64,000 nucleotides of DNA from Ignisphaera sp. (GCA_020833345.1 JAJHQM010000002.1:6190-70189); one strand, 5' to 3'. Numbered from the stretch's first letter, positions 1 through 64,000 are shown. Numbers and translations: made by a program. The notes: a model not told the origin generated them from the sequence alone.

Positions 1-625
1 CTATTTCACCTAAGCTACTTCTAACTCTAGGATCTAAATCTTCAACTAATTTTAAATCATTTGTAATGCCTATTATGGTTATCTTTGACGCTGATAAATC
101 ATCACTACTTCTGGATAATCTATACAAAATTTCATCACCAACACGTTTAATAAGAAAATCTATCTCATCAAGTACAGTCAACATTATTGCTGTCTTAGTG
201 TCAAGTACTTTGATAAACCTTCTATACGCTTCCGATGTTGATATGCCTGTGAATGGAAGCCTTAACCCAACACACTCACTTAGCTTTAACAAGACTCTAT
301 AAGTTGTGTCATCCTGCCGCGTGTTAATATAGCATGGAATTATATCGACTCCCAACTCAAGAGCCTTAGCATAAAGTCTCTTAAGTACATACTTAACAAC
401 GGCAGTCTTACCAGTACCTGTAAGTCCATATATGAACACGTTGTTGGGCTTCGCACCTTTGAGTGCTGGGGCGAGGATAGAACCAAGTTTTGCTATCTGT
501 TCTTCTCTATGAGGAAGCTCATCAGGTATGTAATCAGGTCTAAGGACATCTCTATTGACAAAAATTCTGGATTTTAATGTATTAGCAAATATCTTATCTA
601 ATACATCGATAATATTTGGTTGCAT
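1..625 (-). CDS. cdc6: Orc1/Cdc6 replication initiator, N-terminal part (gene runs off the left edge; absent from the supplied ORF track)
   Basis: Own translation of minus strand from ATG at 625-623: MQPNIIDVLDKIFANTLKSRIFVNRDVLRPDYIPDELPHREEQIAKLGSILAPALKGAKPNNVFIYGLTGTGKTAVVKYV...LDEIDFL... Canonical Orc1/Cdc6 N-terminus with Walker A (GLTGTGKT) and Walker B (LDEID); frame stays open to position 1. Confidence 0.88.
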   Translation of the reverse strand, partial: MQPNIIDVLDKIFANTLKSRIFVNRDVLRPDYIPDELPHREEQIAKLGSILAPALKGAKPNNVFIYGLTGTGKTAVVKYVLKRLYAKALELGVDIIPCYINTRQDDTTYRVLLKLSECVGLRLPFTGISTSEAYRRFIKVLDTKTAIMLTVLDEIDFLIKRVGDEILYRLSRSSDDLSASKITIIGITNDLKLVEDLDPRVRSSLGEI

Positions 626-761
626 AGCTACTCATATCCCAGTATTACAGATAGTTAAGATATGAATATGTTATAATCTCTTAATGACGTAAAGTAGTTG
701 AAAACGATAATTAAATACAGATTTAAGCTAAAGACTATAGTAAATAGTGTAAGTGAAAAGT

Positions 762-837
<76 letters not shown>

Positions 838-932
838 AAATCCTCACTGCTTTGCTTTTGGAAAATTTTGTTGAAACATGAATAGAAAAGGTTCTTATAA
901 CAAAGCCCTTATATGTAATGGACTATAAATTA

Positions 933-2177
933 CTAAATCCAGCTTTCAAGATACTTCCTCTGCTCCTCACTTAGGGAATCTATTTCTATGTTCATGGATT
1001 TAAGTTTTAGAATTGCAACATGTGTATCTACTTCTTTAGGCACATCATAAACTTTCTTTTGCAATGAATATCTATTCTTTACTATAAACTTTGCAGCAAG
1101 AGCTTGATTTGCAAAACTCATATCCATAACCTCACTAGAATGCCCTTCAGCGCAAACAAGGTTCACAAGCCTTCCCCTACCAAGTAAATATAACTTTCTT
1201 CCATCTGGTAACGCATACTCAGTTACACAATTCCTCACATCTCTTTTTGATACAGCTATTGCCTCAAGTTCTTTTACGCTAACTTCAACATCAAAATGTC
1301 CTGCATTTGCTAATACAGCACCATCTTTCATTTTTTCAAAATGTCTTCTTGTTATTACATTAATATTACCTGTTGCCGTAATGAAAACGTCTCCTATTTC
1401 GCATGCTCTATCCATTTTCATAACTTCAAAACCGTCCATCACAGCCTCTAAAGCTCTTATAGGATCGACTTCGGTTACTATAACTCTTGCACCCATTCCT
1501 CTAGCTCTCCACGCAATACCTCTGCCAACCCAACCATACCCTGCTACCACAACAGTTTTTCCAGCTAAGAGTATGTTAGTAGCTCTCAAGATTCCATCTA
1601 GCGCACTTTGACCAGTGCCATACCTATTGTCAAACATGAATTTTGTTAAAGCATTATTAACAGCTATGACTGGATACCTTAAAATACCCTGCTTCTCCAT
1701 TACACGAAGTCTTATAACGCCTGTTGTAGTCTCCTCTGTACCCCCATATACTTTTTCAGCTATTTCTAAAGCTGAAGAATGCAAATATGCGTGAAAGTCT
1801 CCCCCATCGTCTATGACTATGTGAGGCTCTACTTTTGCTATTGTTTTTATAGCATCAAAATACTCTTCAACTGTTTCACCTCTCCATGCATAAACATGGA
1901 CTCCTTCCATAACTAAAGCTGCTGCAACATCATCCTGTGTAGACATAGGGTTACTAGCAGCAAGCCAAACCTCTGCCCCACCATTCATTAATGTTTTTAC
2001 TAATACAGCTGTTTCTTTAGTTACATGTAAAACAGCAGCTATTCTAACTTCCTTCAAGGGCTTTTCTTCAGAGAATTCCTTAGAAATCATATTTAAAACT
2101 GGCATATGTTTACTAGCCCACTCAATTTGAATTTTGCCTTTCTCAGCTAATGACAGATCCCTTACTTTATAACTCAA
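933..2177 (-). CDS. ahcY: S-adenosyl-L-homocysteine hydrolase
   Basis: 414 aa. N-terminus [31 protein letters not shown]-binding [10 protein letters not shown], full-length family architecture. Confidence 0.9.
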
Positions 2178-2275
2178 GTTAAATTCACCGAATCTTGTTG
2201 CTTAAAATAATATATGACAGGCAAGTAAAAAAGTGCTAAAAGATCAAAGCAAAAATGTATAGCAAGTGTTATTAA

Positions 2276-2857
2276 ATGGGAGGACACGTGTGTAAGATAA
2301 TAATACTACTGTCTGGAATGCCTGGCTCTGGTAAAAGTGTTTTTGCTGAAGTAGCTCGTAAAAAAGGTGTTCCAGTGATATCACTTGGTGATGTGGTTAG
2401 AGAAGAGGTTGTAAAAAGAGGGCTAGAACCAACTTTAACTAACTTATTAATTGTAGCAAATGATTTACGAAGAACATTAGGTAAAGACGCTATAGCTAAG
2501 CTTGCTACAAGTAAGATATCGAGTGCTTGTTTGAATAACTGTGTAATAGTTGTTGATGGGGTTCGTAGTTTAGAGGAGGTGGAAACTCTTAAAAAGAGCG
2601 TAGACGCTCACTTTATGATAATAGCAATACATGCTTCACCAAAAACCAGGTTTACAAGAATTGTGCTTAGAGGCAGACAGGGAGATCCAAAGAATTTTGA
2701 AGAGTTTAAGAAAAGAGATTTTGAAGAGCTTGCGTGGGGTATGGGAAACGTTATTGCACTAGCTGATGCCATTCTTATTAATGAAGACACTCTCGAACAA
2801 TTTATAAGTAATGTAGAAAGTTTTTTGCTTAAGGTGACAAAAGATTGGTGTACATAA
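2276..2857 (+). CDS. P-loop nucleotide kinase-like protein (UPF0200 / adenylate- or dephospho-CoA-kinase-like)
   Basis: Walker A LSGMPGSGKS near the N-terminus and a size of about 190 aa. Followed by a UPF0201-like gene, as I recall for Sulfolobus. True start may be the GTG a few codons in. Confidence 0.55.
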   Translation: MGGHVCKIIILLSGMPGSGKSVFAEVARKKGVPVISLGDVVREEVVKRGLEPTLTNLLIVANDLRRTLGKDAIAKLATSKISSACLNNCVIVVDGVRSLEEVETLKKSVDAHFMIIAIHASPKTRFTRIVLRGRQGDPKNFEEFKKRDFEELAWGMGNVIALADAILINEDTLEQFISNVESFLLKVTKDWCT

Positions 2858-3285
2858 GAATAGAAGCAGAGGTTAGACCTACAGAGGACATCGAGAAGGT
2901 ACTTAAAGCACTTAAAAACATATTCATATTTAAAAATCTTAAAGTAGAGGATCTAGGAAATGGGAGGAAGCTTATAGTCATTGAAGAAAACAGCATAGAA
3001 ACCTTGAGAAAAATGTATGAAATAGTTAGGCGTCAGAAAATACTCGATAGCGTAAGGAATATGTTATTGAAGAATTCTAGAGGCGAAATTATAGAAATTA
3101 AACTAAATAAGCAGGCGGCTTATCAAGGTATTGTAAGTTTTGTTGAGGCAGGCTCTGAAAGTCCTCTTGGACCCATATCAATTATTATCTCTAGTAAAAA
3201 CATCAATGCAATAATTGATTGGATAGCACCAAAAACATCTCATGGAAGACCATTATGGGAGACAACCTTACCGGAAGATATCTAA
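2845..3285 (+). CDS. UPF0201-family small protein (putative RNA-binding, COG1931-like)
   Basis: 146 aa starting MVYIRIEAEVRPTEDIEKV. Overlaps the preceding kinase-like gene by 13 nt (operon). Confidence 0.45.
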   Translation: MVYIRIEAEVRPTEDIEKVLKALKNIFIFKNLKVEDLGNGRKLIVIEENSIETLRKMYEIVRRQKILDSVRNMLLKNSRGEIIEIKLNKQAAYQGIVSFVEAGSESPLGPISIIISSKNINAIIDWIAPKTSHGRPLWETTLPEDI

Positions 3286-3290
3286 CCATT

Positions 3291-4100
3291 TTATTCACAC
3301 AATACTCTATTCAAATATAGTGTGGACAGGTCAGACGCTAAGAATATATCTCCATTAAATATCCTACGAGCTCTCGATAGAAAGTCCCTTAAGTCGTCAT
3401 TGCGATATCTGCTACTTATATGTGTAAGTATAAGTATTTTTGCATTGACCTCCGTAGCAAGTTTTGCAGCATTAGCTACAGTAGCGTGAAACTTTTCTTT
3501 AGCTTTCATACTATCATTATAGTAGTCTAAAAAGGAAGCCTCATGAATTATTAGGCAAGGTTTGACAGTTTTGAGGAACTTTATACACTCTTCTGAACAC
3601 ACCCCATCGCCCGAATAAAATATGTCTACTTTATGCTTTAAATTACTTTTAATAATTATGTAAATTCCAAATGCATTAATATCTCCGTGAAGCATTGGAA
3701 GCTGTTTAAATATGTACTCCTCTACTTCAATAAAACTCTCTCTACTCTCTGATAACATTTCGTGACATTCAACAACATCTGTAAAAGATTGATTACCTGC
3801 ACTACAGAAACCCCTAGGAGCATAAATATATAACTTCTTCTCTTTAATTTTTTGGCTTAGACCTCTCATGATAAAACTGTCTATGAGGGGTTTAAGCCCA
3901 TAAATGTGATCACCATGAGCATGTGTTATAATAACGTATTTCACCTTTAACACGTCAATGCCTGCTTCTTGTAGCCTTATTTGAGTACCCTCTCCACAGT
4001 CAAGCAATAAACAGCTCCTTGTTGCGCAAATGACTATGCTAGGTGTAAAACGCATATGCGAAGGAGTTGTAGCCCCTGTACCTAAGAATACCATCTTCAT
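3291..4100 (-). CDS. rnz: Ribonuclease Z (tRNA 3' endonuclease, metallo-beta-lactamase fold)
   Basis: MKMVFLGTG..., LLDCGEGTQ, HxHxDH motif ITHAHGDH, C-terminal LTHISSRY typical of RNase Z. Confidence 0.75.
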   Translation of the reverse strand: MKMVFLGTGATTPSHMRFTPSIVICATRSCLLLDCGEGTQIRLQEAGIDVLKVKYVIITHAHGDHIYGLKPLIDSFIMRGLSQKIKEKKLYIYAPRGFCSAGNQSFTDVVECHEMLSESRESFIEVEEYIFKQLPMLHGDINAFGIYIIIKSNLKHKVDIFYSGDGVCSEECIKFLKTVKPCLIIHEASFLDYYNDSMKAKEKFHATVANAAKLATEVNAKILILTHISSRYRNDDLRDFLSRARRIFNGDIFLASDLSTLYLNRVLCE

Positions 4101-5137
4101 AGTTTTACAACTACGTATATTACTCTTGTTAAAGATCCGTGAACCATATTTAAATGCTTTTCCACAGTTTCAAAATTATAATCTGTTAACCACTTATTCA
4201 CGTCTATTTCTAATTCTATTGGTACTGCAAAAACAGCAAACCTTTTACTTTTTATAACATTTGATGCAGTATTAAGAAATCCTCTAATTAAGGTTGTGAG
4301 CGAGGTGCCCATAGGGATGCTTTGAATTCCATATGGAGGGTCAGTAACAATAGCGTCAACAGTGTGTTCTCTAAAATTCTCCCTAGTTCCGTCAGCTATG
4401 AATACTTCAACTTTATCACCGCACTGGAAGTGTTCAAGATTCTTTTTTGCACATATGCACATCTTACTATCTAAATCACTGCATAAAGCTGATATGCCTA
4501 TAGAGCACGCCTCCAAAACTATTCCTCCAACACCACAAAATGGATCTAATAGCACATGGTTAGACCTTGCCGAAACCCTAGATAGATTTACCAAGGCTCT
4601 TGCCAATTGGGGTTTCATAGTTCCAGGTCTATAGCAAGGTCTTTTATGAGGCTCCCGATTTTCAAATTTTAGCTGTCTTCTTCTATACAGAACCTCATAG
4701 ATTACTGCCAAGCCGCTTACGAAGGAAACCTTCAATATGCGTGAACATCTCCTCCATAGTCCTTGCTTAAATTTATGCAAAAGAATATTTAAAAGTTGTG
4801 TTATAAAGTCTTTTCCGAACCCTCTAACAGAGTCCATAGATAAACATGTATTTTCTTCATGCATAAAATCCTTGATTATTTTTACAATTTCATTTATGTC
4901 ATCCTCATTAACAATGCTAATAAGCGACCCCATTTCAATAACTAATGAGGCTCTATCACATACATTAAGTGCTGTGCTGAGATCTGTACGAATAAGCAAA
5001 AATTCGTCTATTCTATTAACAATTTCAGTATCCAGAGCCTCTGCGAGAAGTATAGCCTTTACTTCAGAAAGTGCAAGTGAGAAAAGCTCGTTACTTAACC
5101 TAAATACAAAAATACCTTTAGACATGTCTATAGACAC
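4097..5137 (-). CDS. trm11: THUMP-domain tRNA (guanine-N2) methyltransferase, archaeal Trm11/Trm-G10 type
   Basis: N-terminal THUMP-like region plus SAM motifs DPFCGVGGI and catalytic VTDPPYG. 4-nt overlap with rnz. Confidence 0.7.
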   Translation of the reverse strand: MSIDMSKGIFVFRLSNELFSLALSEVKAILLAEALDTEIVNRIDEFLLIRTDLSTALNVCDRASLVIEMGSLISIVNEDDINEIVKIIKDFMHEENTCLSMDSVRGFGKDFITQLLNILLHKFKQGLWRRCSRILKVSFVSGLAVIYEVLYRRRQLKFENREPHKRPCYRPGTMKPQLARALVNLSRVSARSNHVLLDPFCGVGGIVLEACSIGISALCSDLDSKMCICAKKNLEHFQCGDKVEVFIADGTRENFREHTVDAIVTDPPYGIQSIPMGTSLTTLIRGFLNTASNVIKSKRFAVFAVPIELEIDVNKWLTDYNFETVEKHLNMVHGSLTRVIYVVVKL

Positions 5138-5146
5138 TCTATCACT

Positions 5147-6040
5147 CTACATAGAGGCGCTCAATAGTTCACCGCAAAGAAACTCGCCTACATCAACAAT
5201 TTGTATCCATGCCGGTATTGTAACATTATGGGAAATACTGTTCGTGGTAATGAGTTTTTCTAGTCCTGAGACTTCTAAGGTTTTTATAGTCCTTTCAGAT
5301 ATTAATGTATGGGTAATGATGGCGTATACCTTGTTTGCCCCTAAATTGTAAAGCATTTGTGTAGCTTTAGCAAGGGTACCACCTGTACTAACAATGTCAT
5401 CAACTATTGCTATATTCATGTTCTTCACGTCTAGTTCGTGTGAGGAAACACTTATCTCACCTGTAACTCTATCCCTATACTTTTCTAGATAATCAAATGG
5501 TTTACCAAGACTTTCAGCAAGTAGTTGAGCTCTGTGTAAAGCTCCTTTATCTGGCGCTAAAATAAAGTCTATGTTAATGCCAGCCTTCCTAGCCATGTAT
5601 GCATGAGGAAGGAGGTTTTTAATATTAACTCCTATAACTTCAGATACCCTTGGAGAGTGCAAGTCAAGAGTGTACACTTTCTTCACGTTAAATAGTTGCA
5701 AGGGTAAGTATAACGCTTTTACACTTATAGGCTCTCCTGTCAAAAACCTTCTATCTTGCCTAGTGTAAGCCATATAGGGGAGGATGAGCTCGCTATTTAC
5801 TATACCTAAACCTTGCAAGGCCTCTAATGCTAGGTACAGTTCTACTAGTTTTCTATCCTGATCAGGGTAAAGTGATTGCACAACAGCAACTCTTTCACCT
5901 TTTGCTTCAGGTAGTATCCTAATGTATTGCTCGCCATCTGGGAAAACTTTTTGCATCTTTTCAATTGTATATGCCTTGCAATGGTCTTTCAAGCTACTTA
6001 CTAAAGACTGAGGAGCTCCAGATAGGAATAATAAGAGCAC
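5147..6040 (-). CDS. prs: Ribose-phosphate pyrophosphokinase (PRPP synthetase)
   Basis: 297 aa. FPDGEQYIRI, RQDRRF, PRPP-binding loop VDDIVSTGGT. Confidence 0.88.
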   Translation of the reverse strand: MLLLFLSGAPQSLVSSLKDHCKAYTIEKMQKVFPDGEQYIRILPEAKGERVAVVQSLYPDQDRKLVELYLALEALQGLGIVNSELILPYMAYTRQDRRFLTGEPISVKALYLPLQLFNVKKVYTLDLHSPRVSEVIGVNIKNLLPHAYMARKAGINIDFILAPDKGALHRAQLLAESLGKPFDYLEKYRDRVTGEISVSSHELDVKNMNIAIVDDIVSTGGTLAKATQMLYNLGANKVYAIITHTLISERTIKTLEVSGLEKLITTNSISHNVTIPAWIQIVDVGEFLCGELLSASM

Positions 6041-6125
6041 AGTCTACCCCCTATTTAAGGTATGTAACATAATAAGCGTAAATATAAGCTTATGAACCTT
6101 AGAAGTAACAATGTTATAAAGTAAA

Positions 6126-7019
6126 ATGCTTCTGGTGCCTTTACATAAAATGTCAATGCCGCTCTCTTCAATTACACTAGTAAATGTTGAAAGAGTGCCT
6201 TTATCACTTTGTTGTAGCGGTGGTACTGCATTAAATCTCAACTTCATAGAATGCCCTTTTCAATGTGATGTATGCCCTTGGGAAGCCAATTTAAGTAGAA
6301 GGAGTGCGGAATTAATAAATGCGAGAGTCTCAGATATAATAGAACTTATTCATAAATATCATCCTGATGTCGTTATGCTACATGGTGGCGAACACTATGC
6401 TTCAAAAGAGGTTATACAAATCTTAAAGGAAGTACGCAACAATTATAGTGGAATTATTGGTATAAAGGCAAATATTAGCCGTATTATTTACATGGAAAGG
6501 CATTTTAAAGAGCTTTTGCAATACATTGATTTGATATTAATAGAGTTCGTGGATACAACATTACGTCAAGACATATATAAAGATATGCAAAGCATTTTAG
6601 ATTTTCTGCAGGCAATGGCTACACGCAAGTATGTTGAAATTGTGGCAATAGCTACTTCAATAAATGGCGTTGAAAGCTTAACTAACACTATAACTACATT
6701 AAAGGACCTCCTCACATCATTTCTAATACCAGTAAACTGGATATTTCTAAAACCGATTTCATTAAGCCATAAATTAAATACACTTAATAAGATTAGAAAC
6801 TTTAATATAATTACCCAAGCCCCTTTCGAAAGCTCTATTGAAATAGCATCAACGCTTTGCATTTCATGTAAGAATCCAATTATTGTAAGACAAGGAGGGC
6901 ATTTAATTAAATTAAGTATTAATTACGATGGCACATGCAAGTATTGTGGCCGTAAATATAAAGGCTTTAAATATCCTAAAAAACTTATCCGAATTCCTCT
7001 CGAAATTCAAGTTCTGTAA
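6126..7019 (+). CDS. Radical SAM-like protein with C-terminal Cys-rich (zinc-ribbon-like) tail, function unknown
   Basis: CX3CX2C cluster motif CPFQCDVC at about residue 44. C-terminal CISCKNP...CKYCG. Start uncertain. Confidence 0.45.
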   Translation: MLLVPLHKMSMPLSSITLVNVERVPLSLCCSGGTALNLNFIECPFQCDVCPWEANLSRRSAELINARVSDIIELIHKYHPDVVMLHGGEHYASKEVIQILKEVRNNYSGIIGIKANISRIIYMERHFKELLQYIDLILIEFVDTTLRQDIYKDMQSILDFLQAMATRKYVEIVAIATSINGVESLTNTITTLKDLLTSFLIPVNWIFLKPISLSHKLNTLNKIRNFNIITQAPFESSIEIASTLCISCKNPIIVRQGGHLIKLSINYDGTCKYCGRKYKGFKYPKKLIRIPLEIQVL

Positions 7020-7098
7020 ATACCTGCACCGCTCCATTAGTTGTTTAAAGTAAAATAAAATTATATTAAAAAAGCTAAGAATTGATTTGATTGTTTAC

Positions 7099-9264
7099 TT
7101 ATGCATAGAATAGTATTAATGGTACGAGAACTGAAGATGATACTGCCATTACTTTAATCATGATGTTTATTGCAGGTCCAGCAGCATCTTTCATTGGATC
7201 ACCTACTGTATCTCCAACTACAGCTGCTTTGTGGGTATCTGTACCCTTTCCACCAAAATTACCTGCCTCAATATATTTCTTTGCGTTGTCCCAAGTATTG
7301 CCTACATTTCCTTGGAAAAGTCCTAGCAGTAGGCCCGAACCTATAGAACCTGTTAACAAACCTCCTAGTAGTGCTCCTGCTATACGCCAATCTCCTGTGG
7401 CTGGGCTTACAAGTGCCATTACTATTGGAGCTAGCAAAGCTAGGAGTCCAGGTGCCACTAATCTTCTAAGTGCATAATATGTTACTATTTGTACAGCTCT
7501 TTCATAATCCGGCCTCTCCTTCCACTCTAGTATTCCGGGTTTTTCTCTAAATTGTCTTCTAATTTCATCTACAAGCCTTCCTGCTGCCGCTGTAACGCCT
7601 TGTATTACTAAAGCTACGAATACTGCAACCATCACAATACCTATTAGTAAGCCACTGAGGAAGTAAGCACCGTATGCCGGGTTTCCAATGTTAAATATTA
7701 TTTGCATTAGTGTATTAATATCTATCCCGCCTTTATATGAAAGCACACTTGCAAAGCTAAATAGTAAAGCTAATGCTGTAAGAGCCGCTGAGCCTATTGC
7801 ATAGCCCTTTGATATAGACTTCATAGTGTTTCCTGCAGAGTCTAGCATGTCTGCATAAGACCTTATTTCCTCCGCATACCCTGCTTGTTCAGCTAAACCA
7901 GCCGCGTTATCAACAATAGGTCCATAAGCATCTGCTGCCACCACTATTGGTGCTACAGCTAGCATTCCTGTACCAGCTAGGGCTACAGAGTATATTCCTG
8001 CTAGTAGTCCTTGTGTTGTAGATAATTGTAAGCCTATAACATAGGAGCCTAAAGCTGCAAGAGCTATTGCTAGTGTTGGTATAAACGTGCTATAGAGTCC
8101 CATTGAAAAACCGCTAAGTATTGTTAATGCAGGTCCAAATTGTGAATTCCTTGCAACAATTTTAACAGGGGTGTACTGAGGAGATGTGAAGTAATCTGAA
8201 GTGAAGCCTACTACAGCTCCTGCAATAAGCCCTAAAACACCTACAATAAATGCTGGAGCTATTGTGGGTGCTAGGAGGAATGTTATAATACCATTAATTA
8301 CTGCTGCAGCTGCTATTGAAATTATTGATGTCATTGTTAAGTTCCTCCCAGGGTGCTTAAATGGTGAAAGTGTTACAAACTGTGCTGTGCATATTATTGC
8401 CAGGAGTGCTACTGCTGAGAACAGCACTGGATATGCTATAAGCTCATTACTACGTAGTAGAGCCGCTATTACCATAGGCGCTATCATGCCTTCAACATAG
8501 GATTCAAAGAGATCTGCACCCATTCCAGCACAATCACCAACATTGTCACCAACATTATCTGCTATAACTCCAGGATTTCTTGGGTCATCTTCAGGTATGC
8601 CTGCCTCTACCTTGCCAACTAAGTCAGCTCCAATGTCTGCAGCCTTGGTGTACATTCCACCTCCAACTCTGGCAAATAATGCTGCTGTGCTTGCACCAAA
8701 TGCATATCCTAAGAGTATCTGAGTAACACTTTGAGGATTTGCAAAGCCATTCAGTGCTATGAAGAGCCCAGCAACTCCTAATAACCCTATTCCACCAACT
8801 AGGAAACCTGTTACAGAACCTCCTTTAAATGCTAATGATAGTGCTCCTCTCAAACCTTTCTTAACTAATGTATTAAGAACGCGGACATTACTTAGCACTC
8901 CTAATAACATGCCGACAATGCTAACAGTAGCTGAACTCAGTCCTCCAAGTAGATAGCAAATTCCTGTAAGCCATACGAAGGGATTCCTTCTTACTGCACC
9001 TATTGCAACTAGAACTACAGTAACTATCAATACAATAATAAGAATGACTTTATATTGCGCTTTGATGTACGCTATCGCAGCACTTTTTATATACTCATGT
9101 ATCTGATAGGCCCGCTTAGCCTCCTCAGTATCTTGATCAACCTCAATCCTCGTTATATAGCTTACTAGCCCTATTACATACAGTACTCCTATAATGCCAG
9201 AGGCTAGGCCCAGCCACATGCTAAGTTCTAACACGTACATCATCACATCACCCAACTTGCCCAA
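7099..9264 (-). CDS. hppA: Membrane-bound proton-translocating pyrophosphatase
   Basis: 721 aa and highly hydrophobic. Signature motifs GGGMYTKAADIGADLVGKVE, DNVGDNVGD, GMGADLFESY, DTVGDP. Confidence 0.93.
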   Translation of the reverse strand: MGKLGDVMMYVLELSMWLGLASGIIGVLYVIGLVSYITRIEVDQDTEEAKRAYQIHEYIKSAAIAYIKAQYKVILIIVLIVTVVLVAIGAVRRNPFVWLTGICYLLGGLSSATVSIVGMLLGVLSNVRVLNTLVKKGLRGALSLAFKGGSVTGFLVGGIGLLGVAGLFIALNGFANPQSVTQILLGYAFGASTAALFARVGGGMYTKAADIGADLVGKVEAGIPEDDPRNPGVIADNVGDNVGDCAGMGADLFESYVEGMIAPMVIAALLRSNELIAYPVLFSAVALLAIICTAQFVTLSPFKHPGRNLTMTSIISIAAAAVINGIITFLLAPTIAPAFIVGVLGLIAGAVVGFTSDYFTSPQYTPVKIVARNSQFGPALTILSGFSMGLYSTFIPTLAIALAALGSYVIGLQLSTTQGLLAGIYSVALAGTGMLAVAPIVVAADAYGPIVDNAAGLAEQAGYAEEIRSYADMLDSAGNTMKSISKGYAIGSAALTALALLFSFASVLSYKGGIDINTLMQIIFNIGNPAYGAYFLSGLLIGIVMVAVFVALVIQGVTAAAGRLVDEIRRQFREKPGILEWKERPDYERAVQIVTYYALRRLVAPGLLALLAPIVMALVSPATGDWRIAGALLGGLLTGSIGSGLLLGLFQGNVGNTWDNAKKYIEAGNFGGKGTDTHKAAVVGDTVGDPMKDAAGPAINIMIKVMAVSSSVLVPLILFYA

Positions 9265-9362
9265 TCTTAGCCATTACACATGTATAATAAAACCTTTAAA
9301 AACTTTAATAAAGTTTTAAAGATAGGAAAATCTACAACAATTTGTTTAATTATTAATCTGCT

Positions 9363-9440
9363 GGGCCCGTAGCTTAGCTAGGATAGAGCGCCGGCCTGCG
9401 GAGCCGGAGGCCCGGGGTTCGAATCCCCGCGGGCCCGCCA
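9363..9440 (+). tRNA. tRNA-Arg (anticodon GCG), CCA encoded
   Basis: Acceptor GGGCCCG/CGGGCCC. Anticodon stem CCGGC/GCCGG with loop CTGCGGA. T-arm CGGGG-TTCGAAT-CCCCG. Discriminator G followed by CCA. Confidence 0.92.
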
Positions 9441-9517
9441 CACAATTGAATTCTTTTATTTGTTTAGCTTCTTAAAAATGCGTCTAGCGTATAATAAGGT
9501 TTCGGAGTAGTGTAGCT

Positions 9518-11071
9518 ATGATGAAAAGTATTGTTAGTGTAGCTATGGAAATAGCTTTAGAAGATTCAGCTAATTATGCAGGTGGTTTAGGGGTTTTAGA
9601 AGCTGATAAGTTTTATGGTGCAGCAAGACTAGGCTTGCCTTACATTGTCATAGCCCCTCTCTATCCTAGTGGCTATGTTGATTGGGACTGTATTAATAGG
9701 GTTAAATTCATTGAAGTTAGGCATAGGCATAGCCTAGCATTTTTAAGCAAGTTACATTTCTTACGAAGCATTGAAGTTAGGAGAAGTGATGGTAGGCTTC
9801 TTGCAGAGGCAGATATACTTGAGTATTCCCATGGTTCTGCAAAAGCTATTCTATACCGAATTAGGAGACCTATATCAGTTGCTAGGCTTTTCAGATATCT
9901 TTATAGACATCATAGTGATGAATGTACATACTATATTGCTGCCGCAGCAGTGTCAAGCGAAATCATAAAGAAGCTCATTAATGGTGAAGGGATTCAGGTT
10001 GTAGATGTACAGGAAGCTCACTTAGCTTTGGTACCTTATTTATTACCAAAAGATGTAAGGGTCAGGTTTATTACACATACACCAGGACCCTGGGGTCATC
10101 CAAGATTATGCAAAGAAGCTGAAGAGATTTTAGGGATTTCATTACCAAATGTGAAAACAATGACTGAAGCCGCTATGGAAGCAGCTGAAAAGATTTTTGC
10201 TGTATCAAAAAAGCATTTTGAAATTACAAAGATGTTCTTTCCTAAATACGTTAACAAGATGAGTCATGTCACAAATGCTATAGACATTGAAAGGTGGCAG
10301 CGGATAAAGAAAGATCCTGGATCTGTAAAAGAGTTTGCAAAGGTGCACGAAGAATTTAAAAAAGAGTTGAGTTCCATTATTAGAGCCCTTGTAGGTAAAA
10401 GTGTTGGTAACAGAATGCTGGTGTCGTGGGTCAGAAGAATAGTAAAGTACAAGCGGCCTTATTTCATTGAATGGATTATTGAGGAAAACAATGATTTAAG
10501 GGATAGAGTATTCATTATTACTGCCGGTAAGCCACATCCAAATGATGTATGGGGTAAAGAGATGGCAACTATATTTGCTAGGTTAAGTAGAACCCTTAAT
10601 AACTTCTTCTATTACCCAAACTATGGAATAGAATTTGCATACTATGCATTATCAGCTTCAGATCTCCTATTATTTACACCCTTTAGTTGTTGGGAAGCAA
10701 GTGGAACTAGTATGATGAAAGCAGGTGTAAATGGTGTCCCAACATTATCTTCAAGAGATGGTGCAAGCTTAGAACTAATTGAAGATGGATTTAACGGATG
10801 GCTCTTTGGCAGGGAGCTACACCAGATGATAGACCTTGAAAGCGAAGAAGCTAGAAAAATTGACGAAGAAGATTACTCAGATTTCATTAAGAAACTTGAG
10901 CTAATACTAGATCTGTATGAAAGGGATAGGGAGAAGTTTTATGAAGTTGCTTATAATAGTTACAAAACATTTGCGCAAAACGTGGACGTTGTAAGGCTTT
11001 TAAAGCAGTATTACGGCGAATTTGTGTCAAAGGTGGAAGAAGCAGAAAAGACTTCGAATCAGTTAAAATAA
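9518..11071 (+). CDS. Alpha-glucan (glycogen/maltodextrin) phosphorylase family protein, short GT35 type
   Basis: N-terminal YAGGLGVLEADK resembles the GGLGxLAGD motif. C-terminal EASGTSMMKAGVNG resembles the EASGTSGMK pyridoxal-phosphate lysine motif. 517 aa is short for the family. Confidence 0.6.
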   Translation: MMKSIVSVAMEIALEDSANYAGGLGVLEADKFYGAARLGLPYIVIAPLYPSGYVDWDCINRVKFIEVRHRHSLAFLSKLHFLRSIEVRRSDGRLLAEADILEYSHGSAKAILYRIRRPISVARLFRYLYRHHSDECTYYIAAAAVSSEIIKKLINGEGIQVVDVQEAHLALVPYLLPKDVRVRFITHTPGPWGHPRLCKEAEEILGISLPNVKTMTEAAMEAAEKIFAVSKKHFEITKMFFPKYVNKMSHVTNAIDIERWQRIKKDPGSVKEFAKVHEEFKKELSSIIRALVGKSVGNRMLVSWVRRIVKYKRPYFIEWIIEENNDLRDRVFIITAGKPHPNDVWGKEMATIFARLSRTLNNFFYYPNYGIEFAYYALSASDLLLFTPFSCWEASGTSMMKAGVNGVPTLSSRDGASLELIEDGFNGWLFGRELHQMIDLESEEARKIDEEDYSDFIKKLELILDLYERDREKFYEVAYNSYKTFAQNVDVVRLLKQYYGEFVSKVEEAEKTSNQLK

Positions 11072-11162
11072 AATTTTAGGTATATTAACATACTAACACC
11101 TGATAGAATGTGGTTTACTATTTAAGAAGTGTTCCATGTGAGATTCTGTTTTTGAGAGTTTT

Positions 11163-11810
11163 ATGTCAGTGCTAGAGAGGCTTTACTTGGATTATCTTCA
11201 TAAAACTTTTGGTCAAGAGATTGGATACATCATGAATGTGAAACCTGGTGCAATTGTTCTGAGGAATTCGTATGATGTGAATTTATTTGAGCATGAACAT
11301 GTTATATGCTGGCATAATTTCTTAGTGAATGTATTTGACCCTAAGTTAATTGAAAAACCTTGTGCCTTAATCATACCTTGTAGTCGCATTAAACCTTACA
11401 GGCTATCACCTATACATAAAATAATTGACTCGCAGATAAGGCTTATGGACGCTGACAGCATTATTCAAGTCTATGTGCTCTCAGAACCAATGTTATTAGT
11501 TCCTAGGGAACTTGATATATATTATCCATTTGCAAATTATGATTATCCAATCCACGAATTAAATGAGGGATATAGAATAAAGTTTGCAACAATGCTCTCA
11601 AAGATTTTGCCTAAACTTATATGCTACAAATACATTGCTGCTATTTTACCGCATCATCACCGGAGGATACTGGTTAAGGCAATTGATTTATGCAATAATT
11701 GTGTAAATGTAGAAGTTTTTGAATATGGTAAAAAGGCGTTTCACAATGTTAAGATAGTAACTAGTAAAATTGTAAAGAAATGTCAACAAATTTGCAACAC
11801 TTCTTATTGA
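11163..11810 (+). CDS. Stand-alone ArcS-like (DUF5591-type) domain protein
   Basis: PCSRIKPYRLSPIH fits the PC-X3-KPY-X2-S-X2-H signature described for the archaeosine synthase catalytic domain. At 215 aa there is no room for TGT-like or PUA domains. Confidence 0.5.
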   Translation: MSVLERLYLDYLHKTFGQEIGYIMNVKPGAIVLRNSYDVNLFEHEHVICWHNFLVNVFDPKLIEKPCALIIPCSRIKPYRLSPIHKIIDSQIRLMDADSIIQVYVLSEPMLLVPRELDIYYPFANYDYPIHELNEGYRIKFATMLSKILPKLICYKYIAAILPHHHRRILVKAIDLCNNCVNVEVFEYGKKAFHNVKIVTSKIVKKCQQICNTSY

Positions 11811-11889
11811 GTTTGAGGGCTTTAATTGTAAAATGCCTTTAAACTATTGTATAAATAAGTAAAACCCTTTCAGAGATGCGGTGTAAGAT

Positions 11890-12864
11890 ATGGATTCAGA
11901 TGGAGTTTTTGTCATGGAGCTTCGTTGGGATCCTGTACTTGGAGAATGGGTTATGGTATCAAATGTTAGAAGTGCAAGGCCATGGCAACCAGCATCCTTT
12001 TGTCCATTTTGTCCAGGTACTGAAGAAACAGGGTATGGATGGAAGGCACTAATATTAGAGAATAAATTCCCCATGTTAATTGAGTCACCTCCTAAACCCT
12101 CTGTACATAGATTTTACAAAACTGCCTCGGCTTATGGAAAGTGCTACGTTGTTGTAGAAACCCCTGAGCATAATATTGATGATATCAGTGATCTAGCTAT
12201 TGAACAAATAGCCTATGTCATTAGCCTCATTATTAATAAGCAGGAAGAGGAATCGAAAAAAGATTATGCTAAGTATTTTTTATGGTTTAGAAACAAGGGG
12301 AGAGAGATAGGTGTTTCACTAGTACACCCTCATAGTCAAATATATGTGATACCCTTTATTCCAATAAGAGTTCTACGAGAACTAAGCAATGCTGAAAGAT
12401 ATTGGTATGAAAACAAGAGGTGTCTTTTTTGTGATATTATTGAAATTGAGAAAGAGGATGGGATTAGGGTACTCCTAGAAAACAATGACTGGGTTTCCTT
12501 TATGCCTTTTTATACTCATTGGCCCTTTGAAATTCATATATATCCTAAAAAGCATATTCAGCTTCTTACACAGCTTACAGATAAAGAGATTATGCAAATG
12601 GCTCAAATTCTTAAATACAGTTTATGTGGCTTGAAAAGTGTGTTTTCAAAGTCAATGCCATATGTAATGGTATTACATCAAGCACCATTAAAAGGTGATT
12701 TTAATTTCTATCACTTGCACATAGAAATTTACGGGATGCTTCGTGAAGAGAGTAAGTTGAAATACGCTGCAGGAATGGAGACTGGAGGTGGGAATTTTAC
12801 ATACGATTCTGTGCCAGAACATAATGCTTCTGTGCTTAGAGAGAGAATTAAGATGTGTCTCTAG
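11890..12864 (+). CDS. galT: Galactose-1-phosphate uridylyltransferase
   Basis: 324 aa. Zinc motif FCPFCPG and HIT-like active site VHPHSQIY. Confidence 0.85.
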   Translation: MDSDGVFVMELRWDPVLGEWVMVSNVRSARPWQPASFCPFCPGTEETGYGWKALILENKFPMLIESPPKPSVHRFYKTASAYGKCYVVVETPEHNIDDISDLAIEQIAYVISLIINKQEEESKKDYAKYFLWFRNKGREIGVSLVHPHSQIYVIPFIPIRVLRELSNAERYWYENKRCLFCDIIEIEKEDGIRVLLENNDWVSFMPFYTHWPFEIHIYPKKHIQLLTQLTDKEIMQMAQILKYSLCGLKSVFSKSMPYVMVLHQAPLKGDFNFYHLHIEIYGMLREESKLKYAAGMETGGGNFTYDSVPEHNASVLRERIKMCL

Positions 12865-12994
12865 ATGATCATAAGTAATCAGATTTGAGGATCGTAGTAA
12901 AGAATCTTACTAACTAATACTCTGAAGAAGTTGTTTTTATTTTTACCTGATATTGATTATAGTTCTGAGGGATTAATTAACCAGGTGTTACAAA

Positions 12995-14269
12995 TTATAC
13001 TACACTATGTCTCGTTACACCTTCATCAACATTTAGCACCCATGCTCTAGCACCTAATCCCTTTGAAATAATTCTTTCAATAGCTTTCTTTGCTGTATCA
13101 ACATCTTTAAATAATGCGATTACAGTACCTCCTAACCCAGCTCCAGAAAGTTTTGCACCTAAAGCTCCAAAATCTAAAAGAGTCTCTACAATAGAATCTA
13201 GTTGTGGTAAGCTTACATCATACAATCTACTTAATAGAGTATGTTGGTATGTCATAATATGTCCTAAGATGGCAAGTTTACCTGCTTTACATATCCTTTG
13301 AGCTTTTCCAATTTCAAGCTCCAACGTCTCTGCGATATTGCTAGACGATACATCATATCCTCTCATAATGTGTAGTGCAAGTTTTGTTGATCTATGGGCT
13401 TTAATTGTATATACAATTCTATTTTTAGCTTTTTCACTAAGTTGATTAAGGTAAGGCTCTAGCATCTCCAGCGATATTGAATCCCATTTTGGCTCCCAAT
13501 ACCTATACCCAAGTAGCTTCCTTAAATGCGGTGGTGCTATTTCCATGAGTATTTTCAATCCTTCTTCTATTTCTCTCTGTCTCTGAGGGTGTATTTCAGC
13601 AGTACTATGTCTAATGCCACTATCAATTGCAGCAAAAACCCCTTCTGAAAGTCTTAGGGTTTCAACATTATATGGAGGTATAGTTTCGATTACGGCTATG
13701 TTGCCATATGTTGCTGCGTATTGATCAAGTCTTCCACAAGGGATACCCATAATATCGTGTTCAGCTTTATATGCGAATTCAGCAATATCTTTATTCTTAA
13801 GTTTGAGATTGAAAAGCTCATTGAGTGCTGCAATAAATGCGACAAGCAGAGTACCACTACTACCCAAACCGGCAGCTATAGGAATCCAACTTCTGATCCA
13901 TCCAATAAACCCTCTAACCTTATAACCGCTTTGATGAAGAGCAATAATAGCAGCTCTTAAGTAGTTTCCAAACCACTTTGGCTTTGCTAGGATGTTGGGT
14001 TCAGAGATGTCAAATTCATCAATAAATTCTTCACCTTCATCCATCAAATTCCCAGAAGCAACACGGGCAAGGGTTTTCTCGACTCTTTTTAGAACTACAT
14101 AAGTCCTTAAATTTATGCCAACAGCAACTACAGGTAAACCCTTGTAATCTTGATGCGTGTTTAGAAAATCTAAACGCCCTGGCGCAGAACACATAACATC
14201 AGGCAGCTCCTTATATACTTTTTGAAATTCACTAATTACAAGCACGGGATACATCAACATGCACCACAA
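12995..14269 (-). CDS. galK: GHMP kinase, probable galactokinase
   Basis: APGRLDFLNTHQDY resembles the galactokinase signature GRxNxIGEHxDY. GHMP motif GLGSSGTL. Convergent with galT. Start may be an internal Met. Confidence 0.65.
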   Translation of the reverse strand: MWCMLMYPVLVISEFQKVYKELPDVMCSAPGRLDFLNTHQDYKGLPVVAVGINLRTYVVLKRVEKTLARVASGNLMDEGEEFIDEFDISEPNILAKPKWFGNYLRAAIIALHQSGYKVRGFIGWIRSWIPIAAGLGSSGTLLVAFIAALNELFNLKLKNKDIAEFAYKAEHDIMGIPCGRLDQYAATYGNIAVIETIPPYNVETLRLSEGVFAAIDSGIRHSTAEIHPQRQREIEEGLKILMEIAPPHLRKLLGYRYWEPKWDSISLEMLEPYLNQLSEKAKNRIVYTIKAHRSTKLALHIMRGYDVSSSNIAETLELEIGKAQRICKAGKLAILGHIMTYQHTLLSRLYDVSLPQLDSIVETLLDFGALGAKLSGAGLGGTVIALFKDVDTAKKAIERIISKGLGARAWVLNVDEGVTRHSVV

Positions 14270-14336
14270 CGCTACATCTTACCTGTCAAAGTCATAAAAG
14301 CTTTATAACCTTGAATTATAATAGCTACTAGGTGGT

Positions 14337-14409
14337 AGCCGGGTCGTCTAGCGGCCAAGGATGCGGGGCTTTGGCCCCCGTGACCGGGGTTCGAATCCCC
14401 GCCCGGCTA
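14337..14409 (+). tRNA. tRNA-Gln (anticodon TTG), no encoded CCA
   Basis: Acceptor AGCCGGG/CCCGGCT. Anticodon stem CGGGG/CCCCG with loop CTTTGGC. T-arm CGGGG-TTCGAAT-CCCCG. Discriminator A. Confidence 0.88.
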
Positions 14410-14422
14410 CTAATATTTTAAT

Positions 14423-14484
14423 GTAGATGATGACCAGAGGGTCTTATGAAGTCTTTGATGAAGAAAGCCGGAAATGCTGATAAA
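14423..14484 (+). ncRNA. Candidate C/D-box sRNA
   Basis: C box ATGATGA (14427-14433), 12-nt spacer, D'-like ATGA (14446-14449), 8 nt, C'-like ATGAAGA (14458-14464), 12-nt spacer, D box CTGA (14477-14480). Lies 18 nt downstream of tRNA-Gln in a non-coding gap. Confidence 0.45.
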
Positions 14485-14626
14485 GTTACATTTGAAGCAG
14501 CTTCTCGAAATGAATATAACAATGCTTATTGCATAACCTCTCAGAAGAGCCCTTCATTTAAAACTTCAGGAACCTTAATGCTATTATATAATTACAGTGT
14601 TTCACGTCGTATTGCTGTGATGTAAA

Positions 14627-15487
14627 ATGGTTAAAGGGTCTTTACTAAGAAAAATCGCTGAAAGGGCTTTAGGATTAGAATATGCTAAATTAGTTTGGAA
14701 GAGAATTGAGATTCTCGGTGATGTTGCAATAATTAGAAAGCCTTTTGATTTGCCAATAGATGTTTTCAAATCTCTTGGCGAAGAACTTTTACGCTCACTT
14801 CCTTACATTAAAGGTGTTTGGCTTTCAATTTCACCTGTCCATGGAATTGAAAGAGTAAGAGAGTACATTCACCTAGCTGGTGAAGCAAAGACAGAGGTTT
14901 TATATAAAGAGCATGGATGTATATTTAAAGTTGATTTTACAAAGGTGTACATCTCCCCAGTCTTAGGCTTTGATCACATGAGAATAGCCAAGATGGTTAA
15001 AGATGGAGAAAGTGTGTTAAATATGTTTGCAGGATTTGCACCATATAGCATTATAATATCTAAGTACGCTCACCCCTCTTATGTAGTATCCATTGACTTA
15101 AATAAATATGCAGTAAAATATGCCAGAATAAATATAGAGTTAAATAAAGTTGCAGCAGCCAATGAGGTTTTGCATGGTGATGCACTGTTGTTAACAGAAG
15201 CCCTTAGTGAAAAATTTGATAGAGTTCTAATGCCTTATCCAGAACTTTTTGAAAAGGCTTTGCGTGCTTCTTTAAAATCTGTAAAATTAGGAGGTTACTT
15301 ACATCCTCACCTTTTTGTAACGTCTGAAAAAAAGCAAAATGCCTTGCAAGAGGCATTTAAAATTGTTGTAGAGGTGGCTAAAAAAGCTGGTGGTATTGTA
15401 GAGCCCGTAGGAGGACATGTGATTAGAGGAGTAGCCCCAAGGAAGTATCATGTAGTAGTAGATGCCATAGTTAAGTGTAAAAGCTGA
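14627..15487 (+). CDS. trm5: tRNA (guanine37-N1) methyltransferase, Trm5/Taw22 (Met-10+) family
   Basis: FTKVYISPVLGFDHMRIAKMVKDGESVLNMFAGFAPYSI matches the Trm5 core (FSxVYWSPRL...DMFAGVGPF). Confidence 0.72.
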   Translation: MVKGSLLRKIAERALGLEYAKLVWKRIEILGDVAIIRKPFDLPIDVFKSLGEELLRSLPYIKGVWLSISPVHGIERVREYIHLAGEAKTEVLYKEHGCIFKVDFTKVYISPVLGFDHMRIAKMVKDGESVLNMFAGFAPYSIIISKYAHPSYVVSIDLNKYAVKYARINIELNKVAAANEVLHGDALLLTEALSEKFDRVLMPYPELFEKALRASLKSVKLGGYLHPHLFVTSEKKQNALQEAFKIVVEVAKKAGGIVEPVGGHVIRGVAPRKYHVVVDAIVKCKS

Positions 15488-15574
15488 TTAAATGATCCTA
15501 GGTTAATTCCAGCTAGGGTTAGAAAGGTAAGGGGTTCAGCTCTCATATAGGTTCATGTAACTTGATGTGTTTTC

Positions 15575-15722
15575 ATAGCCTCATCTCCTTTCCCCTGCAT
15601 CGCTTCTTGGGTTTGCATCCGCCTTGGGGGCGTTCAGGGTCACCCCAGGGACCCCACATCTTGAGCTGCCCTCGGGGAGAGCCCTCTGAGGCTCTCCGCC
15701 CCTTACAGGGGGTCTCATCAAA
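15575..15722. ncRNA. GC-rich, highly structured element of unknown identity (candidate ncRNA or GC-rich insertion)
   Basis: By hand count, 80 of 120 nt (15591-15710) are G/C, in an AT-rich intergenic context. Nested helices: CCCCTG 15591-15596 with CAGGGG 15705-15710; CCTTGGGG 15621-15628 with CCCCAGGG 15642-15649; GGAGAGCC 15675-15682 with GGCTCTCC 15689-15696. Flanked by direct CTCATC (15579-15584 and 15713-15718). Confidence 0.4.
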
Positions 15723-15807
15723 ATATGTAATAGTGACAAGCCTTATAAACCTTTATGAAACTCGAAATAGCTGCGAAAGGCAAAAGTCATTATATAAGTA
15801 CTGAATT

Positions 15808-17268
15808 ATGTGTGGGGCTCTGCTGCTACCACGAAAGAAAAATGAAAGTAGCTTTATTAGGGGAGGTAATAGTAGCAATGTAAAACAGTTGAGATCCATA
15901 AGAATTGAAAATCTAAATGAGTTGTGTTTGGAGGTCTTAAGGAAGTACAACGTGAATTTAGTTGAGGTCATAATATGCATAGATAAACAAGGGGTAGCGA
16001 GATATCTAATTAACGAACCTCCAATAAACTTAGAGCTTCAGAAACTATATGAAAGTCTTATGGAAAACCTTTATACTTCCTACTTTAGCTTAGAATCGTT
16101 TGAAGATCTTAAAAAAGCCTTGGAAAAACTGTCTTCTGAGTTAAATTTAGAGAATTTATTGCACAAGTATTATGACATAGTAATTTACTATGTGTATAGG
16201 GATGTTAAAGGGTACGGAATTTTAGATGTTGTATTAAGGGATGAGGGTGTAGAGGATATTGAGCTGTCTCACTGGTCAAAGCCAATTACAGTTGTTCATA
16301 GAGATTTTCTGTCATATGAAGCACTTATGACCAATATTCAATTTCAAAGTGATGAAGAAGCTAGAAATTTTATAGATAGACTTGCCATAAAATGTGGAAA
16401 GTCAATATCAATAAGAAAGCCAGAGCTTCATGCCACGCTTCCTGAGGGCTTTAGAATTGCAGCCACCATTGGTGAACCAATAGGATCAAGCCCTACTTTT
16501 GATATTAGAAAGCTTACGGCAGTTCCTATAGACATAATAACATTAATTAAGCAAGGTGTTGTAGACCATAAGGTTGCAGCACTATTATGGCTTGTTAATG
16601 ATGCAAAACTTTTTTATGTGGTTATCGGCGGTAGCGGTTCAGGTAAAACAACACTTTTAAACGCATTTTTGCAATTGAGCAACCCCAATTGGAAAATTAT
16701 AGTTGTTCAAGACATTCCTGAGATAAAGCTTCCACTAAGACCAAGATTCATACAATTCTATGGTGAGGACTCAGAAGAGTTACTTCAAAGATGTATTACT
16801 GCACTTAGATATAGACCTGACATGCTAGTAGTTGGTGAGGTAAGAGGAAAAGAAATAACAGCTCTAGTTAGAGCAGTGGCGTCAGGCTCAGGTTCTGCAA
16901 CAACTTTTCATGCATCAACACCTGAAGAATATGAAATGGCTTTACGTGGCCTTCTTTCACAAGACTTGTATACTATGCTTTCATTAAACACGGCATTAAT
17001 GATATATGTGTCAAGAATGCGTAGAGGTTACAGAGTTGAAAGAAAGATATGGAAAGTTTTTGAAAAAGTTGGTGATGAGTGGAGGGAAATATTTGTACCT
17101 GACAAAGTTGATAGCATATTAAAGAGTTATACAATAAAAAGACTCTCAAAGAGATTACTAAGAGATGATATTGAGGCAGAGTATGAATATAGATTAAAAA
17201 TATTAGAAAACATGAGCCAAGGCTACGAATCTGTGGAAAGGATTCTTAGAAGATTTTATGGTATATAG
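15808..17268 (+). CDS. Type II/IV secretion-system ATPase (FlaI/ArlI / VirB11 / PilB-like)
   Basis: Walker A VIGGSGSGKTTLLNA and the PDMLVVGEVRGKE box. FlaI-like N-terminal region (ARYLINEPP). No adjacent TadC/FlaJ-like membrane partner. Confidence 0.75.
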   Translation: MCGALLLPRKKNESSFIRGGNSSNVKQLRSIRIENLNELCLEVLRKYNVNLVEVIICIDKQGVARYLINEPPINLELQKLYESLMENLYTSYFSLESFEDLKKALEKLSSELNLENLLHKYYDIVIYYVYRDVKGYGILDVVLRDEGVEDIELSHWSKPITVVHRDFLSYEALMTNIQFQSDEEARNFIDRLAIKCGKSISIRKPELHATLPEGFRIAATIGEPIGSSPTFDIRKLTAVPIDIITLIKQGVVDHKVAALLWLVNDAKLFYVVIGGSGSGKTTLLNAFLQLSNPNWKIIVVQDIPEIKLPLRPRFIQFYGEDSEELLQRCITALRYRPDMLVVGEVRGKEITALVRAVASGSGSATTFHASTPEEYEMALRGLLSQDLYTMLSLNTALMIYVSRMRRGYRVERKIWKVFEKVGDEWREIFVPDKVDSILKSYTIKRLSKRLLRDDIEAEYEYRLKILENMSQGYESVERILRRFYGI

Positions 17269-17285
17269 ACTATCACTTAGATTTA

Positions 17286-18011
17286 TTAATGAGCACCTTT
17301 CTTTCTACCTGTCCTCCGTGCAGCAATATGTCCAACTTTTCTACCTGGTGGAGCTCTTCTAGAGACTGTTGTAGGTTTAGACTCACTTTGATGTGATCCT
17401 CCTCCATGTGGATGATCAACAGCATTCATTGCAACTCCTCTTACGCGAGGCCACTTTCTAGCTCTTACTTTCCACTTATAATACGCATTGCCTGCCTTAA
17501 GTAAAGGCTTTTCTATTCTACCACTACCAGCAACAATACCTATTGTGGCTCTAGCGTCAAGAAGTATTGTTTTTTGTTTACCACTAGGTAGTGTTATTAT
17601 GGCATGCGTAGAGGTCTTGCCTGTTATAACAGCATAAGAACCTCCACTTCTAACAAGTTTACCACCATCGTTAGGTCTTAGTTCTATATTGCATATCTTT
17701 GTACCTTCAGGTATGCTTCTAAGTGGCAGTATATTGCCAATGCTAGGGCTAGCGTTTTGCCCTATTTCAATTACTTGCCCCACTCTAAGACCTTCAACAG
17801 CAATATTGTAGAACTCTTCACCATTTTCAAGCTTTATTAAAGCTATAGGTGCGCTTCTTCCAGGATCATGTAAAATATCGACAACAATGCCTTTTATCAA
17901 AGTGTTGACAGCAGTACTTGGGTATTTTACTGGCGCTATTCTTAAGTGGCTAGGGCTTCTAAATGTTTGTGTGCCTCTACCCATTCTTTGTACAAGAATT
18001 CTCTTACCCAT
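17286..18011 (-). CDS. rpl2: 50S ribosomal protein L2 (uL2)
   Basis: 241 aa. MGKRILVQRMGRGTQTFRSPSH and C-terminal HPHGGG. Confidence 0.93.
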   Translation of the reverse strand: MGKRILVQRMGRGTQTFRSPSHLRIAPVKYPSTAVNTLIKGIVVDILHDPGRSAPIALIKLENGEEFYNIAVEGLRVGQVIEIGQNASPSIGNILPLRSIPEGTKICNIELRPNDGGKLVRSGGSYAVITGKTSTHAIITLPSGKQKTILLDARATIGIVAGSGRIEKPLLKAGNAYYKWKVRARKWPRVRGVAMNAVDHPHGGGSHQSESKPTTVSRRAPPGRKVGHIAARRTGRKKGAH

Positions 18012-18033
18012 GTGATGTCGCCATGAATCTAAC

Positions 18034-18471
18034 TTACTTAAGAGCTACGAAGAGAGTGCTTCTTGTAGCCTTTAGACCGGGCTCTCCATGTTTAACTTGT
18101 TTTGTTGTAGGTGCAAATTCGCCAAGATAATGCCCTATCATTTCTGGAACTATTTTTATAGGGACAAATTCCTTGCCGTTGTGAACAGCTATAGTCAATC
18201 CTACCATAACAGGGAGTATTACCATATCTCTTACACGTGTTTTTACTGTTACCTCTTTGCATTCGCTCATAAGCTTTTGTCTAGCTATTAAAACTTTTTC
18301 AAGAAGTCTTCTATGTCTTGGTGAAAATCCTCGTACTAAGCTTCTACGAGCTCTACTAGGTAATATCTTAACAAGTTCATCCATAGGCATCTCTAATAGC
18401 TCTTCTAGGCTCTTACCTCTATATCTAAACTTTTTCCATTCAATAGGCAGCTCCCAGCACTGCTTACTCAT
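18034..18471 (-). CDS. rps19: 30S ribosomal protein S19 (uS19)
   Basis: 145 aa. [46 protein letters not shown]. Confidence 0.9.
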
Positions 18472-18575
18472 AAGGTATTCAGCCTATTTCCTTACTATTT
18501 TGAGAAGCTTATAAATTCGCATTAACTTATTTTCTTAAAACTTAGTAGTAAAGGTTTAGAAAAGCTTATTAACGG

Positions 18576-18633
18576 ATATGTGATGATAAAGGCTAAGGCT
18601 AATAGCGGTGTAAAGCTCATTAGCACTGAGGTA
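18576..18633 (+). ncRNA. Weak C/D-box sRNA candidate
   Basis: C box GTGATGA (18580-18586), 12 nt, degenerate D' CTAA, degenerate C' TGTAAAG, D box CTGA (18626-18629). Internal boxes are poor. Confidence 0.25.
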
Positions 18634-18774
18634 ATTTAGATGGGAGGTAGGCAGCGAACAACGTTATTTATAGTTAAGAGCTCTGGTCAGCAGGAAGAGA
18701 AGACTAAGAAGCGTAAAAAAGAGAAGTGAAAGAGTTAAGCATGGTATGAAGCTTTTCAGCACAGGTGATGCATT

Positions 18775-19788
18775 ATGGCACATAGGAAAACTCATGCTCC
18801 TAAGCGTGGTAGTTTAGGTGTTAGACCTAGGAAAAGGTCGAGCGAATTTATTCCACATGTGAAAAGCTGGCCTTCACCTAGTCTAGATAATCCTAAAGCT
18901 TTAGGATTTTTAGGTTATAAAGTAGGTATGACGCATGTTGTAGTAATAGATGATAGACCTGGCACCCCTACACAAGGTAAAGAGATTTTTGTTCCTGTGA
19001 CAATAATTGAAACTCCACCAATGATACCAATAGCAATAAGAGTCTATGGTATTAATGCTTATGGGGGTTATAGCGTATTAAAGGATGTATGGATAGAGCC
19101 TCCAAAGGAAATTGAGATTTGGAGGAGGGTCCCTACGTATAGACCCTCATCAAATATTAGTGAAAGGATTGAATGGATCAAGGCTCATTTACATGTCGTG
19201 AAGAGGGTGTCTTTGGTTATGGTAGCTAATGTTAAGGCTGTTGGTGGGCTAAGCAAAAAGGCTCCTGATATACTTGAAGTAGTAGTTGACGGTGGGGACG
19301 TTGCACAGAGGGTGAGTTATGCTTTGGATAAATTAGGAAAAACTATAGATGCAAGCTCCATATTTACTCCCGGCCAATTCATAGACATAATAGGTGTTAC
19401 TAAAGGTAAGGGGTTTCAAGGAGTGCTTAAGAGATTTGGTGTAAAGGAGTTACCCAGATGGCATAAACATAGAAAGGGTAGTAGAAGAGTTGGTAGCAGA
19501 AGCCCGACAATAGGAGCAATGTCTGAGGTTCCTCAGCCAGGGCAAACAGGCTATCATCGTCGTACAGAATACAATAAGAGAATAATTGCTATTGGAGATA
19601 ATGGTTACGACATAACTCCAAGCGGGGGCTTTCCACACTATGGTGTTGTTAGATCAAAATGGGTAATGATTTGGGGTAGCTGTATAGGTGTCCCAAAGAG
19701 ACCTCTTGTACTTAGATGGCCCATAAGACCGCCCAGATGGCAGCCAAGTGAACCTCCAAAAATTGTTTACATAGGTTTATTAAAGTAA
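18775..19788 (+). CDS. rpl3: 50S ribosomal protein L3 (uL3)
   Basis: 337 aa starting MAHRKTHAPKRGSLGVRPRKR. SD-like AGGTGAT 7 nt upstream. Confidence 0.92.
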   Translation: MAHRKTHAPKRGSLGVRPRKRSSEFIPHVKSWPSPSLDNPKALGFLGYKVGMTHVVVIDDRPGTPTQGKEIFVPVTIIETPPMIPIAIRVYGINAYGGYSVLKDVWIEPPKEIEIWRRVPTYRPSSNISERIEWIKAHLHVVKRVSLVMVANVKAVGGLSKKAPDILEVVVDGGDVAQRVSYALDKLGKTIDASSIFTPGQFIDIIGVTKGKGFQGVLKRFGVKELPRWHKHRKGSRRVGSRSPTIGAMSEVPQPGQTGYHRRTEYNKRIIAIGDNGYDITPSGGFPHYGVVRSKWVMIWGSCIGVPKRPLVLRWPIRPPRWQPSEPPKIVYIGLLK

Positions 19789-19807
19789 AAACCTTTGGGC
19801 GAGGACA

Positions 19808-20629
19808 TTGTCAAAGTCAAGATTCGTACTTGTATATCCTATAGAGAAAAGGTATGGAACTCTCGTAGATCTCAATGGAAAAATTGTTGATAGAATAGAA
19901 CTGCCAAGCTTATTCAGCTATCCTGTACGAATAGACATAATTAGAAGAGCTGTATTGTCAGCCTTAACGGCAAAAATGCAACCAAAAGGTCGTAACTCTC
20001 TTGCTGGTAAGAGAAGGGTTGGCGAGTCGTGGGGCATAGGATATAGCATTGCAAGAGTTCCAAGGTTAGATAATGGTAGAGCCGTTCTTGCACCCAATGT
20101 TCGTGGTGGTAGAAGACAGTTTGCTCCAACACCACTTAAGAAAATTCATGAGGAGATAAATAGAAAAGAAATGAGAATAGCCATAATTTCGGCTTTAGCA
20201 GCCTTAAGCAATAAGGAGATCGTGCTAAAGAGAAACTATGTAATACCCCAAGGAATTGAATACATTCCAATAATTGTTGTTAATGGCTTTGAATCTTTTG
20301 CAACAACTAAAGAAGTTAAAGAATGGCTCAGGGGAATAGAGCTATGGCAAAATATACTGAGATCGCAAGATAGTACTAGAATCAGAAGTGGAAAGGGAAA
20401 GATGAGAGGTAGGAGGTATAAGGAAAGCAAGAGCATGTTATTTATAGTATCTTCATTAAATGTGCCTGTGGTTAAAGCACTTAAGAATCTTCCAGGAGTT
20501 GAATACTTAACACCTACTACAATGAATATACTTAAACTGGCACCAGGAGGTATGCCAGGCAGACTCGCTATAATTACTCAAAAAGCTTTAGAAAAATTAT
20601 CAGAAATATACGTTGTTGAAAAACCTTAA
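19808..20629 (+). CDS. rpl4: 50S ribosomal protein L4 (uL4)
   Basis: 273 aa with a TTG start. Position after L3. GRRQFAPTPLKK and KGKMRGRRY motifs. Confidence 0.88.
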   Translation: MSKSRFVLVYPIEKRYGTLVDLNGKIVDRIELPSLFSYPVRIDIIRRAVLSALTAKMQPKGRNSLAGKRRVGESWGIGYSIARVPRLDNGRAVLAPNVRGGRRQFAPTPLKKIHEEINRKEMRIAIISALAALSNKEIVLKRNYVIPQGIEYIPIIVVNGFESFATTKEVKEWLRGIELWQNILRSQDSTRIRSGKGKMRGRRYKESKSMLFIVSSLNVPVVKALKNLPGVEYLTPTTMNILKLAPGGMPGRLAIITQKALEKLSEIYVVEKP

Positions 20630-20654
20630 AATATGCTTTAAGGGTGCAACCGTA

Positions 20655-20909
20655 ATGTCCAAAGACATCTTAGTAACTATAGTTACTACCGAGAAGGCAT
20701 ATTTACTTGCAGAGAAACATAATTACTTAACAATAAAAACATATAGAAATGTTAATAAAAAAGAGATTAAGGAGTATGTCGAAAGAAATTTCAATGTTAA
20801 AGTGATTAAGGTTAATACGCTAATTGACAGAGATGGTTATAAAAAAGCATACGTCAAACTTGCACCAGAATATAAGGCTCTGGATATAATGGAAAGACTT
20901 TCAAGGTAA
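20655..20909 (+). CDS. rpl23: 50S ribosomal protein L23 (uL23)
   Basis: MSKDILVTIVTTEKAYLLAEKHNYLTIKTYRNVNKKEIKEYVERNFNVKV... ORF-track start 20613 is probably too far upstream. Confidence 0.85.
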   Translation: MSKDILVTIVTTEKAYLLAEKHNYLTIKTYRNVNKKEIKEYVERNFNVKVIKVNTLIDRDGYKKAYVKLAPEYKALDIMERLSR

Positions 20910-20999
20910 TTTACAGCTGAAAGCTTTACCTTTTAATGTGGGATGGTGAGAAAGATTTATAAGTTCTTTCTGTTTTAATCGTTTTAATGATGGGGCTGT

Positions 21000-21188
21000 G
21001 TGGAAGTGGTTTCTCTAAGCATGGGATGCGAGTTTAGCAATCATACAAACCTAGCTGAGGTAGGTGAAGCTCTGGTACTTCCGACTGCCTTGCAAATGAC
21101 AGATGTGGCCCCAAATAGATGCTGGGAATTAGCGAATTATTCCAAGAATCAAGAATCCCCACCTCTTCAGAGCAGGAGGAGATCAGAT
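21000..21188 (+). mobile_element. Remnant of an IS200/IS605-family (TnpB/OrfB) element 3' end including omega-RNA-like scaffold, copy A
   Basis: 21065-21188 aligns by eye with 27810-27930 (shared blocks AAATGACAGATGT, CCAA(A)TAGATGC, CCACC..TT.AG..CAGG.AGGAGATC.GAT). Its 3' part aligns with 51397-51457. One frame reads ...QMTDVAPNRCWELANYSKNQESPPLQSRRRSDD, reminiscent of TnpB C-termini that overlap the omega-RNA. Confidence 0.45.
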
Positions 21189-21245
21189 GATGTAACTGCC
21201 GAGTACTGAGGCTGTAAATGATGACAGGATCCCCTAACTGAATAA
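21183..21245 (+). ncRNA. Candidate C/D-box sRNA
   Basis: C box ATGATGT (21187-21193), 12-nt spacer, D' CTGA (21206-21209), 8 nt, C' ATGATGA (21218-21224), 13-nt spacer, D CTGA (21238-21241). Confidence 0.55.
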
Positions 21246-21291
21246 TTACGTAAAGAGATCAGCAATAATGAAGACCCATTCGTGAAGCCTC

Positions 21292-21576
21292 ATGTCAGTA
21301 GCATCTAAATATGCAAAAAGATTAAACATTTTCCTACTTCTCAATGATGAGAACAGTATTAGTTACTTAGAAAAATTATTAAAAGAGTTTTGTAGTGAGG
21401 GTGTATGTACGTACAAAATGCATCGTAGCAATATTATAAGGAGACTTCTCTATATAGAATGCTCCTCCAATTCTATATCCTTAGACAAATTATACGAAAG
21501 TATAGAGAATATGATACTAGGTAAGCTTTCAGAAATTGTAACGTGGCATAAAATAGAGATTATTGAAGTTAGGTAA
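21292..21576 (+). CDS. Hypothetical protein (94 aa)
   Basis: ORF only; no recognisable motif. Confidence 0.3.
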   Translation: MSVASKYAKRLNIFLLLNDENSISYLEKLLKEFCSEGVCTYKMHRSNIIRRLLYIECSSNSISLDKLYESIENMILGKLSEIVTWHKIEIIEVR

Positions 21577-21615
21577 CTCTTGATGTATTACAAAAGGCTT
21601 TTATATAGGTCATTA

Positions 21616-22299
21616 TCAATAGGTAACGTCTCTAATTGCAATTATAATTCCATATGGAGGTATGCATAACAGTATGCTTTTCTTAATGTCAAACCTTCTA
21701 CAAGTAAGCATGGTAATGAAGAGTAGAAGTATATATAGCAATACTGCTATTAAGGGTATGAAACTGTATAGCAAGGTTTCAATTGCTAAACTAATAAATA
21801 CTAAGCCAAAACATATTAGAGCAGTAGGTAAATCACTATAATAAAACTTAAGTGACTCGTGCAGTTGTATAGTATTTTGATGCTGTGCAAAAGCCATTGT
21901 AGTACCAGCTTTTTTCTTAAAATCTATAAAAAATTGAATGATTTTAATAAACAGAATGGACAAGAAAGTCAATTCTATTAATATTATTAAATCGCCTGTG
22001 AATAGGAAAAAGAGAAGAGCCTCAGCAAGTAATTGATACCTCTTTTTATAATAAAGTACAATTAGAATCTCTATTATAATTAATGGTATTAGAATAAGTG
22101 TGAATGTTAATAGACTTTGTAAAAGGGCTGGAACTTTAATAGCAATATCGTTGTAAAGTAGCGATGTTGAGGTATTTGGCAAGCGCATTAATATATTTAT
22201 GGATTTTGTAGCTAAAAAAGATGCATAAAGATGCAAGAGTATAATGCCATAAAGAACAGTGTAAATATTGCTTAACATTTTTACATGTTGGCTATCCAT
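21616..22299 (-). CDS. Hypothetical polytopic membrane protein (227 aa)
   Basis: Several long hydrophobic segments; no recognisable family motif. Confidence 0.4.
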   Translation of the reverse strand: MDSQHVKMLSNIYTVLYGIILLHLYASFLATKSINILMRLPNTSTSLLYNDIAIKVPALLQSLLTFTLILIPLIIIEILIVLYYKKRYQLLAEALLFFLFTGDLIILIELTFLSILFIKIIQFFIDFKKKAGTTMAFAQHQNTIQLHESLKFYYSDLPTALICFGLVFISLAIETLLYSFIPLIAVLLYILLLFITMLTCRRFDIKKSILLCIPPYGIIIAIRDVTY

Positions 22300-22412
22300 A
22301 AATTATCAATCTCTTGCATAGACGTAGTAAGTTTAAGATTTTTAATTTTAGTAAATTATTAAAACTTACAGCGATTTATTAATGTAATGTTTGACTCAAA
22401 TACTCAAAATTC

Positions 22413-25313
22413 ATGGTTTACAATTTTATGAAGTGTGATGATAAAGTAGTGGAATACTATGCAAAATTAGGCTTTGCTAGTCTAACTGAGATTCAGAAAA
22501 TGACTTATGCTAAGGTAATGTGCCACGATTTAGACTTACTAGTAGCTGCGCCAACAGGCTCTGGTAAAACTGAGGCAGTTATTGTTCCACTATTTGTTAA
22601 ACTAACTAATGTAGGTTTTTTAAGTAGCGAAGGTATTGCTGTACTATACATTACGCCTCTTAGAGCTCTTAACAGAGATCTTAAGAAGAGATTGAGTAAT
22701 ATTTGTAATATTTTTAATTGTAGTGTGGATGTATGGCATGGTGATACATCCTACTCGGTGAGGAAGAGAATTGTTAAAGTACCTCCTCATATTCTTTTAA
22801 CAACACCTGAAAGCCTTCAGATTTTACTAATTAGAAAAGAGTTGACAAGACACCTAAGCAAGTTATATGCAATAATTATAGACGAAGCACAAGAGCTGAT
22901 ACAGGATGAAAGAGGTTTAGAGCTGCTCTTAGCTATAGAAAGACTCGAAAACATGTTGAAGAGACATGTTAGGAGAATAGCATTAACAACAGCATTAGAT
23001 GAAAAAAATTTAAGGCTTATAGGAGAGGCAGTGTTCTTTAATAGGCATTATGAAATAGCCCTAGCAAATACAAAGAAGAGATACGACGTAAGTGTTAAGC
23101 TTTCCAATGAGAGTTATCAAGCAGGCTTTTTTAGTACAGATGATATTATCAAGAAAATTATTGAGGTAATCAAATCGGGAGTACTTAGGCAAATACTGGT
23201 ATTTACTAATACAAGAACATCAGCTGAAGAGCTTAGCTATTTGCTGAAGTCTAAAGGGGGATTAGAGGAGAATATCGTAGGTCTGCATCACGGGTCTCTT
23301 TCAAAAAGCATTAGAGAAGCTGTTGAAAAGAGCTTTAAGGAAGGTCAGATAAAAGTTGTTGTTGCAACTTCCAGTCTTGAACTTGGTATTGATATAGGTA
23401 AAGTGGATTTCGTCATCCAATACCTATCCCCTAGGCAGGTTTCAAGGCTCTTACAGAGAATTGGCAGGGCAGGGCATAGAGAGGATGAAATGTCAAAAGG
23501 AGTAATAATATCACCTCCCATAATTTCAGAACTTGTTGAATCACTAATAATTGCGAAGAGGCTGGAAAGAGGTAATTTAGAACCCTTGAATATTCATATA
23601 AATAGTCTAGATGTGTTAGCACATCAGTTTGTAGGTTTAGCTTTAGAGCAAGGTTCAGTAACGCTGACAAGTTTCTGGAAAATGGCGAGAAGAGTAGCAG
23701 CATTTCAAGGCATAAGCTTTGATGTTGTGGAAAAGCTAGCGCAATTCCTTAACGATATTGGACTTGTAACATGCCGTAAAGATGAGCAGGAGCTCATATG
23801 CAGTCCTACAAAAAGAGGATATATATATTATGTAACGACAAACATGATACCCGATGCTAGTGAATTTTATGCAAAATCTGTTATAGATCACAAAGTAATA
23901 GCATCATTAGATGAAGATTTTGTTGCGTTGTGCAATCAAGACGATGTAGTAGTTCTCGGCGGAAAGGCTTGGCAAGTTGTTGATGTAAATTATGATGAGA
24001 GAACAGTATGGCTAACTCCTTTATTAAATGCTGGGTATGTAACGCTACCTAGGTGGGTTGGTGAAAATATTCCTGTATACGAAAAAGTTGTGAGAGAAAC
24101 CTGTTCATTTTTTAGGCGGCTCTGCTCTTGTAAAGATGAGACTTGTTTAGACAAGCTCTTCACTTCTTATAAGCTTGATGAAGCAATAAGAAGATTCATA
24201 GTTGTAAATATGAATAATATATGTAGAGTCTACCCAAGTGATAATGTACTTACAGTAGAACTGTATGAAGTCCCTAATGATAATAAATCATTCATAGCGG
24301 TGTATCATTGCTTAGGCTCTAAAGGCTCAGAAGCTTTTTCATTACTTTTGCTAAGAATTCTTAGAGAGTATTTGAATACAGGTGGTAGCTACAAATCACA
24401 TCAAATTGGAACGGTAATTTTAACAAATAGGAGTATTTCTACTGACGAGCTTAAGAAAGTTCTTAGCGTACTAATTCAACTAAATAAAAGCGGTTCTGTA
24501 AGAGAGGCTATAATTGATGAGTTGAAAAAATCATCATTATTTAAGAAGCGTATTATTGAAGTAGCAAAGAGAATGGGAATAATAGCTAAGAATAGTAGCA
24601 TAGAGGAGATAAAGAGGATATTTAATGTGTTGTTAAACATGGAGTTACTCGTCAACGAAACAATTAGAGAACTACTCACAGAAAATCTAGATGTGGAAAC
24701 TGTTGAGAATTTTTTACAAAGACTTAATAAAAATAGAAAGATTAGAATTGTTGTAACGAAAACAGCATCACCATTTTTACAAGAAATTACTCAGCTAGGT
24801 TCTCTACGGTACATTATTAAGAGTAGCATGCTGTCAAGAAATATGATTATTGAAATAGCAAAACGTAGGCTACTGAATAGAAAGACCAAATTGATTTGCC
24901 TCATATGTAACTACGTATTCGAGATTGATATAAACGAATACCTTACAGAGAAATGTATTGATAAAAATCCATTCAAATGCCCCATCTCATGCCCTCATTG
25001 CGGATCCAAGTCACTTGCTGTCGTGGAAAGTGATAATGAATTACAAGAGCTCAAAAATATGCTAATTAAATTAAAGAAGGAGGAGCATTTAAAAATAAAT
25101 GTAGTTGAGTTGAAAAACATAGAAAAGTTTTTGAAAGTAGCAAATCTTGTGATGGACTACGGTTTGGCAGCTCTTGTAACTCTCAATGGTATTGGCATTG
25201 GTGTTGAATTTGCAAAGAGAATTCTGGCAAAATCACATGATTGGAATTCGCTAATATCCAACATATTGGAATACGAGGAAAGTTACCTTAGGACACGAAA
25301 ATACTGGAGCTGA
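22413..25313 (+). CDS. Large SF2 helicase, Lhr-like, with C-terminal 4-Cys zinc ribbon
   Basis: Motif I AAPTGSGKTEA. Motif II IIDEAQ followed by ERGLELLLAIERL (Lhr-like DExH...RG..LE..L.RL). Motif VI QRIGRAGHR. C-terminal CLICN...CPHCGS. Confidence 0.6.
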   Translation: MVYNFMKCDDKVVEYYAKLGFASLTEIQKMTYAKVMCHDLDLLVAAPTGSGKTEAVIVPLFVKLTNVGFLSSEGIAVLYITPLRALNRDLKKRLSNICNIFNCSVDVWHGDTSYSVRKRIVKVPPHILLTTPESLQILLIRKELTRHLSKLYAIIIDEAQELIQDERGLELLLAIERLENMLKRHVRRIALTTALDEKNLRLIGEAVFFNRHYEIALANTKKRYDVSVKLSNESYQAGFFSTDDIIKKIIEVIKSGVLRQILVFTNTRTSAEELSYLLKSKGGLEENIVGLHHGSLSKSIREAVEKSFKEGQIKVVVATSSLELGIDIGKVDFVIQYLSPRQVSRLLQRIGRAGHREDEMSKGVIISPPIISELVESLIIAKRLERGNLEPLNIHINSLDVLAHQFVGLALEQGSVTLTSFWKMARRVAAFQGISFDVVEKLAQFLNDIGLVTCRKDEQELICSPTKRGYIYYVTTNMIPDASEFYAKSVIDHKVIASLDEDFVALCNQDDVVVLGGKAWQVVDVNYDERTVWLTPLLNAGYVTLPRWVGENIPVYEKVVRETCSFFRRLCSCKDETCLDKLFTSYKLDEAIRRFIVVNMNNICRVYPSDNVLTVELYEVPNDNKSFIAVYHCLGSKGSEAFSLLLLRILREYLNTGGSYKSHQIGTVILTNRSISTDELKKVLSVLIQLNKSGSVREAIIDELKKSSLFKKRIIEVAKRMGIIAKNSSIEEIKRIFNVLLNMELLVNETIRELLTENLDVETVENFLQRLNKNRKIRIVVTKTASPFLQEITQLGSLRYIIKSSMLSRNMIIEIAKRRLLNRKTKLICLICNYVFEIDINEYLTEKCIDKNPFKCPISCPHCGSKSLAVVESDNELQELKNMLIKLKKEEHLKINVVELKNIEKFLKVANLVMDYGLAALVTLNGIGIGVEFAKRILAKSHDWNSLISNILEYEESYLRTRKYWS

Positions 25314-25330
25314 GTTAAGATACTGTATTT

Positions 25331-25346
25331 CGAAAACATTTTATAA
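25331..25346 (+). promoter_or_regulatory. Candidate BRE/TATA promoter for the 25371-27236 membrane operon
   Basis: CGAAAACA followed by TTTTATAA (25339-25346), centred about 28 nt upstream of the ATG at 25371. This spacing is typical for leaderless crenarchaeal transcripts. Confidence 0.35.
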
Positions 25347-25370
25347 GTAAGGTTGTTTTTGGGAGTCAAA

Positions 25371-25643
25371 ATGGATATAGTCTCATTAATAAAGGATTTA
25401 ATAAGCAAGGCCGTTGTAGTGGCTTGGCTTCTCTTTTTCCTTTCATGGATTGTAGGATGGGCTATAAAGGGGGCGCCAATACCTATGGGCAGAGCTAGGA
25501 AAATTGGTCAAGGACTTATTGAAGACGCTGTATGGGGTGCTTTTTGGATTGCTGTTGGCACGACTTTATTTTGGCTCATCACCTATATATCATCATATCT
25601 AGGAAACGCTCTTCCATCACCACCTACACCACAAATGCCATGA
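25371..25643 (+). CDS. Small two-helix membrane protein (candidate VirB2/CedA1-like pilin)
   Basis: Hydrophobic helix AVVVAWLLFFLSWIVGWAI, basic loop KGAPIPMGRARKIGQG, second hydrophobic helix VWGAFWIAVGTTLFWLITYI. Start taken at the ATG (MDIVSL). Confidence 0.4.
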   Translation: MDIVSLIKDLISKAVVVAWLLFFLSWIVGWAIKGAPIPMGRARKIGQGLIEDAVWGAFWIAVGTTLFWLITYISSYLGNALPSPPTPQMP

Positions 25644-25671
25644 TATGCGATTCAAACTAAAACTATTTTGA

Positions 25672-27051
25672 ATGTGTTATACGATGTATATATTTTTAAT
25701 TACGTATTACCTAGCTATTCTAACCTTTTATCTAGGTGTATTGATATATTCTTTACCAATACCACTTAGTAATTTAAAGCGATGGGCTCCAAGATTAATA
25801 GCTGATGCCTTTTACATCATGGCGTTGTTGTTTAGCATTTCATCTATAGCGAGGTTTAGTGAGGCTATACAAAGTTTACTGGGTGGGAGCTGGGAGTTTT
25901 TCTTATCATATATGAAAGCTTCAATATTTTTTAGAACGCAACTCTTAGTGTTTTTAGGTACGATAAATGGTATCATAACCCAATTCAAGTTCTTATTGGG
26001 ATTAACTAGGCTCATTTCAATGATCATAAGAGTCATTTCTGCATCGCTTTACGCTTTTACAATTATGTATGCTATTGCAACATTCGTTAGATATTCATTT
26101 TGGTCACTTATAGCACTAGGCCTAGCATTAATGGCTATACCATTTAGAATAGCTCGTAATGCTGGTGCTTTTCTAATAGCATTTGCACTTGTTTTCAATA
26201 CGGCATTACCATTATACATTCAGTTTACAAAAACATTAATATTATCTGAAGATAAGGAATTTGATACTCCAATAATTTTTGGTAACATCATTAATATGGC
26301 TAATAAACCTCTATATACAGGCTACATAGGACTAGAATATCCAGGTGGATATATAGGTCCTATACCAGTATATTCTTCCACATACATTGTACCGGCTGTT
26401 AAATATTTGCAAGAGAATTTAACTGTATACTATGACGTTTGTGGACACATATTTTATACTAATATTACTAGTGTTTCTGTAATGAACCTTTGCAAAGGCG
26501 TAGCACTTTGTAAAGTCAATATGATGGTATATGGCTTGGTGGAATATAGAGAAGGAATAGCTCTTCATGCTAAGCCGTTTCCAAAATTGGTAAATGTAAC
26601 AATATTCACCTCAAATTACATAGAAATTTACACAGAATCAGATATAGAATATGAACTTTACGTATCTATAGTCGATAGTTACAAGATAAAATCCTTTAGA
26701 GTTGATAGTGAAGATATAGGTGATGTTAACAACTTTTACAAGTATAGATGGTATTGGTATAACTTAAATGGGAAGACATACGCAACCCCTGTTCCACCAG
26801 GTAAACATAGAATAGAAATTGAGTTGACCAAAGATTCTAATTCTTTAGTAGAACCTGATGAAAGCTACATATACGAAGCACAAATAAAACTCGTAAGCCA
26901 AGCTAATGCCCCTGGACTTTTTGATGAAGTAACACGAATTATGTACATAGACATAATAGGAGCTACTTTTTATGTATCACTACTCTTGTCAATAAGCTTT
27001 GCCCTTGCAAGATTGTTAGGAGGTGCAACTAGGCTTAGGGTAACGCTATGA
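25672..27051 (+). CDS. Polytopic membrane protein with large extracytoplasmic domain (candidate CedA/VirB6-like)
   Basis: About six N-terminal TM segments, a roughly 200-aa Tyr/Asn-rich soluble region, and a C-terminal TM anchor. Tightly packed between two small TM ORFs. Confidence 0.4.
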   Translation: MCYTMYIFLITYYLAILTFYLGVLIYSLPIPLSNLKRWAPRLIADAFYIMALLFSISSIARFSEAIQSLLGGSWEFFLSYMKASIFFRTQLLVFLGTINGIITQFKFLLGLTRLISMIIRVISASLYAFTIMYAIATFVRYSFWSLIALGLALMAIPFRIARNAGAFLIAFALVFNTALPLYIQFTKTLILSEDKEFDTPIIFGNIINMANKPLYTGYIGLEYPGGYIGPIPVYSSTYIVPAVKYLQENLTVYYDVCGHIFYTNITSVSVMNLCKGVALCKVNMMVYGLVEYREGIALHAKPFPKLVNVTIFTSNYIEIYTESDIEYELYVSIVDSYKIKSFRVDSEDIGDVNNFYKYRWYWYNLNGKTYATPVPPGKHRIEIELTKDSNSLVEPDESYIYEAQIKLVSQANAPGLFDEVTRIMYIDIIGATFYVSLLLSISFALARLLGGATRLRVTL

Positions 27052-27236
27052 TTATTGAAAAAGAGCTTGTAAAGAAAATACTATTATTTAACGTGTTTGC
27101 AATACTAACTCTAATAATAGTTTACAGAAGCCTCGACTTAATAGTAGTAACAACGTTGCTCATATTTATAGTAGTAACAACGTTACTCATAATTACTTTA
27201 ACAACTGCTTCTGAGAACCTCACTTTTCAAGGCTGA
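27048..27236 (+). CDS. Small two-helix membrane protein (62 aa)
   Basis: ATGA overlap with the preceding gene. Hydrophobic throughout. Contains an in-frame 27-nt tandem duplication. Confidence 0.4.
   Translation: MIIEKELVKKILLFNVFAILTLIIVYRSLDLIVVTTLLIFIVVTTLLIITLTTASENLTFQG
27141..27194 (+). repeat. 27-nt tandem duplication (2 units)
   Basis: ATAGTAGTAACAACGTTGCTCATATTT followed by ATAGTAGTAACAACGTTACTCATAATT, encoding IVVTTLLIF then IVVTTLLII. Confidence 0.9.
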
Positions 27237-27273
27237 ATAGTTAAGGAAACGTACAAGCTTTTTATGCTAGTTA

Positions 27274-27411
27274 ATGAGTGGTGATTGCTTGGCTAAGTTA
27301 AAGTGCCCTAAATGCGGATATTTTTGGGATTATAAGGGTAAGAAGCAGTACTATGCTACATGCCCTAACTGCTTTAGGAACGTAAGCATAGTTAAGCATA
27401 GAATAGAATAA
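27274..27411 (+). CDS. Small zinc-ribbon protein (45 aa; below ORF-track cutoff)
   Basis: Own translation: MSGDCLAKLKCPKCGYFWDYKGKKQYYATCPNCFRNVSIVKHRIE. CPxCG...CPNC ribbon. Confidence 0.35.
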   Translation: MSGDCLAKLKCPKCGYFWDYKGKKQYYATCPNCFRNVSIVKHRIE

Positions 27412-27494
27412 ATGTCTTTGGTCTATGAAGATTCTCTAACCCTGACTATTAGGATGAGGACTAGCTTAATTTATTCAAAGAACTGACGAGCCTC

Positions 27495-27930
27495 ATGAAG
27501 AGGTGTAGAGAGGCGTTAAACCATGCTATAAAGGTTATGATTAAGAGCAGGACTTTAAGCCTCAGCGAAGCCTATAGACCGCTCTATAATATTCTCAGGG
27601 TAAATATGTATTGCAGTCTGAAGCTACTTAGGATTATTAGAGAGGCTACTACAATTATCAAGTCATGGTCTAGTAACACAAATGGACGCGGAGTGCCTAT
27701 AGCGAAGACATTTTGGCTAGCGTATGAATATAGCTACAAAGAAATGATGTGCTCAAGATGTGAGCACGGTAGCAGTACTAAGCATTGAGAGAAGATCTCT
27801 TGAAAAGATGTGAAAGGCTCTGACCCCCTGAATGTCCTGTAAATGACAGATGTAAATTCCAATAGATGCGGAGAACTAATGAATCCCTTAAAAGGGAACT
27901 TCCACCCTTTAGGTCAGGTAGGAGATCGAT
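27495..27930 (+). pseudogene. Internally deleted TnpB/OrfB (IS200/IS605 family) remnant plus omega-RNA-like 3' scaffold, copy B
   Basis: The 97-aa ORF has a TnpB-N-terminal-like segment (EAYRPLYNILR...IIREATTIIKSW) running directly into a zinc-finger-like CSRCEH and a stop. It is followed by 27810-27930, homologous to 21065-21188. Confidence 0.45.
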
Positions 27931-28052
27931 ATACAAAAGACTTTATCGAATAATCTGATGAGTAAAGAAAATTCTCTATTACTATTTTCTTTAAACTGAA
28001 TAAAAGCTTTTAACATCCAATAAATTAAGTCTGAGAGTGTCGGGTTCTTGAA

Positions 28053-28340
28053 TTGAGTGAAGAAGAGACCAGCGAATCGCTAGCTCAAGAGGAAAAACAA
28101 ACAGTAGAAGAAATTAGCGAAGCATACTATGAGGAGGCAGAAGCAGAATACATAACATTTTCACCTCAAGAACTCGAGCAATTCTTAATACGATCAGAGA
28201 CATGGGATAAAATTGCTAAAGGAGAGATATCACTAGATGAGGCAAAAAGTATTTTAGAAACACCATCAAGAAGTACAGGTTTAAGTATGAGAAAGGCTAA
28301 GCCGAGCAGAGGTAAAAAGAAACGAAGGAGCAGCTCATAA
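28053..28340 (+). CDS. rpo13: RNA polymerase subunit Rpo13 (Crenarchaeota-specific)
   Basis: Acidic N-terminus, then FSPQELEQFLIRSETWDKIAKGEISLDEAKSIL, and a Lys/Arg-rich tail. This matches my recollection of Sulfolobus Rpo13 (..LSIQDIELLMKNTEIWDNLLNGKISVDEAKRLF..). PCNA is adjacent, as in Sulfolobus. Confidence 0.65.
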   Translation: MSEEETSESLAQEEKQTVEEISEAYYEEAEAEYITFSPQELEQFLIRSETWDKIAKGEISLDEAKSILETPSRSTGLSMRKAKPSRGKKKRRSSS

Positions 28341-28396
28341 GGCACTATACATACGCTATTTAAAACCCTACTGGCAATTTCTTATACATTTTGTAA

Positions 28397-28765
28397 TCAT
28401 GTAATTTCATAACCTAACTCAATTAACGTCTTTTCAATAAGGGCTTTAGTAAGTGATTTGTCAAAAACTATAACAACAATCTTTTTATTGTCTTTTTTTA
28501 TAAGTTTAATTTTATCTACTAAAACATTTCCTCGGAGCAATTCACTTATGTTTTTCTTTGGCGTTAAAAAGTCCTTAAACTTTCTTTGCATTAAAGAATG
28601 AAATGTGTCAAAGTGCTGCACCATTCTTATACTATCTTCTACATCTTCACCTCCCTTGCCCAGAGCTTTTTGCAGTTTTCTTAGCAATTCTGTTGAGAAG
28701 CTAGCATCCATCTCAATAGCAACATAATCACCAAGCACAGTATACAACTTAACTTTCTGTGACAC
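28397..28765 (-). CDS. Hypothetical protein (122 aa)
   Basis: ORF with GTG start preceded by GGTGATGA (SD-like); no family recognised. Confidence 0.35.
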   Translation of the reverse strand: MSQKVKLYTVLGDYVAIEMDASFSTELLRKLQKALGKGGEDVEDSIRMVQHFDTFHSLMQRKFKDFLTPKKNISELLRGNVLVDKIKLIKKDNKKIVVIVFDKSLTKALIEKTLIELGYEIT

Positions 28766-28859
28766 TAATCATCACCTAGGTTAATGCAGTCTAATTGCAA
28801 GTTTTTAAGCCGATAATCTTTTAGTCTCAATACAGTGAAATATTTTCTAGGGCTTAAGT

Positions 28860-29621
28860 ATGAGCATTAGATTGGTATACCCAGTCGGATCTGTATTAAA
28901 AACAGTATCGCAAGTATTAAAACGTATTGTAGACCAAGTACCTATAGTAGTTAGCTTAGATCAATTCTCTATAGAAGCCTTTTCACCAGATAAAGTCTCC
29001 ATGATAATTACATCAATTCCTTCTACAGCATTTGAAGAGTATGCCGTAAGTAGTGAAGTAAGTATGATTGCCGACAGAGATGAGCTGGCAAGAGCGCTAA
29101 AGAGAGCCACTAAGAGAGATAAGGTAACTTTAGAGTATGTTGAAGGTACAAGAGAGCTTAAGGTCAAGGTATTCAATGTTAGAACAAATTTGGAGAGAGA
29201 ATACTCAGTATCATTATCTGAAGTAGGTTTTGAGAAAGTAGGTGAGTTAGATGTCCAGCTCGATGTTTCTGCAAGTATACCTTCATCAGAACTCATAGCT
29301 GTGATTAAAGATATTGCAATTGTAAGTGAGGAAGTGACATTAATGTACTCCTCTGAACTTAACGGTATAAAGGTTTCAGCGCATGGCGACATAGGATCTT
29401 ATGAAACAGTACTTAAGCAATTCCAACCGTTAACATATCTGGAATCTTCTGTAAGTAATGTTGTAGCAAAGTACAGCGTTGAACATTTAAAAGCCATTGC
29501 GAAGCTCCTGGATTTGGTGGATGAATGCAATATTGCGTTTGGTTCTGATAAACCGCTAAAAATCTCATTTGATATATCAGGTGGAGGAAAGGTTAGCGTT
29601 TGGATTGCTCCAAGGTCTTAA
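28860..29621 (+). CDS. pcn: DNA polymerase sliding clamp (PCNA), paralogue a
   Basis: 253 aa. PCNA-like pattern (IPSTAFEEYAVS..., ...KISFDISGGGKVSVWIAPR). Confidence 0.85.
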   Translation: MSIRLVYPVGSVLKTVSQVLKRIVDQVPIVVSLDQFSIEAFSPDKVSMIITSIPSTAFEEYAVSSEVSMIADRDELARALKRATKRDKVTLEYVEGTRELKVKVFNVRTNLEREYSVSLSEVGFEKVGELDVQLDVSASIPSSELIAVIKDIAIVSEEVTLMYSSELNGIKVSAHGDIGSYETVLKQFQPLTYLESSVSNVVAKYSVEHLKAIAKLLDLVDECNIAFGSDKPLKISFDISGGGKVSVWIAPRS

Positions 29622-29634
29622 GAGGAAACCATAT

Positions 29635-29988
29635 ATGTATAGTGATGTTGTAAAAATTGATTCAAAGGGCAGAATAACGATACCCTCAGCGATAAGGCTA
29701 CTTCTTAATATGGAAGAGGGGGACAAAATGGTCCTACTATTTGATGAAGATGAGCTTAAGATCGAGTTACTTAGCACCAAGGCGACCAATGTAATCGTTT
29801 GTAAATTGCTTGACGATTTTAAGAATGTTGTAGAGATGCTTAGGAAACTAAGTAATGGTGTAATAGCATTTAGTTGTAGATGCTATGACACATCTTGTAA
29901 TAAATTCAGGTGCAAGTTCATTCTAGAGGAAAAAGCATTGAAGAGCTCAAATAATATGAGTTTGCAGTGCCTCTCTACGAACCTATAG
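29635..29988 (+). CDS. AbrB/SpoVT-domain DNA-binding protein
   Basis: MYSDVVKIDSKGRITIPSAIRLLLNMEEGDKMVL is a swapped-hairpin AbrB/SpoVT motif. ORF-track start 29569 overlaps PCNA and is probably too early. Confidence 0.7.
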   Translation: MYSDVVKIDSKGRITIPSAIRLLLNMEEGDKMVLLFDEDELKIELLSTKATNVIVCKLLDDFKNVVEMLRKLSNGVIAFSCRCYDTSCNKFRCKFILEEKALKSSNNMSLQCLSTNL

Positions 29989-30077
29989 GCACTCCTACTC
30001 CTTAATATTGTTAACGAGGTGCTATACCTTATTAATTTCCTAACTATTAATCATGTGTAGTAGAGTGAGGAGACAGC

Positions 30078-30845
30078 ATGAGCTCAGCCTTAAGATTTGT
30101 ATTTGCAGATGCTAAGGTTTGGAGATATGTACTAAGAGTTTTAGCAGATTACTTAGAGGTCATAGGAATAAAAATAAGCCCAAGTGAAGGGGTTAGGATA
30201 AAAGCCATGGATCCTAGCAGGGTTATGCTATTAGACTTCAGCATACCAACATCAGCTTTTGAAGAATACATTGTTGAGAAAGAGGAAGTACTATTTTTAA
30301 ATCTAGAAAACATTTCAAAGATATTGAGAAGGGCTGCCAGATCGGACAAGCTAGCGCTCTCTACCGATGGTGTAAAACTCACTATAGCTTTGATCTCCAA
30401 GAGTGGCACTCAAAGAAGTTTTATGTTACCTCTCATATCCTCAACATATGAAGAAATTCCAGAACTTTCACTCGAATTCAAAGTTGAAGCAAAGATTATC
30501 GGCCCTATCTTTGCTACAGCTATATCAGTTCTTGAAGAAGTTGGCGATGCAGTAAAATTCAAAGTATTACATGAGGGTCTTGCTATGTCATCTTCATCAG
30601 AATTGGGTGAGATAGAATTCCTTTTCACTACCACTACGGGAACTTTAATAGATTATCAGGTAGCTGAGGGATTTTCAGAGTTCTCTAATACATATTCAAT
30701 GGAGTATATATCTATGCTGTCACAACTAGCAAAGTTATCAGAAACTGTTTCTATAAAGCTTGCACCTGAAGTGCCATGTGAAATCTCATTAAATATGACA
30801 AGCGGTGCGCAATTGAAGATCTATGTCGCACCAAGAATTGAATGA
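30078..30845 (+). CDS. pcn: DNA polymerase sliding clamp (PCNA), paralogue b
   Basis: 255 aa starting MSSALRFVFADAKVWRYVLRVL. IPTSAFEEYIV parallels paralogue a. C-terminal LKIYVAPRIE. Confidence 0.85.
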   Translation: MSSALRFVFADAKVWRYVLRVLADYLEVIGIKISPSEGVRIKAMDPSRVMLLDFSIPTSAFEEYIVEKEEVLFLNLENISKILRRAARSDKLALSTDGVKLTIALISKSGTQRSFMLPLISSTYEEIPELSLEFKVEAKIIGPIFATAISVLEEVGDAVKFKVLHEGLAMSSSSELGEIEFLFTTTTGTLIDYQVAEGFSEFSNTYSMEYISMLSQLAKLSETVSIKLAPEVPCEISLNMTSGAQLKIYVAPRIE

Positions 30846-30860
30846 GGAGCACCCATAACA

Positions 30861-32066
30861 ATGGAAAGTACAAAGGTGAAGAATGAAGTACATATTTTTA
30901 AGAACTTATTTAAAAAACATTATAAGGAAACCCAACTCATATTACCACAAGACCTAGCACTTAGAGAAGTGGCATTACAACCTATTGATGGGAATTACTA
31001 TGTACGTCACTTAGCATTTGAAACAGAAAAGCAACTAATAGAATACATAACACATGTTCACATACCAAAGCATCTTTACTATTCATCAGCTAAATATAAG
31101 GATCCTGGTAATCAGATAATGAATGAAAAAATGTGGTTAGGCAGTGATCTTGTATTTGACATAGACGCAAATGAGATTTTACAATGCAAGGACAAGGTTA
31201 TTGAAATTACATTTTGTAAAAAATGTGGCTACACAGCTACGGGAGAAAGTAGTGAAAGACTGTGCCCTTTATGCGGTAGTGAAGTAGCAAAATTTGAGCA
31301 TGTAGAGCCTCAATGTCTAAAGTTAGCATTTGAATATCTAAAAAACCTTGTAGATATTATTGAGAGCGATTTTGGTTTCTCTACATATAAAGCCAGCTTT
31401 TCTGGTAATAGAGGCTTTCATTTAATAGTGGAGCTGCCTAATCCACATGATACTATAGATGTTGAAAGTCGCAGGGAGCTGGTATCCTATATAGCACTTA
31501 GTGATGCTTATAAAAAAATCATTAAAAATGTATATGTAGCTAATAAGAACAGAAAAGGCTCAGCATATCCATTGCCAAGGATATGTGACGGTGGAATAAG
31601 GAGGAGGATTGCAAAGGCTTTACTTAAAAGAGTAGCAGATGCAAAACTTAAAGAATTCTTATTAAATTGCTTAGATAAAATTGAAAGCGGTAAACTCAAA
31701 GAGCTTCTAGACATCTTGGTTAACAATATTGATGATATTTTAAATGAAGTAGCAGTGCCTATAGATTCCAAGGTAACTATAGATGTAACACATTTAGTAA
31801 GAATACCTAATAGTTTAAATGGTAAAACAGGATGGAAAGCATTTTTAATAAAGGACTTAACAAACTTTGAGCTACAATATCATGAGGTTTCACTGGAAGG
31901 TGTTACTGAGCTTTTCAAGATCAAGATACTAGTAGACCTACCAACAATTACTGTAATAGATAGAGTTTTTAAAATAAGGCGAGGAGATATTATAGAACTT
32001 GAATATGCGTATGCCTCATATTTTGTTTTTAAGGGTGTTGCAGAGCTCTTAACTATAGTGAGATGA
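30861..32066 (+). CDS. priS: DNA primase small (catalytic) subunit PriS
   Basis: Catalytic DLVFDIDA, zinc knuckle CKKCGY...CPLCGS, SGNRGFH motif. 401 aa. Confidence 0.85.
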   Translation: MESTKVKNEVHIFKNLFKKHYKETQLILPQDLALREVALQPIDGNYYVRHLAFETEKQLIEYITHVHIPKHLYYSSAKYKDPGNQIMNEKMWLGSDLVFDIDANEILQCKDKVIEITFCKKCGYTATGESSERLCPLCGSEVAKFEHVEPQCLKLAFEYLKNLVDIIESDFGFSTYKASFSGNRGFHLIVELPNPHDTIDVESRRELVSYIALSDAYKKIIKNVYVANKNRKGSAYPLPRICDGGIRRRIAKALLKRVADAKLKEFLLNCLDKIESGKLKELLDILVNNIDDILNEVAVPIDSKVTIDVTHLVRIPNSLNGKTGWKAFLIKDLTNFELQYHEVSLEGVTELFKIKILVDLPTITVIDRVFKIRRGDIIELEYAYASYFVFKGVAELLTIVR

Positions 32067-32097
32067 ATATAATTCAAGGATTAAGGTAAGGTGTATA

Positions 32098-32589
32098 ATG
32101 ACTGTTGAGATATATGAAAAGCTGAAGAAGATTTTGGAGGATAGTATTGAGAATAGGAAAATAGAATCGAGAGATATATACACAATTATAGAAACAATAA
32201 ATAAAAAAGCTTTGCTAATGAGGGCATGGTGTTTAGAAAATTTAAATAAAGAATTCGAAAGATTTTGCACGGACTTCGAAACAATGGTGTCGTTAATAAT
32301 TAGGACTTTAACTTACTTTGCTTTGAATAAAGCTATTTTAAGGCAACTAAATACTAGTGATGATGGAGTAGGGTTTACTGTAAGACATGTACTAGGAATA
32401 ATTGAGAGCTTCTGGAAGCTTGCACAAAACAGTCTCCTTCTAACCGATGGCGGAGCTTTATGTCGTGTACTCAAACCATTTCAAATAAGATACTCTATAA
32501 CACTACCTGGCTATGTTATTTACTTACCGCTTGCCTTAGCATTACCCCTCTCTGCTATGAGCTATGTAGAAATTATTGAAGCTTTTTAA
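32098..32589 (+). CDS. Candidate GINS subunit (Gins15/Gins51-like)
   Basis: 163 aa, predicted helical N-terminal half. Sits immediately downstream of PCNA-PriS, the position of Gins15 in Sulfolobus. No motif-level proof. Confidence 0.35.
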   Translation: MTVEIYEKLKKILEDSIENRKIESRDIYTIIETINKKALLMRAWCLENLNKEFERFCTDFETMVSLIIRTLTYFALNKAILRQLNTSDDGVGFTVRHVLGIIESFWKLAQNSLLLTDGGALCRVLKPFQIRYSITLPGYVIYLPLALALPLSAMSYVEIIEAF

Positions 32590-32650
32590 CAGTATCGCTT
32601 ATAAATGGAGTGAGAAATTACAAGTGTAATTAAGGTAAAGGTAGACGGAT

Positions 32651-32938
32651 ATGAAGATTCCAAAGACTATAGTAACTTATTGTCCAAGGTGTCATGTACA
32701 TACAGAACATAGTGTATCGATATATAAGCATGGAAAAAGGAGAACTTTAGCGCAGGGGCAGAGGAGGTATTTAAGAAAGCAAGAAGGCTATGGCTCTAAA
32801 AGAAAACCCGAGCAAAAGAGGTTTGCAAAAATTACTAAAAAAGTTGTTTTAAAATTAAAATGCAATAAATGCGGTTACATAATCCATAGGAAAGGTATTA
32901 GGCTGAAAAGAGCAGAACTTGCTGAAAAACATAGGTGA
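32651..32938 (+). CDS. rpl44e: 50S ribosomal protein L44e (eL42)
   Basis: [20 protein letters not shown]...KLKCNKCGY. Confidence 0.9.
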
Positions 32939-32947
32939 GGCAAAGCT

Positions 32948-33154
32948 ATGGGGAATAAAAAAAGAAAAATACTAATTCCGCAACCCAAGAGTAAATTCAT
33001 AAGAGTGAAATGCATTACTTGTGGAAATGAGCAGACAATATTTGACCATGCAACGTTTCCTGTAAGATGCTTAGTCTGCGGATCAGTTCTTGTAAAATCC
33101 ACAGGTGGAAAAGCTCAACTTATTAATGCGGAAATTGTGAAAGCCTTTGGTTAA
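32948..33154 (+). CDS. rps27e: 30S ribosomal protein S27e
   Basis: [32 protein letters not shown], a C4 zinc ribbon typical of S27e. Confidence 0.9.
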
Positions 33155-33209
33155 ACTATAATTAAGTTATTCACAAAACAGAGACATCACTACAGTTAGA
33201 GGAATCAAC

Positions 33210-34028
33210 ATGAGCATTCCATTCAAAAAGAAAGGACTTCCAGAAATTGGAGAGCTAGTAATAGCACAAATAAAGAAAGTATTTGATTACGGTGCTTATG
33301 CAAACTTATTGGAATACGAAAACCTTGAAGCCTTTATTCCATGGAGTGAGGTCAGCACAAAATATGTAAAGGATATTAAAGATCTTTTAAAAGAAAATCA
33401 AATTGCCGTAGGTAAAGTAATTCGAGTTGAAAAGAAGCAAGGAAGAATAGAGGTTGACATATCATTAAAGAGAGTGTTCGAGGGGGAGAAAAGAGTAAAG
33501 ATGCTTAGGTGGAAGAGAATTCAGAAAGCACAGAAAATAATTGAAATGACAGCAAAAAACCTTGGAAAAACACTTAACGAAGCGTACAAATATGTATGGG
33601 CATTTTTAGAGAAAAACATTGATCCGATGACTTTAATTGAAGAAGCCGTGCTGAAGGGCCCTCAAAGACTCATAGAAATAGGCATTAATGATGTATGGGC
33701 TAAAGCATTATATGAAGAGGCGAAAAAACATGTTACTATAAAGATCGTTAGGATTAGGGGCATTGCAAAACTTGTTTCATACAAGGCTAATGGTATTGAA
33801 AGAATTAAGAGTATTTTATCAGAGATCAAAAGTAAGTTTAAGAAAGATAACATAAACATTAACATATATACCATAGGCGCCCCAAGGTATAGAATAGAAA
33901 TTGAATCACATGATTATAAAATAGCTGAAGAAATATTTAATCAAATTAAGGCATTTCTTAAGGAATCTGCTCATAACATAGGTATAGATTTAATTGAATT
34001 TGAAAGAGAAGAGCTGGAGAAAGGATAG
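33210..34028 (+). CDS. eif2a: Translation initiation factor 2 alpha subunit (aIF2-alpha)
   Basis: 272 aa. N-terminal S1 domain [40 protein letters not shown]. Conserved L44e-S27e-aIF2alpha-Nop10 synteny. Confidence 0.88.
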
Positions 34029-34032
34029 CACA

Positions 34033-34257
34033 ATGAAATGGAGAATACGGAGATGCCCTCAATGTAAGACATATACACTTAGGGAGATATGCCCTAAGTG
34101 TGGAGCAAAAACATTTGTACCTCATCCACCTAGATTCTCACCCGAAGATAAGTATGTTGAATACAGACTTTGGAGTAAACATCCAGGAATCATGATGAAA
34201 GTTACACAGAGAAAGGAAAAGGAGCATTATACTAGCGATATCAGTAAGCAGTTATGA
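34033..34257 (+). CDS. nop10: H/ACA RNP protein Nop10
   Basis: [41 protein letters not shown]. Start taken at the internal ATG; the C-terminal tail is longer than usual. Confidence 0.85.
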
Positions 34258-34410
34258 ATGTTTTGATTTTTAGTAAGGTTTAGCCTTGGTAAGGTTCGCA
34301 AACTTTACAGATTCTATGGCCCTTGCCTACATGTTGTAGATCTTCATAAGTATTTGATCTTTAAAAAGTGTTTGACAAAACTATTACAGCCTTGTAATGA
34401 TTTTCGTAAA

Positions 34411-35013
34411 TTATAACCATGTTATACCATAATCAGTTATGACAAACCTATAAGTGGTCTTTAGGTTAGGTTTAACGAATTTCAGTATTCTCGTCTTATT
34501 TGGCAGAACATATAACTCTAGCATGGTATCACACCATAGTTCAAGGTATTCAAAACCTGCGGGCGTATTTTCATCAAGGCTTACTTGAGCTGAGGCTATT
34601 ATTGTAACTCCTCGCTCGTTTACGGAATTAAGTAATGTTAGCAGATGCGTAAAGGGACCACCATGCTCGCCTTCTCTAAATTCAACTCTATATAGATGAT
34701 TTATACTGTCTATAATAAGTAAAGCCACATTATGCTTCAATGCATCTAGTATTAGAGATATTAAATGGTCTTGAGAAATAGCAGGAGCAAAATAAATACT
34801 TTTGCTTTCAATACCTAGTCTAGCAACTCTGTTTATGAGGATCATGCTTTCCGTAGATATAAATATACCTAGTGCATCATCGAGCTCAGAACACTTAAGA
34901 ATGTTTAAAAGAAAGTTTGTTTTACCTGAGCCGGCAATACCATAGACTACAACCTTTGGTGTTTTGTTAAAGAGTATTCTATCAAGTTCTTTATTACATG
35001 TAGAGATTTTCAT
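34411..35013 (-). CDS. RecA-superfamily ATPase (RadA paralogue / KaiC-RadB-like)
   Basis: Walker A GIAGSGKTNF, Walker B-like LLIIDSI. 200-aa single domain. Confidence 0.5.
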   Translation of the reverse strand: MKISTCNKELDRILFNKTPKVVVYGIAGSGKTNFLLNILKCSELDDALGIFISTESMILINRVARLGIESKSIYFAPAISQDHLISLILDALKHNVALLIIDSINHLYRVEFREGEHGGPFTHLLTLLNSVNERGVTIIASAQVSLDENTPAGFEYLELWCDTMLELYVLPNKTRILKFVKPNLKTTYRFVITDYGITWL

Positions 35014-35033
35014 TAAGTGACCTTCAGTAATAA

Positions 35034-35729
35034 CTATATTTTTTCTGGTAAATACATAAGCTCATTGTCTATCTTTTTTATGATACCTTTTTTAACAAGC
35101 ATGTTAATTGCACCATCAAAATACATACTGCTAATCTTAATACCATACCACTCCTCAAATTCTCTTACAATTTCGCTTAATGTCCACTTGCTTTTTCTTT
35201 TCTCTTTATAATAGGTTTCCATAACTCTCTTTATGAATTGTGTAACGTCTTCCAATCTAGTCCATGGGTACTGAAACCATATCCACTCTTTAACCTCAAT
35301 ATAATAGTAATCAGGCTTTATCTTTGCCACTGGTGAAATCCATTGTAGTGCAGCTATACGTAACTCCTTTGGTCTCCATACACGTGATATGTAATCCCTT
35401 GCTAAAATCACAGATTCTCCAGTATCAATAATATCATCAACAAGTAATGCTCTCAGGTTTTCAAGATTGATTACATACTCAAACTTTATTATGGCTCTTT
35501 CGCCTTTTTTTGCTGCCTCGGTCCAATGTTGTGATTGAATTGAAATGAGGTTTTCAATTCCTAAGAAGTCACACAATAGTCTAGCAGGAACATAACCACC
35601 ACGTGCAATAGCTATTATTACATCAGGAATGTAACCGCTTTCTTCAATCTTTTTTGCCAGTCCCCAGCTCCATTCAACTATTTCACTCCATTCAACTAAT
35701 TTCACGGGAATTTTTGGCATTTTATACAA
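35034..35729 (-). CDS. Purine-type phosphoribosyltransferase with C-terminal extension
   Basis: PRPP-binding loop LLVDDIIDTGES. N-terminal IAIARGGYVPARLL. Confidence 0.6.
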   Translation of the reverse strand: MYKMPKIPVKLVEWSEIVEWSWGLAKKIEESGYIPDVIIAIARGGYVPARLLCDFLGIENLISIQSQHWTEAAKKGERAIIKFEYVINLENLRALLVDDIIDTGESVILARDYISRVWRPKELRIAALQWISPVAKIKPDYYYIEVKEWIWFQYPWTRLEDVTQFIKRVMETYYKEKRKSKWTLSEIVREFEEWYGIKISSMYFDGAINMLVKKGIIKKIDNELMYLPEKI

Positions 35730-35820
35730 CCTTAATAACAGTATACGTATAGATATATAAACCTAGTTTAGGTTAGTTATGTAAATAAAAATATTTTGGA
35801 GTCTTTAGCAATAAGTAGAA

Positions 35821-35893
35821 GGCCCCCGTTCGGCCGACCCGTATAAATGTATGATCCTATGGTGAAAATGTGTACGGGGTCTCTGCGGGGGCC
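35821..35893. ncRNA. GC-rich extended hairpin, candidate small structured RNA (identity and strand unknown)
   Basis: GGCCCCCG (35821-35828) pairs with CGGGGGCC (35886-35893). GACCCGTA (35836-35843) pairs with TACGGGGTC (35873-35881, one bulged G). The apical region contains TGATCC...GGTGAA, which could form a K-turn-like element. Confidence 0.35.
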
Positions 35894-35943
35894 ATAGCAC
35901 ATTACTAATTAAGAGTTTAATAAAATCAATAAAACAATTCATT

Positions 35944-37383
35944 TTAGCCTTTGATAACAGCTATGGGCACGAGCCTTACAACAGGTTTTACTAACTGTGC
36001 CCTGGTGCCCACATCCACAACTCTATCAACATCTTTATAAGCTTCTGGGGTTTCTTCAGAAAGTTCCCTCATTGTTGCAGCTCTTACCATAATACCCTTT
36101 CTTTCTAGCTCCTCAATAACCTCTCTAGGCGACCTCGATCTTATGGCAGCCGCTCTACTCATCCATCTCCCAGCTCCATGTGGTGCTGACCACCAGGGAT
36201 CTCTAGCTTTTTGCGCTGGTATGGTTATATAACTTGCTGTACCCATGCTTCCAGGGATCAAAACGATTTGCCCAAAAGTTCTATGATCTTTGGGAATTTC
36301 AGGGTGTCCTGGTGGAAATGCCCTTGTCGCTCCTTTCCTATGTACAACCAGTTTAACTCTCTTGTTCTCAAAGTCATGTTCTTCTACTTTTGCAATATTA
36401 TGAGCTACATCATATATCATCCTTATTCCTAACCTTTCATAATCTACGCTAAATACCTTACTAAAGGATTCTCTAGCCCAATGCGTTATTAACTGCCTAT
36501 TTGCCCAAGCATAATTGGCTGCCGCAGCCATTGCAGCGAAATAGTCCTGGCCTTCATTACTATTAAATGGAACAGCTGCAAGCTCTCTATCAGGTACTTC
36601 TATACCGTATTTTCTCATTGCTCTCTCCATAATCATTAAGTAATCGCTTGCAACTTGATGGCCCAGTCCTCTAGACCCTGTATGAATCATTATTGTTATT
36701 TGTCCTTCTTCAAAAATTCCTATGTTTTTAGCTATATCAGGTAAGTATATTCTATCCACTATTTGGATTTCAAGGAAGTGATTACCACTGCCAAGAGTAC
36801 CAAGTTGAGGTGCTCCTCTCTCCTTAGCTCTTTTACTTACTTTTGATGCGTCAGCCCAATCTAGACTCCCTCTCGATTCTGTGTGTTCAACATCGTATTC
36901 CATAGCATAACCTTGTCTCAATGTCCATTGCGCTCCCTCCTCTAGGACCTCATTAAGCTCTCTTTCTGTTAATCTTATCTTACCTGTAGCCCCTACACCA
37001 CTTGGTATATTTCTAAATATTACATCGACCAGCTCCTTTAATTTCGGTTTTATATCTTTTAATGTTAAATCTGTTCGTAGAACTCTAACACCACAATTAA
37101 TATCGTAACCTACACCACCAGGGCTTACGACACCATCGTCAACAGAAAACCCTGCAACTCCTCCTATTGGAAAACCATAACCCTGATGGCCATCTGGAAG
37201 GGTGTAACTTGGACCTACAATTCCCGGCAAACATGCAACATTAGCAGCCTGCTCTAATGTAGCATCCTCTTTCATTTTATTTAGTAAAAAGTCATCAGCA
37301 TAAACTATTGCAGGGACTCTCATACACCTTTTGAATTCTTTAGGTATCATCCAAACAACGTCACTGACTTTCTTTAAACTCAT
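35944..37383 (-). CDS. rtcB: RNA-splicing ligase RtcB
   Basis: MSLKKVSDVVWMIPKE..., GYDINCGVR, GSGNHF, HxGSRGLGHQVA, C-terminal PIAVIKG. The ORF is open to 37440 but the internal Met at 37383 fits the family N-terminus. No intein-sized insertion. Confidence 0.9.
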   Translation of the reverse strand: MSLKKVSDVVWMIPKEFKRCMRVPAIVYADDFLLNKMKEDATLEQAANVACLPGIVGPSYTLPDGHQGYGFPIGGVAGFSVDDGVVSPGGVGYDINCGVRVLRTDLTLKDIKPKLKELVDVIFRNIPSGVGATGKIRLTERELNEVLEEGAQWTLRQGYAMEYDVEHTESRGSLDWADASKVSKRAKERGAPQLGTLGSGNHFLEIQIVDRIYLPDIAKNIGIFEEGQITIMIHTGSRGLGHQVASDYLMIMERAMRKYGIEVPDRELAAVPFNSNEGQDYFAAMAAAANYAWANRQLITHWARESFSKVFSVDYERLGIRMIYDVAHNIAKVEEHDFENKRVKLVVHRKGATRAFPPGHPEIPKDHRTFGQIVLIPGSMGTASYITIPAQKARDPWWSAPHGAGRWMSRAAAIRSRSPREVIEELERKGIMVRAATMRELSEETPEAYKDVDRVVDVGTRAQLVKPVVRLVPIAVIKG

Positions 37384-37639
37384 TACCATGAGTATCGCCA
37401 AAGCGAGCTCCTTAAATCTTGCTACATAATTTGTTACCACAAAGCTAGCTAATAAGCTTAAGCATTGTGCATAGCGTTAGGATTAATATTAAGCCTTCTC
37501 ATTTTGAGTTTGGATGAAAATGGTTAAGCTCAATAAAGCTTTTATTTCTTTTTTCAAAGCAAAGATACATATCTCAAATTGACTGGATACTTATAGTAAT
37601 TCACATTATAGCATGGTTCGCACTATGGTGTGCAATTGA

Positions 37640-38122
37640 ATGGGTAGTTGGCGCTATCCACAAGTTATTAAATATGATGAGAGTAAAATAGCTAGGGCTG
37701 TGATTAGAGATGCACCTATATCATTTAAGGAGACATACGAAATATGTAAGGTAATTAAGGGTATGAGATTAGTAGAGGCGAAGGAATTTTTAAAGAAGGT
37801 TTTAGAATTTAAAGAGCCTGTGCCCTATGTAAGATATAAATTGAATATAGGGCATAAGAGTGGACTGGCAGAGAGATGGTCCAAGTGGAAAACTCCAATA
37901 GGGAGGTATCCCATAAAGGTGGTAAAGTACATTTTAAAGCTTTTGGACAATGTTGAAAATAATGCCATTAACAAAGGACTTGACATAGAGAAGGTTAAAA
38001 TTATACATATAGCAGCACACAGAAGTTACTACCTGAAAAAATGGATGCCTAGAGCCTTTGGTAGGGCTACACCGTGGTTCAGAACACACACAAGTGTTGA
38101 GGTGATGGTTGCTGAGGTGTAA
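37640..38122 (+). CDS. rpl22: 50S ribosomal protein L22 (uL22)
   Basis: 160 aa. ARAVIRDAPISFKETYEICKVIKGM. First gene of the long cluster. Confidence 0.88.
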   Translation: MGSWRYPQVIKYDESKIARAVIRDAPISFKETYEICKVIKGMRLVEAKEFLKKVLEFKEPVPYVRYKLNIGHKSGLAERWSKWKTPIGRYPIKVVKYILKLLDNVENNAINKGLDIEKVKIIHIAAHRSYYLKKWMPRAFGRATPWFRTHTSVEVMVAEV

Positions 38123-38128
38123 GGGATA

Positions 38129-38767
38129 ATGGTCAATATAAAGAAGTATTTCATTGAGCAAGGTATAAAGAAGGTTGCTGTTGATGAGTATCTAGCAAGC
38201 AAGTTCTGGAGAGCAGGATATGCAGGTGTTGATATAATCAGAACGCCTTTGGGTACAAGAGTAATAATCTATGCACTAAGGCCAGGACTTGTAATTGGAC
38301 GTAAGGGGCAAATGCTAAAGACAATTCAAACAATGTTAGAAAAGATATTTGGAATAGAAAATCCTCAAATAACTGTGGTTGAAGTTGAGAATCCAGACTT
38401 GAATGCAAGGGTTGTAGCTGCGAATATAGCCTTGGCTTTGGAAAGAGGTATTCATTTTAGGCGAGCAGCGTTCATAGCTTTACGAAGAGTCATGGCAGCA
38501 GGGGCATTAGGATGTGAAATTGTTATTAGCGGTAAGCTTGTGGCTGAAAGAGCGCGTTACGAGAAGCTTAAAGCTGGCAAGGTTTATAAATCAGGTGAAC
38601 AAAGTTTAAGATTAGTGGACAGGGCTGTAGCTCATGTACTGTTAAAACCTGGTATGTACGGTGTCGAGGTTCTAATAACAAGACCAGGTATAACAGCAGA
38701 CTCTGTTGAAGTTGCTTCTCCAGCTCAGATGCAACAGTCAACAATGAGCGAGGGTGTTAAGCAGTGA
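38129..38767 (+). CDS. rps3: 30S ribosomal protein S3 (uS3)
   Basis: 212 aa. KH-domain region GLVIGRKGQMLKTIQ. Confidence 0.9.
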   Translation: MVNIKKYFIEQGIKKVAVDEYLASKFWRAGYAGVDIIRTPLGTRVIIYALRPGLVIGRKGQMLKTIQTMLEKIFGIENPQITVVEVENPDLNARVVAANIALALERGIHFRRAAFIALRRVMAAGALGCEIVISGKLVAERARYEKLKAGKVYKSGEQSLRLVDRAVAHVLLKPGMYGVEVLITRPGITADSVEVASPAQMQQSTMSEGVKQ

Positions 38768-38976
38768 GTGAAAAACCTCTGTCAACAGATGAGATAAGAG
38801 CAATGAGTTCAGATGAAAGAGCAAAGTTGTTGCATGATTTAAGGATGGAACTGGCAAGATTAAGGTCGCAAGCTAGAATGGGTATATTAACTAATGTTGG
38901 AAGAATAAAAATAGTTAAGAAAAATATTGCAAGAGTACTTACAGTTATAAATGAAGAGATGAAAAAAGGTGCGTAG
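38764..38976 (+). CDS. rpl29: 50S ribosomal protein L29 (uL29)
   Basis: 70 aa. GTG start overlapping the S3 stop. LRMELARLRSQARMG. Confidence 0.85.
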   Translation: MSEKPLSTDEIRAMSSDERAKLLHDLRMELARLRSQARMGILTNVGRIKIVKKNIARVLTVINEEMKKGA

Positions 38977-38978
38977 AG

Positions 38979-39278
38979 GTGCTTAGAACAAAAGACAATA
39001 TAGTTTATCATGAAATCATAGGCTTGAAGGTAAAGATACTATCACATTTAGATATATCTTTAGTTAGTAGAGAAGGTACCGTTATTGATGAGTCTATGAA
39101 TACGTTACGTATTTTCGAAGCTAAGAATAGAAAGGTAATTAGAGTGCTTAAGAAAGGTGGAGTATTTCTTTTTACAATACCTGAGACCGGTGAAGAGGTA
39201 GTAATGGATGGTATGCAAATTTCTGGCAGGCCAGAGGATAGACTTAAAAAAATTAGATCTACTAGTGTGAGGAGGTGA
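38979..39278 (+). CDS. rnp1: RNase P protein component 1 (Rpp29/Pop4)
   Basis: HEIIGLKVKILSH...GTVIDESMNTLRI...ISGRPEDRLKK. Conserved position between L29 and S17. Confidence 0.8.
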   Translation: MLRTKDNIVYHEIIGLKVKILSHLDISLVSREGTVIDESMNTLRIFEAKNRKVIRVLKKGGVFLFTIPETGEEVVMDGMQISGRPEDRLKKIRSTSVRR

Positions 39279-39284
39279 GGAGTT

Positions 39285-39656
39285 ATGGTGGCTGAGCAAG
39301 TGACAAGGAATACAGAGACAAAGAACATAGGCATTATTTATCCAGGTTTAAAGCCTCCTGAGAGAACATGCAATGACAAGAAGTGCCCATGGCATGGCAC
39401 CACTAGAGTTAGAGGACTAATTCTCGTGGGAAAAGTTGTTAAGGCTAAGATGCAGAATACCGTTGTTGTTGAAAGAGAATATTATGTGTGGATTAGGAAA
39501 TTTAAGAGATATGAGAGGAGGAGAAGTAGAATACATGCCCATAATCCACCATGTATAGCGGCTAAAGAAGGTGATATAGTACTTATAGGCGAGACAAAAC
39601 CACTTGCAAAAAGTGTAGCTTTCACAGTACTAGGCGTAATTAGAAAAGTGAGTTGA
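39285..39656 (+). CDS. rps17: 30S ribosomal protein S17 (uS17)
   Basis: 123 aa. CNDKKCPWHGTTRVRG...VVVEREY. Confidence 0.88.
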   Translation: MVAEQVTRNTETKNIGIIYPGLKPPERTCNDKKCPWHGTTRVRGLILVGKVVKAKMQNTVVVEREYYVWIRKFKRYERRRSRIHAHNPPCIAAKEGDIVLIGETKPLAKSVAFTVLGVIRKVS

Positions 39657-39666
39657 GGTGTGAACC

Positions 39667-40092
39667 ATGGCTGCTAAAAGGGCAAAGGCAGGTGCGGCAA
39701 TACCAAGAAGAAGGAGAGTTGCTGGAATAATCAATGGTACAAGACTTGTAGTAGCAGATAATAGCGGTGCAAAAGAAGTTATGGTAATGGGTATTATAGG
39801 TATAAAGACAAGATTAAGAAGGATTCCTTTTGCTAGTGTTGGCGACATGGTAGTTGTTACTGTGAAAAAAGGAACACCAGAGCTGAAAGGACAAAAACTA
39901 AGGGCTATTATAATAAGGCAGAAAAAACCATTTAGAAGACCTGATGGTACTTGGATAGCCTTTGAGGATAATGCATGCGTTCTTGTGAACCCTGATGGTA
40001 CTCCTAAAGCTAAAGAGATAAGAGGGCCTGTAGCAAGAGAGGCTATAGAGCGGTGGCCTCAAATAGCCAACATGGTTACAATTGTTGTATGA
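39667..40092 (+). CDS. rpl14: 50S ribosomal protein L14 (uL14)
   Basis: 141 aa. [17 protein letters not shown]. Confidence 0.9.
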
Positions 40093-40098
40093 GGTATT

Positions 40099-40545
40099 AT
40101 GATTATGAGGCTGAAGACAAAACAACCCAAGAAGCAAAGGAAAAGGCTTTTTAACTTACCATTACACTTAAGGTGGAGATTATTATCAGCACCACTGTCA
40201 AAAGAGTTGAGAAAGGATCTAGGACTGAAAAGACTATATGTAAGAAAAGGTGACGTTGTAAAAATAGTTAGAGGTGATTGGAGAGGTCATGAAGGCAAAG
40301 TTATGGACGTGGATTTAAAAAAAGGCAGAATATTTGTCGAGGGTGTAACAATAAAGAAAGCAGACGGAACGGATGTTTTCTATCCAATACATCCATCAAA
40401 AGTAGTTATAGTAAAACTTGGTGAAGTTGATGATGTTAGAAGGAAAATTATTGAGAGAAGGCAAAAAGCTAGGGAAGAGCTGGTTAAATTTGAAAAGGCA
40501 AAACCCTTAAATGAAGAGCAAATGAGGCTTGTGAAGGCCAAGTAA
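40099..40545 (+). CDS. rpl24: 50S ribosomal protein L24 (uL24)
   Basis: KOW motif [21 protein letters not shown]. Confidence 0.88.
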
Positions 40546-40567
40546 ATAACTCTGTTGGAGATGAATA

Positions 40568-41326
40568 ATGGCAAAAATAGGTGGATCAAGACATCTAAAA
40601 AGATTAGCAGCACCCTGGTTCTGGCCCATCTTTAGAAAGGAATATAAATGGACTATAAAGCCGTCTTCAGGGCCTCATCCAATTGATCGGTGCATACCAT
40701 TACTAATTATAGTTAGGGATGTATTAGGATATGCAAAAACAGCTAGGGAGGCCAAGCACATAATATATAGCGGTAAAGTGTTAGTTGATGGTGTGGTGAG
40801 GAGGGATTATAAGTTCCCTGTTGGGCTTATGGATGTAGTTGCGATACCTGAAGTAGATTTGTATGTTCGTTTTATACCTTATCCTTCAAGGCACCTATGG
40901 TTTATTAAAATACCGAAGGATGAAGCCAATCTAAAAATTGTTAGAATTGAAAATAAGGTAACGGTAAAGGGTGGACATATACAATTAAATTTATTAGATG
41001 GTAGAAACATATTAATCCATGTCAAAGATCCTGCGCATCCTGTTGAAGCTGCGAATTTTTCAACACTTGATTCACTGCTTATTGAAATCCCCTCACAGCA
41101 AATAATTCAGCACATAAAATTGAACATAGGTAAGCTAGCCATGGTTATAGATGGTAAAAACGTTGGAAGAATAGGTAAGATAGTTAACATAGATGTTAGA
41201 CCGGGATTAAAGAGAAGAAAATCTATAGTTATGTTAGAGGATATGCAAGGACACAAGTTCCAAACAATATTAGATTACATCATGGTAGTAGGAGAGGAGA
41301 AGCCGTTAATAACATTAATGAGTTGA
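40568..41326 (+). CDS. rps4e: 30S ribosomal protein S4e
   Basis: 252 aa. GGSRHLKRLAAPWFWPI. Confidence 0.9.
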   Translation: MAKIGGSRHLKRLAAPWFWPIFRKEYKWTIKPSSGPHPIDRCIPLLIIVRDVLGYAKTAREAKHIIYSGKVLVDGVVRRDYKFPVGLMDVVAIPEVDLYVRFIPYPSRHLWFIKIPKDEANLKIVRIENKVTVKGGHIQLNLLDGRNILIHVKDPAHPVEAANFSTLDSLLIEIPSQQIIQHIKLNIGKLAMVIDGKNVGRIGKIVNIDVRPGLKRRKSIVMLEDMQGHKFQTILDYIMVVGEEKPLITLMS

Positions 41327-41333
41327 CGACAAT

Positions 41334-41960
41334 ATGTCAACTATAGCAATTAAGCACGGATCCTTAACATTAACTACAATTCCGGAGACTTTTGCAAGTT
41401 CAATATTGAATTCAGAAGAAGTGGGCTTTATTCTGAAGCAGTGGAAAGAAAATCCTATGAGAATACCATTGATAAGTAAAGTTACAATAAATATTTGTGT
41501 AGGTGGTGCAACAGATAGACTAGACAAGGCCGTAAAGCTTCTTGAACAATTGACAGGGCAGAAGCCTTCGATAAGAAAGGCTAGAAAAACCATTAGGGAA
41601 TTTGGAATTAGCAGGAAACAACCTATCGCAGCAGTGGTAACATTACGTGGCCAAAAAGCATTAGAGTTTCTTAGAAAAGCGCTGTATGCAGTTAATAATA
41701 CACTTAAGATGAACTCCTTTGACGAATATGGCAATGTATCTTTCGGAATTAAGGAGCATCTTCTTCTACCAGGAGTGAGGTATGACCCGGATATAGGAAT
41801 ATTTGGTATGGATGTTGCTGTAACAGTAGAAAGACCTGGTTTTAGAGTATTAAGAAGAAGAGTTAAAAAAGCATTATCAATACCACGTAGGCACAGAGTT
41901 CGTAAGGAAGAAAGCATGCTATTGTTTGAAATTTTATTCGGTGTAAGAATTGCAAAGTAG
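41334..41960 (+). CDS. rpl5: 50S ribosomal protein L5 (uL5)
   Basis: WKENPMRIPLISKVTINICVGGATDRLDKAVKLLEQLTGQKP. The N-terminal about 35 aa are uncertain. Confidence 0.85.
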   Translation: MSTIAIKHGSLTLTTIPETFASSILNSEEVGFILKQWKENPMRIPLISKVTINICVGGATDRLDKAVKLLEQLTGQKPSIRKARKTIREFGISRKQPIAAVVTLRGQKALEFLRKALYAVNNTLKMNSFDEYGNVSFGIKEHLLLPGVRYDPDIGIFGMDVAVTVERPGFRVLRRRVKKALSIPRRHRVRKEESMLLFEILFGVRIAK

Positions 41961-41971
41961 GTGAAAACAGA

Positions 41972-42136
41972 ATGGGGAAATATAGGCCCCCTGCTGAAAG
42001 AAAACATGGTCGTGGTACGCAAGCATGTAGAAGATGTGGTAATAGGGATGCTGTAATTCAAAAATATGGAATGTATCTATGTAGGCAATGTTTTAGAGAA
42101 GTCGCTATGATTATGGGCTTCAGAAAGTATAATTAA
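41972..42136 (+). CDS. rps14: 30S ribosomal protein S14 type Z (uS14; below ORF-track cutoff)
   Basis: Own translation: [54 protein letters not shown]. Confidence 0.9.
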
Positions 42137-42150
42137 GGAGGTGTAGGATA

Positions 42151-42552
42151 TTGACACTCTTAGACCCTCTAGCCAACGCTCTTGCAACAATAACAAATTG
42201 TGAAATGCGTAGAAAGCAAGAAGCAATACTATGGCCTGCATCAAAATTAGTAATAAGGGTGTTGAGAGTTATGCAAAGGTATGGATATGTGGGAGAGTTT
42301 GAGTACATAGACGACGGTAGATGGGGGAAAATAGTAGTACAACTTCTTGGCAGGATAAACAGAGCTGGAGCAATAAAGCCAAGAATATCCATCTCATACA
42401 GAGACCTTATCAAAATGCCACATTACATTAGAAGGTATTTACCATCTAAAGACATTGGAATACTCATAATATCAACAAATCAGGATGTGATGTCGCATAG
42501 AGAAGCAATTGAGAAAAGAATGGGCGGGGTACTCTTAGCTTACGTCTATTAG
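42151..42552 (+). CDS. rps8: 30S ribosomal protein S8 (uS8)
   Basis: TTG start after [25 protein letters not shown]. Confidence 0.9.
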
Positions 42553-42570
42553 TAATAGAGGTGAGACTTT

Positions 42571-43119
42571 ATGGCAAGAGTTGTACATATAGTAGAGTAT
42601 GTTAAAATTCCAGAAGGCATTAAGATTGAGATCAAAAATAAGACCATTGCAGTTCAGGGTCCAAAAGGCGAGATGATTAAAAGCTTTGATTACGCAAAAG
42701 ATATAGACATTAGAATTGAAGGTGATAAAATAGTGCTGGAGACCTTCTTTGCAAATAGTAGAAAGAGAGCATTGCTATATACAATATCATCACACATAAA
42801 CAATATGATTATAGGTGTTACAAAAGGCTGGAGATACAAGCTTAAGGTAATTTCATCACACTTTCCTGTTACAGTAAAGGTTATAGGTAATAATGTTGTT
42901 ATTGAGAATTTTTTAGGTGAAAAATCTCCTAGAAAAGCACGTATATTAGAGGGTGTTAATGTAAGAATTGAAGGAAAGGATATAATAGTTGAGGGTGTGG
43001 ATATTGAAAAAGTTGCTCAAACTGCAGCAAATATTGAAATGGCTACGAAGGTCAGGGATAAGGATAGAAGAATATTTGTTGATGGCATATACATATATGA
43101 ACGAGGGGTCGCTGAATGA
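42571..43119 (+). CDS. rpl6: 50S ribosomal protein L6 (uL6)
   Basis: 182 aa. Position and IKNKTIAVQGPKGE pattern. Confidence 0.88.
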   Translation: MARVVHIVEYVKIPEGIKIEIKNKTIAVQGPKGEMIKSFDYAKDIDIRIEGDKIVLETFFANSRKRALLYTISSHINNMIIGVTKGWRYKLKVISSHFPVTVKVIGNNVVIENFLGEKSPRKARILEGVNVRIEGKDIIVEGVDIEKVAQTAANIEMATKVRDKDRRIFVDGIYIYERGVAE

Positions 43120-43568
43120 GTTTAAATTCTGAAGAGTCTATAGCAAGAAGACTAGAAGTATTAAGAATGCTTAAAGCTAAGAGGAGAATAGCTTTAATTA
43201 AGCGAAAAGCAAAAAAGCCTACATTTCTGCGTTGGTTATGGTGGAAATTTTCAAAATTTGAAAATAACTTAAAATGGAAAAAGCCCAGGGGCAAAGACAA
43301 TCCAGTTAGACTTGCATTAAAGGGTTATCCACCTAAAGCATCTGCAGGTTATGGTCTGCCTGCCGAGATCAAAAATATGCATCCTTGTGGTTTAAAGCCT
43401 GTTGTTATAAGATGCGCAAAAGATTTAGAATCTCTTGATCCAGCAAAACACGTAATCTATATAGCATCTAATGTAGGTTTAAAAAAGAAGCTCGAATTAA
43501 TTAAGGTGGCCAAGTCAAAGGGATTTAAAATAATAAATGCGCAAGGCGAAGGTGTTTATGGATCTTAG
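43116..43568 (+). CDS. rpl32e: 50S ribosomal protein L32e
   Basis: KPTFLRWLWWKFSKF..WKKPRGKDNPVR. Confidence 0.85.
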   Translation: MSLNSEESIARRLEVLRMLKAKRRIALIKRKAKKPTFLRWLWWKFSKFENNLKWKKPRGKDNPVRLALKGYPPKASAGYGLPAEIKNMHPCGLKPVVIRCAKDLESLDPAKHVIYIASNVGLKKKLELIKVAKSKGFKIINAQGEGVYGS

Positions 43569-44016
43569 TTATCAGAGACGATTGGCGGCCGAAATACTGG
43601 GGGTAGGGGAATCTAGGATAAAATTTGATCTCTCAGCAATTGATAGAATAGAAGCTGCGGTCACAAAGGATGAAATACGAAGGCTGATAAAAGATGGCGT
43701 AATTTACGCCGTTCCCGAGAAAAGTAATTCTAGAGGAAGATGGAGAGAGTTTCACGAAGAACGCAAAATGGGTAGACATAGGGGTCAAGGAAAAAGAAAG
43801 GGTAAAATAGGTGCTAGGATTGATCCGAAGAGGCAATGGATTAATAGAATTAGGAAGATTAGAAGGTTCTTAAGGTGGCTTAGAGATAACGGTGTTATAG
43901 ATAAAAAGACTTACAGAATGCTTTACAGAAAAGCGAAGGGTGGGGCTTTTGATAGTCTTGCTTCACTTAAGAGGTTCATGAAAGATCATAACATATTGCC
44001 TCAAGACTATAGGTGA
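43558..44016 (+). CDS. rpl19e: 50S ribosomal protein L19e
   Basis: MDLSYQRRLAAEILGVGESRIKFD. Start taken at the internal ATG. Confidence 0.88.
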   Translation: MDLSYQRRLAAEILGVGESRIKFDLSAIDRIEAAVTKDEIRRLIKDGVIYAVPEKSNSRGRWREFHEERKMGRHRGQGKRKGKIGARIDPKRQWINRIRKIRRFLRWLRDNGVIDKKTYRMLYRKAKGGAFDSLASLKRFMKDHNILPQDYR

Positions 44017-44024
44017 GAAGTAGA

Positions 44025-44672
44025 ATGGCACGGGGATCTAAATACAGAGTGTCAAGAAAGAGAAGAAGGGAGGGTAAAACGAATTACTATGTTAGATACA
44101 GACTTGTCAAAAGCAAGCACATCATATTAGTAGTAAGAAAGACAAATAGATATATACTGGCGCAGTTTATATACCCAACACCAATAGGCGATTACACACT
44201 TGCTGCAGCTCATAGTAGAGAACTTGTGAAATTATTTGGCTGGAAAGGAGGTACAAAGAATACCCCTACAGCATACCTTGTAGGGCTCTTAGCCGGATTA
44301 AGAGCAAAGAAACTGGGTATTACAAAAGCTGTTGCTTATATAGGTCTTCACAGACCTGTAAGGGGTTCAAAGATCTTTGCTGTGATTAAGGGAGTCCTTG
44401 ATGCTGGTATTGAAGTTCCTGTAGATAAGGAAATGCTTCCAGACGACAATAGAATAAAAGGTCTGATAATAGCTGAGTATGCTAAAATGCTTAGCGAAAG
44501 AGACCCAGAGAGGTTTAAAAAACAGTTTTCTGCTATGTTAAATTCACAATTTGATCCAAGAAACCTTACTGAGCATTTTGAAGAAATAAGGAATCGCATT
44601 CTCAAGACTTATTTAAATATCCCCGAAAGAGTGGAGGGGATATCAATTATTAAGCAAATTCTTACTAGGTGA
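44025..44672 (+). CDS. rpl18: 50S ribosomal protein L18 (uL18)
   Basis: MARGSKYRVSRKRRREGKTNYYVRYRL. Confidence 0.88.
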   Translation: MARGSKYRVSRKRRREGKTNYYVRYRLVKSKHIILVVRKTNRYILAQFIYPTPIGDYTLAAAHSRELVKLFGWKGGTKNTPTAYLVGLLAGLRAKKLGITKAVAYIGLHRPVRGSKIFAVIKGVLDAGIEVPVDKEMLPDDNRIKGLIIAEYAKMLSERDPERFKKQFSAMLNSQFDPRNLTEHFEEIRNRILKTYLNIPERVEGISIIKQILTR

Positions 44673-44678
44673 TTTAAT

Positions 44679-45314
44679 GTGATTGTGAATGTTGAAGAAT
44701 GGATCCCTAGGACGAAACTTGGTTGGATGGTTAAAGAGGGTAAAATAACATCAATAGACCAGATATTTGCCATCAATGCCATAATCATGGAGCCTGAAAT
44801 TGTCGATATACTACTTCCTAATCTAAGTCAAGAAATAATTGATGTTGTACTTGTACAAAAAATGACTGATGCTGGTAGAATATCAAGGTTTAGAGCTGTT
44901 GTAGCTATAGGGAATGGAGATGGTTATGTAGGGCTAGGCATCGCTAAAGCAAGGCAACTTAGAACAGCAATTGAAAAGGCTGTGATAGATGCAAAATTAA
45001 ATATTGTTCCAGTTAGGCGTGGTTGTGGAAGCTGGGAATGCAGTTGCAAGGAGCCGCACTCGGTCCCCTTTAGAGTTGCAGGAAAGGCTGGAAGTGTTGA
45101 AGTAACGCTAATACCTGCACCATTAGGTGTAGGCCTTGTAGCAGGAGAAGTTGCAAAGATTATTTTACGGTTAGCTGGCATAAGGGATGTATGGACATTT
45201 AGTAAAGGTGAATCAAGAACAACAATAAACTTTGCAAAGGCTGTATATAATGCACTTAAGAACACCAACAAGTTTGTCACGCCTTTAGACTGGGGTAAGA
45301 GAGCATGGGAGTAG
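44679..45314 (+). CDS. rps5: 30S ribosomal protein S5 (uS5)
   Basis: 211 aa. [21 protein letters not shown]. Confidence 0.9.
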
Positions 45315-45322
45315 AGCCTTCA

Positions 45323-45799
45323 ATGCCAATCTATGTAATAATTAGGCTACGAGGAACAGTTGGTGTACCGCATGATGTAGAATACACACTTAGACTACTT
45401 AGGCTTGTCAAAAAGTATCACTGTGCAATCTACCCAGCTACACCAGCCATTAAAGGTATGCTGGAAAAGGTAAAGGATTGGGTTACGTGGGGCGAAATAG
45501 ATTGCGAAACCTTGGTTCAACTACTTAAAGCACGTGGCAAGATTCACGGAAACAAGCCTCTTACAGATGACTATGTAAAGAAAGTTCTAGGTTTAGAAAG
45601 TATAGAGGCCCTTGCAAAAAGTGTAATTGAAGGTAAGGTGCTATTTCATAAGTTAGAGGATTATGGAATAAAACCTGTATTTAGATTACATCCACCTAAG
45701 AAAGGATTTAAGGGGAGCATCAAAAAACCATACAAGGACGGCGGAGAGCTAGGTTATAGAGGAAAGGATATAATTGATTTATTGAAGAGGATGATGTGA
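45323..45799 (+). CDS. rpl30: 50S ribosomal protein L30 (uL30)
   Basis: MPIYVIIRLRGTVGVPHDVEYTLRLLRL. Confidence 0.88.
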   Translation: MPIYVIIRLRGTVGVPHDVEYTLRLLRLVKKYHCAIYPATPAIKGMLEKVKDWVTWGEIDCETLVQLLKARGKIHGNKPLTDDYVKKVLGLESIEALAKSVIEGKVLFHKLEDYGIKPVFRLHPPKKGFKGSIKKPYKDGGELGYRGKDIIDLLKRMM

Positions 45800-45800
45800 T

Positions 45801-46250
45801 ATGGTTATTCGTAGAGAGAAGAAGAGTAGGAAGATGCATGGTTATAGAAATAGAGGTTGGGGGAATGTGGGTCAGCACAGAAAGTCAGGATCTCGAGGAG
45901 GTAGAGGGGCTGCTGGTATGCATAAGCACAAATGGACTTGGATCGTGAAATACTTCAAAGACTGGTTTGGTAAAAAAGGCTTTACACCCAGGAAAACAAC
46001 TGCAAAGGTAATGACAATAAACCTTACGCAACTAAATGAAATTGTAACAAGGACTTTGCAATCGGGTTCGGCTATAGTTGAAGAGGGAAAGGTAGTTGTA
46101 AACCTAGCAGCATTAGGTATAAACAAACTACTTGGAGAGGGCAATATAGAATACCCGGTAAAAGTTTTAGTGCAAAGCTGTTCTAAAAAAGCTCAAGAAA
46201 AAATAAAGAAAGTGGGAGGAATTGTTCAACTCGTTGGCTCCAGCACATAG
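45801..46250 (+). CDS. rpl15: 50S ribosomal protein L15 (uL15)
   Basis: 149 aa. GQHRKSGSRGGRGAAGMHKH. Confidence 0.88.
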   Translation: MVIRREKKSRKMHGYRNRGWGNVGQHRKSGSRGGRGAAGMHKHKWTWIVKYFKDWFGKKGFTPRKTTAKVMTINLTQLNEIVTRTLQSGSAIVEEGKVVVNLAALGINKLLGEGNIEYPVKVLVQSCSKKAQEKIKKVGGIVQLVGSST

Positions 46251-46353
46251 AGTAGTTAAATAATTAATATATTGATTATGATGTGACGTGCTGATAGTAA
46301 TTAAAACAACATCTTATATTTTGTGTATGCATTATTTTATGTTATAGAGATTT

Positions 46354-47739
46354 ATGGTGTTAGGCTTGAGCTTAATAGAGATATTAGCTAAGATAGGACA
46401 GATAATACCATCTGCTCCCAGGCCTATAAAAAGGGTTTCAATAGGTAAGAGGCTTGTTTTTACAGTTCTTGTTGCTATTGCTTACATAATACTTGCATCG
46501 ACAAAGTTATATGGAATTCAAACAGCAGGCCGCGGAGCTCTATCACCTGTAATAAGCATTATATTAGCTATGCAGTCTGGAACTTTTGCACAACTTGGTA
46601 TAGGTCCTATAGTTACGGCTGGACTAATCTTGCAAATTTTAGTAGGAGCAAAGATTCTCAACATAGACCTGAATGATCCTGAAGGTCGTCAAAAGTTTAC
46701 CCTAGCTTCAAAGGGGCTTGGAATAATCCTGGCTATTATTGAAGCAACAGGATTTGTAGTAAGTGGAGTATACTGGTATACGCCACAAGTAGTTTCAGCT
46801 TGGATCAAAATTGCTGTAACTCTTCAGCTCATTTGGGGAGGCATATTAATTATAATGCTAGATGAAGCAGTTCAAAAAGGCTGGGGCATGGGTAGTGGAA
46901 TTAGTTTATTCATATTAATAGGTGTGGCGTGGCGGTTTTTCAGCGAATTGCTTACTCCATATAGTGTTGAAAGTGGAGGGGAAATTTATGGCTTAATACC
47001 GTACATTATTGTAATGGCAAGGAATGGGGCGCTGGACTTTTGGCACGTCTTTATTACAAGGCTAGCGAGAGGGTATCCAACCATTGTAGGACTTGCGACT
47101 TCTATAATCCTCATAATAATTTTGTCTTATCTTAATGCAGCAAGGATAAATATTCCAATAGTAATTAGTAGATATGGTGGTATAAAAACTAAGGTGCCGT
47201 TACAGCTTCTCTATGTAACAAACATACCAGTACTGCTTACAGGAATACTAATATCCGATATAATACTGTTCCTGAATTTGCTTCAAAATCGTATTGGCGT
47301 AGAGGTTGCTAATAAGATTCGAAGTTACTTAACACCACCAACAATGTACCACTTTATATATTCGCCATGGACCTCTATAACCTATGTGATAATATTTTTA
47401 GTGCTTTGCATACTCTTTGGCTTGCTATGGGTTGAAATAGCGGGGTTAAATCCTGAAGCCCAAGCTGAAAACCTTATTAATGCAGGTCTTGATATTCCAG
47501 GTATGAGAAGAAATCCAAAGATCTTGGCATCATATCTTACTAGATACATATATCCATTAACTGTCTTTAGTTCAATAGTTGTTGCAGCAATTTCACTTGT
47601 TGGAGATATATTTGGAAGCTATGGTACGGGTACGGGCATTTTACTAGCTGTTGGGATATTATTCAATTACTATCAGATGCTTCTGTACGAAAGAACTATT
47701 GAGATGTACCCAATGCTCAAAAGACTTGTAGGCGGGTAA
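46354..47739 (+). CDS. secY: Preprotein translocase subunit SecY
   Basis: 461 aa, 10-TM pattern. Follows L15 as in all prokaryotic spc clusters. Confidence 0.92.
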   Translation: MVLGLSLIEILAKIGQIIPSAPRPIKRVSIGKRLVFTVLVAIAYIILASTKLYGIQTAGRGALSPVISIILAMQSGTFAQLGIGPIVTAGLILQILVGAKILNIDLNDPEGRQKFTLASKGLGIILAIIEATGFVVSGVYWYTPQVVSAWIKIAVTLQLIWGGILIIMLDEAVQKGWGMGSGISLFILIGVAWRFFSELLTPYSVESGGEIYGLIPYIIVMARNGALDFWHVFITRLARGYPTIVGLATSIILIIILSYLNAARINIPIVISRYGGIKTKVPLQLLYVTNIPVLLTGILISDIILFLNLLQNRIGVEVANKIRSYLTPPTMYHFIYSPWTSITYVIIFLVLCILFGLLWVEIAGLNPEAQAENLINAGLDIPGMRRNPKILASYLTRYIYPLTVFSSIVVAAISLVGDIFGSYGTGTGILLAVGILFNYYQMLLYERTIEMYPMLKRLVGG

Positions 47740-47742
47740 CAA

Positions 47743-48204
47743 TTGAATAAAGCAGTAGTACTAGCGTTTTTACTAGGCTTTACAGTAAATTCATTAGCTT
47801 TGTACGGGGTAATAACTATCATAAAGCGCCTCAGCAAAGTCCAGTATAGTACAAGAATTGAAAGATCTGTAAGAAAGGCGTATATAAGTAGAAAGAAACG
47901 TGAGGCAGTATCAATGCAGATTAAGAGGATTAGAAGTGAGGTTTTTAGGCTTTCTGTGTTTCAGTTTATAATTCCCTTTACCTCTTATATACTTGCGCTT
48001 GTACTATATATGGTATTGACACTTATTTTATTTAAAGAATATATTGCATTTATTCCAATTAAAGGTGCGTGTTTAGCTCCTTTACCAATAGAATACCCAG
48101 AATCCTTAAACGCGTGTTCGGTATCATCAATGTGGATTCACTTCTTAATCTTTATTCTGTATCTTCCTCTATATGATTACTATGTAAGGAAATATTTTAA
48201 GTGA
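47743..48204 (+). CDS. Three-TM membrane protein, possible DUF106 / archaeal YidC-Oxa1-like insertase
   Basis: TM1, then a long basic predicted coiled region (KRLSKVQYSTRIERSVRKAYISRKKREAVSMQIKRIRSE), then TM2 and TM3. Located between secY and rpl34e, where a DUF106 gene sits in other Crenarchaeota. Confidence 0.4.
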   Translation: MNKAVVLAFLLGFTVNSLALYGVITIIKRLSKVQYSTRIERSVRKAYISRKKREAVSMQIKRIRSEVFRLSVFQFIIPFTSYILALVLYMVLTLILFKEYIAFIPIKGACLAPLPIEYPESLNACSVSSMWIHFLIFILYLPLYDYYVRKYFK

Positions 48205-48292
48205 AATTATAAAGAATTGAATTAAAAGCTTATAAGTATGTAAATACATATAAAGGTGAAGCTCAAAGTAGTTAGGAGACAGGTGATGCAAA

Positions 48293-48568
48293 ATAGTAAG
48301 ACCTGCGCAGCGTTCAAGATCTTACAAGAGAGTATGTAGAAGGACCCCTAGCGGAAAAAGAGTAGTTCACTACGAGAGGAGGAAGAGGACATTAATGAAG
48401 TGTGCTAGATGTGGAGCTGTACTAAATGGTGTACCCGCAACAGACTATGAAAGAAGAAAACTTCCAAAATCCTCTAAAAGACCAGAGAGAATGTTTGGGG
48501 GGTTTCTCTGTCCACGTTGCTTAAGAGAAGTTCTAAAAGATGTGGTGAGAGCAGCTGTGCCTAAGTAA
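48293..48568 (+). CDS. rpl34e: 50S ribosomal protein L34e (no canonical start codon; start placed provisionally at ATA 48293)
   Basis: Own translation of frame 48287-48565: (CK)IVRPAQRSRSYKRVCRRTPSGKRVVHYERRKRTLMKCARCGAVLNGVP...KRPERMFGGFLCPRCLREV. In-frame TGA at 48284-48286. Confidence 0.8.
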   Translation: MVRPAQRSRSYKRVCRRTPSGKRVVHYERRKRTLMKCARCGAVLNGVPATDYERRKLPKSSKRPERMFGGFLCPRCLREVLKDVVRAAVPK

Positions 48569-48569
48569 C

Positions 48570-49112
48570 ATTGTCATAGCGATTGGAGGTCCTCCTGGTA
48601 GTGGTAAAACAACTATAGCAAAACTTTTAGCTCAAAGGCTTAGCATGAGGCATGTTTCCATAGGGCAGATTTTTAGGAAGTTAGCTGAAGAAAAAGGTTT
48701 AACATTAACTCAACTCACGCAACTTGCTGAAAGAGATCCATCTATAGATCTAATGCTAGACTCTCTTGCTAGAAAGGAGGCTGAGAAGGGCAATGTTATT
48801 ATAGATGGTCATGCTGCTCCGTGGCTTTTAAAAGACTTAGCAATACTGAGAGTGGCTATAGTAGCGAGTTTCAACATCAGGGTTAAGAGGCTTGCTGAAA
48901 GAGATGGTAAGCCACTTGATCAAGTTATAAATGAGACAGCATTGCGAGAGGAGATTGAAAGAAGAAGATACTTAAAATGGTATAACATAGATATTAAAGA
49001 TTTTTCCGACTTTGATTTAATAATAAATAGTGAGAAGTTTACACCAAATGAAATAGTTGAAATAATACTTAAGGCGCTCGATATTATATGTAAAAAATCC
49101 TGTCAAAGGTAA
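48570..49112 (+). CDS. cmk: Cytidylate kinase, archaeal type (no canonical start before P-loop; start placed provisionally at ATT 48570)
   Basis: The frame upstream of the ORF-track ATG (48645) encodes (I)VIAIGGPPGSGKTTIAKLLAQRLS, the P-loop. In-frame TGA at 48546-48548. Confidence 0.8.
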   Translation: MVIAIGGPPGSGKTTIAKLLAQRLSMRHVSIGQIFRKLAEEKGLTLTQLTQLAERDPSIDLMLDSLARKEAEKGNVIIDGHAAPWLLKDLAILRVAIVASFNIRVKRLAERDGKPLDQVINETALREEIERRRYLKWYNIDIKDFSDFDLIINSEKFTPNEIVEIILKALDIICKKSCQR

Positions 49113-49148
49113 GAGGCCATTACCTTACACAGCAAATGGCGCATTAAT

Positions 49149-49862
49149 ATGAATAATGCACGACAAGCTTTTAAAGTAATAGAATCTCTTACTCCCATCA
49201 TTGCGTTAATTCTTGTAAGCATCTTTATATTTTACTTTAGAAAATCATTAATTAGATTCTTCATCAGCATGAATTTTTTACTAGCATCGTTACTTATCTC
49301 ATTTATAGCGTCTGTATCGTTATTTCCAATACCATACACATACATATTATTCATAATAGCTTCTATTTATCATCTAAACATAAGCTACATAATGCTTCTA
49401 GCAGTTGTAAGTGGGCTGGGCTCAGCCTTGGGCGAGGCTGTAGCATGGATTATGGGAAAAATTGGTGGAGAGGTATTAAAAAGCACGCAGTACTTTAAAA
49501 GAATACATGCATTACTTGAGCTAACTAATGCGTTGGGTTTTAAAATATTAGCACTTTTAGTATTTCTTTTTTCATTTACACCTTTACCAGATAAGGTACT
49601 GTATTTACCATTGGGTATGATGGGGTACAGCCTCCAGAAAATCCTGCCAATAACTATCATTGGAAAGATTACCATGACATTTTCAGTACTCATTGCAGGA
49701 AGGGTTATTGGTGAGGTTTTCAAAGAGTTAACTATAGAGAACGAACTCCTCGTCTTTATTGCTATGACCTTGCTACTCATAATTGTAATGGTTCTTACAA
49801 TGTTTATAGAATGGGACAGAATATTAATGAGGTTTTTCCATCAAGCTAAAACGAAGAAGTAA
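49149..49862 (+). CDS. Integral membrane protein (possibly DedA/VTT-like)
   Basis: 237 aa with multiple TM segments; weak family assignment. Confidence 0.35.
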   Translation: MNNARQAFKVIESLTPIIALILVSIFIFYFRKSLIRFFISMNFLLASLLISFIASVSLFPIPYTYILFIIASIYHLNISYIMLLAVVSGLGSALGEAVAWIMGKIGGEVLKSTQYFKRIHALLELTNALGFKILALLVFLFSFTPLPDKVLYLPLGMMGYSLQKILPITIIGKITMTFSVLIAGRVIGEVFKELTIENELLVFIAMTLLLIIVMVLTMFIEWDRILMRFFHQAKTKK

Positions 49863-50124
49863 AGCGCCATCTGAAAGGCTTTTAGGCTGTATTTATAGAG
49901 TTCTCTTAGCTATGCATTTAGAAATATATTATCAGTTAATCAAATGGCTTATAGATCTAGAGATTTCAATAAATTGAGAATACTAATAAGCTTGAATTCT
50001 TTAGAAATTTGTAAATGATAGTGTATAAGCCATTCTCACAGTGCTAAAAGCATTGAAAGATGCTTGCAAAAACAATTTGCTTTTAGAATGTAAACGTAGG
50101 AACTTGACGTGGTGAAGACCTACC

Positions 50125-50892
50125 TTAGCTAATTCTTGTTAAGTAATTTTGCAAAGCCGAGAGAAGACATTTTGTTGATTGTGATGCTCTGTAAGGTAAG
50201 GCTATTTTTGCTACTCTTTTTACTTCTTCATCAGCATCGCCTACAGCAACACCTATTTCAACGCTTTTAATCATATCTATATCAACAATGCTGTCACCTA
50301 TTGCGATAGCTTTTTTCAAGTCTATATGTAGTCTTTCAGCGAGAATTTTTATTGCAATACCTTTGCTACAGTATTTAGGGTATATATGTAGAGCATAACC
50401 TGTGTAGTGTGCATTTATATGTGGGTATCTTTCCATAATCGCTCTTTCAAGTCTTCTTATACTTTTATGATCTGCCTTTAAATATTCAGGTATGTGTAAA
50501 GCTCTATCGCAAAGTCTATATAAATTACTTGGGGACTTCTTTAATGAGAAGAACTTTTCAATTTCATCAGCAACTTCGTCTAAAGTCTCTTTACACAATT
50601 TAATTAATTCATTATTTACATGAATAACGCACCCGTTTTCAGCTATGAATGACGGTGAAAAACCTAGATATCTTTGAAGAGCTAATACAGTTGGATATGC
50701 ATTTCCAGAAACAAGGTGTACAGAAACTTTATAGTGCATCAATCTTCTAAGCATGTTTATAACCTCTAAGTCGAGATCACAAGAACCTCTTTCAATAGTT
50801 ATTACACCATCTATATCAATGAAAAGAGCTGATGGTTTTAAGCCGCTCAGATACTTTGCTAGTATTACCTCAATTTCTGTAAAACTGCTCAA
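50125..50892 (-). CDS. HAD-superfamily hydrolase, subfamily IIB (phosphoglycolate/sugar phosphatase-like)
   Basis: Motif I LFIDIDGVIT. Motif IV AIGDSIVDIDM. Cap-domain-sized insert. Confidence 0.6.
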   Translation of the reverse strand: MSSFTEIEVILAKYLSGLKPSALFIDIDGVITIERGSCDLDLEVINMLRRLMHYKVSVHLVSGNAYPTVLALQRYLGFSPSFIAENGCVIHVNNELIKLCKETLDEVADEIEKFFSLKKSPSNLYRLCDRALHIPEYLKADHKSIRRLERAIMERYPHINAHYTGYALHIYPKYCSKGIAIKILAERLHIDLKKAIAIGDSIVDIDMIKSVEIGVAVGDADEEVKRVAKIALPYRASQSTKCLLSALQNYLTRIS

Positions 50893-51247
50893 TTCGGATC
50901 ATCATAAGATTTAAAAATGCAAAGAGTTATGTGTTTTTCTAAGCCCTTAGACCTTTTAACACGATCCTAGACAAATATATGAAATCTCAATGTAGTATAG
51001 AACTGCAAAATGAAGTCAATTCACTAAGTATCTTAGTATCTTAAATTATCATACTCATAAGAGTATCCCACCTTCACAAAGTATGTAGATATGCATGATA
51101 ATTTTAATTAGGAGCAATCATTTTTGGTTAACTTAGAATTGTTTCATTTAATAAAGTCAATATAAAACAATGAAAACGTGTAGAAAAGGCGTCACGTTTT
51201 AACTATGAAATTAAAAATTAAGTATAATTTAAAAAAACACTGTATCA

Positions 51248-51322
51248 GGGCCCGTAGCTCAGTCAGGATAGAGCGCCGGCCTCCGGAGCCGGCGGCCCCG
51301 GGTTCAAATCCCGGCGGGCCCG
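51248..51322 (+). tRNA. tRNA-Arg (anticodon CCG), no encoded CCA
   Basis: Acceptor GGGCCCG/CGGGCCC. Anticodon stem CCGGC/GCCGG with loop CTCCGGA. T-arm CCGGG-TTCAAAT-CCCGG. Discriminator G. Confidence 0.9.
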
Positions 51323-51396
51323 CTACTTTTCATCAATTCTTCTTGCGCATCTTTTTAGCACCTCAAATTTAATAGATGTAAACACGAATATATGAG

Positions 51397-51457
51397 GGGA
51401 ATCGGTGAACCACCCAAAGGGGAGCACTAGTCCTTCAGGGCGGGGAGGAGGTCAGAT
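51397..51457 (+). mobile_element. Short TnpB 3'-end / omega-RNA-like repeat fragment, copy C
   Basis: GGGGAATCGGTGAACCACCCAAAGGGGAGCACTAGTCCTTCAGGGCGGGGAGGAGGTCAGAT parallels the 3' ends of copies A (..CCACCTCTTCAGAGCAGGAGGAGATCAGAT) and B (..CCACCCTTTAGGTCAGGTAGGAGATCGAT). Confidence 0.4.
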
Positions 51458-51759
51458 TATCACTCAAGGGCGAGTTTGTGTATAGCCATTTAAAATATTG
51501 TGAAGATATTGAGTCTCAATATCAGAAAGCCGTAAAGGAGGCTAATAGGATGCCAAGAAAGTACTAAAAGCCTGTTAAAAGAATTATAGTGCTGCAATAA
51601 ACATGGGAGAGGTTAAGGTTGAGAGGGAGGTTGACGAGAGGTAGTCGTAGCTTAATGGAGAGGTTGTAAGATGTATTGTATAAATGCACTCAAGGTCTCT
51701 TTTTCACCGGCGGTTAATGTAAATAGTGTTTCATGTTTATGAATTTGATAGTTTTGGAG

Positions 51760-51847
51760 TGGCGCCGGGGGCGGGATTTGAACCCGCGCGGGGTGTTCCC
51801 CCACCGGCTCTCAAGGCCGGCCCCTTAGACCGCTCGGGCACCCCGGC
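51760..51847 (-). tRNA. tRNA-Ser (anticodon TGA), class II with long variable arm, CCA encoded
   Basis: Minus strand GCCGGGGTGCCCGAGCGGTCTAAGGGGCCGGCCTTGAGAGCCGGTGGGGGAACACCCCGCGCGGGTTCAAATCCCGCCCCCGGCGCCA. Acceptor GCCGGGG/CCCCGGC, anticodon loop CTTGAGA, 16-nt variable arm, discriminator G. Confidence 0.88.
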
Positions 51848-51889
51848 GCTCTCTAATCCTGACTAGTATTTTTATTCGCATTTTTATTT

Positions 51890-52504
51890 TTAGCTGTTCA
51901 TAGGGTTGTTTCGGGATAGCAATACTTTGTATCCTTTTTTTGAAGTTCTTAGCTCTACATTGCCAAATACTTGTTGCATTAAGTTCTTAACGCTTTCAGC
52001 TCCTTTTCTAACAACAATTTGTAAAGATCCGCCTGGTTTTAGGTAATGCGGCGCTTCAGTTATTATTCTTTCTACTATATACATTCCTGCAGCAAATGGT
52101 GGATTGCTGTAAATGGCTTCAAAGGTCATGTTTTTAACAGGGTCGTAAACATCTCCCTGCAGTACTATAACTCTATCTTTTTCTAAACCATTTCTTTCAA
52201 CATTTCTTTTTGCTAGCCTAACCGCCTCCTTATTTATGTCAACCATATAAACCTTTAGTTTTGGATTTAGCTTTGCTAGTGTAATTCCTATAACACCATA
52301 ACCACAGCCTACATCAAGCACTGTTCCTTCAGATGGTATTTCTGCATATTCGAGTAGGAGTTTTGTTCCTTCATCTACATGCTCGTATGAAAAAAGACCT
52401 GGAGTAACTTCAAATTCTATTGTAATTCCCCTAATTATATCTGAGATAATCATGTATTGTGTAGTTCTTTTGCGGGAATACTTATAATAATGATTATTGC
52501 TCAT
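51890..52504 (-). CDS. Class I SAM-dependent methyltransferase (RsmC/MJ0882-like small-domain MTase)
   Basis: VLDVGCGYGVIG (motif I) and NPPF (motif IV). ORF-track start 52573 overlaps cbf5; the Met at 52504 is more plausible. Confidence 0.6.
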   Translation of the reverse strand: MSNNHYYKYSRKRTTQYMIISDIIRGITIEFEVTPGLFSYEHVDEGTKLLLEYAEIPSEGTVLDVGCGYGVIGITLAKLNPKLKVYMVDINKEAVRLAKRNVERNGLEKDRVIVLQGDVYDPVKNMTFEAIYSNPPFAAGMYIVERIITEAPHYLKPGGSLQIVVRKGAESVKNLMQQVFGNVELRTSKKGYKVLLSRNNPMNS

Positions 52505-53287
52505 ATTTTTCTTCCTTCTTAGTCTTTTTCCATAACGGTGGGTAGACACTTCTGTCCATAACAACTCGCTCAATCTTTACTGCTACTCCTCTCTCAATAT
52601 TAGCAATTTCCTCTGCTTCCATAGTACTCCTACCTATAGCTACAAGCTCTCCCTTTAATGTAAATATTGCTACTCTTTCACTTTTTTTAACATCATGTGA
52701 GAGCATTACTATGCCTGGCACTGCCAATTGGGCTCCATGTGCAACGGCATCAACAGCTGAATCCTTTATGATAATTTTTGGTAAATGTGCTACAACGTAC
52801 TCTATCGGCAAAACAACTTTGCGAAGAAGAGTATCATCACCATACTTTCTCCACAGATATACAGCTTCACTAACATCATGCAGCGTTACAATAGGTAATT
52901 CCTCTCTTATGTGAGCTACAGCAACTCTTCTCAGCTCTCTCATGTGAGCTTCAACACCTAAAATAAGCCCTATATCATGGCACAGCTTCCTTACATAAGT
53001 TCCAGACTCACATCTAATTTTAAAAAGGACATGTCTATTCATGACTTCAAGTAATTCTATTGAATAAATTTCTCTTATTCTTAAAGACCTCTTGACCGAG
53101 GATCTTAAAGGGGGTTTTTGATAGACTTTTCCTGTAAACATTTTAAAAACTGTATGGAGTTTCTCTAAATCTACATCGTCATGAAGCTCCATGAGTGTAA
53201 CATATTCTTTGCTTGAGTGCATTAACACTCCTATAACTCTCGTTGCCTTCCCCAATGCTATGGGTAGTACCCCAGTTACCTTGGGGT
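52494..53287 (-). CDS. cbf5: tRNA/rRNA pseudouridine synthase Cbf5, exon 2
   Basis: (D)PKVTGVLPIALGKATRVIGVLMHSSKEYVTLMELH... through the PUA domain. Joined to exon 1 after removal of 53288-53324. Confidence 0.85.
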
Positions 53288-53324
53288 ATCCCCACCCAAA
53301 CCACTAATCTTGGTGGTTTGGGTT
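53288..53324 (-). other. 37-nt bulge-helix-bulge intron in cbf5 pre-mRNA
   Basis: mRNA sense AACCCAAACCACCAAGAUUAGUGGUUUGGGUGGGGAU. Outer helix GGGG/CCCC, central helix CCCU/GGGG, bulges AG^A and AU^A, 11-bp inner helix. Removal restores the frame and the GGTLDPKVTG motif. Confidence 0.75.
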
Positions 53325-53586
53325 CTAGGGTCCCCCCATGACCAGCCTTTTCAATACTAAACATCTTTTTGATCCACGCAACAACTTCATGACTTGTAGG
53401 TCCAGGCGGCTTATCTAGGGGTATAAAACCATATTCTATGTACAGATTAATTGGTCTCTCAAAAGGATAATGACCATATCTTTCATCAGTTGCCTCTTCG
53501 GACTTAACTATATAACGGGAATCTCTATGAGCAAGTTTATCTAGCTCCCTTAAAAACTCCATACCTTTGCTTATTAAAACACTCAA
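53325..53586 (-). CDS. cbf5: Pseudouridine synthase Cbf5, exon 1
   Basis: ...GFIPLDKPPGPTSHEVVAWIKKMFSIEKAGHGGTL(D). True start may be the ATG at 53562 (MEFLREL). Confidence 0.85.
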
Positions 53587-53671
53587 GGAAAATCACCTTG
53601 GTGAGCAGGGCTAAGATTACCAATACACTATAATGCTAAGCAAATTTTTATTTAAAATGTTTTTAATTAAT

Positions 53672-53974
53672 CTATTTTTTAAGTAATGTAGGTACTAATT
53701 TAACCTTTATTCTTTCCTTCATGAACTCTATAAATCCTGACTTTTCTAATGTTTTTAACACTTCTTCGTCTGAAGCCCCTTTCTGAATATCTATTTTTTT
53801 ATCTAAAACTTCTATGTGATTAACATTGCATCTTCTTCTCTTTATGCCAGTTAGCTGCTTGGGTCCTGTTATTAGTACAAAGTTTTCATCAATTATGTCA
53901 ACTATAACGCATTTCCTACCCGCCTCTCTACCAGCTATTTTTACACATATCCTACCTACTTCTATTGCAGGCAT
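53672..53974 (-). CDS. rpl14e: 50S ribosomal protein L14e
   Basis: [39 protein letters not shown], a KOW-type L14e. Confidence 0.88.
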
Positions 53975-54103
53975 GGATGCAATACCCTCATGAATATTAT
54001 TTACTAACTTTTATAAAGGGTTTTTAAACTATGTTAAACTAATCCAAGTTTTATCTGTAAGTACGGAAGATTTTTGTTATGTGACTAGAAAGGTGCAGAT
54101 GTA

Positions 54104-54364
54104 TTGAGGATTAAAGTAAAGCTATTTTCGATATATAGAGAAGTATTTAAATCACATGAAATAACGCTGGAATTCAATAAACGTGAAGAAACAGTTGAAA
54201 GCATTTTAAATACATTAATTGTAATTAATGAAAGATTTAGTAAAATTATTAGGGAATTTCCTCCAATAATATTAATTAATGGAGTTCCTTCACAGAAATC
54301 AGATAAGATATATGAGGATAGTGAGGTAGTGTTACTTCCACCTGCATCTGGAGGACTAGGTTAA
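54104..54364 (+). CDS. MoaD/ThiS-family ubiquitin-like beta-grasp protein with GG followed by a 2-residue tail
   Basis: 86 aa with a TTG start. MRIKVKLF...EVVLLPPASGGLG. The PPxSGG end is typical of MoaD/SAMP, but two extra residues (LG) precede the stop. Confidence 0.6.
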   Translation: MRIKVKLFSIYREVFKSHEITLEFNKREETVESILNTLIVINERFSKIIREFPPIILINGVPSQKSDKIYEDSEVVLLPPASGGLG

Positions 54365-54575
54365 AATAGTTACCAGCACATCCACAAATAATAAACCCTG
54401 TTTCTAATACAGCGCTACATGTTGCAATAAGTTGTGAAAGGTAATTATTGAAAACAACTTATAAATTTGAAGCACAGTCTCATGACATGAAGAATTTAGC
54501 TAGAAACTATATACATAATACCTTATTATCCTATGAAATTATTAATAGTTAGAATAAATACTCCGCATTTACGAG

Positions 54576-54633
54576 TGCTATGATGATATGTAGCAAAGCT
54601 GAAGTAGATGTTGAGGGGCTCTAATCTGATTTT
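54576..54633 (+). ncRNA. Candidate C/D-box sRNA
   Basis: C ATGATGA (54580-54586), 12 nt, D' CTGA (54599-54602), 5 nt, C'-like ATGTTGA (54608-54614), 11 nt, D CTGA (54626-54629). The 3' end overlaps the stop region of the convergent HIT gene. Confidence 0.55.
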
Positions 54634-55121
54634 TCCAAACAGCTTCTGATTTTACTCCATGTAACGTAAATGTCCTCTGGAATTACCTTTACGCCGGCGA
54701 TTACCGGCATGAAATTTGTATCGCCATTCCATCTAGGTACGACATGTATATGAAGATGTCCCTCTATACCAGCTCCTGCTGCTCTCCCTATATTTGCACC
54801 TACATTAATTCCGTGTGGATTATAGCACAGTCTAAGAGCTTTAATTACCTTAATCAAAGTTTTCATAAGGTCATTTAACTCTTCTTCTGAAAGCATTTCA
54901 ATGCTTGGTACATGTCGTATTGGCGCAACCATTACATGGCCACTGTTATAGGGATATTTATTAAGCATAGCTATACTGTGTTTAGATTTGTATATCACTA
55001 GACGTATTTTTTCATCTTGATTTGGGGCTGTACAAAAAATGCACTCATTATTATGATGTTGCGTAATGTAGGATTCTCTCCATGGAGCCCATAGTAGTCT
55101 TCTAAAATCTACTTCAAACAT
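54621..55121 (-). CDS. HIT-family nucleotide hydrolase/transferase
   Basis: Histidine triad GHLHIHVVPR. N-terminal APWRESY, as in Ap4A-phosphorylase-like HIT proteins. Confidence 0.75.
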   Translation of the reverse strand: MFEVDFRRLLWAPWRESYITQHHNNECIFCTAPNQDEKIRLVIYKSKHSIAMLNKYPYNSGHVMVAPIRHVPSIEMLSEEELNDLMKTLIKVIKALRLCYNPHGINVGANIGRAAGAGIEGHLHIHVVPRWNGDTNFMPVIAGVKVIPEDIYVTWSKIRSCLEKSD

Positions 55122-55237
55122 GCCCTTAGCACCCTACTTGCTGTAAGAAATCTTGTTAAATTGACCCTATTAAGTTTTGATCCAGCTTTTCACAGTATTA
55201 TACAATGTTCTGTGGAAAATAATGTTTCAAATCACAT

Positions 55238-56038
55238 TTAAAAACACATTGTTAGTAATACGATAATGTAGGCTGTAATGTATATTGATGTAGCTAGTGA
55301 TAGAAATGTTATCATCGGAATACCCCATGATGCTATTATTATGGTGTCGTTAGGAACATTGCTTAACTTCTCCTTCCACTCTTCATCATTCTCATATATA
55401 CTAAATGATATCCTGCTTACAAATTGCGGTATATAGACCGGATAATAAAACTTCTTTTTACGATACTCCTCTAAATACATAAATTTACAGAAAAATATGT
55501 AAAAAATTTTACTTAATGTCGGCATCTTTAATGTCTTTATCTCTTTACCGAATTTGACAATGTTGCTGAGAACATTAAAAGGTATTAAAAAAATCATGAT
55601 TACTGAATAAATTATCAAGATACATAAAGTTGGCGGTAAGAAGAGGTAAATTCGGAGCATCAAGGCACTTTCTGTGCAATTTAATGTTAATAATCTATTA
55701 AATGGGTAAAGAGCAGTAAATGATGTAATTGCGAGGAAATCAGCACCACCAACAACCTTGATAACGAAGGTCAGGATGCCAACGGCTCCTAACACTATTG
55801 ATGAGAGTACTAGTTGAAGCAATTGAAGTTGGAAAACGTTCTTGCATAGAATAGTAAAGCAGGCAGCATTATGGTGAAGATAGTACAAAACATTTACAGC
55901 AACTCCTATAGTCGTGGGTGCTATCCAAAAAATTGGCGAGATTTCTCTCCATTTCCAATCAGAGATGCCGGCAAGAGTAAAGGTTATCAACGTAGTTAAA
56001 GATATTACCACCTCGAGTAGTATCATGCCCATACCCAA
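55238..56038 (-). CDS. Prepilin/preflagellin peptidase (A24 family, PibD/FlaK-like)
   Basis: Polytopic. First Asp box LAGISDWKWREI and second VVGGADFLAI (GxGD-like). Confidence 0.55.
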   Translation of the reverse strand: MGMGMILLEVVISLTTLITFTLAGISDWKWREISPIFWIAPTTIGVAVNVLYYLHHNAACFTILCKNVFQLQLLQLVLSSIVLGAVGILTFVIKVVGGADFLAITSFTALYPFNRLLTLNCTESALMLRIYLFLPPTLCILIIYSVIMIFLIPFNVLSNIVKFGKEIKTLKMPTLSKIFYIFFCKFMYLEEYRKKKFYYPVYIPQFVSRISFSIYENDEEWKEKLSNVPNDTIIIASWGIPMITFLSLATSIYITAYIIVLLTMCF

Positions 56039-56210
56039 CTCATAATCTTAAACACTTCTTCTTATCATTCATTATAATAAAATTTACGAAGTTAAACATA
56101 TAAGATACATAAGAAGGGCTTTCTAACCTTAATCCTTCTAAGCTCTTCAAATGTCGGCTCTGTAATAGTTTTTCTTGAAATTATAAAGTACGTATAGTAT
56201 TATAATGAAG

Positions 56211-57167
56211 CTACTCCGGATCTCTTACTCCTACATCTGTAATTACAAATACTGCTTCACTCTCTGGTAGATGTGGTGCGTCAACAATTCTCGCAATTCT
56301 TCTATTACCTCTACTCTTCTTTAGTTGCACTCTTATGCCAGGTGCATGGTATAGTACATGCCCTCCGATAGCTGTTGTAGGGTCTCCATAGAATACATCA
56401 GGTCTTGCCATAACTTGATTTGTTATTACTACTGCAACATCATAAAGCTCAGCTAAAGACATTAATTGATGCAAGTGCCTATTGAGTTTTTGCTGCCTTA
56501 TAGCTAGGTTTTCACGACCAGGATATTCAGCTCTGAAATGCCCAGTTACCGAATCTACTACTACAAGTCCTATATTCTCTTTGGGTATTAAGTCTTTAAG
56601 TTCTTCAATTACAGCCATTTGATGGTCGCTATTCACTGCTCTTACGTAAAGTATGTTCTCCATGACCTTATCAGGATCAAGTCCGACGCCTCTCGCCATT
56701 GCTTCTATTCTCTCCCATCTAAAAGTTCCCTCACTATCTATGTATATGGCTTTTTTACTAAGCCCTCCTCTCTCTATTGGCAACTGAACATTTACGGCAA
56801 GTTGATGGCAAAGCTGGGTTTTACCACTACCGAATTCGCCGAAGAACTCTGTTATTGTTTTGACCTCAACACCTCCACCCAGGAGGCTGTCAAGGTTTTT
56901 ACTACCTGTTGTAATCTTTGGAAGGCTCATACGCTCCTTCTTGATCTCTAAGGCTGTTTTGAAGCTTAATCCTAGTGCCATTCTTGCTTGGGAAATAAGC
57001 TTCTGTATTGTTGGAAGAGGAATTGCAAGATTTTGGCTTAGCTCCTGCGGATTAGCTACGGCTAGGGCCTCTAATGTTGTTATACCCATTTCTTGTAACT
57101 TCTTGAGTATTGTTGTAGATATTCCGAGCTCTTCTAAACTCCGGATTTTTCTTTCGCTTTGAGTCAC
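56211..57167 (-). CDS. radA: DNA repair and recombination protein RadA
   Basis: 318 aa. N-terminal HhH region, Walker [15 protein letters not shown], Walker B LVVVDS. Confidence 0.93.
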
Positions 57168-57505
57168 ACCTTCTCACACTCGCACTTACTATACTCTCTC
57201 AAAGAGCTAATATATTGTTATACTGGAGCCCGAAAGTATTCAAAGCACATTACACAATTATATGCAATGCCAAAATATGAAATTGTAAAAGTATGGATAG
57301 GAGTGCTCATAACTTAATTTAAATTGGGAAGAGTATTAATCCATGAGGATTAGCCAACATTACTACACTCAAAGCCTTTTCAATTTTCAGCCTCCTTCCC
57401 TTATTATTGGCAATGTTAATTGCTTTCAAATAAACATATTGTAAAGTTGAAGTTGGTCTAATTTAGCTTCAAATATGGTTGTTTGCAAAATTAAGAAAAG
57501 GTACA

Positions 57506-57524
57506 GAGCACTCTTAGAGTGCTC
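57506..57524. promoter_or_regulatory. Perfect 19-bp palindrome upstream of thrS (candidate regulator-binding site)
   Basis: GAGCACTCT T AGAGTGCTC, about 85 nt upstream of the thrS ATG, in the 430-nt radA-thrS divergent intergenic region. Confidence 0.3.
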
Positions 57525-57609
57525 AAAGTATGTTATGATTACAGCTTATTAAGTTATAGAAATAATGTTTACATGAGTTGCGTAATAACACCCTCTAGTG
57601 GTGTACATT

Positions 57610-59478
57610 ATGCGCATGCTTTTAATTCATGCTAAAGATTTTTGGTATAAAGCTAAGGAGAAAGCAGTTGATGAAGCGGATGAGCTCACGGCAGACAATG
57701 CTGAAAAAGCAATTGAAAATGTATTAGTTGTATTTACTTCTATTGAAGAATCAGATGAAAATAATATTGATGTTGTTATAGAAAAAGCTGTGAACAATAT
57801 TATTAGTGTGTTTAAAGACGTGAATGCGAGTTTTATTTTAATTTATCCATATGCTCATTTGTCGTCTTACTTAGCACGTCCTAGCATAGCTCGTGTAATT
57901 TTAAATAAATTTGCTCAAAGATTGGCAGAGGAAGTTGGTAGGGAGATTGTTTATAAAGCTCCCTTTGGCTGGTATAAAGAATTCAAACTACATTGTTATG
58001 GACATCCACTAAGCGAATTATCTAAGCAAATATCTGTTACTGAAGAGGAAAGGAAAAAAAGGATTATTGAAAAGAAGTATCTCATACTTACACCTGAAGG
58101 AGCCCTTCTAAATCCAGAGGAGTACAAGTTTGATGATCCTGAATTTAAGATTTTAGTTGAGAAAGAGGTATTTAGGAAGGAGGTAGAAGGTGGGCAGGGA
58201 AGGGTATACCAGTATCTTAAGAAATTTGGATTTGAGTGGGAAGAGCTGTCAGACAAAGGACACATGAGGTTAGAGCCGCATGCTACTATAATGTTAGAAG
58301 CTGTTACAGCGTATTCATGGCGCGTAGCTAACTCTCTTGGAATACCTGTTTTTAGAGTGAGAGGTACTAACATGTTTAACTTACAAGCAGAACCTGTAAA
58401 ACAACATGCAGAATTGTTTGGAGAAAGAATGTATGAGATTAAAATGGATAGTGAGAGATTTGTACTAAGGTTTGCAGCATGCTATCAGCAGTTTTCCATA
58501 CTAAAGGATTGGATCCTTAGTTATAAAGACTTGCCACTAGGCATGTTTGAAGTGGCTGATAGCTATAGGTATGAACAAAGTGGAGAGCTAGTACTAGGAT
58601 TTAGATTAAGAAGATTTCACATGCCGGATTTACACATTCTTACAAAGGATTTAGAGGACGCAAAGGCTATAGCTTTAAAAGTTCGGGAGAAAATTGTTGA
58701 AGAAGCAAAAAAAGTGGGGCGGGAGTACTTAGCAATATATAATGTTGCTGAAGACTTCCTTAACACTAACTTTAACTATATAGTAGAGCTTGTGAGAAAT
58801 GAAGGTAAACCAGTTCTTTTAGTCGTCTATCCTTCAGGGATATACTACTGGGTCATAAATGTAGAGTACGTGATAATAGACGAACTTAACAGGCCTAGGG
58901 AAATAGCAACATGGCAAATAGATGTAGGAAATGCTCAAAGATTTAATATAAAGTATGTAGATGAGAAAGGTAATGAAAAGTACCCAGTAATAGTGCACAC
59001 TGCAATATTAGGGTCTATAGAGAGGTACATATACATGGTGTTTGATACACTAGCCAAAAATGAAAGGCATGGGGTCTCACCAACTTTACCATTATGGCTT
59101 TCACCAATTCAAGTTAGAATAATACCTGTAGCTCAAGAGCACTTAGACTACGCTATCAAAGTGGCGCAAGCTTTGCTAAGTAAAGGTTTTCGTGTAGATG
59201 TTGATGATAGGAACGAAGGGTTAGGTAAGAAGATTAGGGATGCTGGCATAGAATGGATACCATACGTTGTGGTGATTGGAACGCATGAAATTAAAACAAA
59301 CACATTAAATGTTAGAATTAGAAGTAAGGGAATACAGAAGGTGATGCCATTAGATGAGCTTATATCACTACTTGAAACAGAAGTTGAGGGGTATCCCAAA
59401 GTGGAAATGGCTATGCCAATGCTATTAAGTAAAAGACCTGCATTGAGTTATATACAGCAACTAAAAAGCCCACACTAA
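57610..59478 (+). CDS. thrS: Threonyl-tRNA synthetase, full length with archaeal N-terminal editing domain
   Basis: MRMLLIHAKDFWYKAKEKA...YPYAHLSS...APFGWYKEFKLHCYGHPLSELS matches the archaeal ThrRS editing domain. Followed by a class II catalytic core and an anticodon-binding domain. Confidence 0.9.
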   Translation: MRMLLIHAKDFWYKAKEKAVDEADELTADNAEKAIENVLVVFTSIEESDENNIDVVIEKAVNNIISVFKDVNASFILIYPYAHLSSYLARPSIARVILNKFAQRLAEEVGREIVYKAPFGWYKEFKLHCYGHPLSELSKQISVTEEERKKRIIEKKYLILTPEGALLNPEEYKFDDPEFKILVEKEVFRKEVEGGQGRVYQYLKKFGFEWEELSDKGHMRLEPHATIMLEAVTAYSWRVANSLGIPVFRVRGTNMFNLQAEPVKQHAELFGERMYEIKMDSERFVLRFAACYQQFSILKDWILSYKDLPLGMFEVADSYRYEQSGELVLGFRLRRFHMPDLHILTKDLEDAKAIALKVREKIVEEAKKVGREYLAIYNVAEDFLNTNFNYIVELVRNEGKPVLLVVYPSGIYYWVINVEYVIIDELNRPREIATWQIDVGNAQRFNIKYVDEKGNEKYPVIVHTAILGSIERYIYMVFDTLAKNERHGVSPTLPLWLSPIQVRIIPVAQEHLDYAIKVAQALLSKGFRVDVDDRNEGLGKKIRDAGIEWIPYVVVIGTHEIKTNTLNVRIRSKGIQKVMPLDELISLLETEVEGYPKVEMAMPMLLSKRPALSYIQQLKSPH

Positions 59479-59485
59479 AACCTTG

Positions 59486-59554
59486 GCAAATGATGAGCTG
59501 TCGCCTAGGCTGAACGATTTGAATTAGATGATGATATGAACCTCCACTGATGAA
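59486..59554 (+). ncRNA. Candidate C/D-box sRNA
   Basis: C ATGATGA (59490-59496), 13 nt, D' CTGA (59510-59513), 14 nt, C' ATGATGA (59528-59534), 12 nt, D CTGA (59547-59550). Fills the thrS-mvk gap. Confidence 0.6.
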
Positions 59555-59568
59555 TTTGGTGCTAACCT

Positions 59569-60585
59569 TTGTATTTAATTAAAGTGCCTTTGAAGGTTAC
59601 TTTATTTGGTGAATATGCTGTTGTTTTTGGCAAGCCCGCAATAGCATCAACGTTACCTACACACATAATAATGAAGATAAACAAATACAAAGATAAAGAC
59701 CTTATACATGTAAACCTTAGTAGTATTTCAATACCTCTTCTTAGTGTATCAATCGATAAAGAAAGTCTAAAGCCTGCAAGAGTGTTAGTTAGTGAGCCTG
59801 AAGTAGAGAGATTGCTACAATATATTGTAAAAGCAATACATCTATGTGAGAATGAATTAAAGCCTGGAACACTGTTAGGTTTCGATATAGAGATTCAGAG
59901 CCCAGTTCCGCCAGGTGTAGGCCTAGGTACATCAGCAGCTGTTTCAGTTGGTTCTGTTGCAGCATGTCTGGCTACCTATATTGGTGATAAGTATGTGGAT
60001 AAGAATCTTATAGCAAAAATTGCATGGAAAACAGAACAGATTGTACAAGGTGCTGCAAGTCCCATGGATACATATACGATAACATTTGGCGGTCTAAGAT
60101 ACATTGAACCATCAATCCCCAAAGCAGAACCACTGTCAGTTCCCCAAAAGCTGCCATTATTGATAGGCTACACATTGAAGAGATTTACAACAGCAGAGCT
60201 AATAGGATATGTTAAGAAGAAACTGTCTATGTTACCTACAGTTGTTAACAAGGTTATAGATGCTATAGGCACTATAGTAGAAAAAGCAAGGCAATCAATT
60301 TTAAGTGGCGATATACAGTCACTTGGCATGTTAATGAATATAAATCATGGCCTCTTAGACTCGCTGGGCGTTGTTTCAAGTGATCATCACATCATAGTAA
60401 ATGCTCTTAGAAGTATTGGAGCTTTAGGTGCAAAAACATCTGGTGCTGGCGGTGGCGGTGCATTTATAGCTTTAGCAAAAGATGAAGCTGAGCTAAGTGT
60501 ACTTAGCAAGGTTTTAGAAGCTTTAGGTGCAAGAATTGTAGCCTTTGAACTGGGATCAAGCGGCATTGAGGTTTCACAGATTTGA
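59569..60585 (+). CDS. mvk: Mevalonate kinase
   Basis: KVTLFGEYAVVFGKPAIA, GHMP motif PPGVGLGTSAAVSV, GAKTSGAGGGGAFIAL. Confidence 0.82.
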   Translation: MYLIKVPLKVTLFGEYAVVFGKPAIASTLPTHIIMKINKYKDKDLIHVNLSSISIPLLSVSIDKESLKPARVLVSEPEVERLLQYIVKAIHLCENELKPGTLLGFDIEIQSPVPPGVGLGTSAAVSVGSVAACLATYIGDKYVDKNLIAKIAWKTEQIVQGAASPMDTYTITFGGLRYIEPSIPKAEPLSVPQKLPLLIGYTLKRFTTAELIGYVKKKLSMLPTVVNKVIDAIGTIVEKARQSILSGDIQSLGMLMNINHGLLDSLGVVSSDHHIIVNALRSIGALGAKTSGAGGGGAFIALAKDEAELSVLSKVLEALGARIVAFELGSSGIEVSQI

Positions 60586-60594
60586 ATTGCTTCT

Positions 60595-61302
60595 GTGATT
60601 GCAGTGACTAGTTACATACTATTAGGAGATATGCTAGAGCATTTGTTTAAATATAAAAAGATGAGCAAAGATAACATAGCGTTTTTGAGATACCAAGACA
60701 GATTAACACTTGATAAAGTTATAGTAATTGGTGAAGAGAGAAGCTGCTTGAGGATAGAAGGAAATGAAGTAATTCTTTTAAAACCCATAGAATTCCTTTT
60801 GTTATTGGAGGAGCTTACAACTATCGATGCAGAGAGGCTTGCTAGGCATATAGAATGGAGCGACTTTGAAAGGTATGTAGCTGAAAAACTAAGGCTCATG
60901 GGATTTGACTACATATCCAGCTACAAACATAACAGAATAATGAGGTTTCAAATAGATGTTTTGGCACTTGATTTAGTAGGTAAAGTAGGTTACATTGTAG
61001 AGTGCAAACATTGGAGGAAAATAATTAGTTCTTCTCAAATTCGCCAAATTGTAAAGGATCATACAACTAGAGTTGAAAAATTTCTAAAAAGTTGCGAATG
61101 GGTTTCCATGGAAGTCTCCGCCATTCGTAAAGTTAAGTACTTTATACCATTAATCCTCACACTTTATGCGCAAAAAGTTTACATCTATAATGGAGTTCCA
61201 ATAGTGGCGTTGAGATTTTTAGAAGAATTTCTTGCAAAGGCTGATACATATGCAGATGTATTAGAAGTGAGAAAGTATGTTAACAGATGTTATGTTTCAT
61301 GA
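60595..61302 (+). CDS. PD-(D/E)xK nuclease-fold protein (Mrr/restriction-endonuclease-like catalytic domain)
   Basis: FERYVAEKLRLMGF..., then IDVLALD...GYIVECKHWRK (D...ExK). N-terminal region unassigned. Confidence 0.45.
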   Translation: MIAVTSYILLGDMLEHLFKYKKMSKDNIAFLRYQDRLTLDKVIVIGEERSCLRIEGNEVILLKPIEFLLLLEELTTIDAERLARHIEWSDFERYVAEKLRLMGFDYISSYKHNRIMRFQIDVLALDLVGKVGYIVECKHWRKIISSSQIRQIVKDHTTRVEKFLKSCEWVSMEVSAIRKVKYFIPLILTLYAQKVYIYNGVPIVALRFLEEFLAKADTYADVLEVRKYVNRCYVS

Positions 61303-62205
61303 CTACTTATAAAACAGTATTGAAGCATAGCCAACTGCAATATCTTCATCACCTGTAACCTCTGCAGAGTTATAGTACCTCAAGAGCTTTACCTTTCCTC
61401 CAAAGAGTTTTGCATACTCCATAGCAATAGCAATAGCCCCAGCACCACATACTGTAGCGTCATATTTTCTTACTAATGAGAGAAACTTTTTTGTGTCAAG
61501 CTCTAGTATAGCATTTATGAACTCCATATCAAGTTTCTTGACGTTACTTGAAATATTTGAAGTGAACAAGACATAGCCGTAAATTGAACCGTGGTGGGTG
61601 AAGTCTGAGGATGCTATAATAACGGTGTCCCTGCCCAATAAGGTTACGGCATTTTTTAAAGCTCTAGCAAATTCCTCAGCTTGTCTGTAATCAAGCGATT
61701 TAACAACTATTGGCACAATCTTAAATGTTTCATTATAGATAAACTGTAAGAATGGTAATTGCACTTCAAGTGAGTGTTCACGTATGTGTGCTAGGGCATC
61801 ATCATCTAAATCTCTGTACTCTTTCTTTAGGTGGTCTATGAGCTCTAGATCAACTTCTACACGACCTAGAGGAGTTAACCATGTAGAAAAATATGTCGTT
61901 GTAGTTATTGTCCCTCCAAACCCTGTATGATTTGTGCCAATTAAAATGACTGTACCAACTTGAGGCTTATTTTCAGCTATTTCCTTATAAAGCCATGCTG
62001 CACAAGAGCCAGAGTAACTATAACCTGCATGGGGAGCTACACCTCCTATTATTTGAATTAAGGGAGGTCTCTTTTCAGGTAATGCGCCAGGTCCAAAGGT
62101 AGCGTTCTTAAACGCTTGTTCAAGCTCCTTTAACAGCTCATCACGTCTAAATGAGTAAAACCCCCATAAAGCGGCCTGGGGTTCCCTGATACCTGCTGAG
62201 TTCAT
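61303..62205 (-). CDS. MEMO1 / AmmeMemoRadiSam system protein B family
   Basis: GGVAPHAGYSYSGSCAAW, SSDFTHHG. 300 aa. Confidence 0.8.
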   Translation of the reverse strand: MNSAGIREPQAALWGFYSFRRDELLKELEQAFKNATFGPGALPEKRPPLIQIIGGVAPHAGYSYSGSCAAWLYKEIAENKPQVGTVILIGTNHTGFGGTITTTTYFSTWLTPLGRVEVDLELIDHLKKEYRDLDDDALAHIREHSLEVQLPFLQFIYNETFKIVPIVVKSLDYRQAEEFARALKNAVTLLGRDTVIIASSDFTHHGSIYGYVLFTSNISSNVKKLDMEFINAILELDTKKFLSLVRKYDATVCGAGAIAIAMEYAKLFGGKVKLLRYYNSAEVTGDEDIAVGYASILFYK

Positions 62206-62250
62206 GAATTACACCTACATATTTCACAACTTTAACACTCTATAACATAT

Positions 62251-63075
62251 TTAGCTTTGTAGCATATTTAGCTTATCTAAATCCTCTTTGCTTAATCTCA
62301 AATCTATAGCTTTACTATTTTCAACTATATGCTCAACTTTCTCACTTTTTGTAAGTGCGATTACATTTGGTTTTGCAATTACAAAACTTAAAGCTACCTG
62401 TGCAGGTGTGCTATTGTATTTGCTGGCTATTTGAAGAATTGCTGGATTCCTTAAAACTACTCCTTTCTCTAGCGTTGTACAAGCTTGAATAGTGATTCCT
62501 GTTTTTATTGCAAAGGGTATCAAATCTTTTTCAATTTTTCTATTTAGCACACTATACCTGCTTTGAATCATAACGATATCGTACTTTTGTAGCATATGCA
62601 AGATATCATTGATTTGCTTTATGGTAAAACCACTTAACCCTATGTACCTAGCCAGGCCTTTACTAGCTATATTCTCAAGTGCTTTTACTTCAATATTTAG
62701 TGGTATAAGATCTGCAGATCCCGCAGGCATTATCACATCAACAAAGCTTGTACTCATTCTTTTTAACATTTGTTCAAATTTCGTAATAGCATTAATTGGA
62801 TCAGATAATATTATGGGTGAAATTCTAAACACTATGAATACTTCATCTCTCTTAACCTTTGCTAGAACTTTCTTGATTAAATCCATGCTTAAACCAAGGG
62901 CATAGCTATCTGATACCTCAATAACGTTTAAACCCAGCTCTATAGCTTTAATCAAGGCTTTTTCAGCTGATGTAAAATCCTTAATGTTATGAGTGCCAAA
63001 ACCTAAAACGGCTATACTTTCATTTGTTTTTCCAAGAGGCTTCTTATTAGCATAATTCAATGCAATACTAGACAT
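62251..63075 (-). CDS. Aldo/keto reductase family oxidoreductase
   Basis: 274 aa. LGFGTHNI..., IGLSGF, TIM-barrel-sized. Confidence 0.6.
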   Translation of the reverse strand: MSSIALNYANKKPLGKTNESIAVLGFGTHNIKDFTSAEKALIKAIELGLNVIEVSDSYALGLSMDLIKKVLAKVKRDEVFIVFRISPIILSDPINAITKFEQMLKRMSTSFVDVIMPAGSADLIPLNIEVKALENIASKGLARYIGLSGFTIKQINDILHMLQKYDIVMIQSRYSVLNRKIEKDLIPFAIKTGITIQACTTLEKGVVLRNPAILQIASKYNSTPAQVALSFVIAKPNVIALTKSEKVEHIVENSKAIDLRLSKEDLDKLNMLQS

Positions 63076-63151
63076 AAGACCTCACAAACAATAATTCATT
63101 ACTACATATACGTAAATTTGCTCAATAATTCAATTACCTTTATACCTAGTT

Positions 63152-63502
63152 TTATATGTCAATCGGAAGCAGTATTTTGTAATGAAATCTTTTAAGAATT
63201 GAAGTTGGATATATGGGAATTTTAATTTTAATATGTGACTTAGCACCTCCATGTGCAAGCGGATAGACCTCAATTTCGCTGCAACTTGGCGGCACCTCTT
63301 CATCAAGATAGAGTATCTTGTCATTACATACTACAAGTGTTTCACTTGCATCAACATTTATGTTCAATTGGCTGAATACTTCTTTGATTATGTAACTCAC
63401 TTTTGCATTTTCATTATGTAATTGAATACTTATTGTTGTTAGTTGGGGCAACCCTCTAAAGCCTATAAGTTTAACTTTGATCAGCATCATATCATTACTC
63501 AC
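63152..63502 (-). CDS. MoaD/ThiS-like beta-grasp protein with internal GG and 30-residue C-terminal extension
   Basis: MLIKVKLIGF...SEIEVYPLAHGG (GG at residues 85-86), then AKSHIKIKIPIYPTSILKRFHYKILLPIDI before the stop. Confidence 0.45.
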   Translation of the reverse strand: MSNDMMLIKVKLIGFRGLPQLTTISIQLHNENAKVSYIIKEVFSQLNINVDASETLVVCNDKILYLDEEVPPSCSEIEVYPLAHGGAKSHIKIKIPIYPTSILKRFHYKILLPIDI

Positions 63503-63511
63503 CTTCCCTCA

Positions 63512-64000
63512 TTACAATTTACTAAGATATGTGAGTATTGTCCACGCATATTCATAGATAGTTCTTTTATGTACTTTTATGGGCTTTGTTACAAGTGGTT
63601 TTGTATTCTTTAATACAATACCCAATCTTTTATCGTAAAAATTCTGCAACTTCTTCAGAACCTGCATTTCACTTTCATTAAGAGCTGTTTTATGTAATTC
63701 TACAGCTATTGCAAAATCTATGACATGTCTTCTTGACTTATGCAGTTCTAGAATTGAAATGGGAATACCGTGAATTGCCATTTCCGTTAAATCTACAGAA
63801 AGAATTAGGTTTGGGCACTCCAATAAAATCTTCTCAATGATTCTATTCACTCTTCCTACATTCTTAACATACAGTATTGCAGTTGAGTCGCAGTCTTCAG
63901 TAATATAACTGTAAGATTCTATTATAAACATGTCCTTATAGCCATAGAGAAGATTTCCGCCTGGCTCTACAAGTTTATGTAATGTAGTATCAGAAATCAA
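63512..64000 (-). CDS. Hypothetical protein, probably truncated by the right window edge
   Basis: Open frame to position 64000; no family recognised. Confidence 0.3.
   Translation of the reverse strand: MISDTTLHKLVEPGGNLLYGYKDMFIIESYSYITEDCDSTAILYVKNVGRVNRIIEKILLECPNLILSVDLTEMAIHGIPISILELHKSRRHVIDFAIAVELHKTALNESEMQVLKKLQNFYDKRLGIVLKNTKPLVTKPIKVHKRTIYEYAWTILTYLSKL

What the first reader, a model, noticed from the sequence alone, without database searches (positions are those of the whole stretch)
25331..27236. Three-gene membrane operon with the architecture of the Ced/Ted (VirB2/VirB6-like) archaeal DNA-import apparatus
The operon consists of tightly packed genes with a 28-nt gap and a 4-nt overlap:
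1. A 90-aa protein of two hydrophobic helices joined by a basic loop (AVVVAWLLFFLSWIVGWAI - KGAPIPMGRARKIGQG - VWGAFWIAVGTTLFWLITYI). This is the VirB2/CedA1 pilin layout.
2. A 459-aa protein with about six N-terminal TM helices (VirB6/CedA-like), plus a roughly 200-aa extracytoplasmic domain and a C-terminal anchor.
3. A 62-aa two-helix protein (CedA2-like).

The crenarchaeal Ced system is described as CedA (polytopic) plus two small membrane proteins (CedA1, CedA2), with the ATPase CedB encoded elsewhere. CedA1 was recently shown to form a conjugation-like pilus. The large extra domain and the gene order differ from Sulfolobus. The locus also sits in an IS-scarred accessory block next to a repair-type helicase. 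It could therefore be a divergent or undescribed variant of a DNA-uptake or exchange machine. The assignment rests only on topology and size.
Basis: inference. Interest (0 to 1): 0.65.

Follow-up and report, generated by a model that had tools for sequence, protein, structure and literature searches.

The report
Ced DNA-import pilus locus of Ignisphaera
These three genes are the membrane core (pilin, channel and a small helper) of the known crenarchaeal Ced DNA-import system, in an Ignisphaera-like hot-spring archaeon; what is unusual is that the two motor ATPase genes found beside them in related archaea are missing here.

Summary
ORF1 (25371-25643, 90 aa) is a CedA1 pilin. It scores 101.3 bits against the NCBIfam CedA1 equivalog (cut-off 100) and matches the solved Aeropyrum pernix Ced pilus subunit 8DFU at E 1e-22. 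ORF2 (25672-27051) is a long-form CedA: a VirB6-like helical bundle, two extracellular beta-sandwich domains and a last membrane helix. ORF3 (27048-27236) is a real, conserved two-helix gene at the CedA2 position, but profile comparison shows no likeness to CedA1.

The window is core chromosome of an Ignisphaera-like archaeon, not an IS-scarred accessory block. The "extra" CedA domain is the normal form outside Sulfolobaceae: 75 of 78 loci have a CedA of 450-531 aa.

In about 80 related genomes cedA1-cedA is universal. Most have cedB directly downstream. Many have a divergent cedD|lhr pair upstream, then cedA1, cedA, the small ORF and cedB. The Ignisphaera clade (16 genomes plus this window) keeps lhr-cedA1-cedA-small ORF but has no cedB or cedD within 10 kb. 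I could not establish whether these ATPases lie elsewhere in the genome.

Verdict: new member of a known kind, with a locus architecture of moderate specialist interest.

The parts
25331..25347 (+). BRE/TATA-like promoter element (cgaaaacaTTTTATAAg), centred about 27 nt upstream of the cedA1 ATG. This implies a leaderless or near-leaderless transcript.
   Evidence: Read from the sequence. An aAACAyTTTwTAA-type motif sits at the same distance in 15 Ignisphaera-clade loci. Promoter function is inferred, not shown.
25371..25643 (+). cedA1: 90-aa VirB2-like pilin of the Ced pilus. Two helices are joined by the basic loop KGAPIPMGRARKIGQG, followed by a Pro-rich C-terminal tail.
   Evidence: NCBIfam NF041797 Ced_CedA1 101.3 bits, cut-off 100. 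PDB 8DFU_B 'Pilin protein' E 9.9e-23 over residues 2-77. Precomputed Pfam PF27251 'CedA1' on the identical JGI gene. dN/dS 0.03-0.09.
25672..27051 (+). cedA, long form: 459 aa (455 aa from the ATG at 25684). The protein is a VirB6-like polytopic channel or platform.
   Evidence: NCBIfam NF041796 Ced_CedA 117.8 bits, residues 4-191 against model positions 4-193 of 259, below the equivalog cut-off of 330. 58 homologues of about 450-530 aa carry PF27251. AF2 pLDDT 91. Orthologues are followed by cedB in most genomes.
25672..26247 (+). CedA N-terminal helical membrane bundle (residues 1-192, six helices). The first hairpin is homologous to CedA1.
   Evidence: AF2 helices 2-27, 38-69, 74-103, 106-141, 143-155 and 162-190. 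The CedA profile hits pilin 8DFU at E 4e-4. hhalign of the CedA1 family against the CedA N-terminus gives 97.4%, E 1.4e-11.
26272..26832 (+). CedA extracellular beta-rich insert (residues 201-387): two tandem beta-sandwich-like domains with conserved Cys residues and a conserved FYTN(I/V)(S/T) sequon.
   Evidence: Domain-only AF2 model: pLDDT 90.6, pTM 0.86. No significant Foldseek match in PDB, and only marginal low-TM matches in BFVD. N-glycosylation sequons are 1.67 per 100 aa here against 0.09 elsewhere in the protein. The insert is cleanly absent from the short CedA of L015, L018 and L023.
26917..27048 (+). CedA C-terminal membrane helix (residues 416-448) plus the conserved cytoplasmic tail LLGGxxRLRV.
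   Evidence: AF2 helix 416-448. G450, G451 and R456 are invariant or nearly so. The segment is retained in the short-form CedA.
27048..27236 (+). Small two-helix membrane protein (62 aa) at the cedA2 position. Its termini are basic and its inter-helix turn is short and polar or acidic. Its role is unknown; it may be an adaptor between CedA and the ATPase.
   Evidence: 4-nt ATGA overlap with cedA. A 49-69-aa two-TM ORF occupies the same position in more than 35 species-level genome loci, including an uncalled one in I. aggregans. dN/dS 0.19-0.23. No Pfam, NCBIfam or PHROG hit. hhalign against the CedA1 family gives 0.4-0.6%.
27141..27195 (+). 27-nt tandem duplication inside ORF3. It duplicates nine residues of the second helix (VVTTLLIFI / VVTTLLIIT).
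   Evidence: TRF: period 27, 2.0 copies, 92% match. Absent from the L004 and L007 orthologues. Present without indel variation in four metagenome assemblies.
22413..25313 (+). lhr: 966-aa Lhr-type SF2 DNA helicase with a C-terminal zinc ribbon. Its stop lies 57 nt upstream of cedA1. It is a conserved neighbour and a possible DNA-processing partner.
   Evidence: Pfam DEAD, Helicase_C, WH_Lhr and DEAD_assoc. NCBIfam PRK13767 and ligase-associated DEXH helicase as best hits, both below their cut-offs. An Lhr gene lies within 3 kb upstream of cedA1 in 32 of 61 genome loci with enough flank, and directly adjacent on the same strand in 26. The cedD|lhr pair persists even where cedA is absent.

Best explanation

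Shown here:
- ORF1 is an orthologue of CedA1, the VirB2-like pilin whose lipid-containing pilus was solved in Aeropyrum pernix.
- ORF2 is an orthologue of CedA, the VirB6-like polytopic protein. Its first helical hairpin is itself CedA1-like.
- The genes are chromosomal, under purifying selection, and preceded by their own BRE/TATA-like element.

Inferred from the characterised Sulfolobales and Aeropyrum systems:
- CedA1 inserts into the membrane without signal-peptide cleavage and is polymerised with lipids into a hollow pilus or pseudopilus on a CedA platform.
- DNA passes through this conduit and through CedA into the cell, driven by HerA/VirB4-like ATPases (CedB, CedD). It is then used for recombinational repair.

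Inferred from the anatomy found here:
- The two beta-sandwich domains inserted before the last CedA helix face outward. They probably contact the S-layer, the pilus base or the partner cell.
- The small two-helix protein is an accessory subunit, possibly a membrane adaptor for the ATPase.
- The upstream Lhr helicase may process the transferred DNA.

In this lineage the ATPase genes are not at the locus. I assume they are encoded elsewhere, as cedB is in Sulfolobus, but that is unproven.
For: - CedA1: NF041797 101.3 bits, at or above the cut-off of 100. 8DFU pilin E 1e-22, 45% identity across the whole helix-loop-helix.
- CedA: best NCBIfam family is CedA (6e-34), next is its paralogue CedE. 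All 58 homologues are crenarchaeal and nearly all carry the precomputed PF27251 'CedA1' hit. The CedA1-like N-terminal hairpin described by Beltran et al. (PMC9905601) is reproduced.
- Seven helices are predicted, matching the 'six or seven TM' description.
- Guilt by association is strong. In Hyperthermus, Ignicoccus, Aeropyrum sp., Acidilobaceae, Pyrodictiaceae and Desulfurococcaceae, the orthologous cedA1-cedA pair is followed by an ATPase whose best NCBIfam family is CedB. It is often preceded by one whose best family is CedD.
- Purifying selection acts on all three genes.
- The context is core chromosomal. There is no PHROG hit and no viral contig.
- The function of the family is established experimentally in S. 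acidocaldarius and Sa. islandicus: deleting cedA, cedA1, cedB or cedD abolishes DNA import (PMC11868833, PMC11823120).
Against: - No CedB- or CedD-like gene or remnant lies in the 64-kb window or within 10 kb of the locus in 14 Ignisphaera-clade genomes examined by tblastn. Three database searches found no ATPase attributable to Ignisphaera.
- CedA scores below the NCBIfam equivalog cut-off (117.8 against 330), because the model is built on the short Sulfolobales form.
- Foldseek found no VirB6 (TrwI) match for the model, and Pfam VirB6/TrbL did not hit. The VirB6 link therefore rests on the literature.
- ORF3 shows no detectable relation to CedA1. Its relation to Sulfolobus CedA2 is untested.
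- There are no expression data and no functional data for any Ignisphaera.
Confidence: 0.85

Rival explanations
1. Reduced or rewired Ced. In the Ignisphaera clade cedB and cedD have been lost rather than relocated. The retained lhr-cedA1-cedA-small ORF module then works in one of two ways. Either it only makes a surface filament or adhesion structure, or it is powered by a different motor, for example the orphan PilB/VirB11-family ATPase at 15808-17268 or the Lhr helicase.
For: - 16 species-level genomes of the clade plus the window lack both ATPases within 10 kb. Every cedB whose context I could read elsewhere sits directly after cedA or the small ORF.
- Sister lineages look like intermediates. 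L082 keeps cedD|lhr and cedA1-cedA-small ORF but has no cedB. L092 and L093 keep cedD|lhr without cedA.
- No Ignisphaera-attributable CedB or CedD appeared in three searches.
- An orphan secretion-type ATPase lies within 10 kb of the locus in 13 genomes of the clade, and in no other clade apart from one distant homologue in L083.
Against: - S. acidocaldarius also encodes cedB and cedD away from cedA, so being unlinked is normal for this system (PMC11823120).
- My searches scored only 8000 word-sharing candidates or listed only the top 150 representatives, and they lacked organism names. Absence is therefore not shown.
- The orphan ATPase sits next to rpl2, so its proximity may only reflect ancestral synteny.
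- Strong purifying selection on cedA1 and cedA fits a fully working machine as well as it fits this rival.
Confidence: 0.12
2. The three proteins are unrelated membrane proteins that merely share size and topology with Ced components. This is the null reading of an inference made from topology alone.
For: ORF3 has no family hit at all. ORF2 is below the curated CedA cut-off and has no PDB or Pfam-A match in the local libraries.
Against: - ORF1 passes a curated equivalog cut-off and matches the solved pilin at E 1e-22.
- ORF2's N-terminal 190 residues match CedA at 6e-34. Its orthologues are operonic with CedB-like ATPases in dozens of genomes.
Confidence: 0.01
3. The genes belong to an integrated conjugative plasmid or other mobile element, as a conjugative T4SS remnant in an accessory island, rather than to a host DNA-import system.
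For: The Ced system is evolutionarily derived from conjugative T4SS (PMC9905601).
Against: - The flanks are ribosomal protein, PCNA, primase, SecY and tRNA-synthetase genes. No integrase, transposase, relaxase or VirD4 was found.
- GC content is uniform.
- The same neighbourhood is conserved from Ignisphaera to Hyperthermus and Desulfurococcaceae.
- There are no viral-contig or PHROG matches.
Confidence: 0.02

Closest known systems
Ced system of Aeropyrum pernix (CedA1 pilus, PDB 8DFU; Beltran et al. 2023, PMC9905601)
   Same: The CedA1 pilin is clearly orthologous: E 1e-22, and the WxLFLLSW...GxPIP...LIEDxxW motifs are conserved. No cleavable signal peptide is expected, because the alignment starts at residue 2-3 of the unprocessed pilin. 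A long-form CedA of about 455 aa lies directly downstream of cedA1 in an Aeropyrum sp. genome (L053).
   Different: In Aeropyrum-type loci cedB follows cedA within a few nucleotides, and there is no small two-helix ORF and no Lhr. Here cedB is absent from the locus, while a small ORF and an upstream Lhr are present. The Ignisphaera CedA1 has an extra Pro-rich C-terminal tail.
Ced system of Sulfolobus acidocaldarius / Saccharolobus islandicus (CedA, CedA1, CedA2, CedB, CedD, CedE; PMC11823120, PMC11868833)
   Same: The same families give the best hits. cedA is flanked by two small two-helix genes (saci_0567 and saci_0569), as here. The ATPases are encoded away from cedA, as may be the case here. 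This is the system in which DNA import was demonstrated.
   Different: The Sulfolobales CedA model is short (259 positions) and lacks the roughly 190-aa extracellular beta-rich insert. Sulfolobales also use Ups pili for species-specific aggregation, and no Ups assignment could be made here. Homology of ORF3 to CedA2 is untested. UV induction is untested.
Extended Ced loci of Pyrodictiaceae, Hyperthermus and Desulfurococcaceae
   Same: The order lhr-cedA1-cedA-small two-helix ORF is identical, and PCNA and rpl3/rpl4/rpl23/rpl2 genes are also nearby.
   Different: Those loci also carry a divergent cedD upstream of lhr and cedB after the small ORF. Both are missing in the Ignisphaera clade.
Ted system of Thermoproteales (TedC pilin 8DFT, TedA, TedB)
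   Same: Same overall logic: a VirB2-like pilin, a VirB6-like channel and a VirB4-like ATPase, chromosomally encoded.
   Different: There is no sequence similarity. The Ted pilin entry did not appear in the PDB sequence search at E <= 10. TedC has a cleaved signal peptide (PMC9905601). This locus is Ced, not Ted.
Bacterial conjugative T4SS inner-membrane module (VirB2, VirB3, VirB4, VirB6; 'extended VirB6' proteins such as F-plasmid TraG)
   Same: A pilin of two helices with a basic loop, and a polytopic channel whose N-terminus resembles the pilin. From my own knowledge, not tested here: some VirB6-family proteins carry a large extracytoplasmic domain used for mating-pair stabilisation, and VirB3 is a small membrane protein paired or fused with VirB4. 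The long-form CedA and the small ORF next to cedB recall these.
   Different: There is no detectable sequence or Foldseek match to VirB6, VirB3 or VirB2. Relaxase, VirD4, VirB8-11 and outer-membrane components are absent. The direction of transfer in Ced is import. The genes are chromosomal and not mobile.

Membership tests
CedA1 (NCBIfam NF041797 / Pfam PF27251; VirB2-like Ced pilin) | Sequence matches the curated family model at or above its cut-off | tested here: met
   101.3 bits against a cut-off of 100, E 2.2e-29, model positions 1-73 of 75. The margin is narrow, but the hit is corroborated by the next row.
CedA1 (NCBIfam NF041797 / Pfam PF27251; VirB2-like Ced pilin) | Homology to the subunit seen in the solved Ced pilus | tested here: met
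   8DFU_B E 9.9e-23, residues 2-77 against 3-78. 25 invariant columns across five clades.
CedA1 (NCBIfam NF041797 / Pfam PF27251; VirB2-like Ced pilin) | Two hydrophobic helices joined by a basic loop, with no cleaved signal peptide | tested here: met
   Hydropathy and alignment. The N-terminus aligns to the unprocessed A. pernix N-terminus. No SignalP-type tool was available, so the absence of cleavage is inferred.
CedA1 (NCBIfam NF041797 / Pfam PF27251; VirB2-like Ced pilin) | Assembles with lipids into an extracellular pilus | not testable with these tools
   Needs cryo-EM of Ignisphaera filaments.
CedA (NCBIfam NF041796; VirB6-like channel) | Sequence matches the curated family model at or above its cut-off | tested here: not met
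   117.8 bits against a cut-off of 330. CedA is still the best family (E 6e-34), covering model positions 4-193 of 259. The shortfall is explained by the insert and by a model built on the Sulfolobales short form. The Hyperthermus and Ignicoccus orthologues behave the same way.
CedA (NCBIfam NF041796; VirB6-like channel) | Six or seven transmembrane helices, with an N-terminal hairpin homologous to CedA1 | tested here: met
   AF2 predicts seven helices. The CedA profile hits 8DFU at E 4e-4. hhalign gives 97.4%.
CedA (NCBIfam NF041796; VirB6-like channel) | Encoded next to cedA1 and, across genomes, with the CedB ATPase | tested here: met
   cedA1-cedA are adjacent in 78 loci. cedB is directly downstream in 42 of 61 loci with enough flank, though not in this clade.
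CedA (NCBIfam NF041796; VirB6-like channel) | Structural similarity to VirB6 (TrwI) | tested here: inconclusive
   Foldseek of the full model against PDB gave no VirB6 hit among the listed matches, and nothing at E <= 1e-3. All-helical membrane bundles are hard cases for this method. The link is taken from PMC9905601 and PMC11868833.
CedA2 (Sulfolobales small Ced subunit) | Small two-helix membrane protein encoded adjacent to cedA | tested here: met
   62 aa, two helices, 4-nt overlap with cedA. The position is conserved in more than 35 species-level genome loci.
CedA2 (Sulfolobales small Ced subunit) | Sequence homology to Sulfolobus CedA2 (saci_0567) | not tested
NCBIfam returned no CedA2-type hit.
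CedA2 (Sulfolobales small Ced subunit) | VirB2/CedA1-like pilin character (proposed for CedA2 in PMC11823120) | tested here: not met
   hhalign of the small-ORF family against the CedA1 family gives 0.4-0.6% probability. The charge distribution is inverted: basic termini and an acidic or polar turn, against the basic loop of CedA1 (alignment).
Complete Ced system | CedB (VirB4/HerA-like ATPase) present | tested here: inconclusive
   Absent from the window and from +/-10 kb in the clade. Genome-wide presence could not be checked. Searches found no Ignisphaera-attributable CedB, but they were not exhaustive.
Complete Ced system | CedD (second HerA-like ATPase) present | tested here: inconclusive
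   Absent locally. The search with the closest CedD bait found nothing attributable to Ignisphaera.
Complete Ced system | Induction by DNA damage and DNA import activity | not testable with these tools
   No RNA run holds the locus. No genetic system is available.
Ted system (Thermoproteales) | TedC-type pilin with a Sec signal peptide; TedA and TedB nearby | tested here: not met
   Only the Ced pilin 8DFU was matched in the PDB at E <= 10. No VirB4-like gene is nearby.
Conjugative plasmid / ICE T4SS | Mobile-element context: integrase or relaxase, VirD4, variable presence | tested here: not met
   The flanks are housekeeping genes with conserved synteny. There are no viral contigs and no PHROG hits.

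The most novel reading that the evidence does not exclude
The Ignisphaera clade runs a Ced-type pilus and channel without the canonical CedB/CedD motors, which were lost from the ancestral cedD|lhr-cedA1-cedA-small ORF-cedB cluster. DNA uptake or pilus assembly would then be driven by another motor, such as the neighbouring Lhr helicase or the orphan PilB/VirB11-family ATPase. In the same reading, the outward-facing beta-sandwich insert of long-form CedA takes over the partner-recognition role that Ups pili play in Sulfolobales. A weaker and more likely part of this reading is that the small two-helix protein is a VirB3-like membrane adaptor for CedB, and that Lhr is a previously unrecognised Ced-associated DNA-processing factor.
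Probability: 0.12. Interest if true: 0.7.

Novelty: new member of a known kind. Interest (0 to 1): 0.35.

Why it matters
On its own the locus only extends the known Ced family to Ignisphaera. That was expected, since ced genes have been reported in Desulfurococcales since 2016. Its value lies in the comparative picture it opened, which has four parts.

1. Outside Sulfolobaceae, CedA normally carries a confidently predicted, glycosylation-sequon-rich extracellular double beta-sandwich. The Ced papers I could read do not mention it. It is a natural candidate for cell-cell or S-layer contact in organisms that lack Ups pili.
2. A conserved chromosomal cluster links an Lhr helicase and the CedD ATPase to the pilin and channel genes. 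This gives a testable candidate for the still unknown DNA-processing step of Ced transfer.
3. A small two-helix gene co-occurs with CedB proteins that lack their own membrane helix. This suggests a VirB3-like adaptor, a component said to be missing in archaea.
4. A whole clade has no linked ATPases, so it could be a natural experiment on what the minimal machine needs.

All four points are hypotheses from genome comparison, and the loci compared are not phylogenetically independent.

Tried and rejected
- **Pfam-A (local copy) on the three proteins.** No meaningful hit. The relevant family PF27251 is newer than the local library and was seen only as a precomputed annotation.
- **PDB sequence search with CedA.** Nothing for the single sequence. 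The profile hit only the CedA1 pilin.
- **Foldseek.** I searched the full CedA model and the isolated beta domain against PDB, and the isolated domain against BFVD. No PDB hit reached E <= 1e-3; three BFVD hits did (best 4.3e-4), but TM-scores stayed at or below 0.33. The top hits were generic beta-sandwiches: Gram-positive pilins BcpA and SpaD, the SSV19 tail protein 7xdi_F, and glycoside phosphorylase domains. I draw no homology from them.
- **Hunt for CedB/CedD in Ignisphaera.** None of these steps gave an Ignisphaera-attributable ATPase, and none was exhaustive:
  - a word-indexed search with a 30-sequence CedB alignment;
  - the same type of search with the closest CedD as bait;
  - a full HMMER search of 1.84 billion representatives with a CedB profile;
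  - composition filtering and cluster-name look-ups;
  - context look-ups;
- **Pseudogene remnants.** tblastn for cedB or cedD remnants in the window and 14 clade loci found none.
- **Upstream membrane protein.** phmmer of all window ORFs, including the 227-aa membrane protein upstream of lhr (21616-22299), against the CedB and CedD sets found no similarity at E <= 1.
- **IS or transposase scars near the locus.** None found.
- **RNA evidence.** No RNA run holds the locus.
- **The 2016 PNAS paper on the Ced system.** Not held in the library, so its figures on gene order in Desulfurococcales could not be consulted.


Full report
**Observation**

The three ORFs exist as described on the + strand.
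- ORF1 runs from ATG 25371 to 25643 (90 aa).
- ORF2 runs from 25672 to 27051 (459 aa). A second ATG at 25684, used by the JGI gene call and favoured by the homologue alignment, gives 455 aa.
- ORF3 runs from 27048 to 27236 (62 aa). It overlaps the ORF2 stop in ATGA.

The finding's start, 25331, marks a BRE/TATA-like element (cgaaaacaTTTTATAAg). It lies about 27 nt upstream of the ORF1 ATG, and a similar motif sits at the same distance in 15 related loci. I infer a dedicated promoter and a leaderless or near-leaderless transcript. This is not shown, because no RNA run holds the locus.

The genes are not chance ORFs.
- dN/dS against close relatives is 0.03-0.09 for ORF1, 0.10-0.14 for ORF2 and 0.19-0.23 for ORF3. 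The neighbouring helicase gives 0.12-0.14.
- The sequence is identical, with no indels, in four independent hot-spring metagenome assemblies at depths up to 1326x.

**What the proteins are**

ORF1 is a CedA1 pilin.
- It matches the NCBIfam equivalog 'DNA import protein CedA1' at 101.3 bits, cut-off 100.
- It matches chain B of PDB 8DFU at E 9.9e-23 over residues 2-77. PMC11823120 names 8DFU as the A. pernix CedA1 model, and the Aeropyrum pernix CedA1 pilus was solved by Beltran et al. (PMC9905601).
- Twenty-five columns are invariant between Ignisphaera, Hyperthermus and Aeropyrum, including the GxPIP loop and the LxEDxxW motif.

ORF2 is CedA.
- Its best family is 'DNA import protein CedA' (117.8 bits, E 6e-34). 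Next is CedE, the Saccharolobus paralogue of CedA.
- The match covers residues 4-191 against model positions 4-193 of 259 and falls below the equivalog cut-off of 330. The Hyperthermus and Ignicoccus orthologues behave the same way.
- All 58 database homologues are crenarchaeal proteins. Nearly all are 436-528 aa (three shorter entries look truncated) and carry a precomputed hit to the newer Pfam family PF27251 'CedA1'. None has a functional name.
- That Pfam hit reflects a known feature: the N-terminal hairpin of CedA is homologous to the pilin (PMC9905601). I reproduced this twice. The CedA profile hits 8DFU at E 4e-4. hhalign of the CedA1 family against the CedA N-terminus gives 97.4% probability.

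**Structure of ORF2**

AlphaFold2 with 48 homologues gave a confident model, mean pLDDT 91. It has three parts:
- six helices spanning residues 2-190;
- a beta-rich region, 201-387;
- an amphipathic helix (397-410) and a final long helix (416-448), followed by the conserved tail LLGGxxRLRV.

Modelled on its own, the insert folds as two tandem beta-sandwich-like domains (pLDDT 90.6, pTM 0.86).

Foldseek found no match at E <= 1e-3 in the PDB for the whole protein or the insert. For the insert in BFVD, three hits reached E <= 1e-3 (best 4.3e-4). TM-scores were at or below 0.33 throughout, and the top hits were generic beta-sandwiches. VirB6 was not recovered. The VirB6 relationship therefore rests on the literature (PMC9905601, PMC11868833).

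I infer that the insert faces outward, on three grounds:
- N-glycosylation sequons are 1.67 per 100 aa in the insert against 0.09 in the rest of the protein, with a nearly invariant FYTN(I/V)(S/T) motif (consensus);
- Cys residues are conserved;
- the positive charges flanking the last helix lie on the other side.

The insert is a discrete module. Three related genomes (L015, L018, L023) have CedA proteins of 281-326 aa that lack exactly this region but keep the bundle and the last helix. That is the layout of the 259-position Sulfolobales model. The insert also evolves faster than the bundle: 13% against 34% identity to distant homologues.

**ORF3**

ORF3 has no hit in Pfam, NCBIfam, PHROGs or the PDB. 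It is nevertheless a conserved gene. A two-helix ORF of 49-69 aa occupies the same position, often overlapping the cedA stop, in more than 35 species-level genome loci. One of these is an uncalled 61-aa ORF in I. aggregans DSM 17230.

It is not detectably a CedA1 paralogue (hhalign 0.4-0.6%). Its charge pattern is the reverse of the pilin's: basic termini and an acidic or polar turn. It is therefore 'CedA2-like' only in position and topology. I could not obtain a Sulfolobus CedA2 sequence to test homology.

In this genome its second helix carries a 27-nt tandem duplication.

**Genomic context**

The window is core chromosome of an Ignisphaera-like crenarchaeon (GC about 36%; its closest named relatives are Ignisphaera spp.). 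It carries:
- adenosylhomocysteinase, pyrophosphatase and rpl3/rpl4/rpl23;
- SecY and the ribosomal protein cluster;
- two PCNA genes and primase;
- RtcB, ThrRS and five tRNAs.

I found no transposase or IS remnant near the locus. The same neighbourhood is found in I. aggregans and in a 73%-identical relative. The 'IS-scarred accessory block' reading is not supported.

No P-loop ATPase of the HerA/VirB4 type is in the window. phmmer and tblastn with 70 labelled CedB and CedD sequences found no gene or remnant in the window or in 14 clade loci.

**Comparative picture**

A scan of one genome per species with a CedA1 alignment returned 80 loci. I annotated them with phmmer.
- cedA1 followed by cedA is universal.
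- CedA is 450-531 aa in 75 of 78 loci.

Among 61 loci with enough flank, three main layouts appear.
- 22 loci (Acidilobaceae, Aeropyrum, Caldisphaera, Thermodiscus and others) are compact: cedA1-cedA-cedB, with no more than 20 nt before cedB, no small ORF and no Lhr.
- 13 loci (Pyrodictiaceae, Hyperthermus, Desulfurococcaceae) have a divergent cedD, then lhr-cedA1-cedA-small ORF-cedB. PCNA and rpl3/rpl4/rpl23/rpl2 are nearby.
- 16 loci plus this window (the Ignisphaera clade) have lhr-cedA1-cedA-small ORF and no ATPase within 10 kb.

NCBIfam confirms that the flanking ATPases have CedB and CedD as their best families.

Some lineages look like intermediates. L082 has cedD|lhr and cedA1-cedA-small ORF but no cedB. 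L092 and L093 have the Lhr closest to this window's outside the clade, and they keep cedD|lhr and PCNA without cedA.

Every further CedB whose context I could read lay directly after cedA.

CedB proteins lacking an N-terminal membrane helix occur in 10 of 20 loci that have the small ORF, against 1 of 32 that lack it. These counts are not phylogenetically independent, so the Fisher p-values overstate the case.

**The open question**

Whether Ignisphaera encodes CedB and CedD elsewhere could not be settled. Two word-indexed searches, one exhaustive HMMER search limited to 150 listed representatives, name look-ups and a metagenome scan found nothing attributable to Ignisphaera. In S. acidocaldarius the ATPases are also unlinked to cedA (PMC11823120), so absence from the locus is not evidence of absence from the genome.

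**Mechanism**

The best-supported reading (confidence about 0.85 for identity) is that this is the pilin-channel core of a Ced DNA-import machine.

Shown:
- homology of ORF1 and ORF2 to CedA1 and CedA;
- chromosomal context and purifying selection;
- association of the orthologues with CedB and CedD.

Inferred from Sulfolobales genetics and the Aeropyrum structure:
- CedA1 polymerises with lipids into a hollow pilus on CedA;
- DNA enters through it, driven by HerA/VirB4-like ATPases, for recombinational repair.

Inferred from the anatomy here:
- the beta-sandwich insert makes extracellular contacts;
- the small protein is an accessory or adaptor;
- Lhr may process the DNA.

The main rival (about 0.12) is that the clade has really lost CedB and CedD and uses the module differently or with another motor. 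An orphan PilB/VirB11-family ATPase (15808-17268) lies within 10 kb of the locus in 13 genomes of the clade. It sits next to rpl2, however, so its proximity may be inherited synteny.

Chance resemblance and a mobile-element origin are rejected.

**Comparison and novelty**

The locus is a member of the Ced family, not Ted and not a plasmid T4SS. Ced genes in Desulfurococcales are already known, and current Pfam and NCBIfam models recognise the pilin. The finding is therefore a new member of a known kind.

Four things may be new to specialists, and none is mentioned in the three Ced papers I could read:
- the extracellular insert of long-form CedA;
- the conserved lhr/cedD linkage;
- the small ORF's association with helix-less CedB;
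- the ATPase-free locus of a whole clade.

These are comparative-genomic hypotheses of moderate interest.

Noticed in passing
window 52494-53586 (- strand): The cbf5/truB pseudouridine synthase gene is split into two overlapping ORFs in different frames: DKCLD domain at 53179-53586, and TruB_N/TruB_C/PUA at 52494-53255. The frame change lies near 53255-53270, just at the conserved ...DPKVTGVLPIALGKATRV motif. Four metagenome assemblies, at depths up to 1353x, show the same sequence with no indel. It is therefore not an assembly error. It is a real frameshift: a pseudogene, a split gene or programmed frameshifting.
   Followed up: partly
window 15808-17268 (+ strand): An orphan PilB/FlaI/VirB11-superfamily secretion ATPase (best NCBIfam hits BasE 239 bits and FlaI 163 bits, both below cut-off) with no adjacent PilC/TadC-type membrane partner. 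It sits next to rpl2. An orthologue lies within 10 kb of the ced locus in 13 Ignisphaera-clade genomes, on either side of it. No other clade examined has one nearby, apart from a distant homologue in L083.
   Followed up: partly
window 27325-27377: A stretch of about 50 nt inside the 45-aa zinc-ribbon ORF (27274-27411) just downstream of ORF3 has twice the assembly depth of its surroundings in all four metagenomes, and it breaks the Logan contigs. A second copy of this short sequence probably exists elsewhere in the genome.
   Followed up: no
window 27141-27195: A 27-nt tandem duplication (92% match) duplicates nine residues of the second helix of the small ORF. It is specific to this organism and absent from the 73%-identical relatives.
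   Followed up: yes
L092 7152-11704 and L093 5291-6991 (related loci): In the lineage whose Lhr is closest to this window's outside the Ignisphaera clade, a CedD-like ATPase is divergently paired with lhr and followed by PCNA, but no cedA1 or cedA is adjacent. The cedD|lhr pair therefore behaves as a module of its own, which strengthens a functional link between Lhr and the Ced ATPases.
   Followed up: partly
L015 10284-11129, L018 10162-11142, L023 10280-11128 (related loci): Three genomes within the lhr-linked group have short CedA proteins (281-326 aa). They lack exactly the beta-sandwich insert but keep the helical bundle and the last helix. The insert has therefore been lost or gained as a unit outside Sulfolobaceae as well.
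   Followed up: yes
window 28860-32066: Downstream of the locus lies a replication cluster: PCNA (28860-29621), a MazE/AbrB-like SpoVT-type protein (29569-29988), a second PCNA paralogue (30078-30845) and the primase small subunit (30861-32066). A PCNA gene also accompanies the ced cluster in Hyperthermus, Ignicoccus and Desulfurococcaceae loci. This may be ancestral synteny rather than function.
   Followed up: no
window 21616-22299 (- strand): A 227-aa polytopic membrane protein with no family hit lies divergently upstream of lhr, at the position occupied by cedD in related clusters. It is conserved in I. aggregans and L004 (220-222 aa). It shows no similarity to CedB or CedD at E <= 1.
   Followed up: partly
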